A stretch of 64,000 nucleotides of DNA from a virus. Shown here one piece after another: positions 1 to 64,000 of this stretch (the stretch's first letter is position 1; every line of letters begins with the position of its first letter). The notes under the pieces are model-generated. The model saw nothing but the letters and a program-made list of their open reading frames with translations. It was not told where the DNA came from and made no database searches. The stretch covers positions 55,412 to 119,411 of the IMG/VR virus record IMGVR_UViG_3300010354_000050. One strand, given 5' to 3'. Made by a program: the position numbers and the translations under genes.

Positions 1-194
1 ACATGGAGCTTGATCTTGATTTTATCATTGAATCTTCTAAAGATTTAAGAAATGTCCTTTAACTTCTTGATACCCAAGTTCGTAAAGATCTAGAAGGAAG
101 CATATTTGTAGCTAATTCTGACATTGGCTAAAACTCCCCAGATCTTTCCTTGTCTAAAGATTAATTTTTCAACTAGAGGATTTTGCTTTAGGAC

Positions 195-223
195 TTGACA
201 ACATCCCTAAAATGCCTTAGAAT
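195..223 (+). promoter_or_regulatory. sigma70-type early promoter
   Basis: TTGACA(195-200)-N17-TAGAAT(218-223) upstream of ORF 286. Confidence 0.7.
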
Positions 224-285
224 CTAAGTGTAATCAAATTAAGGTCAAAATGAGTTTTTCTACTTTTAGTTAAGAAGAAGACAAA

Positions 286-468
286 ATGTACAAGTATGAT
301 AACCCTTACCATTGGTTTAGCCAATACGTTGATCAATTAGATCAAACACAACTTAAAAACTTGTTGCTAGAACTTGCAAGTTCTTTAGATTTTGATACTT
401 TGACAGATAAGTTTCAGTCTGAAATGGTAAAGGAGGGGTTTTTTGACCCCATTGAACAAGATCAATAG
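286..468 (+). CDS. hypothetical early protein
   Basis: ORF directly downstream of promoter. Confidence 0.6.
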   Translation: MYKYDNPYHWFSQYVDQLDQTQLKNLLLELASSLDFDTLTDKFQSEMVKEGFFDPIEQDQ

Positions 469-493
469 TATTTATTAAAGAAAGGTAAAAGAA

Positions 494-847
494 ATGATTA
501 TTGAAAGCTTTCAGGATATTGAAAAAGCCAGTTTGCAAGAAATCTTTGACCAGGTTTCACAAGGCTTGTTAAGGCAAGGTAAAAAGTCTTTAGTTGAAGG
601 AGAATGTGAATACTGGGGAGAGAATAATTGCCGCTGTTCCTTTGGATTCTTGATGTCTCCTGAAGAGGCTGCTTTCTATGCAGGTAAAGGCCCATATTGT
701 ATTTCAGGGTGGGATAACCTTAGTCCAGAAAAACAACTTCTGCTAATTTGCCTTATGGATTGCCATGATGATTACAAGGTTAGTGAATGGAAGAAAATGT
801 TAGAAACCATTGCTGATCAATTTGAGCTAAATTGCAATTTTTCTTAA
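494..847 (+). CDS. hypothetical phage protein
   Basis: ORF with AAGG RBS; Cys-rich C-x-Y...C-x-x-G motif common in phage early proteins. Confidence 0.7.
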   Translation: MIIESFQDIEKASLQEIFDQVSQGLLRQGKKSLVEGECEYWGENNCRCSFGFLMSPEEAAFYAGKGPYCISGWDNLSPEKQLLLICLMDCHDDYKVSEWKKMLETIADQFELNCNFS

Positions 848-859
848 GGAATTACCTTA

Positions 860-1111
860 ATGAATTGGTTTGATCACCAAATAAAGCTTACAAAGTCTTT
901 TAGATATATTGACCCTGATCAAGTCCCACCAAACTATCTTTTCATTAACCTCCTAGACAGCAGGTTAATAATTTCTTTAGGGGTTGATCTAGATGTATGG
1001 GAAAATACATCTATTGATGTTTCTAGCCCTGGAACTTATCTCTTTTATGGGAAGTGGTATGGGAGAAATGTAAAAAAACATTTCATCTTATGGCAAAGTA
1101 ACTCATTTTGA
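860..1111 (+). CDS. hypothetical protein
   Basis: ORF with AAGGA RBS. Confidence 0.55.
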   Translation: MNWFDHQIKLTKSFRYIDPDQVPPNYLFINLLDSRLIISLGVDLDVWENTSIDVSSPGTYLFYGKWYGRNVKKHFILWQSNSF

Positions 1112-1234
1112 ACCCTGGATGATGCCCGTAGGCCATATAGATAGTTTTGAACTAAAAGATTCTGACATTTGACATCTTGAGCTAAATCTGTTACTATATT
1201 GTTATCAACCTGTTTAAGAGGTAAGAGTCGAGCT

Positions 1235-1582
1235 ATGGCGAATAACATCAAAAAAGCTCTAAGTGCTAAGACTGAAAAATTTTTAAGCGTACAAATGAAC
1301 TATCGCAGGTTTGGAGTGCTTACCCGGAAGCAATTTTGTCACAAGATGTTTGAATTAGGGGCTATTCCTAGTATTAAGCAAATCCCTCGCGTTCAATATG
1401 ACCGGAGCAAGTTTAACCGCATGGATTACAAAAAGCAGCGAGAATATGAGAAGCTGCTGGCTAAAACTAAACCAGAGTATCAGCTTTACTATCCCGATGA
1501 AGTTGGTATTTGTGCTATTATCACTAAGACCGAGTTTAATTACTTTCTCAGCTTAATGGGTGAGGGGCAAGAGAAGGCATAG
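1235..1582 (+). CDS. hypothetical basic protein
   Basis: ATG at 1235 after GAGG; promoter TTGACA(1169)-N17-TACTAT(1192). Confidence 0.65.
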   Translation: MANNIKKALSAKTEKFLSVQMNYRRFGVLTRKQFCHKMFELGAIPSIKQIPRVQYDRSKFNRMDYKKQREYEKLLAKTKPEYQLYYPDEVGICAIITKTEFNYFLSLMGEGQEKA

Positions 1583-1691
1583 ATAGATAGTTTGTTTGGC
1601 AAGTAGTTTACTAACGAGGAAGGGGAGGGGAGCAATTTTGCCCCCCCCCCTAATCAGTCCAACAATTCAAGAGCCAACATTAACATCAAGT

Positions 1692-1749
1692 AAAAGCTTG
1701 CTTTATGGCAAGCTTTTTTGTTGACAGGCTTAAGCAACTGAGATATAAT
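1692..1749 (+). promoter_or_regulatory. intrinsic terminator fused to sigma70 promoter
   Basis: AAAAGCTTGC-N6-GCAAGCTTTT hairpin + T tract, then TTGACA(1721)-N17-TATAAT(1744). Confidence 0.85.
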
Positions 1750-1777
1750 AGGAAAGTAAGCAAACAAAGGGAACCAG

Positions 1778-2056
1778 ATGAACTTCTTTTCTAGCCTAGT
1801 TAGTCTTTGTACTCCCAGGATCTATAGAAGTGCTACTTATAATGCAAATAGTTTAACCAAGGATACCAATGATATAGAAATAAACTACGAAACAGTATCA
1901 AAATTTGCAGAAAACGCTTCTAAAGAAGATGTAATTTTAGTGTTGTCATCTGCCATTTGTGCTTTGCAAAGATATTCTGCAATTCCAAAAGCACAAGTTT
2001 TAGAAAACCTAGAAAAGGGATTTGAAGAATATTCTGGTTGGAGTGAAACTGTTTAG
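1778..2056 (+). CDS. hypothetical protein
   Basis: ORF downstream of promoter. Confidence 0.6.
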   Translation: MNFFSSLVSLCTPRIYRSATYNANSLTKDTNDIEINYETVSKFAENASKEDVILVLSSAICALQRYSAIPKAQVLENLEKGFEEYSGWSETV

Positions 2057-2083
2057 TATCCAAAAGATTTAGGAAATTAGAAG

Positions 2084-2335
2084 ATGAAAGAATTGACACC
2101 TAACGAAGCCTATGACCTTTATGTAGGTATGATCACAGTAGATGAATTCTTAGCCTCTTTTGACGGCAATATTGATCAAGCTATTGATCAACTCATGGTT
2201 GAGAAGTGGTGGTCAGGTGAAGGCGGTAGTCACCCTGATAACCTGCCAGAACTAATTAAGGAATATGTGGTTAATCAGGAAAGCATTGCTTTTTTCAACC
2301 ATGAGGAAGAATTGTCTTATCGTTATGGGGGTTAA
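2084..2335 (+). CDS. hypothetical acidic protein
   Basis: ORF with AGGA RBS. Confidence 0.65.
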   Translation: MKELTPNEAYDLYVGMITVDEFLASFDGNIDQAIDQLMVEKWWSGEGGSHPDNLPELIKEYVVNQESIAFFNHEEELSYRYGG

Positions 2336-2386
2336 TTATGAATGAAGAGCCAATGGTTTTAGGACTAAGCATCTAAAGCTAAAGAA

Positions 2387-2698
2387 ATGACAGAAAACTT
2401 GGATCGAGATAATTCATACAGGTGTGAAATGAAAAACCAGTCAGACTTTATAAATAAAGTTCTCCTTGCTAAACTTGAAGAGAATTTGGCATTTGAAGAA
2501 ATCTTTGTTAAATACCTGAGTAATAAGGAGAATCCTTTAGGAGAAAGGTGGGAGAACTTTCAATTTGCAACCACAAATAATATCTTCAACAAGACTAAAC
2601 CTTTTGTCTACTATTCTCCTATCTTAGAAAAAATAGAAAACTTCACTTGGTACGATAATAGATTGGGATCAAGTAGCGGAAGAATGGAATTTTTTTAA
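2387..2698 (+). CDS. hypothetical protein (possibly truncated)
   Basis: ORF track; start uncertain. Confidence 0.5.
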   Translation: MTENLDRDNSYRCEMKNQSDFINKVLLAKLEENLAFEEIFVKYLSNKENPLGERWENFQFATTNNIFNKTKPFVYYSPILEKIENFTWYDNRLGSSSGRMEFF

Positions 2699-2946
2699 TT
2701 GACAATACTGGCCTAAACCTGTTATAATTGCATTAGTTTAGGGAAGTTACCAATGACCCTCTGATTAAGTTTATTGAAAAGCAAGGAAGTGACAGTTTTC
2801 TAAAGAACTATGTTCAAAAAATAGAAATGGACACATATATTATATACTCACAACATCGAGTCAAGATACAGGTGGAAAAATGTTGGACTTTTTGACAGAA
2901 TTTTGCTATAATCTTGTAGTCCCAGGTTAAAAAAAATGGAATTAAA

Positions 2947-3261
2947 ATGATTCTTAAAGATTTAATTCAAGCTCTGGAAGAAGAATATAACCTAAATCCT
3001 GACTATATAGTAAAACTGGGATTTGCTTATCCCCATAGTTACCGAGGTTTTTACGATGCTTTAGCTTTTGAGCTTGTAGAACACATTACCATATCTGAAA
3101 TGTTAAATGAAGCTAAATCAGCACCTGGAAAGACCTTTGAAGGTTACAAAGGTGGTGATTTCCTTATGACAGAGTATTCTGAAGTTTATTTGGCTAACTA
3201 TGGTGAACTTGGTGAAGAGCTAGGCCCAATGTTGCTAAAATTCATTCTCAACCAAATTTAA
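2947..3261 (+). CDS. conserved-looking phage hypothetical protein
   Basis: PHSYRGFY...GKTFEGYKGGDF motifs typical of a phage family; terminator at about 3268-3293. Confidence 0.75.
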   Translation: MILKDLIQALEEEYNLNPDYIVKLGFAYPHSYRGFYDALAFELVEHITISEMLNEAKSAPGKTFEGYKGGDFLMTEYSEVYLANYGELGEELGPMLLKFILNQI

Positions 3262-3378
3262 TCGATAAAGGTTTGCCAAAAGGCAAACCTTTTGTTATAA
3301 CTTTTGAGTTATAACCTCAGGTAAAACAACCCCCCCCCTGTGCTATAATGTTCAAGTCTCCTAACAGATAAAACAATC

Positions 3379-3612
3379 ATGATGGTTCCTAATAAATTTA
3401 AGTATAGTAGCAACTTCTATAATAAAAGATCAGTAGAAGATCAGTTGAGAAATCTTGGCTTTGCAATTTGGAAAAAAGATCAACATCAATTAGAAATTGT
3501 TCCGCCTATAGGTTGGACTATTACTATTGAAGGAAATGGAGATAAAAACTTTTACAATATGGACATGATTTTGAAGATTAGCCTAAAGTCTAATAAACTG
3601 TACCTATGGTGA
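3379..3612 (+). CDS. hypothetical protein
   Basis: ORF after TGcTATAAT extended -10. Confidence 0.55.
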   Translation: MMVPNKFKYSSNFYNKRSVEDQLRNLGFAIWKKDQHQLEIVPPIGWTITIEGNGDKNFYNMDMILKISLKSNKLYLW

Positions 3613-3679
3613 TAATGATTTTTGTTATCTCTATGTTCATCAAGATGTAAACCCTTACATTAATCCCAAATATTAAGAA

Positions 3680-3862
3680 ATGATTAAACTTCGTCACTTA
3701 AAAGATCTAGTTGTATTCTTTGGAGCCTTGTCCATAGTAAGCTTAATTTCTTCCCTTTTGGTAAATTTTGGCTTTGCAATTTTAGTTTTTTCTATTGCAT
3801 CTAGCTTGTTTTTGTTTCAGTATGTTTTGTTTGAATCTGTTTTTGGGAAATTTAACAAGTAA
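3680..3862 (+). CDS. small 2-TM membrane protein (paralog of 4420..4620)
   Basis: hydrophobic; shared LFQYVLFE motif. Confidence 0.65.
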   Translation: MIKLRHLKDLVVFFGALSIVSLISSLLVNFGFAILVFSIASSLFLFQYVLFESVFGKFNK

Positions 3863-3869
3863 TACATAA

Positions 3870-4406
3870 ATGAAAATTTATCTCAACTTGTCAAGATGCA
3901 ACATTCATTTAGAAAAAGGAACTGACTATGGTTCTGTAGAAGTTTCAGAAGGAATTAAATACAGGGTAGATCAGGAAGACAACCTATTTATAGACTTCAT
4001 TGATACCCTAGATCTACCTGAAGACTTGTCCCAATACGGTTTTGTCAGGGTAAAGGTTCCCCAGAAAAACAAACCCTTAGACTTAGTAGCTAACCTAGAC
4101 TGCTGCCATTTGATTCAAAAGGCGATTGTCCAAGATTGCGTAATAAATTCTAAAGGAAATACTATTTTGTCTACCTGGTCAAAAAACCTTGTAGCAAATT
4201 TGCAAGATTCAGCTATAGCTAACTTTCTTGTAGAAAATGGGGACGCTAATATTAGGTCTTCTGGGAGTTCTACTATTGAATTAGAAGGTAAAGTTAATGG
4301 TCTTCTTTTGAGTCTGAAAGGAGGATCAGAGGTTTTCCTGAATGCTGAAGTTCAAGGGAAAATAGACCTTGTTTCAGATAAAGTTTCAAAAGTTTACCAT
4401 AATTGA
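3870..4406 (+). CDS. beta-solenoid (GIN/DUF2807-like) protein
   Basis: C-terminal repeats such as SSGSSTIELEG and LKGGSEVFL. Confidence 0.5.
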   Translation: MKIYLNLSRCNIHLEKGTDYGSVEVSEGIKYRVDQEDNLFIDFIDTLDLPEDLSQYGFVRVKVPQKNKPLDLVANLDCCHLIQKAIVQDCVINSKGNTILSTWSKNLVANLQDSAIANFLVENGDANIRSSGSSTIELEGKVNGLLLSLKGGSEVFLNAEVQGKIDLVSDKVSKVYHN

Positions 4407-4419
4407 GTTAAAGGATAAA

Positions 4420-4620
4420 ATGAAAAAACACCTAGACTTGTTAATCTTTATAACTGTAATAGGAATATCTTCTGCATTGTTGACCATATGGGTTCCTAAA
4501 GTACTTATGCTGGCCCTAGCTACAGCAGCAGTAACTATATTTTTGTTTCAGTATGTCTTGTTTGAATTAGCTTTTAATAAGTCTATGAACAATAATGGAG
4601 AAAAAGATGAAAACAATTAA
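4420..4620 (+). CDS. small 2-TM membrane protein
   Basis: ATG 4420 after AAGGA; LFQYVLFE motif. Confidence 0.65.
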   Translation: MKKHLDLLIFITVIGISSALLTIWVPKVLMLALATAAVTIFLFQYVLFELAFNKSMNNNGEKDENN

Positions 4621-4776
4621 TCTAAATTTAGTAAATACTACTGTTGTTCTTGAGCAAGGTAAACTCAACTGGACAATACTGGAAATTTCTGACGGATTAG
4701 ATTATAAACTTGACTCCGCAAACTTGATGTAGAAAAAGTTGGAAGTTGCAAAATTTTTTATTCTAAAGGAGAATAA

Positions 4777-4962
4777 ATGAACCCTTATTTACAAATGACT
4801 GATACTGAACTCCTTTTTGCTTATATTAGTGAAAGGGATTCAGATGAGATTAATGTACCTTTGTGGGTGGAGCATAACAAAAGATTCATTTCCGATGGAA
4901 ACTACAGCAGTAAATTTGTTCGACTATTGACCAAGGAAGATTTTTTCATTTCCAACCCTTGA
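4777..4962 (+). CDS. hypothetical protein
   Basis: AAGGAG RBS. Confidence 0.6.
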   Translation: MNPYLQMTDTELLFAYISERDSDEINVPLWVEHNKRFISDGNYSSKFVRLLTKEDFFISNP

Positions 4963-5025
4963 TCTCCTAACACATTAGTGCTATACTAATTAGGTAATAA
5001 GGGACAAGAAAACGAAAACTAGGAT

Positions 5026-5424
5026 ATGTTAACAAGCAAAAAACTAAAGGAAGCCTGGAAAAACAAAATCTTTCTGTTGATGGAAGAGTTGAATGCCCAG
5101 GATGTTACTCCTGGTGTTCAAGCTGACTATGCTAAAGTTTGGAACATCCAAACCCATGTTGGGATTCTACAAGTAACTTTTTTCCATTCTGATAACTTTT
5201 TGAATGAACTAACTGTTTATGCGAAATGGCTAGATGTTAAAAAAGCTTTAAGTTGGGGAATCGATTGTAACCTTTACAATGGGAAATGGAACTTCCACTT
5301 TTCTCAAAAAGGAAAAATGAATGGCAATGAAAAAATTCAATTCATGGATAAGGCTATTAACCAAGTGAGGAACAAGATTCTGAACTACACTTCTTACAGT
5401 GTTTGCAACACCCTAACCAAGTAA
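5026..5424 (+). CDS. hypothetical phage protein
   Basis: ORF with N-x-x-x-GKWNFH motif; terminator follows. Confidence 0.7.
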   Translation: MLTSKKLKEAWKNKIFLLMEELNAQDVTPGVQADYAKVWNIQTHVGILQVTFFHSDNFLNELTVYAKWLDVKKALSWGIDCNLYNGKWNFHFSQKGKMNGNEKIQFMDKAINQVRNKILNYTSYSVCNTLTK

Positions 5425-5426
5425 TT

Positions 5427-5484
5427 AAAAAGCGAGCTATTTGCTCGCTTTTTTGTTGACATTTAAGGAGCTATAGGTTATAAT
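5427..5484 (+). promoter_or_regulatory. terminator fused to sigma70 promoter
   Basis: AAAAGCGAGC/GCTCGCTTTT hairpin; TTGACA(5456)-N17-TATAAT(5479). Confidence 0.85.
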
Positions 5485-5821
5485 CTTTTTAGCCTATACA
5501 TGAAAACTAATGAATAGGAATCAGTTTATCCCTCCTGCTACTGGATTTTCCATAGCAGATCTCAAGATGATGTTCTTATCCAGACAGCCGCTAAAGATCT
5601 AGAAACTCCTCAGCAACTAACTGAAGAGCTTTTTCCTGATCAGTTTGAAGAATGGGTTGAGGATGCTAGTGATTGGGAATTTGCTATTTTTAACATCAAC
5701 TATACTACAATAAAAGGAATAGAAATGTTAAAAGACCTAGATTCAACTGTAGTGTCTACTGACAAAGGAGATATGTAGTAAAAGGGTTGTCATTATTTTC
5801 TAGTTTAGGAGAAATATGTAA

Positions 5822-6040
5822 TTGAAAAACCTAGATTCAACTGTAGAAGTAAGTTTTAACTTAACCTTGCAGGATTTGGCAAGTTTGCAAAAAATTGCTA
5901 TTGATGAACACATTAGCCCAACTTTTGCATTAAGGAAAGCTGTAGCAGCTTTAGCCTATATCAGAGAAAAGCAAAAATCCGGTTCTAAATTCTTCATTCA
6001 AGAGGAAAATGGAACAATAAAATCTGTTGATTTTCATTAA
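5822..6040 (+). CDS. ribbon-helix-helix/CopG-like DNA-binding protein
   Basis: VSFNLT strand plus two helices (ALRKAV); TTG start uncertain. Confidence 0.5.
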   Translation: MKNLDSTVEVSFNLTLQDLASLQKIAIDEHISPTFALRKAVAALAYIREKQKSGSKFFIQEENGTIKSVDFH

Positions 6041-6069
6041 ATAGTTGGCTTAAAAAAAGGGCAAAACAA

Positions 6070-8040
6070 ATGGAAGAAAGAATTGAAAATGTTTCCTTAG
6101 TTGAGGAAATGAAAACAGCCTACCTAGACTACTCTATGGCAGTTTTGCTAGGTAGGGCTATTCCCTCACTATATGATGGTCAAAAGCCTGTAAGCCGAAG
6201 AGTTCTAACAGCTATGAAGTGGTTAGGGCTAAATCCTGAAGCCAAGTACATGAAGGCAGCTAGGGTAGAAGGCGAAACCATGGGTAAACTTCACCCCCAT
6301 AGTGGTGCCTATGGAGCCATGGTAACAATGGCTTCCTGGTGGTCAAACAATAACCCTTTAGTCAATGGTCATGGTAACTGGGGATCACCAACAGACAATG
6401 CAGCAGCACCAAGATATACCGAGTGTAAACTAACTCCTTTTGCTTGGGAAGTTTTGCTTCAAGATTCTCAAACATGGGAAACTAAAGACAATTATGACGG
6501 CTCCTTGCAAGAACCTGTTCTACTCAATACTAAATTCCCTGTTGTGCTAGTCAATGGTGGTGAAGGGATTGGAGTAGGGTATTCGACTAAGATCCCCCCT
6601 CATAATCTCAGAAGTTTGGCAAAAGCTTTAAGGTTTGTTTCCGAAGGGAATTTAGTTGGAGCTAATAAGCATCTTTGCCCTGATTTCCCTACAGGTTGCA
6701 ATGTAGTCAAGGATGAAGGTTTGCTAGAATATTTGCAAACTGGAACAGGATCTATTCGCATGAGGGCTTTGTGTGAAGAAGACAAGGTACAGCATGGGAA
6801 GACTAAAAGAAATGCCTTGAACTTTACTAACCTACCTTTACACATCAATACTGAAGCAATTTCTGACCAAATCCGTGAGGGGATTGAAAAAGGAAAAATC
6901 ACTACTGTAGCTGATGTCAGAGATGAAACAGATCGCAGTGGTATCCGGTTAGTTGTTATTTTGAAGACAACGGCTGATATTGAACTAGCAAAATCTGAAT
7001 TATTTAGCTATACTAGCCTAGATTCTAAGTTTTCAGCTAAGAACTTAGTTATTGATGGTCTTGAACCTGTTTGCCTACCTCCCGTAGAAATTCTACAAAA
7101 GTGGCTAAAGTGGAGAGATGTAAAAACTGTTGTTATTTTCTCTGATGAACTTGCAAACATTACTGCAAGATTAGAGATTGTAGAAGGATTGATTAAAGGA
7201 ACTTCTTCTATGGATCAAGTCATTGAACTGATTCGCAGTTCTAATGATCCTAAGTCAGCTAAAGGAAAATTAGTTAAGGAAGGTTTTTCTGACTCCCAAG
7301 CTCAAGCTGTTTTGGCAATGAAGCTAAGCCAACTAACTAAATTAGACGTTAGAGAACTTAAAGGAGAAGAAAAACAAATTAAAGCAAGAGTTAAGCAGCT
7401 AGAAAAGTTGCTAAGCTCTGATCAGGAACGCCTAGTCTATATTCTTGAAGAAGTAGATCAAATTGCTGAGAGGTTTGGGAATGCCCGTCGATCACTAGGA
7501 ATTGAACCTCCTATTTACCTAGTCGATCCTAAAAAATCTACCATTAGCGATGAGGGCAAGGTTGTAAAAAATCGTTACATGAAACTAGATTCTAACAAAG
7601 GGGTTGTTTCCCAGATGAAGACAACCAAAGGATCTAACCTGATTTGTCCTGACGATCAAAAAGCTGTTTTAGTTTGCGACAATGGGTTTGTCTACAAAAT
7701 TGGGTCTAAGTTTCAAGGCCCATTGGCATCTCAATCGACAAAGGTTTTAGCTAAAACCTTGAGTAGCAAAACACCTCTTGACCTTTTAGCTATTTGGAAA
7801 TTAGATGGTTGTCTTTACTCTAATGTGTTAGATTGGGAAACCTTGGCTAAAACAACATCTAGCGGGAAAAGATGGATGCCTGAAGGAGCAGAATTGGTTT
7901 ATTTGGGCAGTAAAGATTGGGAATTGAAGTTTACGTCTAAGCGGAAAAATCCACAAACTATTTCCTTGAAAACCACTAAACCTAGGACATTAGGGAGTAA
8001 AGGTAATAAACTAGCCAGTCTAGATGAAGTTAAAATTTAG
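6070..8040 (+). CDS. gyrA: type IIA topoisomerase subunit A (GyrA/ParC-like)
   Basis: YLDYSM..RAIP..DGQKPV.RR, GKLHPH, catalytic AAAPRYTE, TKIPPHNL, PDFPTG motifs. Confidence 0.92.
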   Translation: MEERIENVSLVEEMKTAYLDYSMAVLLGRAIPSLYDGQKPVSRRVLTAMKWLGLNPEAKYMKAARVEGETMGKLHPHSGAYGAMVTMASWWSNNNPLVNGHGNWGSPTDNAAAPRYTECKLTPFAWEVLLQDSQTWETKDNYDGSLQEPVLLNTKFPVVLVNGGEGIGVGYSTKIPPHNLRSLAKALRFVSEGNLVGANKHLCPDFPTGCNVVKDEGLLEYLQTGTGSIRMRALCEEDKVQHGKTKRNALNFTNLPLHINTEAISDQIREGIEKGKITTVADVRDETDRSGIRLVVILKTTADIELAKSELFSYTSLDSKFSAKNLVIDGLEPVCLPPVEILQKWLKWRDVKTVVIFSDELANITARLEIVEGLIKGTSSMDQVIELIRSSNDPKSAKGKLVKEGFSDSQAQAVLAMKLSQLTKLDVRELKGEEKQIKARVKQLEKLLSSDQERLVYILEEVDQIAERFGNARRSLGIEPPIYLVDPKKSTISDEGKVVKNRYMKLDSNKGVVSQMKTTKGSNLICPDDQKAVLVCDNGFVYKIGSKFQGPLASQSTKVLAKTLSSKTPLDLLAIWKLDGCLYSNVLDWETLAKTTSSGKRWMPEGAELVYLGSKDWELKFTSKRKNPQTISLKTTKPRTLGSKGNKLASLDEVKI

Positions 8041-8347
8041 TTTCAACTAGATGCAGTAAATCTAAGGTTTGCCAAGAGCAAACCTTTTTTTGACAGCTCT
8101 TTTCAATTATGCTAATATGGGAAATTCAGTTAAATGACTAATACAACAGCAGATCAAAAACTAAGCAAGATCATCACAGACCTAAAAAAAAGGTTAAAGA
8201 AGATTTGCTAAAATGGTTCCTAGACGATAGTGAGTGAGGTAGGAGTGGTTACACTCAGGGATATGAATATAGAGTCCAAGAAGCCTTAATAGGGTTGAGG
8301 AAAATCAGAAAAAGCATTGATTAGTTCTTTTATAGGGGAAGGCTACA

Positions 8348-9532
8348 TTGAACAAAATTTTTTTTGGTAATTGTTTGGAAATTATGAAAACCTTGAAAGA
8401 CAATAGTATTGATTCCATTGTTGCTGATCCTCCTTATGGATTAAGCAAAGAACCTAAGATTGAAGAAGTTCTTTCCCATTGGCTTGCAGGAAGTGAATAC
8501 CAACATGGGAGCAAAGGGTTCATGGGGAAATCTTGGGATTCTTTTGTCCCTAACCCTGATGTCTGGAAGGAATGTTTCAGGGTGTTAAAGCCAGGTGGAC
8601 ATATTCTATGCTTTGCAGGAACTCGTACCCAAGACCTAATGGGCATTTCCCTCAGGTTAGGTGGTTTTGAAATTCGAGATCAAATTCAATGGGTATATGG
8701 TAGCGGATTCCCAAAAAGCCTGGATGTTTCAAAAGCAATTGGTAAATCTTTGGGCATTGAAAGGGAAGTCTTAGATACCCAGGTTAGAAAAAGTGGGGAG
8801 ATGGCTCACATCATGAAAACAAACAGTGAGCAGGGTTATCGACCTGAAGACTATTACAAAGATTTTGGAAACATCCTTAAAATCACAAAGCCAGAAAGTG
8901 AAGAAGCAAAACAGTGGGAAGGATGGGGCACTTCTCTAAAACCCGCTACTGAACCTATTATTTTGGCTCGTAAACCTTTCAAAACCACTGTAGCTAATAA
9001 TGTACTAGAGTGGGGAACTGGTGCTATAAATATTGATGGTTGCAGGGTTTGTCCAAGTGAAGGCAGTCTGGGGAGGTGGCCTGCTAATTTTATCCATGAT
9101 GGTAGTGATGAAGTTTTAGAGCTATTCCCTCAAACTGGAACTAACAAGAAAGGTGGAAAACCTTATTCCTACCAAGGAAAAGAGTACAATAATTCTAAAA
9201 CTTCTATGTTCAATGGGGATAAGCCACAAGCCTTCAGTAATTATAACGATTTTGGTTCAGCAGCTAGATTTTTCTATTGTACAAAAGCATCTAAAAAAGA
9301 AAGAACTTGTAATGGCAAAGTAGTAAATAACCACCCTACCGTTAAGCCACTAGCCCTGGTAGAGTATTTGGTTAGGTTGATTACCCCTCCAGGAGGAATT
9401 GTCTTAGATCCTTTTGCAGGAAGTGGAACTACAGGCATAGCTGCACTTAAAGAAGGATTTCAATATGTCCTTATTGAGTTTGAAGAGGAAAGCTATAATA
9501 TCTGTTGTGAAAGAATAAATTCTTTCCTGTAG
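8348..9532 (+). CDS. N4/N6 DNA methyltransferase (beta class)
   Basis: DPPY catalytic motif, HPTVKP, VLDPFAGSGTTG SAM-binding motif. Confidence 0.92.
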   Translation: MNKIFFGNCLEIMKTLKDNSIDSIVADPPYGLSKEPKIEEVLSHWLAGSEYQHGSKGFMGKSWDSFVPNPDVWKECFRVLKPGGHILCFAGTRTQDLMGISLRLGGFEIRDQIQWVYGSGFPKSLDVSKAIGKSLGIEREVLDTQVRKSGEMAHIMKTNSEQGYRPEDYYKDFGNILKITKPESEEAKQWEGWGTSLKPATEPIILARKPFKTTVANNVLEWGTGAINIDGCRVCPSEGSLGRWPANFIHDGSDEVLELFPQTGTNKKGGKPYSYQGKEYNNSKTSMFNGDKPQAFSNYNDFGSAARFFYCTKASKKERTCNGKVVNNHPTVKPLALVEYLVRLITPPGGIVLDPFAGSGTTGIAALKEGFQYVLIEFEEESYNICCERINSFL

Positions 9533-9769
9533 GTTGGAAATTACTTGACAAACTTAAAAAGTAAACTAAAATAGCTTTTAGTTCTATTTAGGTTATAGAA
9601 TATGAAAGTTCAAGATCTTTGGGAAATGTATGATGGGGGCATACCCCCTCTTGAGATCAAAAAAAAAGATGTGAATCCAAACTTATTGCTAACAAAGCTT
9701 TAGCAGAAGCTATGGAAGACATATGGATAGACTATGATTTTCTTCTTGAATAATTAATTGATTGATTAG

Positions 9770-9826
9770 AGCTAACTTATTAAAGTTAGCTTTTTTGTTG
9801 ACAAACTCCTAACATAGTGATATACT
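9770..9826 (+). promoter_or_regulatory. terminator fused to sigma70 promoter
   Basis: AGCTAACTT/AAGTTAGCT hairpin + T tract; TTGACA(9798)-N17-TATACT(9821). Confidence 0.8.
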
Positions 9827-9851
9827 AGGATAGTAGAGTAAGAGAATAAAA

Positions 9852-10472
9852 ATGAAAACCTACCTAGACCTGATTAACTTTGCAGACAAACAACCTAAAG
9901 AAAACATCCCTAATTGGGAATTTGAAAAGATAGAAAGAGTTCTGGATCTGCCTTACGAGTTCCTGTCTGAAGTAGAACAGGAATTTGAACAGATTGAAGA
10001 AGCTATTGTAATTTCTACCAACGTAGGGAGTGCAAGTTCCTATAGGACTTACCATGTTTCTGTCGTCTACTTTGAAAATACCCCTTTTGCTATCTATAGC
10101 TGGGGTGGAAGAAGTACTTCAGATTTTGAAGAAGTTTTAGTAGTTAGTAGGGAAATCCAAAGTAAAGCAAAGCAATATGCTCTAGGGTTGCTTCCTGAAA
10201 GTGACACAGAAGAAGTTGACCTAAACTCCCACATTGAACCTGGCTATGCTGGTAACTATGTTTGGGAATTTCTAAGTCCTGAACACAAGCCGGATTTTTA
10301 CAAAGTTTCTATGGCAGAACCTTGGGTTTTTAAGGGAAGAGAATTTTCTTTTGAAGGCTTTGGTTACACTCCCATAGAAGCATTAAAAGATCTTGAGCAA
10401 AAAGTCGACTACTTTAATAGCAAGTTTTGCATTCAAATTGAAATAGGGGCCATAAAAGGAAAAAAACTTTGA
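9852..10472 (+). CDS. hypothetical protein
   Basis: 206-aa ORF after promoter. Confidence 0.7.
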   Translation: MKTYLDLINFADKQPKENIPNWEFEKIERVLDLPYEFLSEVEQEFEQIEEAIVISTNVGSASSYRTYHVSVVYFENTPFAIYSWGGRSTSDFEEVLVVSREIQSKAKQYALGLLPESDTEEVDLNSHIEPGYAGNYVWEFLSPEHKPDFYKVSMAEPWVFKGREFSFEGFGYTPIEALKDLEQKVDYFNSKFCIQIEIGAIKGKKL

Positions 10473-10689
10473 CATTTTTCTTGACAATCTTCCTATACCT
10501 GGTATAATGAAGAAGTTAATTCGAGTTAATTAATTGTCATTAACTACTACAGCAGATAGCAATTTAAACCCAATTATTCAGGATTCTAAAGTCGAAAAAG
10601 ATCTTTTTCAAGGAAAACTAGAAAAAAAATTAAAATTAGTAAAGTCATAAGAAGTAATACTACCCCAACTTTTTTATTTGATTTGGTCT

Positions 10690-10989
10690 ATGAAATTAAC
10701 AAATAATGAACTGACAACTCTATGGCTAGGGGGATTCAGGTATTATCTAGGCAGACAAACCTATGCTGTTGAAGATTTTTGCAATTGCCTAATTTCAAAT
10801 TGGTCATTTCTACCTGACCACTGCAAAAGATTAATTGCCAAGGAATTGAAGGAAGCGTTTAAGCAAGATGACTTAGACAGGCTAGATGAGATGAAAACCT
10901 ATCATCGCTTAGGACACAATTGTGATAGGCAAAGTTGGGCAAAAGTCTTAGATGTTGTAAATAAATATTTTGTTGACAACTTTCTCTAA
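10690..10989 (+). CDS. conserved-looking phage hypothetical protein
   Basis: FRYYLGRQTY...LGHNCDRQSW motif; ATG at 10690. Confidence 0.7.
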   Translation: MKLTNNELTTLWLGGFRYYLGRQTYAVEDFCNCLISNWSFLPDHCKRLIAKELKEAFKQDDLDRLDEMKTYHRLGHNCDRQSWAKVLDVVNKYFVDNFL

Positions 10990-11031
10990 TTGTGTTAGAC
11001 TAAAGTAGTTGAGTTTGGAAATCAAAAAAAA

Positions 11032-11952
11032 ATGAAAACCATTGACTTTATCAAAACCAGTGAAGGATTTCTAGTAAACCTTCCGGCATCTAGCAGCAAA
11101 TTTATCAATGGTGAAAAACTTCTGCCAACCTTTAACAAAAACTGGTCAAAGGTTAATACTAAGCCAAAGACCTTGACTGAAACTTCTAATAAAGTAGTTG
11201 AACGGGTATGGAAGTTAAAACCCCTGATTTCTGATTTTTCCCAACTTCCAAAAACTCTAGAATACTTTGATTATGATGACATGGAAACCCGTTATCCTGA
11301 TTACGAAGGTTTCTATGAATCCTTTACTACTTATGGAGAAGGAATTAAGGAAGTTGAAGTGCAATTTGTAAAAATTGCAGAGGTTAACCTGGTTCCTGGA
11401 ATTGTCCCCTTCAGCTACCAAACCAAAGATCCCTTCCCTATTACTGAAAAGAGTGTAAAATACCCACTGGTTTCTACCATTACTGTTCCAGATATTTTGC
11501 TACCTGAAACTCCTTGTTTTTTAAGTAGCAGGGAAACCTATGAAATTATTCGGAATTTTGTAAAAAAGAATATTGATCCCAAAGCAGCACAAGTTACTTC
11601 TGATTACGATTTCTGCTTTGAAGTTTCCAAATTAGTAGAACTCCATGAGCCTGAATCTTACCAGGTTGACCTAAACTGGAATAGGAAAAAAGCAAAGCCT
11701 AAATATGAAACTCGATTCAGGACTGATCGAAAAGTAAAATGCTTTTCTATGACCCATGATGAAAGGAATTATGAAGGAAAAAGCAATGGATTCCCTGTAA
11801 TTGAAGGTTTTTCTGCAAATTCTCAAAAGGAACTTAAAGAAAAAATTGACAATTACTTGAAGGAATTGATTGAAAACATCAATAAGCCTTTAGTAGAGTG
11901 CCCTTGCTGTAAAGGTTTAGGAGTTGTTGAAAATCAAGACCTAGTTCAATAA
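11032..11952 (+). CDS. hypothetical protein with C-terminal CxxCxGxG motif
   Basis: 306 aa; TSDYDFCF motif; ECPCCKGLG. Confidence 0.75.
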   Translation: MKTIDFIKTSEGFLVNLPASSSKFINGEKLLPTFNKNWSKVNTKPKTLTETSNKVVERVWKLKPLISDFSQLPKTLEYFDYDDMETRYPDYEGFYESFTTYGEGIKEVEVQFVKIAEVNLVPGIVPFSYQTKDPFPITEKSVKYPLVSTITVPDILLPETPCFLSSRETYEIIRNFVKKNIDPKAAQVTSDYDFCFEVSKLVELHEPESYQVDLNWNRKKAKPKYETRFRTDRKVKCFSMTHDERNYEGKSNGFPVIEGFSANSQKELKEKIDNYLKELIENINKPLVECPCCKGLGVVENQDLVQ

Positions 11953-12059
11953 TTTTAATGAAGGTTTAACTAAGGAAAGCTAAAGGGCTTTCCTTTTTTT
12001 TTCTTGACAACTTTTGATTCTTGTGTTAACATAGTAATATGTTGAGTTCAAAACTTCAA

Positions 12060-12401
12060 ATGACTGATAAAGATGTAACCAAAGTAATCTTTCGCAAGAT
12101 GAAAGATAACAGAGAAATCATTGCCCTATTTGTAGAAGTACCAGGGACTAATGAGTTCTACACTTGCTTAGCCTATGCCCATGTAGGCCAACATTTTGCA
12201 GTTGATCCTACGCTAGTTATTTCTACTATCACCTTAGCAACTCAGGATGAATATCAAGATTTGAAAGAGGAACTTGAACAAAGGGGTTATAGCCTGAAGG
12301 TGATTAAACGCTACCAACGAAGCCATTTAGACAATAGGATGTGGAACCTAGTTCCCCATCAGGAAATGGGTGATAATCTTTACGATTTCTTCAAGCCCTA
12401 G
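12060..12401 (+). CDS. hypothetical phage protein
   Basis: VIFRK...IALF...YAHVGQH family-like motif. Confidence 0.7.
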   Translation: MTDKDVTKVIFRKMKDNREIIALFVEVPGTNEFYTCLAYAHVGQHFAVDPTLVISTITLATQDEYQDLKEELEQRGYSLKVIKRYQRSHLDNRMWNLVPHQEMGDNLYDFFKP

Positions 12402-12487
12402 TTAACCAAATAGGGCATTGGTTTTTCTAAATTACAATCATTTAGTTTTATCAATGCCCCATTGTTTCAAAAGGTGGTAAAATTCTT

Positions 12488-12685
12488 ATGGCTAATTCAA
12501 TTTCAGAAAAAAAAGAAATGTATCAAGAACCCTTACAAAATTACCTTAAGGTATCTGAGCAAATTCAAGAACTTAAATTGAAGCTACAGGTTTTACTAGA
12601 TAATTTGCCAATAAAAGTTGACAATATTGTAAGACATAATTCAGAAGTTTGTAAAGTTTCTTTTATTTCCCATAATCACCATTGA
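12488..12685 (+). CDS. hypothetical protein
   Basis: ORF track, AGGTGG RBS-like. Confidence 0.45.
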   Translation: MANSISEKKEMYQEPLQNYLKVSEQIQELKLKLQVLLDNLPIKVDNIVRHNSEVCKVSFISHNHH

Positions 12686-12722
12686 CCAGTAACAAAGAGC
12701 AATCATTCACAGGTAAGAAACA

Positions 12723-12947
12723 ATGCGTAGCACTAGCCAACCTTGGCACGGGATTTATAAGCAACGTGGGCAACACTGGTATGCAACGGCTCACACAGAG
12801 TTGGGATCAGTTGTTGGAGCGGTCAATGGAGAGTATAGCCTAGATTGTTTTACTAATGGAGTAGAGGATTTATCTAGTATGGTAGATAAAATGTTTCAGA
12901 CTATCTACCGATACAGTCATAGTGGTTGTGTTTGGTTAAGGAGGTAG
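12723..12947 (+). CDS. hypothetical protein
   Basis: ORF with AGGT RBS. Confidence 0.45.
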   Translation: MRSTSQPWHGIYKQRGQHWYATAHTELGSVVGAVNGEYSLDCFTNGVEDLSSMVDKMFQTIYRYSHSGCVWLRR

Positions 12948-13162
12948 GATAGGTTTTGAAATGGGAGCAAATAGTTTTTTTTTATTTCCCTATAGTCCAC
13001 TAATTGAAGGGTTTTGAGTTATGACCTTTGATTACCTAAGGAATTCTTGTAACTTCTTTGCATGAACTGAGTAGTGATCTCTACAGTAATCCCGCATCTA
13101 TTTTGGGATTTTTGTAGAAGATCTTGACCTTTATCTGTAATTAATTCAGGAGCTAAAAGAAA

Positions 13163-13525
13163 ATGATTACTTCTGTTGAAGACATTCTAGCCTTAACAGC
13201 AAATTCTCAATTAGAAGATGTTGATGTAGATTGGTTTGTAAATCAACAATTTATCCCCCTACCAACTTCTAAGTATCTTGATGCAACAGAGGGGTTTCAA
13301 GGAAGACTAGAACAAAAGAACTACTGGGATGGAGAAGACTATTCTTGCACTTTGTTTTTCTATAACGGCAAACCATTCCTAGTCAAAGATGCTTACGATG
13401 ATGGTGAAGACTATTGGGATGAAGATTTTGAGATTATTGATAAGCAAGTAGCTTTGGAATTTGTCAAGGAAACCCTTGAGGTCTATAAAAATTTCTACCT
13501 AAAGCTCGTTGAAGAAGATTTTTAA
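13163..13525 (+). CDS. hypothetical acidic protein
   Basis: AGGAG RBS. Confidence 0.7.
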   Translation: MITSVEDILALTANSQLEDVDVDWFVNQQFIPLPTSKYLDATEGFQGRLEQKNYWDGEDYSCTLFFYNGKPFLVKDAYDDGEDYWDEDFEIIDKQVALEFVKETLEVYKNFYLKLVEEDF

Positions 13526-13607
13526 CAAAGGATGTTAAACGTAATGCTAAATGTGAAAAAGTTAGAAGCACTACTGTCTACCAGCAAACCTGTTTTGTAA
13601 CAAAAGC

Positions 13608-13636
13608 TTGACAATTCTAGTAGCCTGTGTTATAAT
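13608..13636 (+). promoter_or_regulatory. consensus sigma70 promoter with extended -10
   Basis: TTGACA-N17-TATAAT with TGn. Confidence 0.85.
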
Positions 13637-13645
13637 GGCATAAAT

Positions 13646-13692
13646 TAGATGATTCAGCCATTTATATTAAATAAGTAAATCATCATCATCTA
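13646..13692 (+). ncRNA. stem-bulge RNA, CAGCCA variant of the 18.2-kb repeats
   Basis: TAGATGAT...ATCATCTA stem, CAGCCA, inner AT stem; begins near predicted TSS. Confidence 0.5.
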
Positions 13693-13701
13693 GTTTCAAT
13701 A

Positions 13702-13768
13702 GGTGTTTGGCAGTACATCTTCAGCCTATAGTTTAACTCTACTATGAGCAAACTGCTGTTGAGTTAAA
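13702..13768 (+). promoter_or_regulatory. candidate pseudoknotted 5' leader of rlpA
   Basis: GGTGT/ACATC hairpin whose loop GCAGT complements ACTGC(13752-56); TATAGT/ACTATG hairpin. Confidence 0.45.
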
Positions 13769-13775
13769 AGGAAAA

Positions 13776-14123
13776 ATGAAAAAACTTTTTGCAACTTCCC
13801 TATTATCCCTAGCTGCCCTAGTTTCTATGCCAACAGTAGCAGAAGCCAGTTGTGGTCAAGCTTCATGGTATGGGCCAGGATTCCACGGTAGGCTTACAGC
13901 AAGTGGGGAAACATTTAACCAAAATGACCTAACTGCTGCACATCCTTCTCTTCCGTTTGGTACAAGGGTAAGAGTAACGAGAAATGGGAGAAGTGTCGTA
14001 GTTAGGATTAATGATCGTGGGCCTTATACAGGTGGCAGAATAATTGATCTTTCTGCTGCTGCTGCTTCTCAAATTGGCCTAAGATCAATTGGTGTAGGTA
14101 GTGTTTGTATAACTAGCCTATAA
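13776..14123 (+). CDS. rlpA: RlpA-family lytic transglycosylase (DPBB) with signal peptide
   Basis: [37 protein letters not shown] motifs. Confidence 0.93.
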
Positions 14124-14142
14124 AAATCTTAGTTTTAAGTTA

Positions 14143-14206
14143 AAAGGCAATAGTAATAAATATTGCCTTTTTTTTTGTTGACAACAAGACAAATCCAAAC
14201 TATAAT
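14143..14206 (+). promoter_or_regulatory. terminator fused to promoter driving tRNA-Thr
   Basis: AAGGCAATA/TATTGCCTT hairpin + T tract; TTGACA(14178)-N17-TATAAT(14201). Confidence 0.85.
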
Positions 14207-14226
14207 AAAATAGTCTAAAACAAAAT

Positions 14227-14299
14227 GCACCTATAGCTCAGTTGGTAGAGCGGCTAACTTGTAATTAGCAAGTCGAGAGTTCAAGTCTCTTTGGGTGCT
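14227..14299 (+). tRNA. tRNA-Thr(UGU)
   Basis: cloverleaf: GCACCTA/TGGGTGC acceptor, GCTC/GAGC D arm, GCTAA-CTTGTAA-TTAGC anticodon arm, TTCAAGT T loop; CCA not encoded. Confidence 0.92.
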
Positions 14300-14801
14300 T
14301 TCTTCCCAATCCTGTTGCAAATAATCGTTCTAGAATGCTAAACTAGACGAATATCGTAAAAGATTTAATAGCATAGTAGAATTTGCAGAATGGTACTTTC
14401 AAAATTTTGAGCCTGACATTTTCTTTGGAAATATTTTTCTGGAGGGAGAAATAAATAATGGCTATGAAGATTACTTATTAAGTCTTCAACAACAATCCTT
14501 TTGCAGACTTAATCAAGAGGATACCTTCTTAGATGAGGATATAGAATGGGTTTCCTTATTGTCAGTTACAATGATTTGCTAAGTGACCTACACCTAAATG
14601 CAGATAGTGAAGGTTACTACTTGTTTTCTGGAAGATGCTATGGAAATGATCCTTTGCTAATATCAAATTACGGCAAAATGATGGAACCCTATTGCCTGTT
14701 GTTCCTTTGAAATCTATCCTTAAGCAGCAAGCAGTTTACTAAAAAATTGACTTTAGTGAATAGACCTGATATAATTTCTTTAGTTGAGTGAAAAATTAAA
14801 G

Positions 14802-15860
14802 ATGTACTTTTTTGCAGAATTCCTGGAAATCACCCTAAATACCAAAGGTCTTGATTGGGTCAAGGATCAGGGTATATTAGTAACTCATAACCCTGACTAC
14901 CCTAACCTATACTGCTTAAAATATGGGCCTAGGGCGGTTAAAAACTCTACTTTGACAAAAGCCTGTAGGGGTACTGTTGTTGAAGAAATTGAAGGCAATT
15001 TCAAAGTAGTTTGCTATGGGTTAACTCGCTTTTTCAATTTAGATGAACCCGACACTCCTACCGGAATACAGTTCTTTGATTGGGAAAGCTTTGTAGCTTA
15101 TGAGAAATACGATGGAAGTTTAATCAAATTATTCAATTACAATAGCAATTGGTTAATTTCAACTTCAGGTACTATAGAGGGAGAAATCAATCAGATAGGG
15201 GCTTCTGAAGTATTTTGGAAAACTTTTAATCTAATGGACTACAGTACCAAAGATTTAGACCCCAGTGTGATCTATGTTTGGGAACTTTGCACTAAGGAAA
15301 CTGCTAATGTAGTAACATATAGTGAGGATTTCCTTTCCCTGATTGCCGTCAGGTCTAGAGTCAACTTTGAGGAGCTGTATCTAGAAAACTTCTCTAAAAA
15401 ATTTTCAGTAGCCCAACAGTTTTCTTTTTCTAGCCAAGAAAACGTAATCAAGTTTGCAAACTCAAGAAGAGGATCAAAATCTGAAGGGTTAGTTCTAAAA
15501 GATTGGTTAGGAAATCGGCTAAAGGTGAAGTCAAAAGAATATGTTAAATTTCACCTGTTGCTAAACAACAAATTGCCTGATTTATTTTTGATCTGGAAAT
15601 TAGGTGAACTAGATGAATTTTTAACATATTTCCCCCAGTATATTCCAGAAGCCGATCTTTTGCTAAGTCAAATTTACCCTATGGAAAAAGAAGTAGAGAA
15701 TTTTGTTAAAGAAAACTCTTTTTTAGAACAGAAAGGATTTGCAGAAAAGGCTATAAAGAAATTTGGCAAATTTTCTGGAGCTGCTTTTGCAATACGATCA
15801 AGGAAGGAAAGGAGTTTTCAAGATTGGTTAAGAAACAAATGCAGAACTAATCCGTTTTAA
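14802..15860 (+). CDS. RNA ligase, T4 Rnl1-like
   Basis: CRG, RFFN, motif I EKYDGS, WEL, EGLV, KVKS nucleotidyltransferase motifs. Confidence 0.85.
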   Translation: MYFFAEFLEITLNTKGLDWVKDQGILVTHNPDYPNLYCLKYGPRAVKNSTLTKACRGTVVEEIEGNFKVVCYGLTRFFNLDEPDTPTGIQFFDWESFVAYEKYDGSLIKLFNYNSNWLISTSGTIEGEINQIGASEVFWKTFNLMDYSTKDLDPSVIYVWELCTKETANVVTYSEDFLSLIAVRSRVNFEELYLENFSKKFSVAQQFSFSSQENVIKFANSRRGSKSEGLVLKDWLGNRLKVKSKEYVKFHLLLNNKLPDLFLIWKLGELDEFLTYFPQYIPEADLLLSQIYPMEKEVENFVKENSFLEQKGFAEKAIKKFGKFSGAAFAIRSRKERSFQDWLRNKCRTNPF

Positions 15861-15924
15861 TTAAAATAAAGTAAAGGAAATTCCCTAGATTTTCCTTTAC
15901 TTACTTTTTTGAGAAAAGCACAAA

Positions 15925-16122
15925 ATGATAAAACCTCCAACTTTCACATTGGTAGACCCATCTTCAGGACTATATTACTCTCACATGATCTATGAGGAAG
16001 GCAGCTATAAACCTCTCTATACAGATAATGTCAAATCTGCTGCTGTATTTTTTATCAATACAGCCATGGACATTATCAAACTTTTCCCTTACTTGCAATT
16101 AACCAGTAAAACAAATGATTAA
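15925..16122 (+). CDS. hypothetical protein
   Basis: ORF overlapping next start. Confidence 0.55.
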   Translation: MIKPPTFTLVDPSSGLYYSHMIYEEGSYKPLYTDNVKSAAVFFINTAMDIIKLFPYLQLTSKTND

Positions 16123-16774
16123 AAAACTCTTAGTTATCTTAATCTTTTCCACCATCTTAACAGGAAGTTCGTTTCTGTTTGGAGTGAGCCTTACTTCTAA
16201 GGACTCAGGAGAATCAGAAATTAAACAGGAAGAACCCCAAGTAGTAGAACCACTATCTGTTTCTTTAGACTCTATTAAGCAAATTTCAGAACTTGCTACG
16301 GCACAAACTACCTTGGAAGTTATTGTCCCTGTAGAAAGTAGCAGAGTGTTGCTTGGGGTAAATGTAGGAACTTCAGCTATCTTATACAGGGCTAGGGGGG
16401 TAGCTAAAGCAGGGATTGACCTTCAGCAGTTGACCCAAGAAAACTTTATTGTAGAAGGCAAAAAAGTAACTGTAAGGTTGCCTAATGCAAAACTTCTAGA
16501 TGTATACCTAGATTTACAAAATTCTGAAATTCATGAGTCTTCAAGGGGTACTTTGAACCTTGGGCCTGACAACCTAAGTGAGCTTTTGGATTACGCCCAA
16601 AAGCAAGCTACCGAAGAAATGAAACAAACAGCTTGTTTGACTTTGATTCCTGAAGCTGAAACAAATTCTGAAGTAGCTATTGAAAACCTACTAAAAGCAG
16701 CAGGGTTTGAAGAAGTTGTATTTGTCCCTGTAGAAGTAGGAAAAACTTCTGAATGTGGTATGATGGTGTTGTAA
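16115..16774 (+). CDS. DUF4230-like membrane-anchored protein
   Basis: N-terminal TM; ISELAT, G-x-x-KAGIDL, V-x-LP-x-A-x-L motifs. Confidence 0.75.
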   Translation: MIKKLLVILIFSTILTGSSFLFGVSLTSKDSGESEIKQEEPQVVEPLSVSLDSIKQISELATAQTTLEVIVPVESSRVLLGVNVGTSAILYRARGVAKAGIDLQQLTQENFIVEGKKVTVRLPNAKLLDVYLDLQNSEIHESSRGTLNLGPDNLSELLDYAQKQATEEMKQTACLTLIPEAETNSEVAIENLLKAAGFEEVVFVPVEVGKTSECGMMVL

Positions 16775-17004
16775 ATATTGTAACTTTGCAACTTTTTTAT
16801 AGACAAAATAATGAAAAAATGTTATAATAATTTGGCAACTCTAATGGGGGTACATATGAAATTTGCCATTTCAACTTTAACAATCCTGTCTATCTTTGCT
16901 GCATTTGCTTTCCCTTCTCATGCCAATAGCCGAGATGACTTCCCTGGTAGGCGGCAAGGTGGTGGAACTTGGAACTCTGAACCTGTCCCTGTAGAAGTAG
17001 GAAA
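16723..17004 (+). repeat. 21-bp direct repeat TGTCCCTGTAGAAGTAGGAAA
   Basis: identical copies at 16723-16743 and 16984-17004. Confidence 0.9.
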
Positions 17005-17011
17005 GATCTAG
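16856..17011 (+). CDS. small secreted peptide with FPGRRQGGGT motif
   Basis: Sec-type signal peptide (MKF...SHA); GGGG RBS. Confidence 0.65.
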   Translation: MKFAISTLTILSIFAAFAFPSHANSRDDFPGRRQGGGTWNSEPVPVEVGKI

Positions 17012-17126
17012 ATGCAAGCAAACCCTATAGGTTTATCTACGGGGTTTGCTTTATTGCTTGACAAATTTCACTCAGTAGGTTATAATGTACTCTAGTCTAT
17101 AAAACTTCACCCTAGAGGTAATATTA

Positions 17127-17306
17127 ATGGACAATCTCTCACAGATAAGTGATAATAAATCACTAAAAGATTTTATTAAGGCCATTATGGATCACCCTAA
17201 TGACAATTTAGATGAGATTCTTCAGATTGCCAGAAAGCATGACCCAACTTGGGATGAAGAAGATGATGAATATGTCTATTGGCGTTTAGAAGAATTGAAC
17301 AGTTGA
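17127..17306 (+). CDS. small acidic hypothetical protein (below ORF-track cutoff)
   Basis: GAGGT RBS, MDNLSQ...EELNS; TGA overlaps the next TTGACA. Confidence 0.6.
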   Translation: MDNLSQISDNKSLKDFIKAIMDHPNDNLDEILQIARKHDPTWDEEDDEYVYWRLEELNS

Positions 17307-17357
17307 CAAATTCAGTCTACTAGGTTACAATATTTTCATTGAGCTAAAAAAACACAA

Positions 17358-17651
17358 ATGAAAAAAGTTTACAACCGTCAAGGTAGTCTAGTAGGTTATG
17401 TGAATGGCAATGTAGCTTACAGTAGTCTGGGTAAAATCCTGGGCTATGCAGAAGCAGGAGTAGTTAGAAACCAAAATCGTTCTAGGTTAGGTTATGTCAA
17501 GAATAACAGTATTCTTGATTCTAGTAGCCAAATCGTAGCTAATTTTAACAGCAGGAGGATCAAGGATCAGAACAATTGCTACATTGGCTATGTCAATAAT
17601 GCAAACTACCTTGAATTATCTTGTGCTGCTGCTTTGTTAACTTTGCTTTAG
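17358..17651 (+). CDS. beta-flower-type repeat protein
   Basis: repeated (V/I)Y-x-x-x-G-x-x-(V/L)GY units. Confidence 0.6.
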   Translation: MKKVYNRQGSLVGYVNGNVAYSSLGKILGYAEAGVVRNQNRSRLGYVKNNSILDSSSQIVANFNSRRIKDQNNCYIGYVNNANYLELSCAAALLTLL

Positions 17652-17758
17652 AGAATAGTTGACAAATTTTCTAATGTAGGCTATCATAAATCATGAATTA
17701 AGAAAGATACAATGACTACGGGTTTATTTAGATTCACTGTAAAAATTTTTTAGCAGAG

Positions 17759-18073
17759 ATGCAAGCAATGTTATTAGGTGTAAAGCGATTAGGGGATCTC
17801 ATTGTGGGAGATCGCATAGCCTTCAAAGCTAATCAGCTTGACAACTGGCACCAGAACTATTCAAAGCCCCATTTGAAGCTTACTTCCTCTGTCATCAATA
17901 TTGACACTCTAGATTCTGGAAAACGGCAACTAACAACTGCTTCAGGGAAACTCAAAATTTACCCTAATAGCATGATCTTTGAAGTAGCTGGCCCTGATTA
18001 CGATGGGAAAGCTTTTCAGACACAATATGTTGTCAATGTCCCTGAGAAATTTAACGGAATTAGTATAGAATAA
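17759..18073 (+). CDS. hypothetical protein
   Basis: ORF between two promoters. Confidence 0.6.
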   Translation: MQAMLLGVKRLGDLIVGDRIAFKANQLDNWHQNYSKPHLKLTSSVINIDTLDSGKRQLTTASGKLKIYPNSMIFEVAGPDYDGKAFQTQYVVNVPEKFNGISIE

Positions 18074-18185
18074 TTAGTTGACAAATTTCTAGTTGCAGGT
18101 TACACTAAATAAGTAACTGGAAAATGACAAATTAACCGATTGGTTAAGTATTCTTCTGCAAAAGAAATTAATCAGGCTTTGTTTT

Positions 18186-18194
18186 TGCTATAAT
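18186..18194 (+). promoter_or_regulatory. extended -10 promoter for the RNA cluster
   Basis: TGcTATAAT; predicted TSS near 18201 coincides with the first hairpin. Confidence 0.65.
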
Positions 18195-18199
18195 GAATA

Positions 18200-18357
18200 A
18201 AGATAGTTCAGCAATACTTTAATCTTCTAGGGGAGCAAAAACCATCTTATCCTTTACAAATAGATGAATCAGCAATTTACTATTTATCTGGTAAAATTCA
18301 TCTAGTAAACCAACAGATAATTCAGCAACTTTTAACAATAAGTGGTAAAAATTATCT
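18200..18357 (+). ncRNA. three tandem stem-bulge RNAs with invariant CAGCAA
   Basis: units 18200-18248, 18261-18304, 18315-18357; AGAT..T-CAGCAA-inner hairpin-A..ATCT with covarying outer stems. Confidence 0.75.
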
Positions 18358-18365
18358 AGTTTTAA

Positions 18366-18439
18366 CGGGGTGTAGCTCAGTTTGGTAGAGCGCTGGTTTT
18401 GGGAACCAGAAGTCACAGGTTCAAATCCTGTCATCCCGA
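18366..18439 (+). tRNA. tRNA-Pro(UGG)
   Basis: CGGGGTG/CATCCCG acceptor, CTGGT-TTTGGGA-ACCAG anticodon arm, TTCAAAT T loop. Confidence 0.95.
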
Positions 18440-18467
18440 TTTCTTTTCTGTTAGAAAAGAATAACAA

Positions 18468-18537
18468 TGGTGTGTAGCTCAAAGGAAGAGCAATCGTGTT
18501 AGCCGATAGGTTGAAGGTTCGAGTCCTTTCACACCAA
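18468..18537 (+). ncRNA. tRNA-like RNA with 4-bp anticodon stem (tRNA-Asn-derived?)
   Basis: perfect TGGTGTG/CACACCA acceptor, D and T arms; ATCG-TGTTAGC-CGAT arm 2 nt short. Confidence 0.75.
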
Positions 18538-18616
18538 TTCTCTATTTAATAAATTTAGAATTTGACATTTAAGAGGATCTAGGTCAGAAATCCATCGGAA
18601 ATACCACAAATAAGTG

Positions 18617-18647
18617 TTGACAATTTTCCCATCTTAAGCTACTATAA
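18617..18647 (+). promoter_or_regulatory. sigma70 promoter of DUF2828 gene
   Basis: TTGACA at 18617; TACTAT/TATAAT downstream; AAGGAG RBS follows. Confidence 0.7.
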
Positions 18648-18680
18648 TAAAGAACAAAAGAAAAAACAAGGAGAAAATAG

Positions 18681-20144
18681 ATGTTTGTAGATCATCTAGA
18701 AAACCAACTGAGCAACATTACTTCTACCCAAAATGGCGCTAAGGCATATGGCTCTACCTTAAATGCTTGCCTAGACCTTTTTGGCAAAATTGGTGCTTGT
18801 AGGGAAGACTTAAACCAGGCTAAGCAACTGTTTGCTAAAGCCTATGAAGAAAATGCACAACTGGCTACCCAAATTTTGTTTTGGGTTAGGGATATTCGGG
18901 GGGGTCAAGGTGAAAGGAAAGTTTTCAAGGAATTGTTAAAAGATTTAGCATCAATTGATCCCCAAATTGTTCAGAAACTAATTCCTCTAGTTCCTGAATT
19001 TGGCCGCTGGGATGATCTACTTATCCTAGAAGATACTTCTGTTTGGGAAAATGTTCTGGAGTTGTTTAAGCAACAACTTGATAGAGATCTGAAGGCTAAA
19101 GAAAAGCAAATTTCTCTTCTAGCTAAATGGTTGCCATCTATTAATGCTTCTAGCAAAGATAGTAAGCGTCAAGGTAGGAAAATTGCAGCGTCTCTGGGGT
19201 ATTCTGAAAAGCAGTATCGCAAAACCTTGTCAACGTTGCGCTTAAAGATCAAAATCGTTGAGCAAAAGATGTGTGCAAATGAGTGGGGAAACATTGAGTA
19301 CAGCAAAGTTCCTTCCCGTGCTTCATTTATGTACCGTAATGCTTTCAAAAGCCACGATATTCAGCGGTATTCTGAATTTCTTGCTGATGTAGCCTCAGGT
19401 AAGAAAAAAATCAATGCTTCTACCCTATACCCCTATGACATTATTCATCAATTCCTGTATAGTGAAGTAGAAGTAGAAGACCAAACCCTTGAACTTCTTT
19501 GGAACAACTTGCCTAACTACCTAGAAGACCAGCAAGAAGGCTTCAATGGCCTAGTAGTAGCTGATGTTTCTGGGTCAATGTATGGTCAACCTATGGCTGT
19601 TTCTATTTCTCTAGCAATGTACATTGCTGAAAGGAATCAAAGTGAGGTTTGGAAAAACAAATTCTTGACCTTCACTGATAAACCTTCCCTAGAAACCATC
19701 GAAGGTTCTACCCTTCAGGAAAAAATCAATAACCTTGGAAACAGCGATTGGGGTTACAATACCAATCTAGTGAAAGTGTTTGAAGCTATCCTTCAAGCTG
19801 CTAAAGTAGGCAAGGTTCCTCAAGACCAAATGCCACAGAAACTAATCATTGTTTCTGATATGGAATTTGATGAAGCTTGTCAGTATAATGACCTGACCAA
19901 CTTTGAACATATTTCACATATGTTTGAAAAAGCAGGTTACAAACTTCCTGACTTAATTTTCTGGAATGTGAATTCAGGCAGTAGCGTACCTGTCACTGTT
20001 CATGATTCTGGAACTGCTTTGCTGTCAGGTTACAGTCCATCTGCACTAAAGGCAATTTTTTCATCAGAAGGCATTACTCCTTTGTCAGTAATGTTAGAAT
20101 CAGTAGATTCTGAACGATACTTGCCTATTAAGCAGGTTTTCTAG
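18681..20144 (+). CDS. Ro60/TROVE-like (DUF2828) protein with C-terminal vWA domain
   Basis: TQNGA..ST...LDLF, RDIRGGQGER, FGRWDDL, AKWLPS, YSKVPSRA, vWA MIDAS DVSGS, SDMEFD, IFWNV. Confidence 0.85.
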   Translation: MFVDHLENQLSNITSTQNGAKAYGSTLNACLDLFGKIGACREDLNQAKQLFAKAYEENAQLATQILFWVRDIRGGQGERKVFKELLKDLASIDPQIVQKLIPLVPEFGRWDDLLILEDTSVWENVLELFKQQLDRDLKAKEKQISLLAKWLPSINASSKDSKRQGRKIAASLGYSEKQYRKTLSTLRLKIKIVEQKMCANEWGNIEYSKVPSRASFMYRNAFKSHDIQRYSEFLADVASGKKKINASTLYPYDIIHQFLYSEVEVEDQTLELLWNNLPNYLEDQQEGFNGLVVADVSGSMYGQPMAVSISLAMYIAERNQSEVWKNKFLTFTDKPSLETIEGSTLQEKINNLGNSDWGYNTNLVKVFEAILQAAKVGKVPQDQMPQKLIIVSDMEFDEACQYNDLTNFEHISHMFEKAGYKLPDLIFWNVNSGSSVPVTVHDSGTALLSGYSPSALKAIFSSEGITPLSVMLESVDSERYLPIKQVF

Positions 20145-20409
20145 AAAAACCCTGAGACTCCTTAAGAAATAGGAAAAGGTTAAACCTTTTCCTTTTTTTT
20201 GTTGCCAACTTCTGATAAAAGTGCTAAAAACTGTAGTAGCTTACTTTGTAGTTCCATCCCATATCTCTAATGATGAATTGTGGGATGCCGTGAACTATGA
20301 TAAAGTGTCTGAAAGACACCCTGAAGTAGGAATTTACTACGTTTAGTTTCTAAAAGACCTTGCTTTAAGGTCTTTTTTTACTCTACCAAAAAGCATAACA
20401 ATTTCCTGA

Positions 20410-20458
20410 GAAAACCTAGAAGGTTTTCCTTGACAACTCCCCCCATATCTGGTAAGAT
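20410..20458 (+). promoter_or_regulatory. 19-bp palindrome abutting a sigma70 promoter
   Basis: GAAAACCTAGAAGGTTTTC-C-TTGACA(20430)-N17-TAAGAT. Confidence 0.7.
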
Positions 20459-20485
20459 AGGGTTAACCGAGTTGAGAAACTGACC

Positions 20486-21175
20486 ATGACTTTTGCTTTA
20501 ATTGGAGACATTCATTCCCAGGCTACCAACTGCTATGATGCAGTAAACTACTGCGTAGCCAATGGATACACTCCTGTCTTCCTAGGAGATCTTTTTGATT
20601 CCCGTACTTGGGAATCTGATTCCGTAGGAGTTTACAAAATTGCCCGTGAAGCAGAAAATGAATTAGGAGCAGTTATTATTGCCTCTAATCACCAAGATAA
20701 ATTACGAAGGTGCCTGTGGGGAAACCCTGTTGATCTGAGTTCTGCACCGGAACTTGTTAGAACCCTAGAAGATTTTGAAGCTTCTGGGATTGATAACCAA
20801 GAATTGAATTTTTGGTTGTCTAACCTTCCCTATGGTTTTTGCTTTAAGGAAGGTGGCAGGGAATACCGCTGTTCCCATGCTTATTTTTCTGCCCTCGTTC
20901 CTATTCCCAAATATACCAGTTCCCATTGTGTCTACTTCAAAGACATCACCAAAAAAACCCGCTCTTGGATATTATACGGGAAAAGATCTTTTGATGGTTC
21001 AAGGGTATACTGGTGGGAAAAGCCTAACCTTAACCCTTGGATAAGGGTAGCAGGACATTATCACATTATCCACATTGATCTACCCAATGGAAACCTAGTC
21101 CTTGATGGAAATTGTGGTGGTGGTGGTCAATTACCCCTATACCTAGTAGATAAGGGTGAACTACTCTTGTTCTAG
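20486..21175 (+). CDS. calcineurin-like metallophosphoesterase (Pnkp-phosphatase/PrpE-like)
   Basis: GDIH, GDLFD, SNH-x-x-KL-x-R, HA, GHYH, LD-x-x-C motifs. Confidence 0.85.
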   Translation: MTFALIGDIHSQATNCYDAVNYCVANGYTPVFLGDLFDSRTWESDSVGVYKIAREAENELGAVIIASNHQDKLRRCLWGNPVDLSSAPELVRTLEDFEASGIDNQELNFWLSNLPYGFCFKEGGREYRCSHAYFSALVPIPKYTSSHCVYFKDITKKTRSWILYGKRSFDGSRVYWWEKPNLNPWIRVAGHYHIIHIDLPNGNLVLDGNCGGGGQLPLYLVDKGELLLF

Positions 21176-21381
21176 AACATAAGGAAGAAGAGTTTTCTTC
21201 TTCCTTTTTTTATTAAGGGTTGATCTTTCTAAAGAACTATAGTACAATGGTAAAGAATTTACCAAAGGAATATCATGTTGGAAGTAAGATAATATAAATA
21301 GATTTCAGGCTATCTAGTCAAAGCAACATGAATTTAACAAGTAGCGTAAAATAAGTAAGGGATACTGATTAGGTGTAAACA

Positions 21382-21912
21382 ATGATCAAACAATTTCAAT
21401 ACAAAGTAGCAATATTAATTAAACACCCTGAATACTTTGATATTCTAGAAGAAGGGTTAGGAGGCCCAGATTCCGAAACACTACAAGAAGCTTTTCATGC
21501 TCTACTAGAAGACATAGACCACATCGACAGTAAACTTCAAGTAGTATTCAGGGTGTTTGTTGAAGATGGTACAGTAGAAATAATCCTTTCAACAGGGCAA
21601 GCTGTTGTCATTACTATTTCAGCAGAAGACTACATTTGCAATATTAAGTCCCAAGAGGAAATGGAATTAGCTTCTGAACTATACTATAGGTTGGTTAGAG
21701 CTATTGAAAGGGAACTCCCTTCCAAGTACAAGTATAATATTGCTCTAGTAGACCCCCCCTGTCCTTCTACTAATTTTCTTATTTCTGACACTGAAAATGA
21801 TGTTTTCTGCGGAAAGTTCTACCACCTAGGGGAACCCGAAGTAAGCTACAATTGGACTGTAGAAGTAATTAACCCTGATACTACTGACCTAAAGGCCCAA
21901 GTTTACCTATGA
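21382..21912 (+). CDS. hypothetical protein
   Basis: 176-aa ORF, AGGTG RBS. Confidence 0.75.
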   Translation: MIKQFQYKVAILIKHPEYFDILEEGLGGPDSETLQEAFHALLEDIDHIDSKLQVVFRVFVEDGTVEIILSTGQAVVITISAEDYICNIKSQEEMELASELYYRLVRAIERELPSKYKYNIALVDPPCPSTNFLISDTENDVFCGKFYHLGEPEVSYNWTVEVINPDTTDLKAQVYL

Positions 21913-22856
21913 GATTAGACCAACTAAATACATCTGAAGAAAAGTTCTCAAACATTGTTGAAGGATGTGAAAGTTCTTTAGATAATCTGCAAAGCTATGT
22001 TGAATCAGAAGTTCAAAATGTAAAAGCTAAATTTGATCTGGAAGTTGTAAAGCTAAGTAACCGTTTTACAGCAGAAATAAACAAAGTCAAAAAGCAGCTT
22101 AATAAAGCTGAACGGTACTCTAAGCAGTTGGAACAGGCGCTAGATTCCTATAAACGTTCCTTAGAAAGAGAAACAAGAGCAGAAAACAAGAAACTCAAAG
22201 AAAAAATTGTAGAATTAGAAAAGTTCATCAGCAGTATAGAATTTATTGATGATGATGTTGAAAAGAAAGAATTAGAAGCAGATCTAAAAGAAAAGGAAGA
22301 AAAAGAAAAGCAACATTTTCTTAGGGCAAGGACATTTGCCTTCTTCCAAAAAATCCTTATGATGATTGGGAAATGGTCAGATGATATACTCCCTGCTGAA
22401 GATTTTGAAATTGTTAGTAGGTCAATCTTAATCCCCTCAGTATACATGAGAATTTCTAAATATGAACCAAATTATTTGCTTGAAAGTCTACCCCAGTGCA
22501 AAGAAATAGTAATCAATGGTAGAGAATACATTTCTGCCTTAAGAAAAGAATATCCTACTAATCTAGCTTCTAGGAGTGTTTGGGATTCTGCTACAGAAGA
22601 AATCAAAATTTGGTGGACTGATTATGCCTTGCCAGAAATCTTTGGTTGGCGCGATGAAAGGTGGGATCATGATCAACACCTAGATTGGGAAATTTCTAAT
22701 AAATGGGAAAATAACCCTACTGACCAAATGACATTATTTCCCCCAGTTTACGATACAATGTATAGCATGAGGTGTTATGATTCTCTGACATCACCTATGA
22801 GGGAATTGGCTTTAGAATTAGAGGATAAAAAGTACAAGTTTCCTTCTAATTTGTAA
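21909..22856 (+). CDS. coiled-coil hypothetical protein
   Basis: long heptad-rich N-terminal half; overlaps upstream stop. Confidence 0.75.
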   Translation: MRLDQLNTSEEKFSNIVEGCESSLDNLQSYVESEVQNVKAKFDLEVVKLSNRFTAEINKVKKQLNKAERYSKQLEQALDSYKRSLERETRAENKKLKEKIVELEKFISSIEFIDDDVEKKELEADLKEKEEKEKQHFLRARTFAFFQKILMMIGKWSDDILPAEDFEIVSRSILIPSVYMRISKYEPNYLLESLPQCKEIVINGREYISALRKEYPTNLASRSVWDSATEEIKIWWTDYALPEIFGWRDERWDHDQHLDWEISNKWENNPTDQMTLFPPVYDTMYSMRCYDSLTSPMRELALELEDKKYKFPSNL

Positions 22857-22976
22857 GAAATGCTACTTTATATCTAACCTAGAGATTTAAGCAACTTCTA
22901 AAAGGAGTTGCTTTTTTTATTGAATAGACCTATAATGTAGTTAATCTGAGAAAACATAGAAAAAGAGAAAAAAAAA

Positions 22977-23399
22977 ATGATTGAACCTTATTTTGTAGAA
23001 AGGCAGCTTCAAACTTGGACAGGGTGGAACCCCTATGATAGGGCTAACCCTGTAAGAAGAAGTAGAGGGCATGGTATAAATTTTCTAGAAAACTTTCAAG
23101 GTTTTTCTTTTTGGAAATGGGATTCTTATAGAGAACTTTGCCAGATCATAGTTTTTAACCAGGATAAAGAAGAAGTTGGCTATATTGGTTACTACCTTGG
23201 TGGCTATTGTGTAAGTATCTACGTAGACCCTAAGTTCAGATGTCTGGGCTTAGGATCAAGGTTAATTAGCCTAGTTCCTAACTTAAAGGTCTTTCAAGAA
23301 GATGTAGGGTCATTCAACAAAAAATTAGACAAACAAGACCCTTTACATTCTAGGGAGTACCTGTTAGAATGGTATAGTAAGAAGGGAGTTTTGAGGTAA
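22977..23399 (+). CDS. GNAT-like acetyltransferase
   Basis: IYVDPKFRCLGLGSRL acetyl-CoA-binding motif. Confidence 0.6.
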   Translation: MIEPYFVERQLQTWTGWNPYDRANPVRRSRGHGINFLENFQGFSFWKWDSYRELCQIIVFNQDKEEVGYIGYYLGGYCVSIYVDPKFRCLGLGSRLISLVPNLKVFQEDVGSFNKKLDKQDPLHSREYLLEWYSKKGVLR

Positions 23400-23401
23400 C
23401 T

Positions 23402-23632
23402 ATGAAACATATTAACAAGGCTATTGTTGCAGACAAAGTAGAATACCTTCAGATTCTAGGTACTATAAAGGAAAATGCTCTAGTACGTACTAGGGGCAAG
23501 AGCCTCTATGCAGTAACCGAAATCACTAAGAGGAGTGAGGTAAAAACTTACTTTGTCTTGAGGGTTAACGGAAAACTCACAGGGATTTATTACAATCTTG
23601 AACAAGCTACCCATGAATACAATAACAAGTAG
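23402..23632 (+). CDS. hypothetical protein (paralog of 23639..23860)
   Basis: shared LY-x-V-x-E...YF-x-L-x-VNG-x-L-x-GIY motif. Confidence 0.7.
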   Translation: MKHINKAIVADKVEYLQILGTIKENALVRTRGKSLYAVTEITKRSEVKTYFVLRVNGKLTGIYYNLEQATHEYNNK

Positions 23633-23638
23633 AACCAG

Positions 23639-23860
23639 ATGAAGCTACCTCTGAAAAAGGAAAAAACAGAATTTGTAGAAATTCTAGGATTCAAGAAAGA
23701 ATTTCCCATTGCTATAGGAAAAAACAAAGCCCTTTACATTGTATCTGAACTAGATAAATATGGGGAGGCAAAGGTTTACTTTTATCTCAAGGTTAATGGC
23801 TACCTGAAGGGGATCTACTTTGATCCTGAAGAAGCCCATGTACAATATAATTTGAGGTAA
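23639..23860 (+). CDS. hypothetical protein (paralog of 23402..23632)
   Basis: tandem paralog. Confidence 0.7.
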   Translation: MKLPLKKEKTEFVEILGFKKEFPIAIGKNKALYIVSELDKYGEAKVYFYLKVNGYLKGIYFDPEEAHVQYNLR

Positions 23861-23869
23861 TTTGAAATT

Positions 23870-24124
23870 ATGGCTACTGAAATCAAGAACCACCAAGACT
23901 TAATCAATTGGATTAATTCTGATGATCTTAATAAGATTTCCCGTGAAAATCTAAAACAAATTTTCCAAGCAGGAAAGTCAAACCCTATTGCAGTAATTTT
24001 AGCCTTAGCTAAACTTGATGTAGAAGAAGGTGTAGAACCTAAATCTTCTAATCCTATTTACTTGGATTGTTACCAGTTTTGGTACAGGGCGTTATCTATA
24101 GATGTTAAAGCAGTAGAACAATAG
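23870..24124 (+). CDS. hypothetical protein
   Basis: GAGGT RBS, operonic. Confidence 0.65.
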   Translation: MATEIKNHQDLINWINSDDLNKISRENLKQIFQAGKSNPIAVILALAKLDVEEGVEPKSSNPIYLDCYQFWYRALSIDVKAVEQ

Positions 24125-24126
24125 CA

Positions 24127-24381
24127 ATGAAAACCCATAAAACCAGGAACGGGAAATTTATTCCTATAAGTAAACTAGAAGACGATCATTTGCTTAACAT
24201 TATCAGGTTTTACCAGAGAAAAGCAAAAGAAGGTCTTTTAGTTTGCTATAGGAGTCCTAGTTTGCATGACAGTTTCGATGACCATTTCTTTGACATTGTT
24301 TATGGAGAAGAAGCCTTAGAAAACCTAGGGTATTATTTCTATGTTGAAGAAGCTGAAAAAAGATTCAGGAGTAATAAATGA
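24127..24381 (+). CDS. hypothetical phage protein
   Basis: T-x-x-G-x-x-I-x-I-x-x-L-x-D-x-HL-x-N family-like motif. Confidence 0.65.
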   Translation: MKTHKTRNGKFIPISKLEDDHLLNIIRFYQRKAKEGLLVCYRSPSLHDSFDDHFFDIVYGEEALENLGYYFYVEEAEKRFRSNK

Positions 24382-24839
24382 TTAAATATATCAAAAAAGG
24401 CAACATCTTTGAGTCCAACTGTGAAGCCCTAGTTAACCCTGTCAATACTGTGGGGGTAATGGGAGCGGGTTTAGCCAAACAATTTAAAAAAAGGTATCCA
24501 AAAAACTTTGTAGCATACCAAGACTACTGTAACCAAGGAAAGCTAAAACCAGGTGGAGTCTTTGTTTTCCTGGAAGAAGGTGACATTATTGTTAACCTGG
24601 CAACCAAAGACCACTGGAAAGATCCTTCTGAAGTTGACTATGTTGAAAAAGGGTTGCAGCAACTTTTGCAGTTTATCCAAATTCAAGAAGTTGTATCAGT
24701 GGCTATCCCTGCCTTAGGATGTGGTCTTGGTGGTCTAGACTGGGCTGATAACGTTCTTCCTTTAATTGAGTATTACTTCCAAGACAATGAAGAAGTAAGC
24801 AATGTGGAAGCAAAGGTTTATGTTCCCTACGGTTATTGA
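24378..24839 (+). CDS. macrodomain ADP-ribosylglycohydrolase (DarG-like)
   Basis: GNIF..ALVNPVNTVGVMGAGLA.QFK, N-x-x-TK-x-HW, AIPALGCGLGGLDW. Confidence 0.88.
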   Translation: MIKYIKKGNIFESNCEALVNPVNTVGVMGAGLAKQFKKRYPKNFVAYQDYCNQGKLKPGGVFVFLEEGDIIVNLATKDHWKDPSEVDYVEKGLQQLLQFIQIQEVVSVAIPALGCGLGGLDWADNVLPLIEYYFQDNEEVSNVEAKVYVPYGY

Positions 24840-24864
24840 TTTGTAAAAGGTTGAGGAGAAATTT

Positions 24865-25068
24865 GTGAAAAATTCATTAAAGCCTTTTATTTTTGGTACT
24901 TTGTTTAGTTTCTCGGTATCTTTCATACTTACGTTGGCTATTTTTGGAACAACTCCAAGTTCCCCAATAAAGGAAAACCTAATTGAGTCATTAATAATGA
25001 CAGTTTTTTATCACTCTTCAAGCTTAGCAGGTTTCCTAATTGGGGCTAGTTTAACAGACGGCAAATAA
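24865..25068 (+). CDS. small membrane protein
   Basis: GTG start after GAGGAG; two hydrophobic segments. Confidence 0.6.
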   Translation: MKNSLKPFIFGTLFSFSVSFILTLAIFGTTPSSPIKENLIESLIMTVFYHSSSLAGFLIGASLTDGK

Positions 25069-25177
25069 AAATAGGAGCCAAAAAATAATTTCAGAATTGT
25101 CCAACCTTCCACTAGATAGCTGCTTGACTTTTAGGCCCCACTCCTTTATACTAGAAAAGTAATCAGTCAGGTAAAAA

Positions 25178-25519
25178 ATGCTAAAAATTATGGCAACGCA
25201 AGAACAACCCCTTTTCGGTAGTAACTATGGATATTTTGATATTTCCGTAGTAGGCTACTTTCCTGTAGATCCTACTCTACCCCCATTTGAACCTCAACTT
25301 TCAAAATTTGTTAAAACAGATGCCTTTGAAAGTGAACCTATTGCCAATTTTGCATGGGTGAGTCATGATGGTAACGGTAAAGTAGATGGTTTTCCAATCT
25401 GTGAATCTTGGGAGGAAGAATCTAAAAACCCCTTTCTTTACTTGTCCTTTCTGGATGACTATCTTCTTCCTGAAGACTCTGACTGCCACATTCCTGTTTT
25501 AGCACCCTTTGCACTTTAA
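25178..25519 (+). CDS. hypothetical protein
   Basis: promoter and AGGT RBS. Confidence 0.65.
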   Translation: MLKIMATQEQPLFGSNYGYFDISVVGYFPVDPTLPPFEPQLSKFVKTDAFESEPIANFAWVSHDGNGKVDGFPICESWEEESKNPFLYLSFLDDYLLPEDSDCHIPVLAPFAL

Positions 25520-25562
25520 GCCTTAATCCTTTACACTAAAGAAGTAATCAGTGAGGTAAAAA

Positions 25563-25889
25563 ATGAACCTTGAACAAATTTGGAATCTAGTACAACTACC
25601 TGAAGAAGCTCAGGTGACGATTCACAATTTTGCCGCTATTGATGGAGGTAAGTTGCTTTTTCAGAGTAATGAAAAAGTGATCGGGGAGTACGATTATAGA
25701 GATCCTGATGGGGGTCGATCTATTCATGGTGCTGCTACTGTAAAACTAGATGATTTTATCATTGAGTTTTCCTATCGTGAAAAATGGTGGGAGGGTCTGC
25801 GGGTGTTGGTTAAGGAAGAAGGTAAAAAATACTTTTCTGAAGCTTACTTTGATGAAGATTTTCCTAATTGGGCTTTTCAGGAAGACTAA
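25563..25889 (+). CDS. hypothetical protein
   Basis: GAGGT RBS; leader duplicated from that of 25178. Confidence 0.65.
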   Translation: MNLEQIWNLVQLPEEAQVTIHNFAAIDGGKLLFQSNEKVIGEYDYRDPDGGRSIHGAATVKLDDFIIEFSYREKWWEGLRVLVKEEGKKYFSEAYFDEDFPNWAFQED

Positions 25890-25999
25890 TCAACTTTAAT
25901 AAAAACACTAAGAACCTTAAAAAAAGGTTCTTTTTTTTATTGACTTGGAGTACAAAGGCTGTTAGAATAGAAAAGAAAGCTAGAAAGAAGTAGAAAAAA

Positions 26000-26254
26000 A
26001 TGGAAAAAGTAACACTATATACTAATCTAGACTACATAATTTTTCCTAAATATGAGTCCAAATTTCCCCCCCCCCCGATTGGTAGTTACATCTTGTGTTC
26101 CACTAGTAATCCCAGCAGAAAAGCAAAGCTTGAAGTTATGCAACTGACTTATGATGAAAAAGGATGGAAAGCTGAGTTGCACATTCCCTCTTTAGTTTTA
26201 GAAAGAATGTCTGTTAAGCAGTGGTACAAACAATACCTAGGAGTAGATATTTAG
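26000..26254 (+). CDS. hypothetical protein
   Basis: ORF after terminator-promoter; abuts polymerase start. Confidence 0.6.
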   Translation: MEKVTLYTNLDYIIFPKYESKFPPPPIGSYILCSTSNPSRKAKLEVMQLTYDEKGWKAELHIPSLVLERMSVKQWYKQYLGVDI

Positions 26255-27874
26255 ATGAAACTTAACCCTATTGGTTATCCTGTAATCTCTGACCAAACTT
26301 TTTCTAAAGTTTTTGGAGAATTCACTAAAAGGTCAATTCCCACATCTACAGAAAAAACTAGAAAACTTCTTCAGGCAAACACTATTCCTTTTCCTGTAGA
26401 CTACCCTGAAAACTTATTTGATGGGGAATTACCTTTTCCAGATCTTAAAGCAAAAACTTTGGATCAACATTTTGAAAAAATTGCTGAAGATTTTGTAGGC
26501 CAATATTTGCAAGATGCCGAAACTTTAGCTACTTGTAAAATCCCACCCATCCCACCTATTCAAGAACTTGTTCCCGAAGTAGGCTGGACAAAATATACTT
26601 TTGAAAATGAAACATGGATTAAAGAACCTGTCCCCTACCCTTTAGAATCTGGGATATTTGATACTGAAACTTTTGTAGAAGGTGGGGCTTTCCCAGTTAT
26701 TGGTACTGCTTTAACCCATAAAGCTGCCTACATCTGGTTAGCTTCTGAATTTGTTAACCCTGATCTCCCTGTAGAGCAATGGGATCAATTTGGGCTAATT
26801 CCCTTAGGAACTGACAAGTTCATTATTGGTCATAATATTTCCTATGATAGAGTTAGGGTTCAAGAAGCATACAACCTTACCAACAATTTACCAGAAAACT
26901 TCTACTTCGATACCCTTTCTGCACATATTGGTGTATCCGGGTTGGCTTCTGGTCAACGTTGGCTCTATGTTCTAGCAGCAAAAGACCCAGATTCCCTTAC
27001 TGAACAAGAAAAGCGCCAACTACGCTTTTCTCCTAAATGGGCTTCTGAAGGAAGTACAAACTCCTTGATTGAAACCTATAACTTCCATGTAGCTGCACCC
27101 AAAGAACTTTTTCAAGATGGAGATTTTAGGTTAAAGGAATCTGATAAGGAAGTCAGGGATTTGTTTGTAAAAGCAAAAACCATGAAGGAGTTGGCTAACC
27201 CCTCTGATTTCTACAAACTAATCGACTACGCGATTAAGGACGTTTTCTATACTTTTGAGCTATATCAAGCCCTATGGCCTAAGTACAGAGAATCTACTCC
27301 TAGTACAGTAGCCTTAGCAGGTCATTACTTTTTAGCAGGCTCTAAGATTCCCCTTGTTGACAACTGGGAAAGTTGGATTGATAAAACTGAAGAAGTTTTT
27401 CAAGCTCAAATGGAAGAAATGGATCAGATTTGCAAAGACCTAATGAAAACCCATGTAGAAGAATGGGGGAAAGAGTTAGACAAAGATCTGCTACAAATTT
27501 CCTATAGGTTTGAAGAAGAACCTGAAAAATTAGTAGAAGAAGTTGGTTTGCAGAAAAAGAAAACTGTAAAGCTAACTGATGTTTTGAAAGCACTAGATAA
27601 ACTAGAAATTGAATGGAGGTTTAACTCTAAACAGTGGGCTGAACAAGACCCCTGGCTAAAACAGCTAGATTGGACACCGCAAAACTACACAGGAAAGTTT
27701 GCCTTTATGCCTAAGTGGGCTTGTAAATTTTTAGCTGAACCTGAAAAGAATAAGTTTTCAGTTAAAAACCGTGCTGCCCATTTACTCCTTAAACTAAAGT
27801 GGGAAGGAAAGCCTATCTTATGGGTTGACGGTCAAGGCTGGTGCTTTGAAGTAGAAGATGAAGCTGATGCTTAA
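26255..27874 (+). CDS. Pol-gamma-like family A DNA polymerase, N-terminal half (3'-5' exonuclease + spacer)
   Basis: ExoI FDTE, ExoII GHNISYDR, FDTLSAHIGVSG, ExoIII YAIKDV, DPWLKQLDW, L-x-W-x-G-x-P...GWCF collinear with POLG/Mip1. Confidence 0.9.
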   Translation: MKLNPIGYPVISDQTFSKVFGEFTKRSIPTSTEKTRKLLQANTIPFPVDYPENLFDGELPFPDLKAKTLDQHFEKIAEDFVGQYLQDAETLATCKIPPIPPIQELVPEVGWTKYTFENETWIKEPVPYPLESGIFDTETFVEGGAFPVIGTALTHKAAYIWLASEFVNPDLPVEQWDQFGLIPLGTDKFIIGHNISYDRVRVQEAYNLTNNLPENFYFDTLSAHIGVSGLASGQRWLYVLAAKDPDSLTEQEKRQLRFSPKWASEGSTNSLIETYNFHVAAPKELFQDGDFRLKESDKEVRDLFVKAKTMKELANPSDFYKLIDYAIKDVFYTFELYQALWPKYRESTPSTVALAGHYFLAGSKIPLVDNWESWIDKTEEVFQAQMEEMDQICKDLMKTHVEEWGKELDKDLLQISYRFEEEPEKLVEEVGLQKKKTVKLTDVLKALDKLEIEWRFNSKQWAEQDPWLKQLDWTPQNYTGKFAFMPKWACKFLAEPEKNKFSVKNRAAHLLLKLKWEGKPILWVDGQGWCFEVEDEADA

Positions 27875-28049
27875 AAACCTGTTTTCTATTGCAATTGAAT
27901 AGTTTGGTTGAAAAAATCAGGATAGTGATGATGATGGAATATCTCAGACAGTCTTAGGCTTTATTAGTTCATTTGTTCCTTCAAAACCTGAATCAAGAGT
28001 TTATGCTAGAATTAACCCTTGGTAATGTCATGTAACCCTGACATTGAAT

Positions 28050-28078
28050 AAGAAACCTTTTCAGGTTTCTTTTTTTTT
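28050..28078 (+). terminator. intrinsic terminator between polymerase halves
   Basis: AAGAAACC-TTTTCA-GGTTTCTT + T tract. Confidence 0.75.
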
Positions 28079-28132
28079 GTTGATATAGGTAAACTGTTCC
28101 TATACAATAGGATTGTAGATAAGATTTCAATC

Positions 28133-28468
28133 ATGTTTAACCTATATGTTTGCCTTCCACCTATTACTGGCGTAGTTCTAGCTTATGTCTTCAGGAACCT
28201 AGGGCTATATCAATTTCAATTTCTGTCTTTGTTTGGAGTTTACCTGTATTACTTGTGCTTCAATTTGGTTTTCTTCAGGAAACTTAGAGGAGCCCGAATA
28301 ACCCTCACAGGATTACTTTCTTTCATATACCTTGTACTCAGTTTTCTCTTTCCTGTTTACCATCAAATACCTGAACAACTCTTGGCTGTAGAAAGAGTAA
28401 TCCTTTTAGCTGATTTCAGAGAAAACCTTTACAAGGTTTCCTTTTTTATTCTTTGTAGAACTACCTAA
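28133..28468 (+). CDS. membrane protein inserted between polymerase halves
   Basis: several hydrophobic segments; own promoter-like sequence. Confidence 0.55.
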   Translation: MFNLYVCLPPITGVVLAYVFRNLGLYQFQFLSLFGVYLYYLCFNLVFFRKLRGARITLTGLLSFIYLVLSFLFPVYHQIPEQLLAVERVILLADFRENLYKVSFFILCRTT

Positions 28469-28499
28469 ACAGTAAAAAAGCAAGTAGCTAATGAATTTC

Positions 28500-28528
28500 T
28501 TGACAACTAACATATACTAGGTTAAAAT
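28500..28528 (+). promoter_or_regulatory. sigma70 promoter upstream of polymerase C-half
   Basis: TTGACA-N17-TAAAAT. Confidence 0.7.
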
Positions 28529-28722
28529 AGAAATGTGTACTTCAGGAGCAAGTAATGTTTAAGTGCAAATGCTTTCTTTATGCTGATGACGAATATTTTA
28601 CAGATATTACCCTCAAAGTAAAGCCAGTGCAAAACAATAACTTACATTGTTGAATCTGTAGTTATCCACCCCTACGGCCTAGATGACTATGATTTCACAC
28701 TGTCCCTTTCTGATTATTAAGC

Positions 28723-30027
28723 ATGAAAAAATCTATTAAAAGAATACCCCACCCTAGCGGAAAAGATGAAAATGTAGGAGGATTGTTTTCTAAAGAATTT
28801 ATTGTAGATATGGAAGTTGGAAGGCTCTCTAGCGATAGTCCATTAGCCCAACGTGCTATTGATATTGCCAACAGTACCTCCTATTGGAACTCTATTAGGA
28901 AGAGGGTTACAGAAAGGATCTACGTACCTACAGAAAACCCACTAGATAGTGACAACAAAGCCAATATCACTATCCCTAACATTCTCCCCCATGGCACCGT
29001 TACCAGAAGAACTGTAGAACCTATGATGGTTACAATGTGTTCTACAAAGCCAAATAGGATAGGTACAGAACTTAAGACAAGGATCAAAGCCCCTAAAGGT
29101 TGGAAAATTGTAGGTGCTGACTTTGACGGTCAAGAGTTACAAATTGCTTCTACCTATGCTGACAAGTGGGAAGGTGGGTTCATTGGAGCTTCTCCTATGA
29201 CCTACATTATTCTAGCAGGTAGTAAGGATAAAGGTACAGATGCCCATACCTTGCTATCTAAGAAAATCAATACAGATAGAGATACGGCTAAGGGTGTAGG
29301 CTTTGCTATCTTGTATGGTGCTGGTTCATTAACTATTGCTAACACTATCAAGAAAAAGTTCAAAGATCGTCATGAAGCTGAACTAAGAGGTTTTGGTGAA
29401 GAGGCAATTAAGTTCAAGAAAGGTTTGAAAGATTCTGAAGGTTACTACTATGGTGGAACCGATTCAGGTTGCTACAATTTCATGGAAAACATTGCCTTAC
29501 GTTCCAGAATCCCTACTTTACCTTGTCTAAAAACTAAAATTTCTACTGCATTGAGGCCAAATGTAGTCGATAATAAATTTGTTACAGGTAGGGTCAACTG
29601 GACTATTCAGGCTTCGGGTGCAGAAGTTTTATCTATTTTCCTAACTTCCGTTCACTGGTTAGCAAGTTATTTCAAGATTCCTGCCCAATTCATCATCAGT
29701 ATCCATGATGAGACTTGGTTCATGGTTCCTGAAAAGTTTGCTGAGCAATTTTGTGTCATCTTTCAAATGGCCCATTTGTATACCTGGTCAAGGTTTCATT
29801 ATGGTGTAGGAATTAATGATCTCCCCCTTAGTCGAGCATTCTTTTCTTCAGTAGCTATTGATGAGAGGATCAGGAAAACACCAAAAGAAAAAACTATTAC
29901 TCCCTCCCACCCTGAAGGAATTAATGAACCCTCTGGTGAAGAATTTTCTATGAAGCAAATGGATGAACTTGGTTGGGTGAAGAAGTTAGGAACAAGAAAA
30001 CAGCTTATTGAAAAAGGAATTTTGTGA
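28723..30027 (+). CDS. Pol-gamma-like DNA polymerase, C-terminal polymerase half
   Basis: IPHPSG..NVG, GTVTRRTVE, motif A VGADFDGQEL, motif B RDTAK..FAILYGAG, RVNWTIQASG, motif C ISIHDE, AFFSSV-x-ID. Confidence 0.93.
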   Translation: MKKSIKRIPHPSGKDENVGGLFSKEFIVDMEVGRLSSDSPLAQRAIDIANSTSYWNSIRKRVTERIYVPTENPLDSDNKANITIPNILPHGTVTRRTVEPMMVTMCSTKPNRIGTELKTRIKAPKGWKIVGADFDGQELQIASTYADKWEGGFIGASPMTYIILAGSKDKGTDAHTLLSKKINTDRDTAKGVGFAILYGAGSLTIANTIKKKFKDRHEAELRGFGEEAIKFKKGLKDSEGYYYGGTDSGCYNFMENIALRSRIPTLPCLKTKISTALRPNVVDNKFVTGRVNWTIQASGAEVLSIFLTSVHWLASYFKIPAQFIISIHDETWFMVPEKFAEQFCVIFQMAHLYTWSRFHYGVGINDLPLSRAFFSSVAIDERIRKTPKEKTITPSHPEGINEPSGEEFSMKQMDELGWVKKLGTRKQLIEKGIL

Positions 30028-30263
30028 TGAAGAACACAATAAAAATTGGCCCTTATTTAGTTTGTTTTGAAACTAACCCTGGTGGAATAGGGAAACTTTT
30101 CTACTTCTATCAGCCTAATGATCCACCAACCAAGCAAAAATTAGCTTTTGCTATAACTATTTTAGAAAGAATTTATGTCGGAGAAGAAGATACAGGACTA
30201 GAAGTTCATCAAGCTTTACAAATACTTCTTCTAGGTCTTTGCTTGACAATTGCTAAGATCTAA
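30024..30263 (+). CDS. hypothetical protein
   Basis: overlaps polymerase stop. Confidence 0.5.
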   Translation: MMKNTIKIGPYLVCFETNPGGIGKLFYFYQPNDPPTKQKLAFAITILERIYVGEEDTGLEVHQALQILLLGLCLTIAKI

Positions 30264-30291
30264 ACCGTTGTTGTCTATTAACTTAAACAAG

Positions 30292-30879
30292 ATGTCTAAA
30301 CTACTCATTGTTGTATCTGGCCCTGATCGTGTAGGGAAATCGACTTTAATTGACACTTTAATGTTTTATAAGGGTTTTTCTGCTAAAAACTTTTATGTAA
30401 AACACCATAGCAAACCGCCGCTAGATTATGATAATGTCTATGACTATCACAAAGATAGTGTCAAAGGTTGGCTTGAATCGGGTAAGCAATATGCAATTTT
30501 CGACCGTTCCTGGCCTTGCACCTACATTCTGGAACGTCTAAGGGATGGAAATACAGGCCATTTTGATCAACTTATTGATTTTGAAATTGAATTGTACGAT
30601 TTGATGGAGAAGAAAGAAGCAAAAGTTGTTCACCTAGGTATTACAAAACCTTGGCATTGGTCTGGGCCACATCATTTGAAGGAACTCAGGGAGTTTTACG
30701 GATCAGATAAGAAAAGAGCAATTAGGGATAACTACATTGTTAGGATGCAAGAACATGAAAATTATTTGTCAGAATTGGTAAATTTCTGTAATCAAATTAC
30801 ACTTTTCCCATCCTTGTTTCTAGAATTTCCTGAGGTAAATGAAGTTTGGGATTCAATCTATAATACTATTGGTAGTTAA
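30292..30879 (+). CDS. P-loop dNMP/thymidylate kinase-like protein
   Basis: VSGPDRVGKST P-loop; FDRSW motif. Confidence 0.75.
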   Translation: MSKLLIVVSGPDRVGKSTLIDTLMFYKGFSAKNFYVKHHSKPPLDYDNVYDYHKDSVKGWLESGKQYAIFDRSWPCTYILERLRDGNTGHFDQLIDFEIELYDLMEKKEAKVVHLGITKPWHWSGPHHLKELREFYGSDKKRAIRDNYIVRMQEHENYLSELVNFCNQITLFPSLFLEFPEVNEVWDSIYNTIGS

Positions 30880-30880
30880 G

Positions 30881-31117
30881 ATGTTCCCGCCTAGCAAAGA
30901 TCCTCTCTTCTTATTAGTTGCAGCTAAGGATTGGAAGGAGGATGTTGAAGAAAGGCTTGAGATAGGGAGGGTAGAACAAGCTAAGGAAAGCTTGCAAGAA
31001 GCTATCTTAACCTATAATCAATTGCCACCCGGTTACAAAGACCTAGACCTAGAAGAACAATTAGCAAAATTGTCCTCAAAAGTCTATAATAGGTTGAATG
31101 GTAAATTACCATTGTAG
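30881..31117 (+). CDS. hypothetical helical protein
   Basis: ATG 30881 immediately after kinase stop. Confidence 0.6.
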   Translation: MFPPSKDPLFLLVAAKDWKEDVEERLEIGRVEQAKESLQEAILTYNQLPPGYKDLDLEEQLAKLSSKVYNRLNGKLPL

Positions 31118-31140
31118 TTATTTTTATTGGAATTAAACAG

Positions 31141-31515
31141 ATGAGTGGAGTAAAAGTTCTTAGAAGGGGTGAAGATTCCCCCCAATCTGATGATCAAGGT
31201 TCTGTTTCCTCTACCTCGAAGACATCAGAAGTCTTTTGTGCAACCCTTAGCACTGGTCAGGAAATTTGCATCAGACCCATGAAAGCGTCTGACATTATGT
31301 GGATGGAAACTTTAGACAGAGGTAAGGAGCCTGTAGGGGATGTTCAAAAATCCTTGAAGCTAGTTGCCAGGTTGTCTACAAAAACCCAACACCCCATTAC
31401 TTTCCCTTTCCTAATGGATTTGTCCATGCCAGATCTTAAAATTGTAACAGATCTGTTGGCAAAGGCAAGTGGGACTAAGGAAGAAGAAGTTGACGATTTT
31501 GACCCAAACTTCTAA
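31141..31515 (+). CDS. tail assembly chaperone (gpG/Mu gp41-like)
   Basis: I-x-IRP-x-K-x-x-D...L-x-x-L-x-x-x-DL pattern; ends at C CCA AAC slippery site. Confidence 0.65.
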   Translation: MSGVKVLRRGEDSPQSDDQGSVSSTSKTSEVFCATLSTGQEICIRPMKASDIMWMETLDRGKEPVGDVQKSLKLVARLSTKTQHPITFPFLMDLSMPDLKIVTDLLAKASGTKEEEVDDFDPNF

Positions 31516-31955
31516 AAACCACTGCTACTGAAGATTTCTCTTACATAGTAGAATTAGGGGAAAAAATTACCTTGAACATAAGGGAATTGACCCCTAAAGA
31601 CTACTACCTTGTAAGTTTAATTCAAAATGATTACCCGGATATGTCTTCTTTAGTATTTAATTTCCTCCTGTTACAAAAGTTAGCCAATATTACTGAAGAA
31701 GAATTAGATCAAATTCCTGTATATTTCTTCAAACCTTTGTTCAAATGGATCAATGATGAAATACTGGAAGGGAAGGTAATGACAGTAGAACAGTGGTTAT
31801 CCCTGGCTTTTCACCTTTGCAAACAAAGATGGGATCAATCAATAGACTGGTTAGAGCAACAGCCTGTCAGCAAAATCCTACTTATGTTGAAAATTCAATC
31901 AGATTTTGTTGAAAAAGAAAAGCAAGAAATGAAAAAATCAGCAAGGAAGAAATGA
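31503..31955 (+). CDS. -1 frameshift extension of tail assembly chaperone (gpGT-like)
   Basis: -1 frame opens right after TGA(31500-02) at CCCAAAC; no ATG in its first 45 codons. Confidence 0.7.
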   Translation, partial: PKLLKTTATEDFSYIVELGEKITLNIRELTPKDYYLVSLIQNDYPDMSSLVFNFLLLQKLANITEEELDQIPVYFFKPLFKWINDEILEGKVMTVEQWLSLAFHLCKQRWDQSIDWLEQQPVSKILLMLKIQSDFVEKEKQEMKKSARKK

Positions 31956-32317
31956 TAAGCTTTGAAGTTAGTTTTCCAGAGTTTGATCCAAACTGGTTGC
32001 AAAAGTGTAAAGATGAAATAGTTAAGGTTGTCGAAGAGGAAAACAGATCTTCTTGGAAGCAGGAACAAAACCCCACTACAGGTGCAAAATGGCCCCCTAG
32101 GAAACAGCCTACAGGGTCATGGCCTTTGCTTAACAAGACTGGGAGAATGTTTAGCCAGACTAAGTTTGAAGCTAAGGGAAGTGGTAACTCTTTACCTATA
32201 AAAGCACAATTTCCTTTTTATGGCCAATTCCACCAGAACAACAGACCTTGGTTAGGGGTTCCTCCTTCCTCTAGCCCAAAGATCGGTCAAATCATTGCTA
32301 AAAATGTATTCAAGTAA
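31952..32317 (+). CDS. phage virion morphogenesis / tail completion protein (Mu gpG/P2 gpS-like)
   Basis: P-x-x-G-x-x-W-x-P, L-x-x-TG-x-M, YG-x-x-HQ, RPWLG motifs. Confidence 0.75.
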   Translation: MISFEVSFPEFDPNWLQKCKDEIVKVVEEENRSSWKQEQNPTTGAKWPPRKQPTGSWPLLNKTGRMFSQTKFEAKGSGNSLPIKAQFPFYGQFHQNNRPWLGVPPSSSPKIGQIIAKNVFK

Positions 32318-32404
32318 TTTAGAAACTTTCAATTAACTACTTGACATTAGTAAAGTTCTTTGCTATAGTAGTTATGTAGTTGAAAAAAAAGGGGGAATAA
32401 GCCC

Positions 32405-32650
32405 ATGATGATCTACAACCCTTCTATTGCCAATCCTGAAGCCGATCTTTCTCAAATTCCTGCATTTATTTTAGAAGATGGGGGAACGGTTTACTGGAAT
32501 GCTCTTGACAAAGAGCAGTGTAAGGAATTTTTTGATTATGCTATGGGGTATATCTGGCAAGACAATGTAGGGTCTACTATGGCTTGCGAAATCCTTGGTT
32601 GCCTAGAAGACACTTATCCTGATTGGGTAGAGGAATTTGAAAATTTGTAA
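32405..32650 (+). CDS. hypothetical protein
   Basis: promoter TTGACA(32341); terminator follows. Confidence 0.65.
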   Translation: MMIYNPSIANPEADLSQIPAFILEDGGTVYWNALDKEQCKEFFDYAMGYIWQDNVGSTMACEILGCLEDTYPDWVEEFENL

Positions 32651-32762
32651 ATAATCTAAAAGGAGACTTAAGTAAGTCTCCTTTTTTTATTCATGGGTTT
32701 GTTGGTTGACAATAAACTAATAATGTTTTACAATAGGAAAAGTTAAGCAAAAGGCAATTCAG

Positions 32763-33020
32763 ATGGAATACCAAGAACCCTTGTTTAGTATGTATGAAGA
32801 GTTAGAACAAGCTAAAACAGTTTATTCTGAACCTTTTGAAATTTTCCTTGTTGAAGCTGTTGAGTACCAAAATTCTGAAGGAGAAATCCAATATGATGCT
32901 GCAATTTTTAATTGGGATGCAGTAATCAAGAGTAGGGCTAAAGGTTTTAACTCCTTACCTGAATGCTTAGAAGCTCTGGCAGAAACCCAGTATGCCAAAT
33001 TAATTGGTTGGGTGCCATGA
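32763..33020 (+). CDS. hypothetical protein (paralog of 33102..33356)
   Basis: shared EAVEY...GFNSLPECLEALAE. Confidence 0.7.
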   Translation: MEYQEPLFSMYEELEQAKTVYSEPFEIFLVEAVEYQNSEGEIQYDAAIFNWDAVIKSRAKGFNSLPECLEALAETQYAKLIGWVP

Positions 33021-33101
33021 GGTTGTTGTAATCTTTAGCAATCTTTTTCAACTCTAATACACTACATACAGTAAGCTTAATTTATAAACAGTGGGATTTT
33101 T

Positions 33102-33356
33102 ATGATCTGTGAAATTTACAGGGATAACTTTGAAATTTATGTTATTGAAGCTGTAGAGTATGAAGATGGGGAAGGAAAACTCAAATATTATTCTAAGTTT
33201 ACTACTCAAGAAGGAGTACCTATGTGTGAAGCAGTAGGTTTTAACTCCTTACCTGAATGCTTAGAAGCTCTAGCAGAGATTTCTATTATCAAAGGAATCG
33301 GGTGGAAACCTTTAAGAAATTTTAGTGGACATTTTTCTAAAAGTGTAGTAGAATAA
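33102..33356 (+). CDS. hypothetical protein (paralog of 32763..33020)
   Basis: shared motif and near-identical DNA block. Confidence 0.7.
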   Translation: MICEIYRDNFEIYVIEAVEYEDGEGKLKYYSKFTTQEGVPMCEAVGFNSLPECLEALAEISIIKGIGWKPLRNFSGHFSKSVVE

Positions 33357-33384
33357 GATCAGTTAAGCAAAAGGAATACAACCA

Positions 33385-33606
33385 ATGGCCCACACAATTA
33401 CTTTTGAAGATGTTAAAGGTTTCCACAATGTTGTAGACCTTGCAGGGAGTTTTGGAAAAGACTCAAACAAAAAGCTTCAGGCTATCTTGAACCTGAATGA
33501 AGATGGAACTTTGGGATATAAGTTCCAAGTAAAGAGTAATAAGGAAGTTCAAGTCTCTACAGAAAACCTGTATCAGGCTGTATCCGTTTATAACAGCTTG
33601 CCCTAA
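33385..33606 (+). CDS. hypothetical protein
   Basis: AAGGA RBS. Confidence 0.65.
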   Translation: MAHTITFEDVKGFHNVVDLAGSFGKDSNKKLQAILNLNEDGTLGYKFQVKSNKEVQVSTENLYQAVSVYNSLP

Positions 33607-33666
33607 ACTACATCGGGGAAACTCCTTGAGGAGTTTCCCCCTATTTAATCCCTAGGCTTTTATCTT

Positions 33667-34104
33667 ATGAATCTATTACCCGGAATGATTTTTGAAATTG
33701 ACGGTTCTCTGTGGGAATTTAGCTGTAATTACTTCCATGAAGCTGAATTTATAAATCCCACTAAACCATACAAGCTAAGTTTTTCCTTCAAGGATGAATT
33801 CAGTAAGGAAAAGGTTGAAAGTGTAAAAGGTCTTGACAACTACAAACTCATCTTTCACCCTAACCAAGAAATCTACAACAAGTTTGAACAGATTGGTGAA
33901 AATCCTGAAATTGAAGAAGAAGGGGTTGAAACTATGTCTTATTTTTCTTTATTACGTAGTGATCTGGAAATTTACAGAGATAAATCTGGAAGCTTTGTTT
34001 TCTGCTATGTTTCAGGAGATGAAAATCATGAAATTAAATTTGATTTAGTTAATTCCTTAAAAGATTTGAATGATTGGGTTTTTGACATAATTGTAGGTAA
34101 TTGA
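33667..34104 (+). CDS. hypothetical protein
   Basis: ORF track. Confidence 0.65.
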   Translation: MNLLPGMIFEIDGSLWEFSCNYFHEAEFINPTKPYKLSFSFKDEFSKEKVESVKGLDNYKLIFHPNQEIYNKFEQIGENPEIEEEGVETMSYFSLLRSDLEIYRDKSGSFVFCYVSGDENHEIKFDLVNSLKDLNDWVFDIIVGN

Positions 34105-34105
34105 A

Positions 34106-34363
34106 ATGAAACTATACTCGGTTGAACGGAATTACAGAGAAAAGAGATATGTATCTTTTCCTAATCCAGCAGAATATGTTGTGGATAGAGCCTTATCTGG
34201 AGGCTCTGAATCTGAACAGTTAGTAAAAATCAGAGGTCTTATCTCCATCTTAACTGACAAACTTCTAGATGCAGGTTTACTAGAGCTAGAAGAGATTAAA
34301 TATCTCTTTGAAGATAGCCCTGATGGCCCCTTCTACAAAACAAAAGAAGAGGCAGACAAATGA
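34106..34363 (+). CDS. hypothetical protein
   Basis: operonic with upstream ORF. Confidence 0.65.
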   Translation: MKLYSVERNYREKRYVSFPNPAEYVVDRALSGGSESEQLVKIRGLISILTDKLLDAGLLELEEIKYLFEDSPDGPFYKTKEEADK

Positions 34364-34617
34364 AATAACCTTCTTCAAGGTTAATTTCAAAGAAAAGAGC
34401 TTGGCTATAAGTTCCTTTTTTTATTGGAAAGTTTACTTACCTTGACAAAAATTGAGAAAATGAACACCATGCCTTAGCAGATGCCCAGTGAAATAAAGGA
34501 GCTTGGGGTTTATGTCTAAGTTTAGTTGAAAGAATGATAAGTAAACTTTGTGAAAAAATAGTTGACAACCTTTAGCTAATCTGGTATACTACATGTAGTT
34601 GAGTTTGGAAATTGCCA

Positions 34618-34869
34618 ATGGCTACTGTATTTACTAAAGAAATCCCCGCCACCTATCAAGAAGAATGGGAAACCGGAGAGTACTACCAGGCTATTACAGA
34701 ATTTGGACTAGAGTTTGGTAAAGGAGTATTTACCATTTACCAGAATGGAACTTGCCCTCTGAACTTCCCTTCTTTCTGTAGCGTAGAAAGGGAAAAATAC
34801 CCCCTTCACCTTCAACGGGCTAATAGAGCTTATGAAATTGCTACTGAAATCCTGGTAGCAAATATGTAA
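34618..34869 (+). CDS. hypothetical protein
   Basis: promoter TTGACA(34562)-N17-TATACT; terminator follows. Confidence 0.65.
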   Translation: MATVFTKEIPATYQEEWETGEYYQAITEFGLEFGKGVFTIYQNGTCPLNFPSFCSVEREKYPLHLQRANRAYEIATEILVANM

Positions 34870-35196
34870 AACAGTAGAATTAGAAAAAGAAGGGAGATTT
34901 CTCCCTCCTTTTTTTATTGACAAAAATCTTTTCCCAAGTTAAAGCAGGACTATTCCTACATTTAGAATCCTCAAAGAACTAATAGATAAGTTTGCCAAGC
35001 TTGTTAGTCAGTTAGTTAGTAAATCAACATTACTTTTCAGGTAGGCTCTAGTAGCCTACCTTTTTTTTATTAAGGAAGATGCTCAAGCTTATTGGCTAAG
35101 AAGGTAGTCTTAGAATTAGTCTAGGCTTTCTTATTCTGATACTCATTGCTAAGTTGGTAAGGGGTAAATTTCTATTAAATTCTAATATGGTTTCAA

Positions 35197-35586
35197 ATGG
35201 CTAAAACAAGAATTTGGCAAGAAGGAGATAGTTGGTCAAAGGTTGCCTATTTAGAAACCTTTGATTCAAGAAATTTTAGGAAAATCTTAAAACTAAACCC
35301 TAGTTTTGACATTAGAACTTACCCAGCACCAGGAGTTCCAATTTTAGTAAGTCAATCTGGAGTAGGTTCAAAAGGCGTAGGAACTATCAACCAACTTGAT
35401 CTAACATTAGACCTGAGAAGATCAAATTCAAATTCCAACCTAAGAGATAGCATCTATCCTTGGGAAACGCTTTCAGAATTTACCTCAAGATTAACTGAAT
35501 ATACAGCCGCAGCACTTCTACAATCAGATAGAACCAACGGATTTAGTCTAGATTCACCCCAAGCACTAAGGGGGCCAAGAAAATAA
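35197..35586 (+). CDS. LysM/tail-X-like baseplate protein
   Basis: EGDSWSKVA...I-x-x-LNP...PG-x-x-I-x-V pattern; first gene of structural module. Confidence 0.6.
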   Translation: MAKTRIWQEGDSWSKVAYLETFDSRNFRKILKLNPSFDIRTYPAPGVPILVSQSGVGSKGVGTINQLDLTLDLRRSNSNSNLRDSIYPWETLSEFTSRLTEYTAAALLQSDRTNGFSLDSPQALRGPRK

Positions 35587-35684
35587 ATATCAGGATTTGG
35601 GTAATATAGTCTGTAGGTCAAAGGGTATAGACAGAAACTTTAAGCTTAATATTTCCTTTTACCTTACATACTTGTTAGTTAAAA

Positions 35685-35744
35685 CGTGGTTAGGCACTCC
35701 TACGGGAACCACGGGTGGATTTTCCGAAGCCACCAGTTGCCTAA
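35685..35744 (+). ncRNA. GC-rich pseudoknotted element in tail-sheath 5' UTR
   Basis: CGTGGT/ACCACG, TCC-TACG-GGA, GGTGG/CCACC, TAGGCA/TGCCTA pairings. Confidence 0.6.
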
Positions 35745-35771
35745 ACCCAAAAGAAGGAGAATTTATTCTAA

Positions 35772-38700
35772 ATGGCTACAATTTCCATTGGTAGAGGTGG
35801 TGCGCCCGGAACTTTTATCTACGAATCCGGTATTGCATCCCAAGCAGGTACAGCAAGTTTTAATACAGTTTATATGCTAGTAGAGGCTCCAAATGAAGCT
35901 TCTACTTTTGTTTTTCCATTCAATACTCCTCTTTTTGTAGGGAGTCTGAATGAATACGAGAATTTGATTGGTGGGATCCCTGCTTCTGGTGCAGAACTAG
36001 ATTCCTACTATGCCGTCAAGAGCTTTTTCCAGCAAGCAAACATTGGTGATCTAAGGGTAATCAGGGTTGGCACCCCTAGTACTATTGTACAAGTAGGTTT
36101 CAGTCCCTCTGCTAACAAGGATAATGGAGTTTCTGCTCCTACACCTTTGCTAAGAAATGATAAGGTCTACATCAAACTAGAAGTTAATGGTATTCGTCTT
36201 GGTGATGTAACACCTTCTGGTGCTTGGCTTGGCGTTCCTGTCACTATTCCTGTAGACTATGTGGCTGGAAGTGTTGACAACAATCTAAAGATCTCTAATG
36301 CTATTGTAAATGCAGTAGCAGAAGCTATTAAGACTAATGCAGATATTTCTTCTGGGATCTATGTCCGAGAAATTAAAACTGGAATCCCTTGTGCAGAATG
36401 TTCTAGTCTACATCTTGCCAACAGGGTATTCAATGGCCCAGTAGAAATTATCAACTATTCCGATGTAACAGGGAATCAATTCATCCTTGCTTCTTCTGGC
36501 TACAGCATTGATACTGTTTCTTTTTCAGAAGTTTCAGTTTACGACTGGATTCAGTGTGTCCAAACTAGCCTAGATGGTGCAAGTTTGCCTAAGGGTTATC
36601 TAATTGCTCCTGCTGCTTTCAAGAAGTACAAAAAAGCAGATAGGGTCAATCTTGGTCAAGCTATGGAAGAAGTTTGCTCTGTTATCAAATGGATGGCCCT
36701 AGTAGATTGTGGCCCATTCAATGTAACAGATATTTCTGAATTTAGTTTGTTTGAAGAACATATTCCTGCTGACGGGTTCTTTCCCTCTGGCAAATATCTA
36801 ATTAGCAATGCAATTTTTGAATGGATTTCTACTAATCCATTGCTTTTTACATCTGCTAATTACAAAGAAGATTCTGCCCTCCTATCTGCTAATAGAAACC
36901 TAGCTAATGGGCAAAGATTAGCCCTCAAGGATGATCGAAGAATTAATGTTGGTGTAGGTGCAAATACCTCAGGAAATTATCTAATTCTTGAAGAAAATTG
37001 GCCTTCTAACCTCAGGTCAGGCGAGTTAGTATTTATTGAAGCCTTTGATGCAACTCCTGTACCTACTCTGCCTTTGTATACAGATGCTTATACCGACACC
37101 TACAACCAACCTCTTTCTGGCCCCTTTTACCTAATTGCCAAAGATGTTGATCCTACCCTAGAAGCCAATCAAATTAGACTGGCAACTTCTAAGGTAAGGG
37201 CACTAGGGAACATTTCTATTGATTTACTAACAGCGGGGACTCCCCAAGGTGGTGGATTAATTACTCTCACTTATGATAACCCTTCCTGGGAATTAGAAGT
37301 AGAAATTGATTCTAAAGTTTCTAGCTTAGTAGAATCCAAAGGTGCATCATTCAATTCCCTGCATTTGCCTGGTTCACTTCAAAAACCTACTGCTGAATTT
37401 GATTTCAAAGCTACTATTAGGCAACTGACTAACCCCAGCTTGTCAATTTTCAAAGGTGGCATTTCCCTTTCCTACTTCAATTCTACCAATGTAAATACTT
37501 CTACTGGAACCTTTACCATTCCTAACCATGGCTATGCTACTGGTGATATGGTAAATTACTACAGTTTACCAAGTGCGGCTGCTCCTGGTGGACTTTCCAG
37601 TTTTGCTACTTACTATGTTATTAGAATTGACAACAATTCATTAAAACTTGCTACTACTTTAGCAAATGCTAATGCTGGTACTTCAGTCACCCTAACTACT
37701 ACTGGGACAGATTCTTCAACTGTAAAATCTCCTTCTGGTGGCAGTGCCCAATCCATCCTTACTACTGGTGGAGATTGTCTGATCTTTTCTTCTGAACATG
37801 ACATCAAAACAGCCGACAGGGTTTACTTTAATGCCAACATTCTATCACAAAATTCAGATATTGTCTTCAGAGGGTCAACAGAAACCTCAGTAACAACCTA
37901 CTTTGCAAACTTAGTAGACAGAAACTTCTTTACTCTAGCTAACTCTAGTTCTAATTTAGCTGCTGGTGCTTTCATAGATTACCCTGTTTCTAATATTGGA
38001 ACTACTGCTTCTCGACTGGTTTACAAGAAACTAGGAGTAACTCTAGATGGGGGAACCTTTACTGAATCTGGTCTAATCCGGTTTATTCGAGGGAGGAAAT
38101 ATCAACTAGATGTAACTTTAGCAGTTTTCCTAGTCAAAGATGAAGCAAATGTTTCTGTAGTATCTGGTGAAGATAATCCTTATGGTACTGCGTATACAGC
38201 CGACATTTCAACCGACTTACGGTTATCCTACAGTGAATTTCCTGTAGCACCCCCTGTCTTCAGAGTAGCGGCTGAAGATGTTAATGATGTTGACAGCGAA
38301 TTTACTATTACTGGACATGGCTATCAAACTGGAGATTCTGTAACCATTGATGTTGCTCCTGATGCAATTCTGGCTGATGGCCTAGAAAATTCTGTTACCT
38401 ACTACATTATTAAAGTAGATAACAACACTGTTCAACTAGCAACTTCAGTAACCAATGCTGTTGCGGGGACTTTTATTTCTTTGGGAGATGCAGGTACTAA
38501 CAACTCCTTCGGAATTGAATTTTTTGTATCCTCTGCATCTTCTCCCTTTACTTTCCAATATACTGAAGACTTTGAATCTGCCCCACTAAATTCAGCTAGT
38601 GATTTTGCAGGAGAAAACAATTTCTACTGTGTTCCTTTAACAACTGGAATCCAAGCTAATGCTTCTGTAGATAATGTCTACTTGCACTTAGTTGTAGAAA

Positions 38701-39647
38701 GTGGTTCTTCCCAATCTACCATGTATGGGGGATTTACTGACATTCAATTTGTAGAACCCTCTTCTACAGTTCCTTCAACCCTTTGGAACTTCAGAGTTAT
38801 CACTTCTAATGATTTAGTTAGTGAAGCCTTAAGGGGTTTGAATAGTGGGGGAGTTCCACAGATTAAAGTTTTGGAAGCAGGTATAGATTCTCATGCTAGA
38901 CTACAATCTGATTGCGAATCCTATTCTACTACAGCAGGTTTCCTTGCCTACTATGCTCCTTACATTAAAAATGATGTTGGTTCCTTCATTGCCCCTTCTT
39001 CCTTTGTAACAGGATTGGCAATAAGGCGCTATAGGGATGAAGCAGCAGGTTTTAGGCTACCTCCTGCTGGTACGAAATATTCCTTAGCTGGTGCAAGAGG
39101 AGTTCAGATCCCAATTACAACTGCTCAACAGGATATTTCTAACCGGATTGGCCTAAATGCCCTTAGGCAGCTTCCAGGTTACAGCACTGTTGACCCCCTT
39201 ACCGGAGAAGTATTTGGCCCTGTATTTGTATGGGGTTCAAGAACTAGGGTAAACAGGGCTAATGCTACCCAAGCCCTATACCAATTTGTAAATACCAGGG
39301 TTATTCTTAATGTAATCTATGGTTCACTGCAAAATGCCTTAGATGGGCAAATCTTTTCTATTGTAGATGGTCAATCAGTAACATTTAATCAGATTAATAC
39401 TTTGATTACAAATGTTCTCTACAACAACTTCTATATTCCTGGTGCATTGTTTGGTGAAACTCCTGCTGATGCTTTCCAAGTTGTAGTAGATGAAAGGGTT
39501 AATCCGCCAAACCAGGTTGAACAAGGTGTCATTAATGCTAAGGTATTTGTAGTACCTGTACCTACCCTTGAAAGGATTGAGATTGATCTTATCAGGGTTA
39601 ATATTGGTGCTGCCCAATCTACTTTAGTAGACCTTGGCCTACAATAA
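35772..39647 (+). CDS. contractile tail sheath protein with large insertions
   Basis: N-terminal PG-x-x-I-x-E, FF-x-x-x-x-x-G-x-L-x-VIRV; C-terminal YYAPY, PPAG, VWGSRT, FVNTR, VPVP-x-LERI. Confidence 0.9.
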   Translation: MATISIGRGGAPGTFIYESGIASQAGTASFNTVYMLVEAPNEASTFVFPFNTPLFVGSLNEYENLIGGIPASGAELDSYYAVKSFFQQANIGDLRVIRVGTPSTIVQVGFSPSANKDNGVSAPTPLLRNDKVYIKLEVNGIRLGDVTPSGAWLGVPVTIPVDYVAGSVDNNLKISNAIVNAVAEAIKTNADISSGIYVREIKTGIPCAECSSLHLANRVFNGPVEIINYSDVTGNQFILASSGYSIDTVSFSEVSVYDWIQCVQTSLDGASLPKGYLIAPAAFKKYKKADRVNLGQAMEEVCSVIKWMALVDCGPFNVTDISEFSLFEEHIPADGFFPSGKYLISNAIFEWISTNPLLFTSANYKEDSALLSANRNLANGQRLALKDDRRINVGVGANTSGNYLILEENWPSNLRSGELVFIEAFDATPVPTLPLYTDAYTDTYNQPLSGPFYLIAKDVDPTLEANQIRLATSKVRALGNISIDLLTAGTPQGGGLITLTYDNPSWELEVEIDSKVSSLVESKGASFNSLHLPGSLQKPTAEFDFKATIRQLTNPSLSIFKGGISLSYFNSTNVNTSTGTFTIPNHGYATGDMVNYYSLPSAAAPGGLSSFATYYVIRIDNNSLKLATTLANANAGTSVTLTTTGTDSSTVKSPSGGSAQSILTTGGDCLIFSSEHDIKTADRVYFNANILSQNSDIVFRGSTETSVTTYFANLVDRNFFTLANSSSNLAAGAFIDYPVSNIGTTASRLVYKKLGVTLDGGTFTESGLIRFIRGRKYQLDVTLAVFLVKDEANVSVVSGEDNPYGTAYTADISTDLRLSYSEFPVAPPVFRVAAEDVNDVDSEFTITGHGYQTGDSVTIDVAPDAILADGLENSVTYYIIKVDNNTVQLATSVTNAVAGTFISLGDAGTNNSFGIEFFVSSASSPFTFQYTEDFESAPLNSASDFAGENNFYCVPLTTGIQANASVDNVYLHLVVESGSSQSTMYGGFTDIQFVEPSSTVPSTLWNFRVITSNDLVSEALRGLNSGGVPQIKVLEAGIDSHARLQSDCESYSTTAGFLAYYAPYIKNDVGSFIAPSSFVTGLAIRRYRDEAAGFRLPPAGTKYSLAGARGVQIPITTAQQDISNRIGLNALRQLPGYSTVDPLTGEVFGPVFVWGSRTRVNRANATQALYQFVNTRVILNVIYGSLQNALDGQIFSIVDGQSVTFNQINTLITNVLYNNFYIPGALFGETPADAFQVVVDERVNPPNQVEQGVINAKVFVVPVPTLERIEIDLIRVNIGAAQSTLVDLGLQ

Positions 39648-39776
39648 TTAGATAACCACGCAATAAGGTAAAAAAAAGAAGGGAGTATATACTTCCTTCT
39701 TTTTTGTTGAAACTTCTTAGTCAAAAGATATAATAATTGAGAACAGGTAGATAAAAAATCAAGAGGTAAGAAACTT

Positions 39777-40046
39777 GTGACTATTAGGAAGTTGAACATA
39801 GACATTGATGAACATCTTCACAATAAGTTAAAAGAAGTAGCTAAATCTAAAGGTTTAACCTTGAAAGCTTTTTGCTCAGAAATCCTAGAAAGTAGCTTGA
39901 AGCAAACTGATCCTACAAATTATTGCCTACTTCCTTTAGATAGCTTAAGGACTTTGTACAAGAAACTAATTACCGAAAAGCCTGAAAATTGGGTTACTTT
40001 ATCTAGAAAAATAGATAATGAAATCAGGAGGAGATTTAGAACTTGA
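39777..40046 (+). CDS. ribbon-helix-helix DNA-binding protein
   Basis: LNIDIDEHLH-x-x-LK-x-x-A-x-x-x-G-x-TL. Confidence 0.7.
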   Translation: MTIRKLNIDIDEHLHNKLKEVAKSKGLTLKAFCSEILESSLKQTDPTNYCLLPLDSLRTLYKKLITEKPENWVTLSRKIDNEIRRRFRT

Positions 40047-40077
40047 AATTTTGAAAAGTTAAAAGGAATATTACCTT

Positions 40078-40434
40078 ATGTCTACCATCAGGGGTTTAAC
40101 ATACCCGCTCAGTGTAAAAAATGGTCAACTGTCTGTGTCTAGGGATGCGAAACTAGTAGAAGAACACGTACTGTCAGTTCTAGAAACAAGACCTTTTGAA
40201 AGGGTTTTAAGAGCAGATTACGGTCTAAAAGACCAAATTTTTAACACTATTAACCCCCAAGATATAAATTCGCTCATCATTCTTTCTATTCAGGAAAATG
40301 TACCGGAAGTTAAAGATTTAGAAATTTCTGGGAATTGGGAAAGAAGGGCAGATGAAGGAATATACAATATTAAATTGTCCTATAAAATCAACAGTGTACC
40401 CCAACCACCATTAAACCTGTCCTTAAACTTCTAG
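40078..40434 (+). CDS. baseplate wedge gp25-like protein
   Basis: GL-x-YP, L-x-T-x-x-x-ER-x-x-R-x-x-YG motif. Confidence 0.85.
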   Translation: MSTIRGLTYPLSVKNGQLSVSRDAKLVEEHVLSVLETRPFERVLRADYGLKDQIFNTINPQDINSLIILSIQENVPEVKDLEISGNWERRADEGIYNIKLSYKINSVPQPPLNLSLNF

Positions 40435-40450
40435 ATTAATAATTCTAATT

Positions 40451-41941
40451 ATGGCAAAAAGATTTTCTATCCCTCCTGTACCTACAGGAGAAGTGGCTAA
40501 TTACACTAATGATCCTTATATTCAAAATACCATTGGTGGATACCCTTGGATAGCAGGAAATAAAGGGGATGTTCTGCTAAGACCCCAAGATGAATTACTA
40601 ATTCAGAAGGGTGGGAACCAAGCATTTAGCATCTATCAGAAACTACTATTTGATAGTACCGTTCAAGCTGCATGGAATAAAATAGTACAAGATGTTATTT
40701 ACAGAAAGCTTGTAGTAAAACCTGTTTCAGAAAAGCCAGGTGATGTTGCTGTTAAAGAGTCTGTAGAAAACCAACTTAGAAATATACCCTTTGATCAAAT
40801 TACCAAAGGATTTCTAGAAGCCTATATAGTGGGTTTTTCAGTTGGGGAAATATTGTGGGAAAAGGGGAAGAATGGAAACACTGTTTCTAATATTGTAATT
40901 AGAGATGCTAGAAGATTTAGGTTTGTTGAGGTTCCAAATAAGCCAAGTTTTGACTTAAGGTTGATCACCAGGGAAGAAGTTTTTTCAGGAGAAAAGGTTC
41001 CCCCTAGAAAATTTATTGTTTTTCAGTATTGGACACAAGCTAATGGTGATCCTTATGGTTGTGGACTAGGGAGAATCCTTTACCCACTTGTAAAGTTCAA
41101 ACGTAGGGCGGTAGAATCTCAACTATTATACTCAGATCGGTATGCAAATCCTACTGCCGTAGCTACAGCACCTTTATCTGCTACGGCACAAGAAATAGAA
41201 ACCTTATATAGCCACTTGTCTAATTTATCCCAAGAAACTGCTCTTGTATTGCCTGAGGGATATAGCATTAATTTCATCAATCCTTCAGGAACTCCTGATA
41301 CTTTTATTGATATTAGGGAATCTTTGGTTAAAGAAATTAATATGTTGATTACTGGAGAAGATGAAGCTGGAACTTCTGGTGCAGGTTCTAGGGCATCTTC
41401 TGAAGTTGCACTTAGGATTAGAGAAGTCAGGGCAGAAGAGCTTAGTGAGTTACTTTGTGAAGTCCTAAATAGAACATTAATTAGGTGGATGGTAGATGTA
41501 AATTTTGGTGTAGATGTAGAATCTCCCAGGATTTACCGTGATTTTTCTGTCCACGAAGATCTGAAACTAACTATCGGAGATCTAGCAACTCTTTCTGAAA
41601 GACTAGGACATACTGCCAAAAGATCTTGGATTGAAGAAAACTATAGTGTTTCTTTTGAAGAACCTGTACCTGAAGAAGAACCTTTAGACCCTAACAATAT
41701 TTCTGTTGATTCTTTAGTAGATGATGTCCTAAATGAAGTTGATCAGGTCATAGATCAAGAAATTGTCCCTGAAGATAGTCAAATAGAAGGATCAATTAGC
41801 GATGAAAGTATTGATATTGAAGAATTAGCAGATCAAATTCTAGCTGATACACCTAACATTGATCAAATAATTGATGAGGCTATTGAAGAAGATGGGGACA
41901 TAAATATAGACCAGATTATTGATGAAGTTGTAGAAAGTTGA
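40451..41941 (+). CDS. portal protein (Mu gp29/DUF935-like) with acidic tail
   Basis: GFSVGEI-x-W, P-x-x-KF, PYG-x-GL, DRYANP, GSRA-x-x-EV motifs. Confidence 0.85.
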   Translation: MAKRFSIPPVPTGEVANYTNDPYIQNTIGGYPWIAGNKGDVLLRPQDELLIQKGGNQAFSIYQKLLFDSTVQAAWNKIVQDVIYRKLVVKPVSEKPGDVAVKESVENQLRNIPFDQITKGFLEAYIVGFSVGEILWEKGKNGNTVSNIVIRDARRFRFVEVPNKPSFDLRLITREEVFSGEKVPPRKFIVFQYWTQANGDPYGCGLGRILYPLVKFKRRAVESQLLYSDRYANPTAVATAPLSATAQEIETLYSHLSNLSQETALVLPEGYSINFINPSGTPDTFIDIRESLVKEINMLITGEDEAGTSGAGSRASSEVALRIREVRAEELSELLCEVLNRTLIRWMVDVNFGVDVESPRIYRDFSVHEDLKLTIGDLATLSERLGHTAKRSWIEENYSVSFEEPVPEEEPLDPNNISVDSLVDDVLNEVDQVIDQEIVPEDSQIEGSISDESIDIEELADQILADTPNIDQIIDEAIEEDGDINIDQIIDEVVES

Positions 41942-42033
41942 TGATTTTTCTAAAATAAACTGGGGGGGAACTTTGTTACGAACCCAGAATTATTTCTGGG
42001 TAAAAACAACATGATTATAATTCCCTACTGATT

Positions 42034-43623
42034 ATGCTAAAAGAAGTTAATATCTTCAAGGCAGGACTGCAAACTGCTGAAAGTGGTATGTCTAGGGAAT
42101 TTACACTTTCAGAACTAGATGAAATTGTAAATTCCTATGATCCTTTGGCCCATGAAGCCCCTATCAGAATTGGTCATGAAGACAATGACAAAGTTCCGGC
42201 TTGGGGGTGGGTTAAAGGGTTAATCCGTAAAGGCGAAGATCTCTATGCAAAAGTAGACTTTTCTCCTCTAGCTAAAGATTTTATTAAGAACGGTCTTTAC
42301 AAAAAAGTAAGTGCTTCTTTCTACTCTCCTGCTTCAAAAATCAACCCTCACCCTGGAAAATGGAGTTTAAGACACGTAGCACTTCTAGGTGCCCAACCTC
42401 CTGCTGTAAAAGGTCTTAAGGGTTTTGCCTATGAAGAAGCCCAATCTGAATGTTGGAGTTTTTCTTCTGAACTTAAACCTGAAGAAGTTTATGATGCAGA
42501 ATTGGGGCCAACCATGAAACAATCTTTAAGTCCTTTACAAATGTTGAAAGAAAAGATCAATATGGCTAAAGAAATGATGCAAGAAGATGAAGGAAAAACT
42601 CTAGATATGAAAGAAAAATCTAAAGAAAAAGAAGTAGAAATGGAAATGGAAATGAAGGAAAAGACTAAGAAACCAAATAAAGAAGAAGTTTCTGAAATGG
42701 AAATGCCAGATTCTACAGAAGAAGTAGAACTCAAAGAAAAAGCTAAGGCTAAAAAGAAAAATCCTGAAATGGAAATGCCTGAAGAAGTAGAAGAAATTGA
42801 TGAAGAAGAAGTGGAACTAAAAGAACCTACTAAGGCTAAAAAGAAAAATCCTGAAATGGAAATGCCTGAAGAAGTAGAAGAAATTGATGAAGAAGAAGTG
42901 GAACTTAAGGAGAAAGCTAAGGTAAAGGCAAAGAAAGAAATGGAAATGCCTGAAGAAGAGGAAGAAGAGGAATTGGAAGATGTTGAAGAAGTTGAGCTAA
43001 AGGAGAAGCCTAAGGCCAAAGAAAAATCTTCTAAGGTTTCTAAAAAAGACATTTCTGCTGAAATGGATAAAGAAGTCTCTAAGCTCCTAAAGGAATTAGA
43101 TATTGATGTAGAAGACATGGGAGAGGAACTTGTAGAAGAAGTTGACATGGGGGACTATAAGAAGGAAAAGTCCAAGAAAGTCACATCTTTTTCTGAAATG
43201 GGAAATCCTGATCTAGATAAGGTTCTAGCCCGAATTAAGGAACTGGAAGAAGCCAATTCTCGCCTAAAAGCTGATGTAGAATTTGCAGAAAAGAAAGCTT
43301 TCCGTACCAGCCTACAACGCTTTACTGACACCCTTTATGAAAGTGGGAAACTAACCGAATCAGTAATCAAGCAAGATGAGTTGATTGATTACATGGAGGG
43401 TCTAGAATATGGTACATATCAGTTTTCTGAAAGTGAAAGTATCATTACTCCCTTAGTAACTCTCCTGAACCGTTTGCCTCAAATGGTTTCATATGAGGAA
43501 TTTGCTCCTGAATCTAAAGCTGTAATCCCTGAACCAACTGATCCCCATGAAAAAGCTCTAGGGATTGCTAGAGAAGAAGGGATTAGCTATTCAGAAGCTC
43601 TTAAGAAAGCCCTATTTGGTTAA
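42034..43623 (+). CDS. prohead protease fused to scaffold (Mu gpI-like)
   Basis: AP-x-x-IGH, PAWGWV, YKKVSASFY, LRHVALLGAQPPAVKGL; long E/K-rich scaffold. Confidence 0.87.
   Translation: MLKEVNIFKAGLQTAESGMSREFTLSELDEIVNSYDPLAHEAPIRIGHEDNDKVPAWGWVKGLIRKGEDLYAKVDFSPLAKDFIKNGLYKKVSASFYSPASKINPHPGKWSLRHVALLGAQPPAVKGLKGFAYEEAQSECWSFSSELKPEEVYDAELGPTMKQSLSPLQMLKEKINMAKEMMQEDEGKTLDMKEKSKEKEVEMEMEMKEKTKKPNKEEVSEMEMPDSTEEVELKEKAKAKKKNPEMEMPEEVEEIDEEEVELKEPTKAKKKNPEMEMPEEVEEIDEEEVELKEKAKVKAKKEMEMPEEEEEEELEDVEEVELKEKPKAKEKSSKVSKKDISAEMDKEVSKLLKELDIDVEDMGEELVEEVDMGDYKKEKSKKVTSFSEMGNPDLDKVLARIKELEEANSRLKADVEFAEKKAFRTSLQRFTDTLYESGKLTESVIKQDELIDYMEGLEYGTYQFSESESIITPLVTLLNRLPQMVSYEEFAPESKAVIPEPTDPHEKALGIAREEGISYSEALKKALFG
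42743..42905 (+). repeat. 76-bp tandem duplication (87-nt period) in scaffold
   Basis: copies 42743-42818 and 42830-42905 encoding KAKKKNPEMEMPEEVEEIDEEEVEL. Confidence 0.85.
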
Positions 43624-43628
43624 TCAAA

Positions 43629-44192
43629 ATGGCAAACTTTCCAACTTTGTCCCAAGTTCTAGGGAGGAAGGATTACATTTGGGATTTATCAAAATCCTAC
43701 TACAAACAAAATCCTTCCTTCCTTGACCTTGAATTTTTCTTCAATGAAGAACTTTCTAAGTTGGAACTGAAGCTAATCAATGGTTTAATCACCCAAGCAG
43801 AATATAAGCGGTACTTGCTAGACTTATGTTTAGGATGCTGCTTATGTTCTGTTTTTATTGGCATTGAATCAGTTCCAAAAAGTTCTAGTGAACAATTATC
43901 CATTTTCTCAAAAGTAATGGATCAACTCAATTATTACACATTGGGTAATAATACTATGTCAGCCCAACAAATGACAGATCCCTTTCATCGTTGGTTTTGT
44001 TACGGGAAAGATCTACACCATAGAAAATTGGGTTACAAAAATTCCAAACTACTTGTAAACAATTGCTGCAAAGGTTGTCAAAGCTGCAAAGATTATGCAG
44101 CTTTAGGTTGGCAACCTATAGGGACTATCCCTATTCCCGGTTTTCGTTGCAAGTCCATGGAAAATTGCCGATGTGGACTTCAATATAAATAA
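43629..44192 (+). CDS. minor head morphogenesis protein (gpF-like)
   Basis: C-terminal C-x-x-C...GW-x-PIG-x-x-P-x-PG...NCRC. Confidence 0.55.
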   Translation: MANFPTLSQVLGRKDYIWDLSKSYYKQNPSFLDLEFFFNEELSKLELKLINGLITQAEYKRYLLDLCLGCCLCSVFIGIESVPKSSSEQLSIFSKVMDQLNYYTLGNNTMSAQQMTDPFHRWFCYGKDLHHRKLGYKNSKLLVNNCCKGCQSCKDYAALGWQPIGTIPIPGFRCKSMENCRCGLQYK

Positions 44193-44244
44193 AAAAGTTC
44201 ATTAGGGTATAAAAAATAATAGAGTCCTTTTCAAACTAATTGCC

Positions 44245-44685
44245 ATGACTTTACCAGTTTACGGGAGACAGCTAATTAGGTTTGCTGAAACCTTTTATGT
44301 TGCCCCTGAAAAAGAAGTTAATTCCTATCGTGTAGTTGTTCTAGATACCCCTACTGGCCCTTCCATGCCTCTCAGTGTTGAGCAAGGTAATGGTGGTGCG
44401 GTTGGTATTTCTCAATTCCAAGTTGCTGACAATGTTCCACCTACTGGTTTCGGTTCTGATCGTGTTAGAACTCTTACCGTTGCTACCAGTGGTCTTTTGC
44501 TAGTAGAAGCTGACGGCACCCTAGATGCTGCTGATATTGGTACTGCCTTAGTAGCTACTGCTACTGGCATTGCTACTCCTTCTTCTAATGTAGGTGGTGA
44601 AGCGGTTACTGTCAATGGTATGACTCCCACTATTAGGGAAATTGTTGACATTGGTGAAACCCAGTTTGTTGTTATTTCCCTCTAA
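44245..44685 (+). CDS. capsid decoration/cement protein
   Basis: small Gly/Ala-rich protein directly upstream of major capsid gene. Confidence 0.6.
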   Translation: MTLPVYGRQLIRFAETFYVAPEKEVNSYRVVVLDTPTGPSMPLSVEQGNGGAVGISQFQVADNVPPTGFGSDRVRTLTVATSGLLLVEADGTLDAADIGTALVATATGIATPSSNVGGEAVTVNGMTPTIREIVDIGETQFVVISL

Positions 44686-44721
44686 TCCTTAAATAAAAAC
44701 CATTAGGAGAACTTTTCAAAA

Positions 44722-45780
44722 ATGATGAATCTTAGAGACACTTACGGTGGTGTCGATCCTATTCTAACTACTCTGGCTCAAGGCTTCATGCTGCCAGAAA
44801 CTTCCATTGCAAACTTTATTGCTCCTGTAGTAGATACCCCTACCCGTGCTGGTAAAATCCTTCGCTTTGGCAAAGAAGCCTTTGCTGTAGCCGATTGCCG
44901 CCGAGCTTATGGTGCTAATATTCCTGCTGTCCAAAGCAGATTTGACACTGAACCTTATGCTCTAGAACAAGAAGTCATTGCTTGGGAACTTCCTGAAGAA
45001 GTCATTGAGAACGCAGGTGAAGGGCCAGCCCAAGTAGACCTACGGGAAATTGAAACCCGTAATGCTATGAGCCGCTTGATGAACTCCTATGAAGTAACTG
45101 TTTCTAATGCAGTCTCTACTGTTGCCAACTATGAGCCAGGTGTTATTGCTGTTAGCGGGACTTTGGGCCTTGGCTATTCTTCTTGGGGTGACTATCAAAC
45201 TGATGCTACTACCATTGGTCTTGCTGCTTCTACTGCGGATTGGGGTAGCAATGGTAACAATCCTATTGTAGATGTTCTAAACTGGAAACGTGCTGTTTCT
45301 AATCAAATTGGTATTAGACCTAACAGCGCTGTTCTAGGTACTGCTGTTTTTGACAGTCTGCTAACCAACCCTGCAATTCTAGAAAGAATTCAGTTTACTA
45401 CCGCTGACTCAATTGATATTGATGTTCTAGCTCGTTATTTTGGCCTAGAACGTGGTATCCGAGTTGCGGAAGGTAGAAAACTAGATGCAAATGGGATGCT
45501 TAAGCCTGTATTCCCTGAAAATGCAGTTCTGTTATTCTATTCTCCTCCTGGTGTCTCTGATAGCGTTATGCCAGCTTCCGGTGCAAGTGCAGCTACTCCT
45601 GCTTTTGCCTATACCTATCAGCTAACAGGTACTCCTGCTGTTCGTCCTGAATACTATATTCGTGAACGTCGGGTAGTTCGTGCAGAAATTACCGTTGAAA
45701 GAACTGTAAATATTACTGGTCTTGGTGCTACTAATAAGTACGGGTCTGGCTTCTACATCGAAAACGTATTTGATGATTAA
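44722..45780 (+). CDS. major capsid protein
   Basis: DP-x-LT-x-x-A-x-G, FGKE-x-F, G-x-RPN motifs; strong AGGAG RBS; 352 aa. Confidence 0.88.
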   Translation: MMNLRDTYGGVDPILTTLAQGFMLPETSIANFIAPVVDTPTRAGKILRFGKEAFAVADCRRAYGANIPAVQSRFDTEPYALEQEVIAWELPEEVIENAGEGPAQVDLREIETRNAMSRLMNSYEVTVSNAVSTVANYEPGVIAVSGTLGLGYSSWGDYQTDATTIGLAASTADWGSNGNNPIVDVLNWKRAVSNQIGIRPNSAVLGTAVFDSLLTNPAILERIQFTTADSIDIDVLARYFGLERGIRVAEGRKLDANGMLKPVFPENAVLLFYSPPGVSDSVMPASGASAATPAFAYTYQLTGTPAVRPEYYIRERRVVRAEITVERTVNITGLGATNKYGSGFYIENVFDD

Positions 45781-45819
45781 TCCCATCTAATGCCGTTTTC
45801 TCTCTAAGAGGAAAAACCA

Positions 45820-46239
45820 ATGCCAATCTTAAAGCCTATTGCCAAGTCTGCATTTATTGTTACCATTTCTGGAATGGAAACAATTTGGACTACCTTTTCT
45901 GGGATTGTAGATACGGCTGAAAGTGGTCAATATGCCAACGGAACAGGAAACAGGATCTATAAAGTTATCGGCCCTAGGGCTGTTGATGATGTCACCTTAT
46001 CTGCTCCTTATGACCCTATCCTAGCTGCTACTATTGAAAGGATTTGGTTACAGTATAATTGTGAATACATAACAATTATTATTCAGCCAACTACTTGTAA
46101 TGGTACTACCAGAAATGGCCCACCTTATGTCCTCAACGGCTGTCAATTGCAGCAACTAACTGTTGCAGAAATGGATAGAGAATCTGGAGATGTAGGAACT
46201 ATTGAGCTAGTATTTACTGTAAACTCCTGGACAAGATAA
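45820..46239 (+). CDS. tail tube protein
   Basis: 139 aa, F-x-G, DR-x-SG...ELVFTV pattern; terminator follows. Confidence 0.7.
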   Translation: MPILKPIAKSAFIVTISGMETIWTTFSGIVDTAESGQYANGTGNRIYKVIGPRAVDDVTLSAPYDPILAATIERIWLQYNCEYITIIIQPTTCNGTTRNGPPYVLNGCQLQQLTVAEMDRESGDVGTIELVFTVNSWTR

Positions 46240-46260
46240 TTAAAACCCGGTTCTGTAGAA

Positions 46261-46290
46261 AATCCTTCCTTTTGGAGGGATTTTTTTTTT
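46261..46290 (+). terminator. intrinsic terminator
   Basis: AATCCTTCC-TTTT-GGAGGGATT + T tract. Confidence 0.85.
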
Positions 46291-46338
46291 AATCTTTAAG
46301 GGGTAAATTCAAATATAGAGTTGAAAGTAAACATATAA

Positions 46339-46770
46339 ATGTCTAAAACGCTTTTTGGGCCAGGAGTTATTGTAACTTCTAATTGGCTGAATGGTGCAAG
46401 AGAAATAAGGTTTGATGGTGAAGATGCAGATTGGCATTATCCACCTATCAATGCTAGGGATATTCAAAGAGGTGGAGTTTCAGGATTAGACTCAGTTTTC
46501 TTAACTCTAGACACAGAACAGAGTTATGGGAATAATCCTGTACAAGGTTCAAAAAGTTTTATGGGGTTAGTTCAATTTGGGGATCAATCTAATACAAATC
46601 CTAATTATTCTCCTTTGTTCTGGAATACTAATGCCAAGTTTAATCAAGGTGGTAGATTTCAAGATTTTGCTGTAAAATATGCTCAGTTAGATTCTGCCGA
46701 TGTTATAACAAAAGAAGTTTTAACAGAAAGGTTGTCAAACTTCCCAATTGTTGATGAAGGTTTCTTTTAG
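46339..46770 (+). CDS. putative virion structural protein
   Basis: F-x-x-G-x-IVT-x-x-WLN N-terminus; ends DEGFF. Confidence 0.6.
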   Translation: MSKTLFGPGVIVTSNWLNGAREIRFDGEDADWHYPPINARDIQRGGVSGLDSVFLTLDTEQSYGNNPVQGSKSFMGLVQFGDQSNTNPNYSPLFWNTNAKFNQGGRFQDFAVKYAQLDSADVITKEVLTERLSNFPIVDEGFF

Positions 46771-46829
46771 ATTATAGCCTATTACCCTATAAATTTTAAC
46801 TTAGTAAATTCTTAATAAAGAAAAAGTAA

Positions 46830-49787
46830 ATGCCAAGATATGCACCTTTATCTAGAATACAACTAGACCCTAGAAGTGAATCAGAATTAGTATCTGCTGC
46901 TGCCCAAAGAGTATTTGAAGCATCGGGAGCTACTATTAATGATTTTTCTGCTGGATCTCCTATCATGGCTTTGCTGGAAGGCCAAGCATTTGCACAGGCA
47001 GAATTTTTGCAATTTGCTAATGAGTTTCCTGAAGCTGTTTTATTAGATTGGGTTGGGCCTTTTCTTGGTGCCCAAAGGAGGACTGGCTCAGGATCTATTG
47101 CAGGTATAACGTTTGAAATTAACCCAAGGGATCAAGATTTTGTTATTTTTGAAGGTTTTGAAGTAACAACTAACCCTTCATTAACTTTCGGGGAAACTAT
47201 TAATTTTGTAACAACTCGAACCCTAGTCATACCTGCTGGACAAAGCGAAGGAACTGTAGAAGCAGTTTCAGTTTTTGTAGGCATCAATACTAACGTAGCA
47301 GCAAATTCTATAGTTAGGAATGTTACCAGTTTAGCAGGTATTAAAAGAATCTATAATAAAGAACCCGCTGTTGGAGGTTCTGATGTAGAGCTTCTTTCTG
47401 AGGTAAAAGAAAGGTTCTTTTCTTTAATACGTAGGAGGAACCCTGTCTCCAGGGAAGACTGGGTAGACTTCTTCACTGATGCTATGGGAGTGGGAGCAGT
47501 AGTAAATGTTTTGCCTAATCGGTCTGAAAGGGAGTTTTACCAATACAACCAGAAAAATCCCTATGTATCGTTCTTCTTACTAAACCCCAATGGAACTACC
47601 TTAACTGAAGTCCAGACAAAGGCTCTAGAAAATCTGGTAAAATGGTCTTTGCCTGTCCAATTTCAAGGAAAAATATACCCTGTTGAACTCAGTGATCTAG
47701 ATGTTCTGCTAGAAGTTGCCTATAATCCTGATAACAATTTTTCAATTGATTTGCAATCTGTTTCTAAAACAATTAGAAATAATTTAGCTGCAATCCTGTC
47801 ACCTAATGCAGTTTTTCCACCGGACTATCAACTAACGGCTAATGAGGTTTCTTCTAAACTTGACTTGACTTTCCCGCAAGTATTTGGAACAGTATTTGAC
47901 CCAACTATTTTGAACTTTACAGGTTACTTCACTCCTAATAAACTATCTAGTTCTAATATTTTTGCAAAGGTTGTCCCCTATCAAACTGGGAAAGTTGCCA
48001 AAGTCAATGATCTAGTCAAAATAGATTCTGTTGTTGAATCTAGTTTATACCCTGTTGTCAATGAATTTAGCCCACAACTAGGAGATGAGTTCTACCATGC
48101 TAACTTGGGAGATCTTAACTTACAAATCATCAAACCTTTAGTTCCAGGTCAGTATAAAACTGGAGAAGTCATTTCAGATAAAGGAGTTATCTATGTGGTG
48201 TTATCTTCTTTTCTATATACAGGTACTAGAACTATTCTAGACCTTATCAACCAAGGGTTCCTTAGTGTTGAAAAATCTTTTTCTCCTTTTCAAGTAGGGT
48301 CTAACTACCGGGCTATTACAGATAGTGGCAAGTATGATCCCCAGATAATTGAATTTACAGCAAATTCTAATAAAGTTTATGAACCCCAGCTTCCACAAGA
48401 TGTTGCCCTAACTTCAAGAGTAGGGTATCCAATTTGGGTAGTTGCCAAGAATTTTACTCGGCTTGAAAACTTGACTGACTTAGGATCAACTCAGGCTTCA
48501 GGTTTTGTTAGCAAAGATGAAGTTTTTATCAAACCTTTGCAAGTTTTAATTACTTACAGGAAAGGAGAATATGTAGAAACTCCCAATCCTAGCAAACAAC
48601 TATCAGCTTTCCCTGACCCTGAATCTTGTTATTTAGATCAAAATCTTGGAGCTTTCGTCCTTACCTTTATCGTAAATAATGATTTTACATTTAGATTAGA
48701 AGAAGGAAAATCTTTCAAGGAAGTAATAGATTCTTTGGTTTCATTGGGAGTTATTTCAGAAATTCAAACTATACCTTTCATAGGTTGTGACGGTAAAGGG
48801 TATTTTGCTTCTCAACCTTTCAAATACAATACTAGATTTACTATTGGAGAGTATGTTAGATTTAGACCTAGAGGGGGTTTTAATTCTTCTGAATTAGAAA
48901 ACTGCTTAAGGCAAGTTGATGTTTGCCCTTCCTTACAAGGTTCCTGTAAAAAGCTTTTAGAAGCTGAATTGCCCTTACCTTCTTACTTCCTAGTTGCCAA
49001 AGACTTTACTCCCAATTCTTCAAACATTCAAGACCCTATCAGCAGCGGTTATTTAGTTCCTGTAGATAGGTCTATTTTCTTCCCTAGCTATACTGTACTT
49101 TGTCCAGAATCTAAAGAAATAGTAGATGAAAGTTGCATTTCTTCTTTCCTATTTGATCAACAGATCATAACCTCTATTGGTCAGTTAATTGTTGGCCAAG
49201 TTACAGAAGTAGTAGATTCACTAGGAAACCCCTTAAATTACTATACTTGGACTGGAACCAGTTGGGTTACTAATCCGAATCCCTTCCCTACTTATCGTGA
49301 ATTGTTCAGATTTGCTCCTGGTGATGTGGCTTCTTTCAAGCAAAGAAATTCTATTTTTAACTATGAATCAACTTCCCATGTAACTCCCTTTACAGAAATA
49401 GATGTTTACTACAAAGCAGGTATATTTACACCTACTAGCAAAACAGAAACAGTAAAGTTTTTTGATCCTTTATACAGATTAGAAACAATTTCTACTAATA
49501 ACAATAAGTTCTACAGAACCATTACTCCTTTTACTTCTGAAGAAGATATAAGTATTGAAGAAGTAGAACTTTCTGGAAAAGTTCAGAAAATAGTCTGTAA
49601 GGGTGAAGGGTCAGAAAAGCTTTTTCCAAGACTTGATCCTCAAGCTTCCATGTTGACCTTAGGAAACATCCAAGTTAAAATGAGATCAAAAGGTTCTACA
49701 GAAACCTTCCAGAGTTTTACTTGGGGTAAATCTAATAATTCTGTAGCAAGCCCTGAATCCTATGGTAATGGGACTTTGGGTTTATAG
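46830..49787 (+). CDS. baseplate J/gp6-like wedge protein with long C-terminal extension
   Basis: NDFS-x-GSP, GG-x-D-x-E, V-x-x-x-D motifs in N-terminal 350 aa. Confidence 0.82.
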   Translation: MPRYAPLSRIQLDPRSESELVSAAAQRVFEASGATINDFSAGSPIMALLEGQAFAQAEFLQFANEFPEAVLLDWVGPFLGAQRRTGSGSIAGITFEINPRDQDFVIFEGFEVTTNPSLTFGETINFVTTRTLVIPAGQSEGTVEAVSVFVGINTNVAANSIVRNVTSLAGIKRIYNKEPAVGGSDVELLSEVKERFFSLIRRRNPVSREDWVDFFTDAMGVGAVVNVLPNRSEREFYQYNQKNPYVSFFLLNPNGTTLTEVQTKALENLVKWSLPVQFQGKIYPVELSDLDVLLEVAYNPDNNFSIDLQSVSKTIRNNLAAILSPNAVFPPDYQLTANEVSSKLDLTFPQVFGTVFDPTILNFTGYFTPNKLSSSNIFAKVVPYQTGKVAKVNDLVKIDSVVESSLYPVVNEFSPQLGDEFYHANLGDLNLQIIKPLVPGQYKTGEVISDKGVIYVVLSSFLYTGTRTILDLINQGFLSVEKSFSPFQVGSNYRAITDSGKYDPQIIEFTANSNKVYEPQLPQDVALTSRVGYPIWVVAKNFTRLENLTDLGSTQASGFVSKDEVFIKPLQVLITYRKGEYVETPNPSKQLSAFPDPESCYLDQNLGAFVLTFIVNNDFTFRLEEGKSFKEVIDSLVSLGVISEIQTIPFIGCDGKGYFASQPFKYNTRFTIGEYVRFRPRGGFNSSELENCLRQVDVCPSLQGSCKKLLEAELPLPSYFLVAKDFTPNSSNIQDPISSGYLVPVDRSIFFPSYTVLCPESKEIVDESCISSFLFDQQIITSIGQLIVGQVTEVVDSLGNPLNYYTWTGTSWVTNPNPFPTYRELFRFAPGDVASFKQRNSIFNYESTSHVTPFTEIDVYYKAGIFTPTSKTETVKFFDPLYRLETISTNNNKFYRTITPFTSEEDISIEEVELSGKVQKIVCKGEGSEKLFPRLDPQASMLTLGNIQVKMRSKGSTETFQSFTWGKSNNSVASPESYGNGTLGL

Positions 49788-49833
49788 TTGATCTTTTAGT
49801 TTTTGTTAATTGTAGTTGTAAATCCTGAAGAAT

Positions 49834-51222
49834 ATGGTCGATTCATTTGTAAAAATAAAATTATATGACCAGAAAGCTTTAAGGGTCAAAGGGCTAATCC
49901 CTACAAAAACTTCTTGGAGTAGGGAAGAAGGTAGACCTATCTATGACCGTTTACCTTCTGGTTCAGAAACTTATCAAATTCAGTCACCTGAAGATGTACT
50001 GGTATACTTAGAAGGTAATCCTCAAAGTCTTTCTGTAGGAGCTTGGCAAGAATCACCTTCTGTTCTAGTTATTCAGTCAGGAAAATTAACCTGGGAACAT
50101 GGTCAAGTTCCTGTTGAATCCTATGCTATAAATGTTAGGGCATTAGGTTTGCAAGATGGGGACTACCAAGTTGGTTATTATTTAGACTATGTTCAAGAAG
50201 AGTTTTTACCTGAACAATTAATAGAAGGAGATAATATTTCCTTATCTAGATCCTTGTGCTTGTTTGAATCTTCTAAGTCAGGGATAAACCAACTCTTTCA
50301 AAACTTTGCAGAAGGAATAAGGTGGGAAACATCGCCCAATAAGGAAGAATGGTTTGCAATAGATTTTTCTAGACCAGTACTTCCTAGGATCTTTAACTTT
50401 TTTGCAAACATAGATCCTACTAAACCAAGTTACTATTCCTTGTATGGCTCTAATGATGCTATAGTGTGGGAACTTGAAACTACAGGTACTATTGTTCAAG
50501 GGCAAACTGCTATAGGTATAAATAGGGATTTGCCTAAACGATATTGGAAATTTTATTTTTCAGGTGGGGTTTCCAGCTTCTTTTCTATAAGTTATTCTGG
50601 TGAAGCTGTTTACCCTAATACTAGACCCTCTGGTAAAATATCTAGGGTTACTCCCTTCATTGATAATAAGTTTGCTGAACTAGAACAAATTGGTATTGTT
50701 CTAGCTTACATTACTGTAAAAAATGGAGAAATAGTTCAAACTGTTGATGCCAGGAGAACTACTGAAAACTCTTATGAACCTGTAGCAAAGTGGTTAACTA
50801 CTTTTCAGGATGAAAGGTTAAAATCATTATTTGATGATGTTTCTAATTATTCAAAGAGGTTCCTTTCTCCAACTGAAGGGTTGTATTCTGTATACAATGA
50901 ATTAACACAAGATCCCAACTTCTCCATAGGTGATTATAAGGATAAACCCAAATTCCAATTCCCTTCCCGTATAGATTTAGATCAACCTAAGACAATTGTA
51001 ACCAATGCTGAACTAATTAGTTCTGAATTTAGGGACATAATTGTTGAAAGGGAAGAACTACAATTAGAAGGAGAGAACATTCCTCTAACCGTTACCAATG
51101 CTCTTATCAATCCTTTTAGAATTATTAATTTAGACTATCCCATAGAGCAAGCTGATGTTGCCAACAAAATTTATCTGGAAAAAGAATTTAACATCCCTGT
51201 AGACAATGGAACATACAACTAA
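49834..51222 (+). CDS. putative baseplate/tail protein with discoidin-like segment
   Basis: EWFAIDF...LYGSND..WE...RYWKF; ends DNGTYN. Confidence 0.6.
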   Translation: MVDSFVKIKLYDQKALRVKGLIPTKTSWSREEGRPIYDRLPSGSETYQIQSPEDVLVYLEGNPQSLSVGAWQESPSVLVIQSGKLTWEHGQVPVESYAINVRALGLQDGDYQVGYYLDYVQEEFLPEQLIEGDNISLSRSLCLFESSKSGINQLFQNFAEGIRWETSPNKEEWFAIDFSRPVLPRIFNFFANIDPTKPSYYSLYGSNDAIVWELETTGTIVQGQTAIGINRDLPKRYWKFYFSGGVSSFFSISYSGEAVYPNTRPSGKISRVTPFIDNKFAELEQIGIVLAYITVKNGEIVQTVDARRTTENSYEPVAKWLTTFQDERLKSLFDDVSNYSKRFLSPTEGLYSVYNELTQDPNFSIGDYKDKPKFQFPSRIDLDQPKTIVTNAELISSEFRDIIVEREELQLEGENIPLTVTNALINPFRIINLDYPIEQADVANKIYLEKEFNIPVDNGTYN

Positions 51223-51385
51223 TTTTGAAATAACTGGTATCCTAAATATGTCAGGTAATAGAATAGAAGGTTTAGCTCCTGTCCCCAATGAACCCAGTGA
51301 AGCCGTATCTAAGTCCTATGTAGATCAGTTAAAGAAAGAAATAGAGTCCCGTTTACCCACTTTACTTGATAATGGAAATTTTTGA
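51206..51385 (+). CDS. small tail-fibre-stalk-like protein (below ORF-track cutoff)
   Basis: MEHTT...LNMSGNRIEGL...AVSKSYVD...LDNGNF; overlaps both neighbours. Confidence 0.65.
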   Translation: MEHTTNFEITGILNMSGNRIEGLAPVPNEPSEAVSKSYVDQLKKEIESRLPTLLDNGNF

Positions 51386-54300
51386 TCCCAAACAGTATGA
51401 ATTAAGAGGTGCTTTGCCAGAAGTTTTTACATCTGGTCAAAAAGAACTGCTTAACAGAACCGTAAGCAGGGTTCAAGGTCAATTAGATTGGAATGCCCAA
51501 TTATTAGGATTTAATGGCCCTAATTACTGGGGAACTAGGCTTGCTACTACAGATAGGTCATATCAATGGAAAGGTTTTCCTGAAACTGCTTTTGAAAAAA
51601 GATCTTTGCAAGTTGGGGCATTTGGAGTTTATAACAAAAATTTAGAATATTCTCAAAGACCTTTTCCCTTCAACCGTTCTGAAATTAATACATCTGGGGA
51701 TCAGACTTTTTCTGTTATAGAAGAAAATGGCAAAACAGTTGTTTTTCCTTTTGGAATGACAAAGGATTTTTCTTATGAAGAATCACCTTATGTTTATCAA
51801 AAAGCTGTTTATATTTTTGATCAATTAGTAGAAGTTAAGGAAGAATCGGGTAATCAGGTTTATGTTATTCAAGATAAGAGTCAAGGAATTACCCAAGTCG
51901 AACTCTTTTCTGAAGATATACAAACTCTTTCTATAAGATTAGAAAATTCAATAGCTAAACCTTTTATTTTCTTTGTACTCCCTTGGCAAGATATTTCTGA
52001 TTGGCAAGATCCCCTATTAAATTCCTTGTTTATTGGTTTATGGGGGAACAAAGGTAATGAACTTCCTCTACATTTTTCTTTTGATGCCTTAAACCTCCAT
52101 GGGTTCAATGAAGAAAATTCCCTACTGTTGAATAAAGTAAGGGAAAGTTTTACCCTGGAGAAACTCCTTGAAAAGGTTGGACTTACTCCAACCATATCTA
52201 CTTATTTAACTGGAAATAGCTTTAGATTTTGGGCTGAAGGTTGCCTAGATTTCTTTCAACCTGATACTTCCTTAAACTCAAAAATTTCAACTTTTCAAAC
52301 CCAAGACTTTTTTGATTTACAGACAGAATCAGGACTATCTATTGGCCTAGATGATGGAGATTGTTTCAGCCAGGAATTTTACGTTTTTGAAACAGATGGT
52401 ATAGAGGAAAATCAGGGGAAATATGATAATGGCGATTTTGACTTTACAGAGGAAATTCTTGGATTTTTGGATAATGGTTTGTATCCTTTTCAAATTCCCC
52501 CTACGGATACTGTTTCAGATGGTGGTTTCTCCTTTAATCAGCCTTTCCAAATAACAACTGAAGATGATAAACTTCTGGCGCAAAATCAATTTGAATTAGA
52601 CACTAAACCTTGTTACTTTCTACCAGAGTCTAAATTTGGAGAGTGTATAACTCCTAATTATAAAATTGAATTTTTTCAAAACTATGACACATCTGATTTA
52701 TCTTTAGCTCCTGATCCTGGCCCTGAAATTTCTTTCCCACTTGGGTGTAATGGAGTTTCTGGCTTAGCTCCTATTGGATGTGGAATTGACAATAATATTT
52801 ATGAGGTAACAGGAGTTCCTGAATTCTCCCTAGATAACGGGGATATAGATAACATTAGCCTTCCCTTGTCTAATATTTATAATGGTTTTTATGACCAAGA
52901 TCCTAACTCCCTTTGCGAAAATAACCAATTTGATCCAGAAAGAAATATTGAAGGCGATGAACTTGTTATTGATGTTGGTGGAGAAGCAGGGCCAATTTTA
53001 TATACAGACCTGGGTTCAGATCAAATCTATACTTTGTCAGGATTTGATTTAGACTTAGGAGAATTTGAAATAGGTTTTGATGGCCCAAGGTTTAGTAACT
53101 TTGAAATTACCTATGAAGCTCTGACAACATTAGGAAAGGTTGAATTTCCCATAGTAGAATGGGAATTTGATCTAAACCTTAACAATGGCACATACTTCCC
53201 TAATACTGGAGATTACCCCATTACTAATGCTGATGATGGGTTCTATAATAATACAGGCAATGTTAATGAAGGTTATGTTTGGGATGAAGGTGAATACGAT
53301 CCCCAATCTGAAATCTTAATTGTAGACCAAGGTATCTTAAACCAAGACTCAGTAAATTGTGGAGTAGATAATGGTTACTTAATCTATGGGGAAGTTCCCT
53401 ACTCAAGTCCAAATATTGTAGATGGCAATGGGTCTATTAAACTAGACGATAGTTGCATTGTTTATGACAATGGTACAGAATTTGAAGCTGACTTAACCCC
53501 CGTCTGTGAACTAGATAATGGCATAGAATTTGAAAGTTTGCCAAATGAAATTGCAGATGAAGGGACTTACAATAAAGGACTAGAAATTTGTACTCCCTGT
53601 GGTAATGATCAAGTTGAACAGGTTAATGAATCTTCCAACCTTAGACTAAACTTATTCAAAGATCTCTATTCTGCTTTGTCTTGGAAAATGGCTCCTTCTG
53701 TTGCCAATTCTTCTTCACCATTAAGGATCTGGAAAAACAGACCTTTGGTTACAGACTTTAACCTGGCAGCAGATCAGAACAATGGTAGTGAACCTATAGA
53801 CAACTATTTGTATTATATTCGATTACCTATTGAATACCCTAGAAATCAAAAGCTTTGGAATAGGGCAGAAAAAACCTGTCATAATTTTGGCTACTTCGGC
53901 CAATCCTTGACCAATACTACTGTTGAAAATGTACTTGAAACTAGAAGACCTGAAATCTACAGTAGTAGTAAAGATTTTTATGCAGATGGAGAAATTATTT
54001 ATTATGAACCTTTTCTGGAATCTTCTGCTGATCAAGAGTTTTCAAAAAGTCAAGAGGGATTTACTGACTCACAGATAAACCTAGATCAAGAATATGTAAA
54101 CTTTTCTACCGGAAAAATTACAGAATACGACCCTTTTGACTTTAGGGTTCCAACTACAAATGGTAATTGGAAAGGGAGTTATTACTACGGCAGTGGTAGA
54201 AAAAGTTCGGGACACTTAGAGCAAGATTTATTAGATACTATTTTATTTCCAGCAGATCGAAGTCAAATTCCAATTTGGGATTCAAGCCCATTACTCTACC

Positions 54301-54575
54301 CTGAAATTTCCCCACCTGAATTAGAAGTTGGTAAGATAATAAAAGGTCATTCAGTATCCTATGCTTACTTTGTAGCTGATTTTTCCGCTTCTGATGAGCC
54401 TGTATTTGACCCTGCTGTACCATTCTGTCACAGAGGAAAGACTATCAAAGGTAAGATTTCAGTAAGCAACAATTTCAGCATAGAGACTGAAAATGGTATC
54501 TTAATTTCTTCTGAAGAAGTTGAAATTAAGGATTTAGAAAGAGAAAGCAGAACAGCTTACTTACTTCATAATTAA
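51372..54575 (+). CDS. large acidic virion protein with many D-x-G-x-(F/Y) repeats
   Basis: about 1067 aa in structural operon; repeats such as DNGDF, DNGLY, NNGTY, DDGFY, DEGEY, DEGTY. Confidence 0.65.
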   Translation: MEIFDPKQYELRGALPEVFTSGQKELLNRTVSRVQGQLDWNAQLLGFNGPNYWGTRLATTDRSYQWKGFPETAFEKRSLQVGAFGVYNKNLEYSQRPFPFNRSEINTSGDQTFSVIEENGKTVVFPFGMTKDFSYEESPYVYQKAVYIFDQLVEVKEESGNQVYVIQDKSQGITQVELFSEDIQTLSIRLENSIAKPFIFFVLPWQDISDWQDPLLNSLFIGLWGNKGNELPLHFSFDALNLHGFNEENSLLLNKVRESFTLEKLLEKVGLTPTISTYLTGNSFRFWAEGCLDFFQPDTSLNSKISTFQTQDFFDLQTESGLSIGLDDGDCFSQEFYVFETDGIEENQGKYDNGDFDFTEEILGFLDNGLYPFQIPPTDTVSDGGFSFNQPFQITTEDDKLLAQNQFELDTKPCYFLPESKFGECITPNYKIEFFQNYDTSDLSLAPDPGPEISFPLGCNGVSGLAPIGCGIDNNIYEVTGVPEFSLDNGDIDNISLPLSNIYNGFYDQDPNSLCENNQFDPERNIEGDELVIDVGGEAGPILYTDLGSDQIYTLSGFDLDLGEFEIGFDGPRFSNFEITYEALTTLGKVEFPIVEWEFDLNLNNGTYFPNTGDYPITNADDGFYNNTGNVNEGYVWDEGEYDPQSEILIVDQGILNQDSVNCGVDNGYLIYGEVPYSSPNIVDGNGSIKLDDSCIVYDNGTEFEADLTPVCELDNGIEFESLPNEIADEGTYNKGLEICTPCGNDQVEQVNESSNLRLNLFKDLYSALSWKMAPSVANSSSPLRIWKNRPLVTDFNLAADQNNGSEPIDNYLYYIRLPIEYPRNQKLWNRAEKTCHNFGYFGQSLTNTTVENVLETRRPEIYSSSKDFYADGEIIYYEPFLESSADQEFSKSQEGFTDSQINLDQEYVNFSTGKITEYDPFDFRVPTTNGNWKGSYYYGSGRKSSGHLEQDLLDTILFPADRSQIPIWDSSPLLYPEISPPELEVGKIIKGHSVSYAYFVADFSASDEPVFDPAVPFCHRGKTIKGKISVSNNFSIETENGILISSEEVEIKDLERESRTAYLLHN

Positions 54576-54590
54576 CAAGGAAGATTTACC

Positions 54591-54767
54591 ATGTCTGAAG
54601 AATTAAAAGAAAAAGAATTGCCAATTGAAGGAGAAGTTTTTCAGGAAGGAGAAGTAAAAAAACCCAAATCTAGAAGAAAAACCCAAAGAAACAATTACCC
54701 AAAAACCCAAGAACCCAAATACAAATTCTTTGACTTAGTAAGACCCATTAAGAAACTATATAAATGA
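54591..54767 (+). CDS. small hypothetical protein (below ORF-track cutoff)
   Basis: AAGGAAG RBS; MSEELKE...KKLYK; ATGA overlap with spike gene. Confidence 0.6.
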   Translation: MSEELKEKELPIEGEVFQEGEVKKPKSRRKTQRNNYPKTQEPKYKFFDLVRPIKKLYK

Positions 54768-55405
54768 GAAATGATCTTGACAGGCTTGGAAATTTGCTTT
54801 ACTATACTATCAGAAGTTCCCAGAAATCTGAAGTTTTAAGCAACCAAGCTTTACCGACCTATGGTACTGTAGTTGATGTCAATGATCCCCAAAGGAGAGG
54901 GAGGGTTAGGGTTATTTTAGATGAAGTAAACCCACAGATTTTAGAAGAGTGGGGTTTTGAACAGAAAGATGCTATTCCTTCTGAATCTGATTGGATTGAA
55001 CCTTTAGTCCCCTTTTCAGGATTGCAACCCCAAGCCCTTCAGAGTAACTCCTTAAGAGTTCCCATTATTCCTAGAAATGGAGATCCTAACCGATTAGCTT
55101 TTGGAGATCCTGTCTTTGATGCGGATCAAACTCGATATGCAGTTCCTCCTGCTAATTCGTCTATGACACGTTTACCTGTTTATCCTTCTGGCCAACTACC
55201 AGAAGCCTCAGGAGAAAACGTAGGGTGCATGGTAGTAGAACAGGGGGGGCCACAAGGCTATGATTGGCTTTGTGTTTGCTTGAACAGGGGTGGGTACAAG
55301 TGGGTTAGACACATCGATCTCAAGCACACCCATGGAGGCCAAGCTAGTGATAGCAGGGGAGATACAGAAGGGGTTGTAAATGATGATGTTAGTGCCACAA
55401 CATGA
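54764..55405 (+). CDS. baseplate central spike (gpV/gp5 OB-fold)
   Basis: GTVVDVNDP-x-x-x-GRVRV, SDW; C-terminal H-x-H (KHTHG) metal-binding tip. Confidence 0.8.
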   Translation: MRNDLDRLGNLLYYTIRSSQKSEVLSNQALPTYGTVVDVNDPQRRGRVRVILDEVNPQILEEWGFEQKDAIPSESDWIEPLVPFSGLQPQALQSNSLRVPIIPRNGDPNRLAFGDPVFDADQTRYAVPPANSSMTRLPVYPSGQLPEASGENVGCMVVEQGGPQGYDWLCVCLNRGGYKWVRHIDLKHTHGGQASDSRGDTEGVVNDDVSATT

Positions 55406-56345
55406 TAAATTCTTTTGGGGAGTTTACCGGGATTCAGAAGAAATTGAAGATGATGATGAAAATGATAATCATTATCCATCTTGGTATGATGAACCTTTGG
55501 TAGAAATAAACCCTTATAGGGAAACTTGGGTAGTTTACCAGACTTTCACAACTATTGAAGTAGATGAAGCTCCTGTAGAAATTGCCCAAGAAATTTACCC
55601 CTACATCAATACTTGGCAATGTTTCCAAAGCATTACTATTGTTTATGAATTTGAACCCTTCCAAGATCCCTTACTTAAATTTGATGAAACTCTAATAGGG
55701 AGAACTTCATTAGGGATAATATTCAATAGTGGGTTAATTGGAGAAGTTTATCAAACAATATATGATTCTGGAGAGTTCAATTCTGAAGGATTAATAGGGT
55801 ATACTGTGAAAAAGATATTAGCTGAAATTACTGTTTATGATTCCCTCCATTCTCAACCTGGAAATATCTATACAATCCCAGAAGATCTAGGCGTAATTGA
55901 AACAGAAGCAGAATTAGAAAATCCAGAATACTTGTTACAAGATTCAGAAAACAACCAAGTAACTGATGAAAATAAAGTTTCATTTGTTCTAGATGGTGAA
56001 GAGGCCACATCTAACACTATTGTTGGAGATGGAGATCAAGACTCGGTTTCCTTAGTAGTTTCAGGAAACAGTAACCCTACCTATGACAAACCTCCAGGTC
56101 ACTTATTAGCTTCTCTGAGCTATGAAATTTTAGGGTCAATTGCTACTATTACAGCTTGGTCACATCCTAATTGGGAAGATGATGCGCCACTTAGGAAAGC
56201 TGTAGAAACTATGATAAATAGTTTGCCAAATTGTGTTTTTGAAGTACAAGTAGAAGATGACCCTACAGCTTTCTGGACTTCTTTTGGATTTAGATCTGCT
56301 GTTAAAGGAGATCCTTTCCTTAGACTTTATTTGAATCCTAATTGA
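55380..56345 (+). CDS. hypothetical acidic protein, possible degenerate C-terminal GNAT
   Basis: operonic; FWTSFGF C-terminal motif. Confidence 0.55.
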   Translation: MMMLVPQHDKFFWGVYRDSEEIEDDDENDNHYPSWYDEPLVEINPYRETWVVYQTFTTIEVDEAPVEIAQEIYPYINTWQCFQSITIVYEFEPFQDPLLKFDETLIGRTSLGIIFNSGLIGEVYQTIYDSGEFNSEGLIGYTVKKILAEITVYDSLHSQPGNIYTIPEDLGVIETEAELENPEYLLQDSENNQVTDENKVSFVLDGEEATSNTIVGDGDQDSVSLVVSGNSNPTYDKPPGHLLASLSYEILGSIATITAWSHPNWEDDAPLRKAVETMINSLPNCVFEVQVEDDPTAFWTSFGFRSAVKGDPFLRLYLNPN

Positions 56346-56360
56346 TAAGGTAGTGGTAAA

Positions 56361-57392
56361 ATGGCAGCACCTAAAATCCTAGAAGCTATCGTAAAAGAAT
56401 CTCCGTTCTTAGAACTTATCTTTGATCAACCTTTAGATACATCTATTTTCCCTCCTTTGACCTGCTTTTCTGTAAATTATGGGTTGTTTTTAGTTGCTGG
56501 TTGTAGGTACAAAGGTACTACTACTGTTGTACTAGAGTTAGGTAAGGAAATCAAGCCAGAAGACAATTTGTTTGTTAACTATGGCCCACCTGATAACATT
56601 GCCTTAGCTATCAGATCTCCAGTAAAAGAAGGTGCTTCTCAGGCTACAATCAGGAGAAATGTTGTCAGAGCTTTCTTCAAAGTTTCTGCGAAAAACTTTC
56701 TAAAACCTCCTGAAGAAGATTGGAAGAAAAATGCAAACTTAGGGAGTTATGCAGATGGAAGAGGTTATTCCAGAAGGGATAGGGGAAATAACCCTAGAAC
56801 TGCTTCTCCTGATGATTTCATATTAGCCTATGGTCTTAAGGAAGCTATCCAATTAACAAATATTGATGATGCTGATGCAAACCAACCCAATGTGGCAAGA
56901 TTGTGGATGGCTATTGAAGATGCTAATGCCTTAATTGATAGTTACATTAACCAGTCTACTAAGGCAGGGAAACTTTTAATAAGTTCTAATAGAAGAAGAA
57001 CTTCTCTAATTATTGCAAGGTATTATTTAGATACAGTTAGGAGAAGAGAAGATGTCCTAAAGGATTATGAAAGGGCTATTAAGGAATTAGATGCTTCAAC
57101 TACTCACAACCCTGCTATTAAACCTGATGCAGAATTAGCTATTAATTCTAAAGGAGGGATTTTAAGGTCATGGAGAGTTCCCCAACGCTATAATGGAGTT
57201 AGCGGTAAGGGTCTTAGTGGCTGGTGGACAGATTCAGCAGGGGATAGAACTAGGGATTGGCGCTATGACCAATATAATTCTGAAACCAATAATAATGAAG
57301 AAAACTGGGTAGGACATACCAATGGAGAGGGAATTTTTCCAGAGCAACCTACAGATAAAGGTGGCTCTACTTCTACTGATCCCCAAGTTTAA
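56361..57392 (+). CDS. head-tail adaptor (Mu gp36/DUF1320-like) with N-terminal SwmB-like domain
   Basis: YG-x-x-E-x-IQLT...AIEDA-x-A-x-IDSY...IARY-x-L...Y-x-x-AI-x-x-L; N-terminal L-x-FD-x-x-LD...V-x-Y-x-PP. Confidence 0.72.
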   Translation: MAAPKILEAIVKESPFLELIFDQPLDTSIFPPLTCFSVNYGLFLVAGCRYKGTTTVVLELGKEIKPEDNLFVNYGPPDNIALAIRSPVKEGASQATIRRNVVRAFFKVSAKNFLKPPEEDWKKNANLGSYADGRGYSRRDRGNNPRTASPDDFILAYGLKEAIQLTNIDDADANQPNVARLWMAIEDANALIDSYINQSTKAGKLLISSNRRRTSLIIARYYLDTVRRREDVLKDYERAIKELDASTTHNPAIKPDAELAINSKGGILRSWRVPQRYNGVSGKGLSGWWTDSAGDRTRDWRYDQYNSETNNNEENWVGHTNGEGIFPEQPTDKGGSTSTDPQV

Positions 57393-57428
57393 TTTTCCTG
57401 AAAAATAAAGTAATTGGCAGATTGTCAG

Positions 57429-58106
57429 ATGAAAAAACTTGCAACTTTTCAACAACTCAGAACATTTGACAAAGAAACTCACCCAGTAGATTTAGAACCT
57501 GGACAATTTGCCATAAATATTTCTCCTGACAACTTGAATCCTGAAAATAATGATTACAATACATTTCTCTATATAGGGAATGGATCTAATCTAAGGATTG
57601 ATGAAGGGGGTTTGGTTTTAGTTGACAATGGCACTGAAGGGAAAGGTTGGGTCAGATACAGGTTAAGAAATGTAAGTCCAGAAGGTGATTCAGTTTATGG
57701 CAATTTAACCATATCTGGAGCTAATTTGGCTTTTCAGGCTAGGGGTAATAAGAAAGCAGAGTTAATTGTACCTAAATTAGCCAATAGTCCAGAGTTGGGA
57801 TCACAAGTTGGTTCTGTAAGGTGGAACAATACCAATTCTATTTTTGAGGCTTGGGATGGGGTCAAATGGGATACTACATCAAAAGTAACTGTTTCTGATG
57901 TTGCCCCTTCTAATCCCTCCAATGGCGATATGTGGTTTGATTCTGGGGCTACAACTAATTTATACATCTATGTTTCAACTCCCTATTTGTCTCCAAGGTG
58001 GGTAGTAGTTTCTTCAGGTTTAGTAGAAACTGCTTTGCAACCTGGCAATGGAGTAATACCAAATTCTGCTAATCAAATTAATATAATTGATCAAGGATCT
58101 TTCTAA
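57429..58106 (+). CDS. tail-fibre-associated protein
   Basis: G-x-x-R-x-N...FE-x-WDG-x-x-W and APSNP-x-x-GD-x-W-x-D repeats; ends DQGSF. Confidence 0.7.
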   Translation: MKKLATFQQLRTFDKETHPVDLEPGQFAINISPDNLNPENNDYNTFLYIGNGSNLRIDEGGLVLVDNGTEGKGWVRYRLRNVSPEGDSVYGNLTISGANLAFQARGNKKAELIVPKLANSPELGSQVGSVRWNNTNSIFEAWDGVKWDTTSKVTVSDVAPSNPSNGDMWFDSGATTNLYIYVSTPYLSPRWVVVSSGLVETALQPGNGVIPNSANQINIIDQGSF

Positions 58107-60211
58107 TGGCCGTTAAAATTCAGCACCTTAGATCTGAGGTTGCTAGTAAAAGACCCCAAGCAACCAGCTTATTAACTGGTGAAATTGCCCTAAATATCAA
58201 CTCAGGTACATCTGGATTATTTATAAAGGATACCTTAGGCCAGGTTGTAAAAGTTGGGCCAGTTGAAGTAGGAAGTAGTGTGCCAAATGTTACTCCTGCT
58301 TCTGGAGGATCTTCTGGAAATTCTCTTGGAGAAATGTGGCTAGATACTGCCAATGCTGGGGGAAATGCCCAAAGAGTTCTAAAGGTTTATGATGGAACTT
58401 CTTGGAGAAACCCTGGATCTGTAACCATCGGCTCTACTAATATTGAAGTTGGCTCAACAGGTTCTACTACTCTATCTGGTCTAACTTCCTTAACTACTTC
58501 TGGTACTCTGTCTTTAGCCAACAGGGGTAGTTTATATTTTTATGAAACTGCCACAAACGGGACAAACTATTTAGGTTTTCAAGCTCCTGCTTCATTAGCT
58601 GGCGATGTTGTTTGGACTTTGCCTACCGGAGATGGGACTAATGGGCAATTTCTTCAAACAAATGGCAGTGGTGTTCTAAATTGGGGAACTGTAGATACTC
58701 ACATTATTAGTGCAGGTGATAGTTCTGTTTCTGTAACTGACACAGGTTCTAATGGGACTATTACGTTCAAGACTGATAATGTTGACAGATGGAAAATTGA
58801 TCCTTCTGGAAATTTACTACCTGCTACAGACTCTACTTATAACATTGGTTCAAGTGGTATAGAAGTACTAAATATTTACAGTGATAATCTGTATGGTACT
58901 TTACAAACTGCTTCCCAAACCAACATTACAGGAGTTGGAACCCTAACAGCAGGTACTTGGCAAGCTACAACCATTAACGCAGCTTATGGGGGTACTGGGC
59001 AGACTTCTTATACCGATGGGCAACTTTTAATTGGTAATTCAACAGGAAACACCCTTAGCAAGGCTACCTTAACTCAAGGAGATGGCTTACTAATTACCAA
59101 TGGTTCGGGAGCTATTACCTTAGCTACAGCAACTTCTGTACCCAACTCTTTTGTAGCAGATTCGGGAAGTCCAACTGGTGCAAGTTCTAGAAGCTTGAGC
59201 TTGCTTGGAGGGACTGGTTTAACCTCCGTTGCTACAGTAGGAGTGATTACCTTTAACCTGGACAATACTGCTGTTGTAGCAGGTTCTTACGGTTCAGCTT
59301 CCCAAGTTGCAACATTTACCGTTGATGCCCAAGGTAGACTAACTTCAGCAGCTTCCCAATCAATTTCTATCACTGCTTTTCAAGTAACAGATTTTGATAC
59401 GCAAGTAAGAACAAATAGACTTGATCAACTTGCAGTCCCAACAGCAAGCGTTTCCCTTAACAACCAATTAATTACTAATTTAGCAACACCTATAGCAGAT
59501 ACAGACGCAGCTAATAAAGGCTATGTCGATAGTGTTGCTCAAGGTCTAGATGTTAAGGGTTCTGTCAGAATTGCTACAACTTCAAATATTACTCTTTCTG
59601 GCCTTTTGACTGTTGATGGAGTAACACTTGTTGCGGGAAACAGAATCTTAGTTAAGAATCAGACCTTACCTGAAGAAAATGGTATTTATGTTGTTGCTTC
59701 TGGTGCTTGGGCAAGGTCTAGTGATTTAAGCCAAGCTGCTCAATTCCCAGGTGCTTTTACCTTTGTAGAGGAGGGTACATCATTTGCTAACAGTGGTTGG
59801 GTTTGCGCTACTGATTCTCCTGTTACGGTTGGAACTACACCAATCTTATTTGAACAATTTTCTGGTGCTGGTCAAATTACAGCAGGGAATGGTTTAAGCA
59901 AAACTGGCAATACACTAGATGTTAATGTAGACAATACTACAATAGAGATTTCTTCTGACAACCTGAGGGTTAAAACAACCTATACAGGGCAAACTAGCAT
60001 TACTACTTTAGGAACTGTTACTACAGGTACTTGGAACGGTAGTTTGATAGGCCTTGCTTATGGGGGGACTGGAGTTGATGCTACAAATATAACTGCTAAA
60101 TATGCGTTCATGGCTCCTAATGCTACTTCTGGTAATGCTTCCTTTAGAGAAATCTTAACCAGTGATATTGCTCCTATTACTGGTGGCAGTTTTGATGCTG
60201 GTACTTATTAA
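58106..60211 (+). CDS. tail fibre protein
   Basis: L-x-x-GE-x-ALN N-terminal domain, Gly/Thr-rich, DAANKGYVD, RILVKNQ..ENGIY domain; ends DAGTY. Confidence 0.82.
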   Translation: MAVKIQHLRSEVASKRPQATSLLTGEIALNINSGTSGLFIKDTLGQVVKVGPVEVGSSVPNVTPASGGSSGNSLGEMWLDTANAGGNAQRVLKVYDGTSWRNPGSVTIGSTNIEVGSTGSTTLSGLTSLTTSGTLSLANRGSLYFYETATNGTNYLGFQAPASLAGDVVWTLPTGDGTNGQFLQTNGSGVLNWGTVDTHIISAGDSSVSVTDTGSNGTITFKTDNVDRWKIDPSGNLLPATDSTYNIGSSGIEVLNIYSDNLYGTLQTASQTNITGVGTLTAGTWQATTINAAYGGTGQTSYTDGQLLIGNSTGNTLSKATLTQGDGLLITNGSGAITLATATSVPNSFVADSGSPTGASSRSLSLLGGTGLTSVATVGVITFNLDNTAVVAGSYGSASQVATFTVDAQGRLTSAASQSISITAFQVTDFDTQVRTNRLDQLAVPTASVSLNNQLITNLATPIADTDAANKGYVDSVAQGLDVKGSVRIATTSNITLSGLLTVDGVTLVAGNRILVKNQTLPEENGIYVVASGAWARSSDLSQAAQFPGAFTFVEEGTSFANSGWVCATDSPVTVGTTPILFEQFSGAGQITAGNGLSKTGNTLDVNVDNTTIEISSDNLRVKTTYTGQTSITTLGTVTTGTWNGSLIGLAYGGTGVDATNITAKYAFMAPNATSGNASFREILTSDIAPITGGSFDAGTY

Positions 60212-60244
60212 ATAAAATAAACAAAAATTTTTGGTCAAAAAAAA

Positions 60245-60282
60245 GAAAGAAAGAGGGAGTCAAAAGATTTCCTCTTTCTTTC
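60245..60282. terminator. probable bidirectional terminator between convergent modules
   Basis: GAAAGAAAGAGGGAGTC-AAAA-GATTTCCTCTTTCTTTC hairpin. Confidence 0.7.
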
Positions 60283-60309
60283 TAATTACTTGTATAACTT
60301 TCAAGTTAA

Positions 60310-60915
60310 TTATTCAACAATTGCTGCCAAAAAGCAATCATATAGCTCAATTTCAGCATTAACTCTAGTAACAACTTCCTGACTCCATTCGACCAACATA
60401 GAAAACCATAGATCATATTTAGGATTGGTCAAAAGCTTGTAGTAATCCCTGCTACTATGCCATAACTCTTCTGACGTAACTTTAGGAGGTTTCCCAAACG
60501 TTAAACCGCCAAAATGACTCAAGACTGTATGCTTTTTAGATTTTAGACTTGATACAACTTCTCCTTTAACCTCAATTACAACCTTATCTGGTACAGGTTT
60601 TCCCGCTATCACAGCTTCAATCACAGCGGTTTTGTGACCAATTCCAGCATACTGCATTAAATCATCTGTAATCAACTTGTAGGTGTCTTGAGAGCATTTG
60701 ATTACATTATTTACAACCGATCCGTCTTTAGCAATGCCTGAGAATACAGGCTTACGTTTAGGGAATACCTTAGTAACTATTAAGGCGTTTTTAACGTCAT
60801 CTAGGACGCGATCACCAACCTTTAGATCTCTAATTCCAACTACAGGACAAGCTTTGTAAGCTGCATCTACTAGGTTATAGAGTTCAACACCCGTATAACG
60901 CCATTTTTCAATCAT
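60310..60915 (-). CDS. hypothetical protein
   Basis: AAGGAG RBS on - strand. Confidence 0.75.
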   Translation of the reverse strand: MIEKWRYTGVELYNLVDAAYKACPVVGIRDLKVGDRVLDDVKNALIVTKVFPKRKPVFSGIAKDGSVVNNVIKCSQDTYKLITDDLMQYAGIGHKTAVIEAVIAGKPVPDKVVIEVKGEVVSSLKSKKHTVLSHFGGLTFGKPPKVTSEELWHSSRDYYKLLTNPKYDLWFSMLVEWSQEVVTRVNAEIELYDCFLAAIVE

Positions 60916-61159
60916 TTTTCAAGCTCCTTAGAATTACTGGACTACCCCCTACAATAGGGATTTGAAAATTGCCGCCTACTGGTTAAGCTTTAACTTGGCA
61001 TCGTTAAGGATCTTTTCAGCCATAACAATACGATCCTTAATCCATTGATCACTATTGGCTGATAAATCCATAGTAATTACTGTTCTCAACTATAAATGTA
61101 TTTTATCTTATTATGCTGAGGTTGTCAAGGAAAACCTTTCGGGTTTTCTTTTGAAAACC

Positions 61160-61531
61160 TTAGTACTTTTTCAAAGAAAAACTTGTTGCAAAATTTTCCA
61201 TAAACTCCCCTACCCTATTAACAACCAAACTTAGGTCTTCTCCTTCAGGAGTTTGATATAGGGTAATGTAGTTAACCTTTGGATTAAGTCCAGATGAAAC
61301 GTCAACTACTACTGATCCCTGATAAAGCCCTAAGTTTAGTAGTTTAGTAAAGAAAACCTTTACTACTTGATCATAGTCAACTTCCGTCAAATAAACTTCA
61401 CAAACTGCTTTAGATTCATTACATAGCTGCCAAGAAGTCCAGACTTGTTTCTCAACTAACTTAGAAACCCGAAACCTAAAGTCTTGGCAAGTTTGCTCGT
61501 CATAGTTTGCTACTCGTGTTCTTGAAAACAT
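61160..61531 (-). CDS. hypothetical protein
   Basis: start reassigned to ATG 61531 because the upstream extension is promoter/palindrome DNA. Confidence 0.65.
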   Translation of the reverse strand: MFSRTRVANYDEQTCQDFRFRVSKLVEKQVWTSWQLCNESKAVCEVYLTEVDYDQVVKVFFTKLLNLGLYQGSVVVDVSSGLNPKVNYITLYQTPEGEDLSLVVNRVGEFMENFATSFSLKKY

Positions 61532-61595
61532 TTCTAATCTCTCTAATTTATTACAACCCAAATTTCCCTTCAAGTCAAGAAAATTCCTAAGGTTT

Positions 61596-62099
61596 TCAAA
61601 CAATAAGTTCATTCAACCGTCTGTATTTAACCCCTAAAGCCTCAAGGGCAATTTCTAGATCTTCTACACATTCACCATCAAAAGCCCCTGAGATATAAAC
61701 TTCTTTGTCAACCAACTCCAACATCCACTCTGCTACCCAAACAATTTCAGAATGGTTCCCGCCAGAAGTCCACAGGCTACAATCTTCGGCTTGATAAACT
61801 TCAGGATATTTGCTTAAACGCTGAAGATCATCTAGATCTTCAACATCTAGCATATCCAAGCACCAACCGTAGTCGTAGACTTGTACTTGATCAACATAAT
61901 CGACCAGTTGATCATATTCACTATAGCTAATGTCGAAATCTTCAAACCTAGTCAAGATCACCTTATCATAGTGGTTTTCTTCTAGGTGAAAAGTGAATTC
62001 TTCCTTTAAGATTTCAAAGGAAGTGCCATGATCCTTATAACCATTTTCCCACATTGGTTCTAGGTGGTGAATAATCAGGATTTTATCAGACATTTGCAT
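61596..62099 (-). CDS. hypothetical protein (isochorismatase-like fold possible)
   Basis: ILIIHH-x-x-P...V-x-ISGAF-x-GECVEDLE-x-AL. Confidence 0.65.
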   Translation of the reverse strand: MQMSDKILIIHHLEPMWENGYKDHGTSFEILKEEFTFHLEENHYDKVILTRFEDFDISYSEYDQLVDYVDQVQVYDYGWCLDMLDVEDLDDLQRLSKYPEVYQAEDCSLWTSGGNHSEIVWVAEWMLELVDKEVYISGAFDGECVEDLEIALEALGVKYRRLNELIV

Positions 62100-62143
62100 T
62101 TCCCAAACTCATTAATTCAATTGTAGCCCATTAGCTCCCAAGA

Positions 62144-62352
62144 GTCAAGGAAAACCTTGCTGGTTTTCTTTTGAAAACCTTAGCAATTTTCAGAAAAAAA
62201 AGGAAGTTGTTGCCAACTTCCCTATAGGAGAAAAATAAACTCTTCTACACTATAACCCACTGAACAGATTTTGTCAAGGAAAACCTTGCTGGTTTTCTTT
62301 TGAAAACCTTAGCAATTTTCAGAAAAAAAAGGAAGTTGTTGCCAACTTCCCT
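62144..62352. repeat. 80-bp exact direct repeat (terminator + palindromes + -35)
   Basis: copies 62144-62223 and 62273-62352. Confidence 0.92.
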
Positions 62353-62382
62353 TAAAGCCTTTACTACTGTTCCAAGAAAAAT

Positions 62383-62589
62383 CTAACGATTTTCGGAAGA
62401 AAACCCGATAAACTCTACTACTTCTTCCCAACTATGACTATCAAAAACATCATAGCCTTCCTCATCAAAAACCAGGTAGTACACAGAGCTAGTCAAAGCT
62501 CCTTCTATCCACTCTACATTGGTCTGAATGGAAATTGTATAATTTCCTACAACCAGATCATGTTCAATGGTTTTCTCAAACAAAAACAT
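62383..62589 (-). CDS. hypothetical protein
   Basis: GGAG RBS, own promoter and terminator. Confidence 0.65.
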   Translation of the reverse strand: MFLFEKTIEHDLVVGNYTISIQTNVEWIEGALTSSVYYLVFDEEGYDVFDSHSWEEVVEFIGFSSENR

Positions 62590-62799
62590 AAGTGGTTTTC
62601 TCCGTAGTTTTTCACTTAACTATACCTACTATAACCCATTACCCTACCCTTGTCAAGGAAATTCCTAAGGAATTTCAGATTTTCAGAAAATCCCTAGGGA
62701 TTTTCAATGTATAATTTTATACATCACAACAATAGAAAAAAGGAAGTTGTTGCCAACTTCCCCTTGGATTACCATCTAAGAGTGAAATCAAATCTTCTA

Positions 62800-63009
62800 T
62801 TAATCTATGTCTTCTCCAATCCACACATTTAGGGGAATGTTGATCCAGGGCATAGTACCCGATTTCATCGTTACTGTAGCTCCTACATTAATTTCCTTCC
62901 AACCTTCAGGAAATTCAACTACTTTTTTGATTTGGGAAATTTGCTTTCCCAACAACGCAGCAGCTTTTTCCTTCAACATTTGCTGCTGGATCTTTTGTAA
63001 GTTTTCCAT
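62800..63009 (-). CDS. hypothetical protein
   Basis: GGGG RBS; terminator downstream. Confidence 0.6.
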   Translation of the reverse strand: MENLQKIQQQMLKEKAAALLGKQISQIKKVVEFPEGWKEINVGATVTMKSGTMPWINIPLNVWIGEDID

Positions 63010-63363
63010 CTTGTTAACCCCATTTCAATAAAATTCCTTAGGATTTTCAAAAAAAGGAATTGTTGCCAATTCCTTAATGATTGCTAGAACTTGTCAGCGG
63101 TAATCCCTTGTTCTAGAACCAAGTACCGGATCGCCTCTTGACGATTTCCTCTGAACTTCCTGTCAGCCAACTTAGTGACAAGATTTTCAAATTTAATTTG
63201 CTGTTGTGCGGAGATCTGCATAGGGTGAATTCCTTTCAGGTTTCAATTCAATAAAACTACAATACCTGATTCCTAGAGAAAGTCAAGAAAATTGCTAAGC
63301 AATTTTTGTTAGAAGGCAAAAAAGGAGAAGCTGGTGGTAATCAACTTCTCCTTGGGGCATTAT

Positions 63364-63522
63364 TTATAGAACCTTCAGATCTGCTAGGATAGAAAGCAGG
63401 AGGCTTCCTAGCACTAAAACAGTAATAGTGAAGGAGGTAACTCCTTCAGCAGCAGGGTTAGATGCCCGTACTGCTTGAGCTTCCTGGTACTGTTGGTTGC
63501 TAATTTCCGTATAGAACTTCAT
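63364..63522 (-). CDS. small single-TM protein (below ORF-track cutoff)
   Basis: MKFYTEIS...ILADLKVL; ATGA overlap with pentapeptide gene. Confidence 0.55.
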
Positions 63523-63887
63523 GACTCAATTACACCGCTCAAGTTGGCATCGTACAGGTTGGCACCGCGCAGGTCGGCATAGCTCAGGTTGGCATAGCTC
63601 AAGTTGGCACGGCGCAGTTTGGCTCTGCGCAGGTCGGCACGGATCAGTTTGGCGTTGTTCAGGTCAGCCCCACTCAGGTCAGCCCCGCTCAGGTTGGCGT
63701 TGTTCAGGTCAGCCCCACTCAGTTCGGCATCACTCAGGTCAGCCCAGCTCAGGTCAGCCCAGCTCAGGTCAGCCCCGTCCAGGTTGGCATCGCTCAGGTC
63801 AACTTTTGCCCCCGGATTGGCTTCTCGCCATGCATTCCACCCCTTAACGCCCGCTTTGAGTAGATTGAGTTGCGTTAGGTTTGCCAT
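63519..63887 (-). CDS. pentapeptide repeat protein (cyanobacterial type)
   Basis: G-V-x-x-WN-x-WR N-terminus plus tandem A(D/N)L-x-x repeats; GC-rich. Confidence 0.93.
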
Positions 63888-64000
63888 TTTTGTTGTTGTT
63901 TCCTCAATTCCTATAAATACATATTAGCAGTTTTGAAGGGAGTTGTCAAGGAAATTCCTTAGGAATTTCCATTACTTTTTATTATGGAAATTGCCTTTTA

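Follow-up and report, generated by a model that had tools for sequence, protein, structure and literature searches.

Probable fission of a Pol gamma-like DNA polymerase gene in an uncultured relative of cyanophage S-CBWM1

Two genes for a Pol gamma-like polymerase

We analysed 64,000 nucleotides of a virus record from IMG/VR (IMGVR_UViG_3300010354_000050), a stretch referred to as a whole as the window. Within it, the catalytic core of a family A DNA polymerase is not one polypeptide, as it is encoded by two open reading frames (ORFs) that lie in different frames and are separated by 848 bp (Table 1). The upstream ORF (N-half) ends with GWCFEVEDEADA followed by its stop codon, and the downstream ORF (C-half) begins with MKKSIKRIPHPSG. 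In Pfam searches the N-half matches the mitochondrial polymerase exonuclease family DNApol_Exo (PF18136; residues 59-344, 7.2e-57, 193 bits), while the C-half matches DNA_pol_A (PF00476; 1.9e-11). Beyond the 3'-5' exonuclease domain, the N-half continues for approximately 195 residues that comprise the spacer and the N-terminal polymerase region.

The Exo I-III motif residues D136, E138, D198 and D329 of the N-half are invariant in alignment A3 and align to Pol gamma chains in a search of the PDB. In the C-half, residues D133, D135, R186, K190, Y198, H328, D329 and E330 are invariant in alignment A4, as are the stretches GADFDGQE, RDTAK..ILYGAG and SIHDE, which align to Pol gamma and which we take to be family A motifs A, B and C. 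The N-half stops 8 residues past GWCF and the C-half starts 7 residues ahead of IPHPSG; the distance between GWCF and IPHP in fused relatives is 9 residues, so that the gain at the new ends is only about 6 residues overall. Aligned with the fused polymerases of phages S-CBWM1 and S-TIM5, the halves line up collinearly and meet to within a few residues, and in fused relatives the position of N-half residue 535 is followed, two codons on, by that of C-half residue 5. The break falls within the spacer that links the exonuclease domain to the polymerase domain, at a short turn on the surface (the ...DE-G-K-L.K-IPHP loop). An earlier note on this DNA had placed the break there, with all exonuclease and polymerase motifs retained, and alignments A3 and A4 bear this out.

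For each half, the PDB search at E<=0.01 gives 14 matches, every one of them to Pol gamma, as the earlier note's identification of a Pol gamma-like enzyme would lead one to expect. When the threshold is relaxed to E<=10, two Pol I chains come next, with E-values of 0.013 and 0.015, compared with 7e-70 for Pol gamma. The affinity of the halves thus appears to be with Pol gamma more than with Pol I or T7-type polymerases. The closest isolate is Synechococcus phage S-CBWM1 (43% identity for the N-half and 51% for the C-half), which shares with the window a gyrA-like gene upstream of the polymerase. The enzymes of cyanophages A-HIS1/2, S-TIM5, S-CBWM1 and Mic1 and mitochondrial POLG/Mip1 carry the same PF18136 and PF00476 signature and the same motif order as the window. 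However, all of these are single polypeptides, whereas the window has two genes.

The record is a metagenome assembly, and a chimeric or misassembled stretch might have joined the two halves while the true gene is continuous. In the likely source run, a single contig spans the whole stretch with 0 differences, and runs from two other studies yield identical short contigs that cross the N-half stop into the start of the gap, or lie inside the gap. The split is also kept in a diverged relative, an approximately 93%-identical contig from a fourth study. Moreover, near-identical stand-alone halves with the same ends recur from several sources in a protein collection (P0001, 98% identity, 434 aa; P0125 and P0126, 97% and 95%, 539 aa). 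We consider the probability of an assembly artefact to be negligible. The 24 sequencing runs that contain the stretch are all DNA.

Table 1. Features of the split polymerase locus (positions within the window)
Feature	Position	Strand	Description
Terminator-like hairpin 25910-25932 and promoter-like site 25940-25968	25910..25968	+	Upstream module
N-half, Pol gamma-like polymerase	26255..27874	+	539 aa; ORF list, Pfam, alignment
Intervening DNA	27875..28722	+	848 bp; no intron match, no endonuclease gene
First terminator-promoter module	28050..28108	+	9-bp hairpin and T-run (28050-28071+), then TTGATA-17-TACAAT (28080-28108)
Hydrophobic ORF, 111 aa	28133..28468	+	Three hydropathy segments; 4 homologues
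Second terminator-promoter module	28420..28528	+	Hairpin and T-run 28420-28442 (one stem mismatch); TTGACA-17-TAAAAT (28500-28528)
32-codon ORF	28555..28653	+	AGGAG 7 nt upstream; inside predicted 5' leader of C-half
C-half, Pol gamma-like polymerase	28723..30027	+	434 aa; thumb, palm, fingers; motifs A, B, C

The DNA between the halves

The gap holds the terminator, membrane-protein ORF and sigma70-type promoter that had been reported for it. The promoter-like site of the second module matches 11 of 12 consensus positions and is predicted to be the promoter of the C-half; run X6 retains the stretch 28497-28627, with 5 differences over its 131 bases. The terminator-promoter module ahead of the C-half is a generic one that is repeated across the genome, where a promoter match lies no more than 110 nt from 19 of 28 plus-strand clusters of hairpin and T-run, compared with a baseline of 8%. 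The module upstream of the N-half is of this genome-wide type and would start a transcription unit containing ORF 26000-26254 and the N-half. A Shine-Dalgarno-like motif is absent upstream of the C-half, and is present for only 18 of 51 long plus-strand ORFs.

The 111-aa ORF belongs to a conserved family of small membrane proteins of 143-144 aa, of which it is a copy truncated at the C-terminus. The cassette that holds it (28046-28496) is replaced by a 33-letter stretch in the approximately 93%-identical contig, where the split and the promoter are kept. In the X6 relative the 32-codon ORF contains extra letters, which makes it doubtful that this ORF is a gene. Neither ORF matches a Pfam or PHROGs family, the membrane-ORF family has no match in IMG/VR, and a search of the ESM Atlas with P0121 gave no usable match. 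BLAST comparison of the gap with the genome and with all loci returned only short chance matches, with no endonuclease remnant and no similarity to other gaps, and no HNH match was found in the whole 119-kb record. A blastn search of a phage collection with the region gave no DNA-level match.

An arrangement in which the encoded halves abut with almost no residues lost or gained, and in which an ORF cassette occupies the centre of the gap, the usual place of ORFs in introns (and is dispensable in one relative), could reflect a self-splicing group I or group II intron. Splicing, perhaps with the cassette looped out, would then restore a single polymerase mRNA. This is the situation described for Mic1, whose polymerase gene is interrupted elsewhere, after motif A, by a sequence that PMC7156551 calls an intron. 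An Rfam search with permissive filters recovered a group I intron in the Mic1 homologue as a positive control (L002, 5809-6081; RF00028, 45.5 bits, E 1.2e-8). However, it gave 0 matches at E<=10, RF00028 included, across positions 27600-29000 of the window, and the same search of relatives L079 and L061 also found no match. In addition, relative L085 (C-half identity 87%, N-half identity 78%, with synteny downstream) has its halves in one frame with TAA followed directly by ATG and no other DNA between them; therefore, removal of the insert does not restore one ORF. The gap also carries two intrinsic-terminator-like hairpins along with promoters of the genome-wide module type, and the X6 relative has one-base indels within it. 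Its predicted RNA fold is ordinary (z -1.49 with 20 shuffles), as is that of the C-half leader (z -1.38). On this evidence an intron is very improbable, in agreement with the earlier note, which had seen neither intron nor intein.

An intein or split intein was rejected, since the 8 residues after GWCF and 7 before IPHP, compared with the 9 between these motifs in fused relatives, leave no room for one; a Pfam search found no intein or Hint family at E<=0.1. Fractured genes that combine split inteins with an endonuclease between the halves have been described (Dassa et al. 2009, PMC2677866). These resemble relative L079, in which an endonuclease ORF also lies between two ORFs of one enzyme. 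However, they contain intein halves, which the window lacks. Ribosomal read-through or bypass was likewise rejected for the window, given the different frames, the 848-bp separation, the many intervening stops and the absence of extra residues.

Constraint on the halves and a model of their association

Comparison of the window with L085 yielded pN of 0.10 and pS of 0.72 for the C-half (ratio approximately 0.04, 431 codons), and pN of 0.14 and pS of 0.78 for the N-half (331 codons). Both halves have therefore been under strong purifying selection since the window and L085 diverged. These values bear on whether the locus is a decaying pseudogene, or has one working half, with replication carried out by a host polymerase or by one encoded in the 44% of the genome that is unsequenced. 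Interruption by inserted DNA is what one usually sees in a pseudogene, the membrane-protein ORF within the gap is truncated too, and the record is estimated to be only 56% complete. In contrast, the selection on both halves has persisted over a divergence that saturates synonymous sites, every catalytic residue is retained, and at least four members of the split clade, from different sources, have both halves intact. Furthermore, the 119 kb of the record that were searched contain no second family A polymerase gene. Loss of function thus seems highly unlikely.

A predicted complex of the two halves reached an ipSAE of 0.88 (median of three runs), compared with 0.00 for the best control; this mark is attained by 58 of 80 solved complexes and by 2 of 110 mismatched pairs. 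At least 94% of the contacts agree between runs, and the partner pLDDT is at least 86. The new termini (N-half 526-535 and C-half 1-8) lie within the modelled interface, and the roughly 195 N-half residues past the exonuclease domain interlock with the C-half. The model supports association of the halves, although it may draw on memory of solved single-chain Pol gamma structures. Taking selection and the model together, the best reading is a two-chain enzyme, as the earlier note had suggested with its heterodimer. A 539-aa chain of exonuclease plus spacer and a 434-aa polymerase chain would be translated separately and would reassemble, with no splicing of RNA or protein, into a single enzyme folded like single-chain Pol gamma.

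Two refinements of the heterodimer are not supported. The N-half had been cast as a stand-alone proofreading subunit, which is at odds with the interlocking of its additional residues with the C-half in the model. The subunits had also been thought to be independently regulated, but the promoter ahead of the C-half belongs to a generic module and the halves of L085 abut at a TAA-ATG junction; therefore, separate regulation is not a conserved property.

Fission of a family A polymerase into two adjacent genes is reported for the T7-like cyanophage S-SBP1, where a frameshift produces overlapping ORFs at the boundary between exonuclease and polymerase (Czernecki et al. 2023, PMC10201439). As with the window, the predicted structure of that type reassembles the parent fold; its new termini are described there as loose. 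Unlike that case, the break in the window belongs to the Pol gamma cluster, lies far past the exonuclease domain at what appears to be a site of mobile elements, and separates ORFs that do not overlap.

Distribution and origin of the split

Among 80 loci from IMG/VR, 77 are fused, one is split at this site, one is split elsewhere and one is cut by a contig end. Metagenome loci (n=44) comprise 20 fused, 1 split and 23 uninformative examples, and 65 hits to the N-half include 18 stand-alone and 42 fused proteins. A FastTree phylogeny of 149 C-halves contains 45 split, 96 fused and 8 unlabelled sequences, a set in which split forms are over-represented owing to the length limit applied in the protein search. 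Reconstruction on this tree gives 17 changes between split and fused states, at least 9 of which are forced by starred branches. The four rows of the window's clade are all split (support 100). Representatives at 50% identity are mostly fused or eukaryote-length proteins, and because a fused 964-aa protein stands for the cluster that includes the window, this set cannot be used to count split forms.

Split forms are common in aquatic metagenomes. This had escaped the earlier note, as had the relatives with a homing endonuclease at the same site. Stand-alone forms in the protein collection include many C-halves of 429-430 aa and N-halves of 488-511 aa. The split state is derived and scattered among fused phage relatives. 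Consequently, the proposed relevance to the origin of Pol gamma falls away, and the split has no bearing on the origin of the mitochondrial enzyme.

Phage genes split by free-standing homing endonucleases are well known, and include nrdA with mobE in Aeh1, genes 39 and 60 with mobA in T4, and gene 43A/43B in Aeromonas phages 25 and 44RR. In these systems, as in the window, an essential replication enzyme that is continuous in relatives is encoded by two ORFs, and the halves are expected to reassemble without splicing. Gene 43A/43B encodes a family B polymerase, whereas that of the window is of family A and Pol gamma type. The window's gap differs in containing terminator-promoter modules and a small membrane-protein gene instead of an endonuclease, and one member of its clade has a bare stop-start. 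Phage 44RR is described as having an untranslated intercistronic spacer in place of the endonuclease (PMC2988022), which resembles the window's gap.

In L079, a free-standing HNH ORF (PF01844 at 22.5 bits, cut-off 21.4; phrog_655 homing endonuclease) lies between the halves at the same codon position as the break in the window, and its stop overlaps the ATG of the C-half. The flanking exon sequences, approximately 120 nt upstream and 18 nt downstream, cannot be aligned with a 93-95%-identical fused relative, as would be expected of the co-conversion typical of homing. L079 is the one locus with an endonuclease at the break site that was examined at the DNA level. Its HNH protein matched only its own contig in IMG/VR, where degenerate DNA patterns for a C-half start of MGWKK.PHP also recovered only that contig and those for M(S/T)WKKIPHP recovered none. 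The L079 insert has no similarity to the window's gap.

Our principal reading, to which we assign a probability of roughly 0.8, is that the window carries a true fission of the gene for a Pol gamma-like family A replicative polymerase, at a target site of mobile DNA and yielding a two-chain enzyme, in an uncultured phage related to S-CBWM1. The break site would be a recurrent target of mobile DNA, as exemplified by the endonuclease gene of L079, and a hot spot for mobile elements would be expected to produce the scatter of split forms seen over the tree. Within the clade of the window, the split would be ancestral and would have outlived any endonuclease, leaving in one member only the TAA-ATG junction. 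In the window's own lineage, the junction would have become ordinary intergenic space with two standard terminator-promoter modules and a variable, truncated membrane-protein gene; therefore, the C-half is predicted to use its own sigma-70-type promoter. As the window's gap bears no trace of an endonuclease, an endonuclease origin for this clade is an inference. The same loop accommodates approximately 37 extra residues in yeast-type and approximately 122 in animal Pol gamma chains in PDB alignments, and so insertions may be tolerated at this point of the Pol gamma fold in general.

The fission could instead have arisen by a small mutation that created a stop and a start, the state seen in L085, with no mobile element involved. 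The junction would later have filled passively with cassettes in the window's lineage, and the endonuclease of L079 would be an unrelated late arrival in a tolerant loop. L085 indeed has no intervening DNA and the window has no endonuclease remnant, and endonuclease-free fission is documented for T7-like cyanophage polymerases (PMC10201439). A seg endonuclease of T4-type phages may have entered an already split gene 43 (PMC2988022). However, breaks at this one codon position occur in many separate lineages, with at least 9 changes, and a site-specific mobile element explains this recurrence more easily than repeated point events; the replaced flanks of L079 are likewise typical of homing. We regard the mutational origin as rather unlikely, and it would alter only the origin of the split and not the mechanism of the present enzyme. 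On a further reading, to which we give somewhat less than even odds, the spacer loop is a homing-endonuclease hot spot that has repeatedly (at least 9 changes) converted a single-chain polymerase into a two-subunit one. In the window's clade, the endonuclease would then have been lost and the split made permanent, with a TAA-ATG scar in one member, and the junction would have matured into a true intergenic region that carries a terminator and a promoter of its own as well as small genes open to exchange.

A search of the literature, supplements aside, turned up no description of a Pol gamma-like phage polymerase that is split within its spacer or in association with an endonuclease; split Pol gamma-like entries might be present in the sequence lists that accompany PMC10201439 or in the ORF table from PMC7156551.

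The locus offers a new example, from an uncultured freshwater phage, of a known route by which phage enzymes come to be made in two pieces. 'Genes in pieces' are known for the T4-type family B polymerase, ribonucleotide reductase and topoisomerase, and the finding extends them to Pol gamma-like family A polymerases. As the split form is common in aquatic metagenomes, gene callers and polymerase-based surveys of diversity will miscount or truncate this marker. The break point is an interruption-tolerant loop of the Pol gamma fold, which would be useful for engineering split polymerases. The series from fused, to endonuclease-split, to bare stop-start, to separate (predicted) transcription units represents a testable route from a single chain to a heterodimer. 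If the hot-spot reading is true, these loci would form a natural stepwise record of selfish DNA creating a multi-subunit enzyme.

A Pol gamma-like polymerase in two open reading frames

The virus record comprises 119,411 bp, is estimated to be 56% complete, and has the window as its final 64 kb. In this region we identified a polymerase resembling the mitochondrial enzyme Pol gamma that is encoded by two open reading frames (ORFs), the N-half and the C-half, separated by 848 bp. The N-half matches the mitochondrial-polymerase exonuclease domain over residues 59–344 (Pfam PF18136, 7.2e-57), and the C-half matches the family A polymerase domain (PF00476, 1.9e-11). The first part of the 954-position polymerase profile PHROG 22619 is matched by the N-half and the last part by the C-half. 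For each half, all 14 of the distinct PDB sequences matched at E ≤ 0.01 were the Pol gamma catalytic subunit; a search relaxed to E ≤ 10 added, as the next best, two Pol I chains (E 0.013–0.015, versus 7e-70 for Pol gamma). Catalytic residues of both the exonuclease and the polymerase are all invariant in a 25-row alignment for each half. The nearest isolate is Synechococcus phage S-CBWM1 (43% in the N-half), and further close isolates are the S-TIM5 group, Acaryochloris phages A-HIS1/2, and Microcystis phage Mic1. The ORFs together with the Pfam, PHROG and PDB matches uphold, as written, the claim of an earlier note that a Pol gamma-like gene is present here as two ORFs.

Features of the polymerase region (window positions)
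Feature	Position	Strand	Description
N-half	26255..27874	+	539 aa, C-terminal end ...GWCFEVEDEADA, then stop
C-half	28723..30027	+	434 aa, N-terminal start MKKSIKRIPHPSG
Predicted module 1 of gap	28050-28108	+	
Predicted module 2 of gap	28420-28528	+	
Predicted third module	25910-25968	+	upstream of small ORF abutting N-half

An assembly artefact is excluded by contigs from other studies and by stand-alone proteins with the same ends. A single contig from the likely source run spans 25900–30300 with 0 differences, and runs from two other studies contain identical short contigs across the N-half stop (27714–27949) and within the gap (28474–28624 and 28140–28290). A fourth study yielded a 5,029-bp contig, about 93% identical, in which both halves and the split are kept. 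Among the sequencing runs listed as containing the stretch, none was of RNA. Stand-alone C-halves found elsewhere with the same ends are P0001 (98%, 434 aa) and P0002 (87%, 431 aa), and the corresponding N-halves, of 539–540 aa, are P0125 (97%), P0126 (95%) and P0127 (75%).

The surroundings of the polymerase are a phage replication and anti-defence region, then a Mu-like head and baseplate module (Mu-type portal, capsid protein, baseplate J). Nearby are genes for a DNA methylase and an RNA ligase; a gyrA-like gene (6070–8040; PF00521, 2.9e-108), which lies upstream of the polymerase, likewise in S-CBWM1; a 306-aa ORF (11032–11952) matching the Gabija anti-defence protein Gad1 (PF25705, 3.6e-66); and, directly upstream of the polymerase unit, a macro-domain protein (24378–24839; PF01661, 6.3e-17).

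The break and the DNA that fills it

In relatives with the polymerase in one ORF (fused), two codons lead from N-half residue 535 to C-half residue 5, and a codon-level comparison gives nine residues from GWC(F/Y) to IPHP (e.g. H-D-E-N-G-K-L-T-K). In the window, GWCF is followed by eight residues and IPHP preceded by seven, a total gain of about six. Intein halves would need far more, and no intein family was matched in Pfam, in agreement with the prior remark that intein hallmarks were not seen. N-half residues 463–536 align to 403–488 of the solved chain 9c51_A and C-half residues 7–413 to 526–947, and in chain 9g74_A the points corresponding to the break are 588 and 711. These alignments place the break in the spacer, at a loop in which the mitochondrial chains have additional residues, about 37 in 9c51_A and about 122 in 9g74_A. 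The loop tolerates extra sequence, since the fused phage relative L107 has an insertion of about 25 residues exactly there (L107 about 4440–4500). A break within the spacer that keeps the catalytic motifs, as first described, is confirmed by the chain alignments and the invariant residues.

The gap contains two predicted copies of a module in which a G+C-containing hairpin with a T-run is followed within about 10–80 nt by TTGAC(A/T/C)-N16–18-TAnnnT. Such modules are spread over window 1–36000 and the upstream record on the + strand, cut the early/replication region into many short predicted units, and are reminiscent of the promoter-stem-loop cassettes of T4-type phages. A promoter match lies within 110 nt of 19 of the 28 perfect-stem hairpin clusters on the + strand, versus 8% for random positions; on the - strand, 3 of 10 clusters have one.

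Between the two gap modules sits a 111-aa ORF. Its four homologues (143–144 aa, 62–79% identical) have an acidic C-terminal third that it lacks, and three hydrophobic segments are kept. Two homologues lie on contigs of 26,508 and 12,742, the same sizes as contigs carrying polymerase halves that are 95–98% identical to ours, and thus probably occupy the same gap. Because these two are just 62–64% identical, cassette exchange appears to outpace polymerase evolution. The contig from the fourth study has 33 other letters in place of 28046–28496; on visual inspection these make a hairpin followed by a T-run. It retains the promoter stretch 28497–28627 with 5 differences, and an ORF-bearing version occurs on low-depth contigs from that run. 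The predicted terminator and promoter are therefore conserved in the gap of this lineage, and the ORF is accessory. The gap does hold the terminator, membrane-type ORF and promoter previously assigned to it, as predicted modules and a hydrophobic ORF. The predicted C-half leader also includes a 32-codon ORF (28555–28653) with a strong AGGAG and no family match; because the fourth-study contig has extra letters inside it, conservation at the protein level is unlikely.

A self-splicing intron in the gap was considered and rejected. An Rfam scan of 27600–29000 with permissive filters (E ≤ 10) gave no intron family among its seven weak matches, and the RNA fold of the gap is no better than expected (z -1.49). 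As a positive control, the same scan was run on three relatives. In Mic1 (L002), whose polymerase gene is annotated as two CDS, it matched a group I intron model full-length (L002 5809–6081, 45.5 bits, E 1.2e-8), just below the gathering score of 50; the gaps of relatives L079 and L061 gave no match. The Mic1 gene is an interrupted Pol gamma-like gene already in print; its interruption, which lies at a site different from the window's, is described as a 298-bp intron (PMC7156551). Our match supports that term, which is unexplained in the same text.

Most telling is the metagenome contig L085, which is syntenic over several downstream genes and shares 87% identity with the window's C-half and 78% with its N-half. 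Its halves lie in one frame, with TAA followed directly by ATG and nothing else between, so the clade would make two polypeptides regardless of the insert. The earlier remark that intron hallmarks were not seen is thus sustained. Elsewhere, window 30028–30291, following the C-half, is DNA additional to L085 (including a 79-aa ORF, 30024–30263), and 32320–35197 is different from and longer than its L085 counterpart; several small insertions are present in the window's lineage and absent from L085.

The same note had proposed independently regulated proofreading and polymerase subunits. This is unsupported: the N-half holds far more than an exonuclease, the promoter before the C-half is the phage's generic module, and the genes abut in the sister lineage L085.

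Split and fused genes among relatives

In the IMG/VR locus L079, the polymerase gene is interrupted at the same turn by a 709-nt gap. The ORF that fills this gap encodes 227 aa, has an HNH motif (PF01844, 22.5 bits; cut-off 21.4), matches phrog_655, 'homing endonuclease', at 1.8e-6, and ends with a stop that overlaps the C-half ATG. L079 and the fused locus L082 share 95% and 93% DNA identity on the two sides of the break. The two cannot be aligned over about 120 nt leading up to the N-half stop, nor over about 18 nt following the C-half start; we infer that these flanks reflect co-conversion during homing. L061 is split at a second site (L061 8086–8811), within the polymerase domain near C-half residue 178, and its gap has a 155-aa ORF whose similarity to an HNH family is weak (phrog_10820, 0.002).

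In the protein collection, many stand-alone C-halves of 429–430 aa start MGWKK(V/I)PHPKG, as in L079; other starts are MSWKKIPHPKG, MAWKQIPHPKG and MKELKQIPHPSA. Among 65 hits, 18 are stand-alone N-halves (488–550 aa) and 42 are fused proteins, and several N- and C-half pairs lie on equal-sized contigs (e.g. 24,466, 14,482 and 11,021). Three distant relatives (P0201, P0220, P0311; 35–39% identical, 470–583 aa), in which the C-half match begins about 30 residues from the N-terminus, are possible additional examples of stand-alone halves, from other lineages.

Searches with no length limit show that the fused state is the norm. The gene is fused in 77 of 80 IMG/VR loci (one split here, one split elsewhere, one at a contig end) and in 20 of 44 metagenome loci, versus one split, with 23 uninformative.

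A tree was computed with FastTree from 149 C-half sequences, of which 45 are split, 96 fused and 8 unlabelled. Excluded were the window's own loci, loci with a match falling short of residues 8–425, identical duplicates, and any protein that lacked the PHP motif or had under 415 residues beyond it. The split state needs 17 changes, at least nine of them forced by starred branches, versus a mean of 38 for shuffled labels; since the length limits of the protein search favoured split sequences, these counts indicate scatter rather than frequency. The window, P0001, L085 and P0002 form one clade, all split, with support 100. The suggested relevance to the origin of Pol gamma is unsupported, since the split state is a derived one whose occurrences are dispersed among fused genes of phages.

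For T7-like cyanophages, exo/pol fission in a polymerase of family A has been reported as the first such case (PMC10201439), and nrdA, topoisomerase and the family B gene 43 of T4-type phages are endonuclease-split, with an untranslated spacer variant in phage 44RR (review, PMC2988022). In the literature, supplements aside, we found no spacer-located, endonuclease-associated split of a Pol gamma-like polymerase.

Selection on the two halves and their predicted assembly

Between the window and L085, pN is 0.10 over 431 codons of the C-half (ratio about 0.04) and 0.14 over 331 codons of the N-half, with pS saturated (0.72 and 0.78, respectively). These values mark purifying selection, and since both lineages are split, it was the split gene that it acted on. 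The 119 kb of the 56%-complete record contain no further polymerase gene of family A.

Complex prediction used alignments for both halves, three runs and three controls. The median ipSAE was 0.88, versus 0.00 for the best control; among solved complexes, 58 of 80 attain this mark, as do 2 of 110 among mismatched pairs. At least 94% of contacts are shared between runs, partner pLDDT is at least 86, and the approximately 468 predicted contacts include N-half 346–396 and 503–535 and the new termini. This supports the heterodimer proposed at the outset, with the caveat that the predictor may have reproduced solved Pol gamma structures, which are single chains of this fold. What the prediction demonstrates is the ability of the two chains to restore the parent fold, not their binding. 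Overall, a two-chain enzyme is the best reading.
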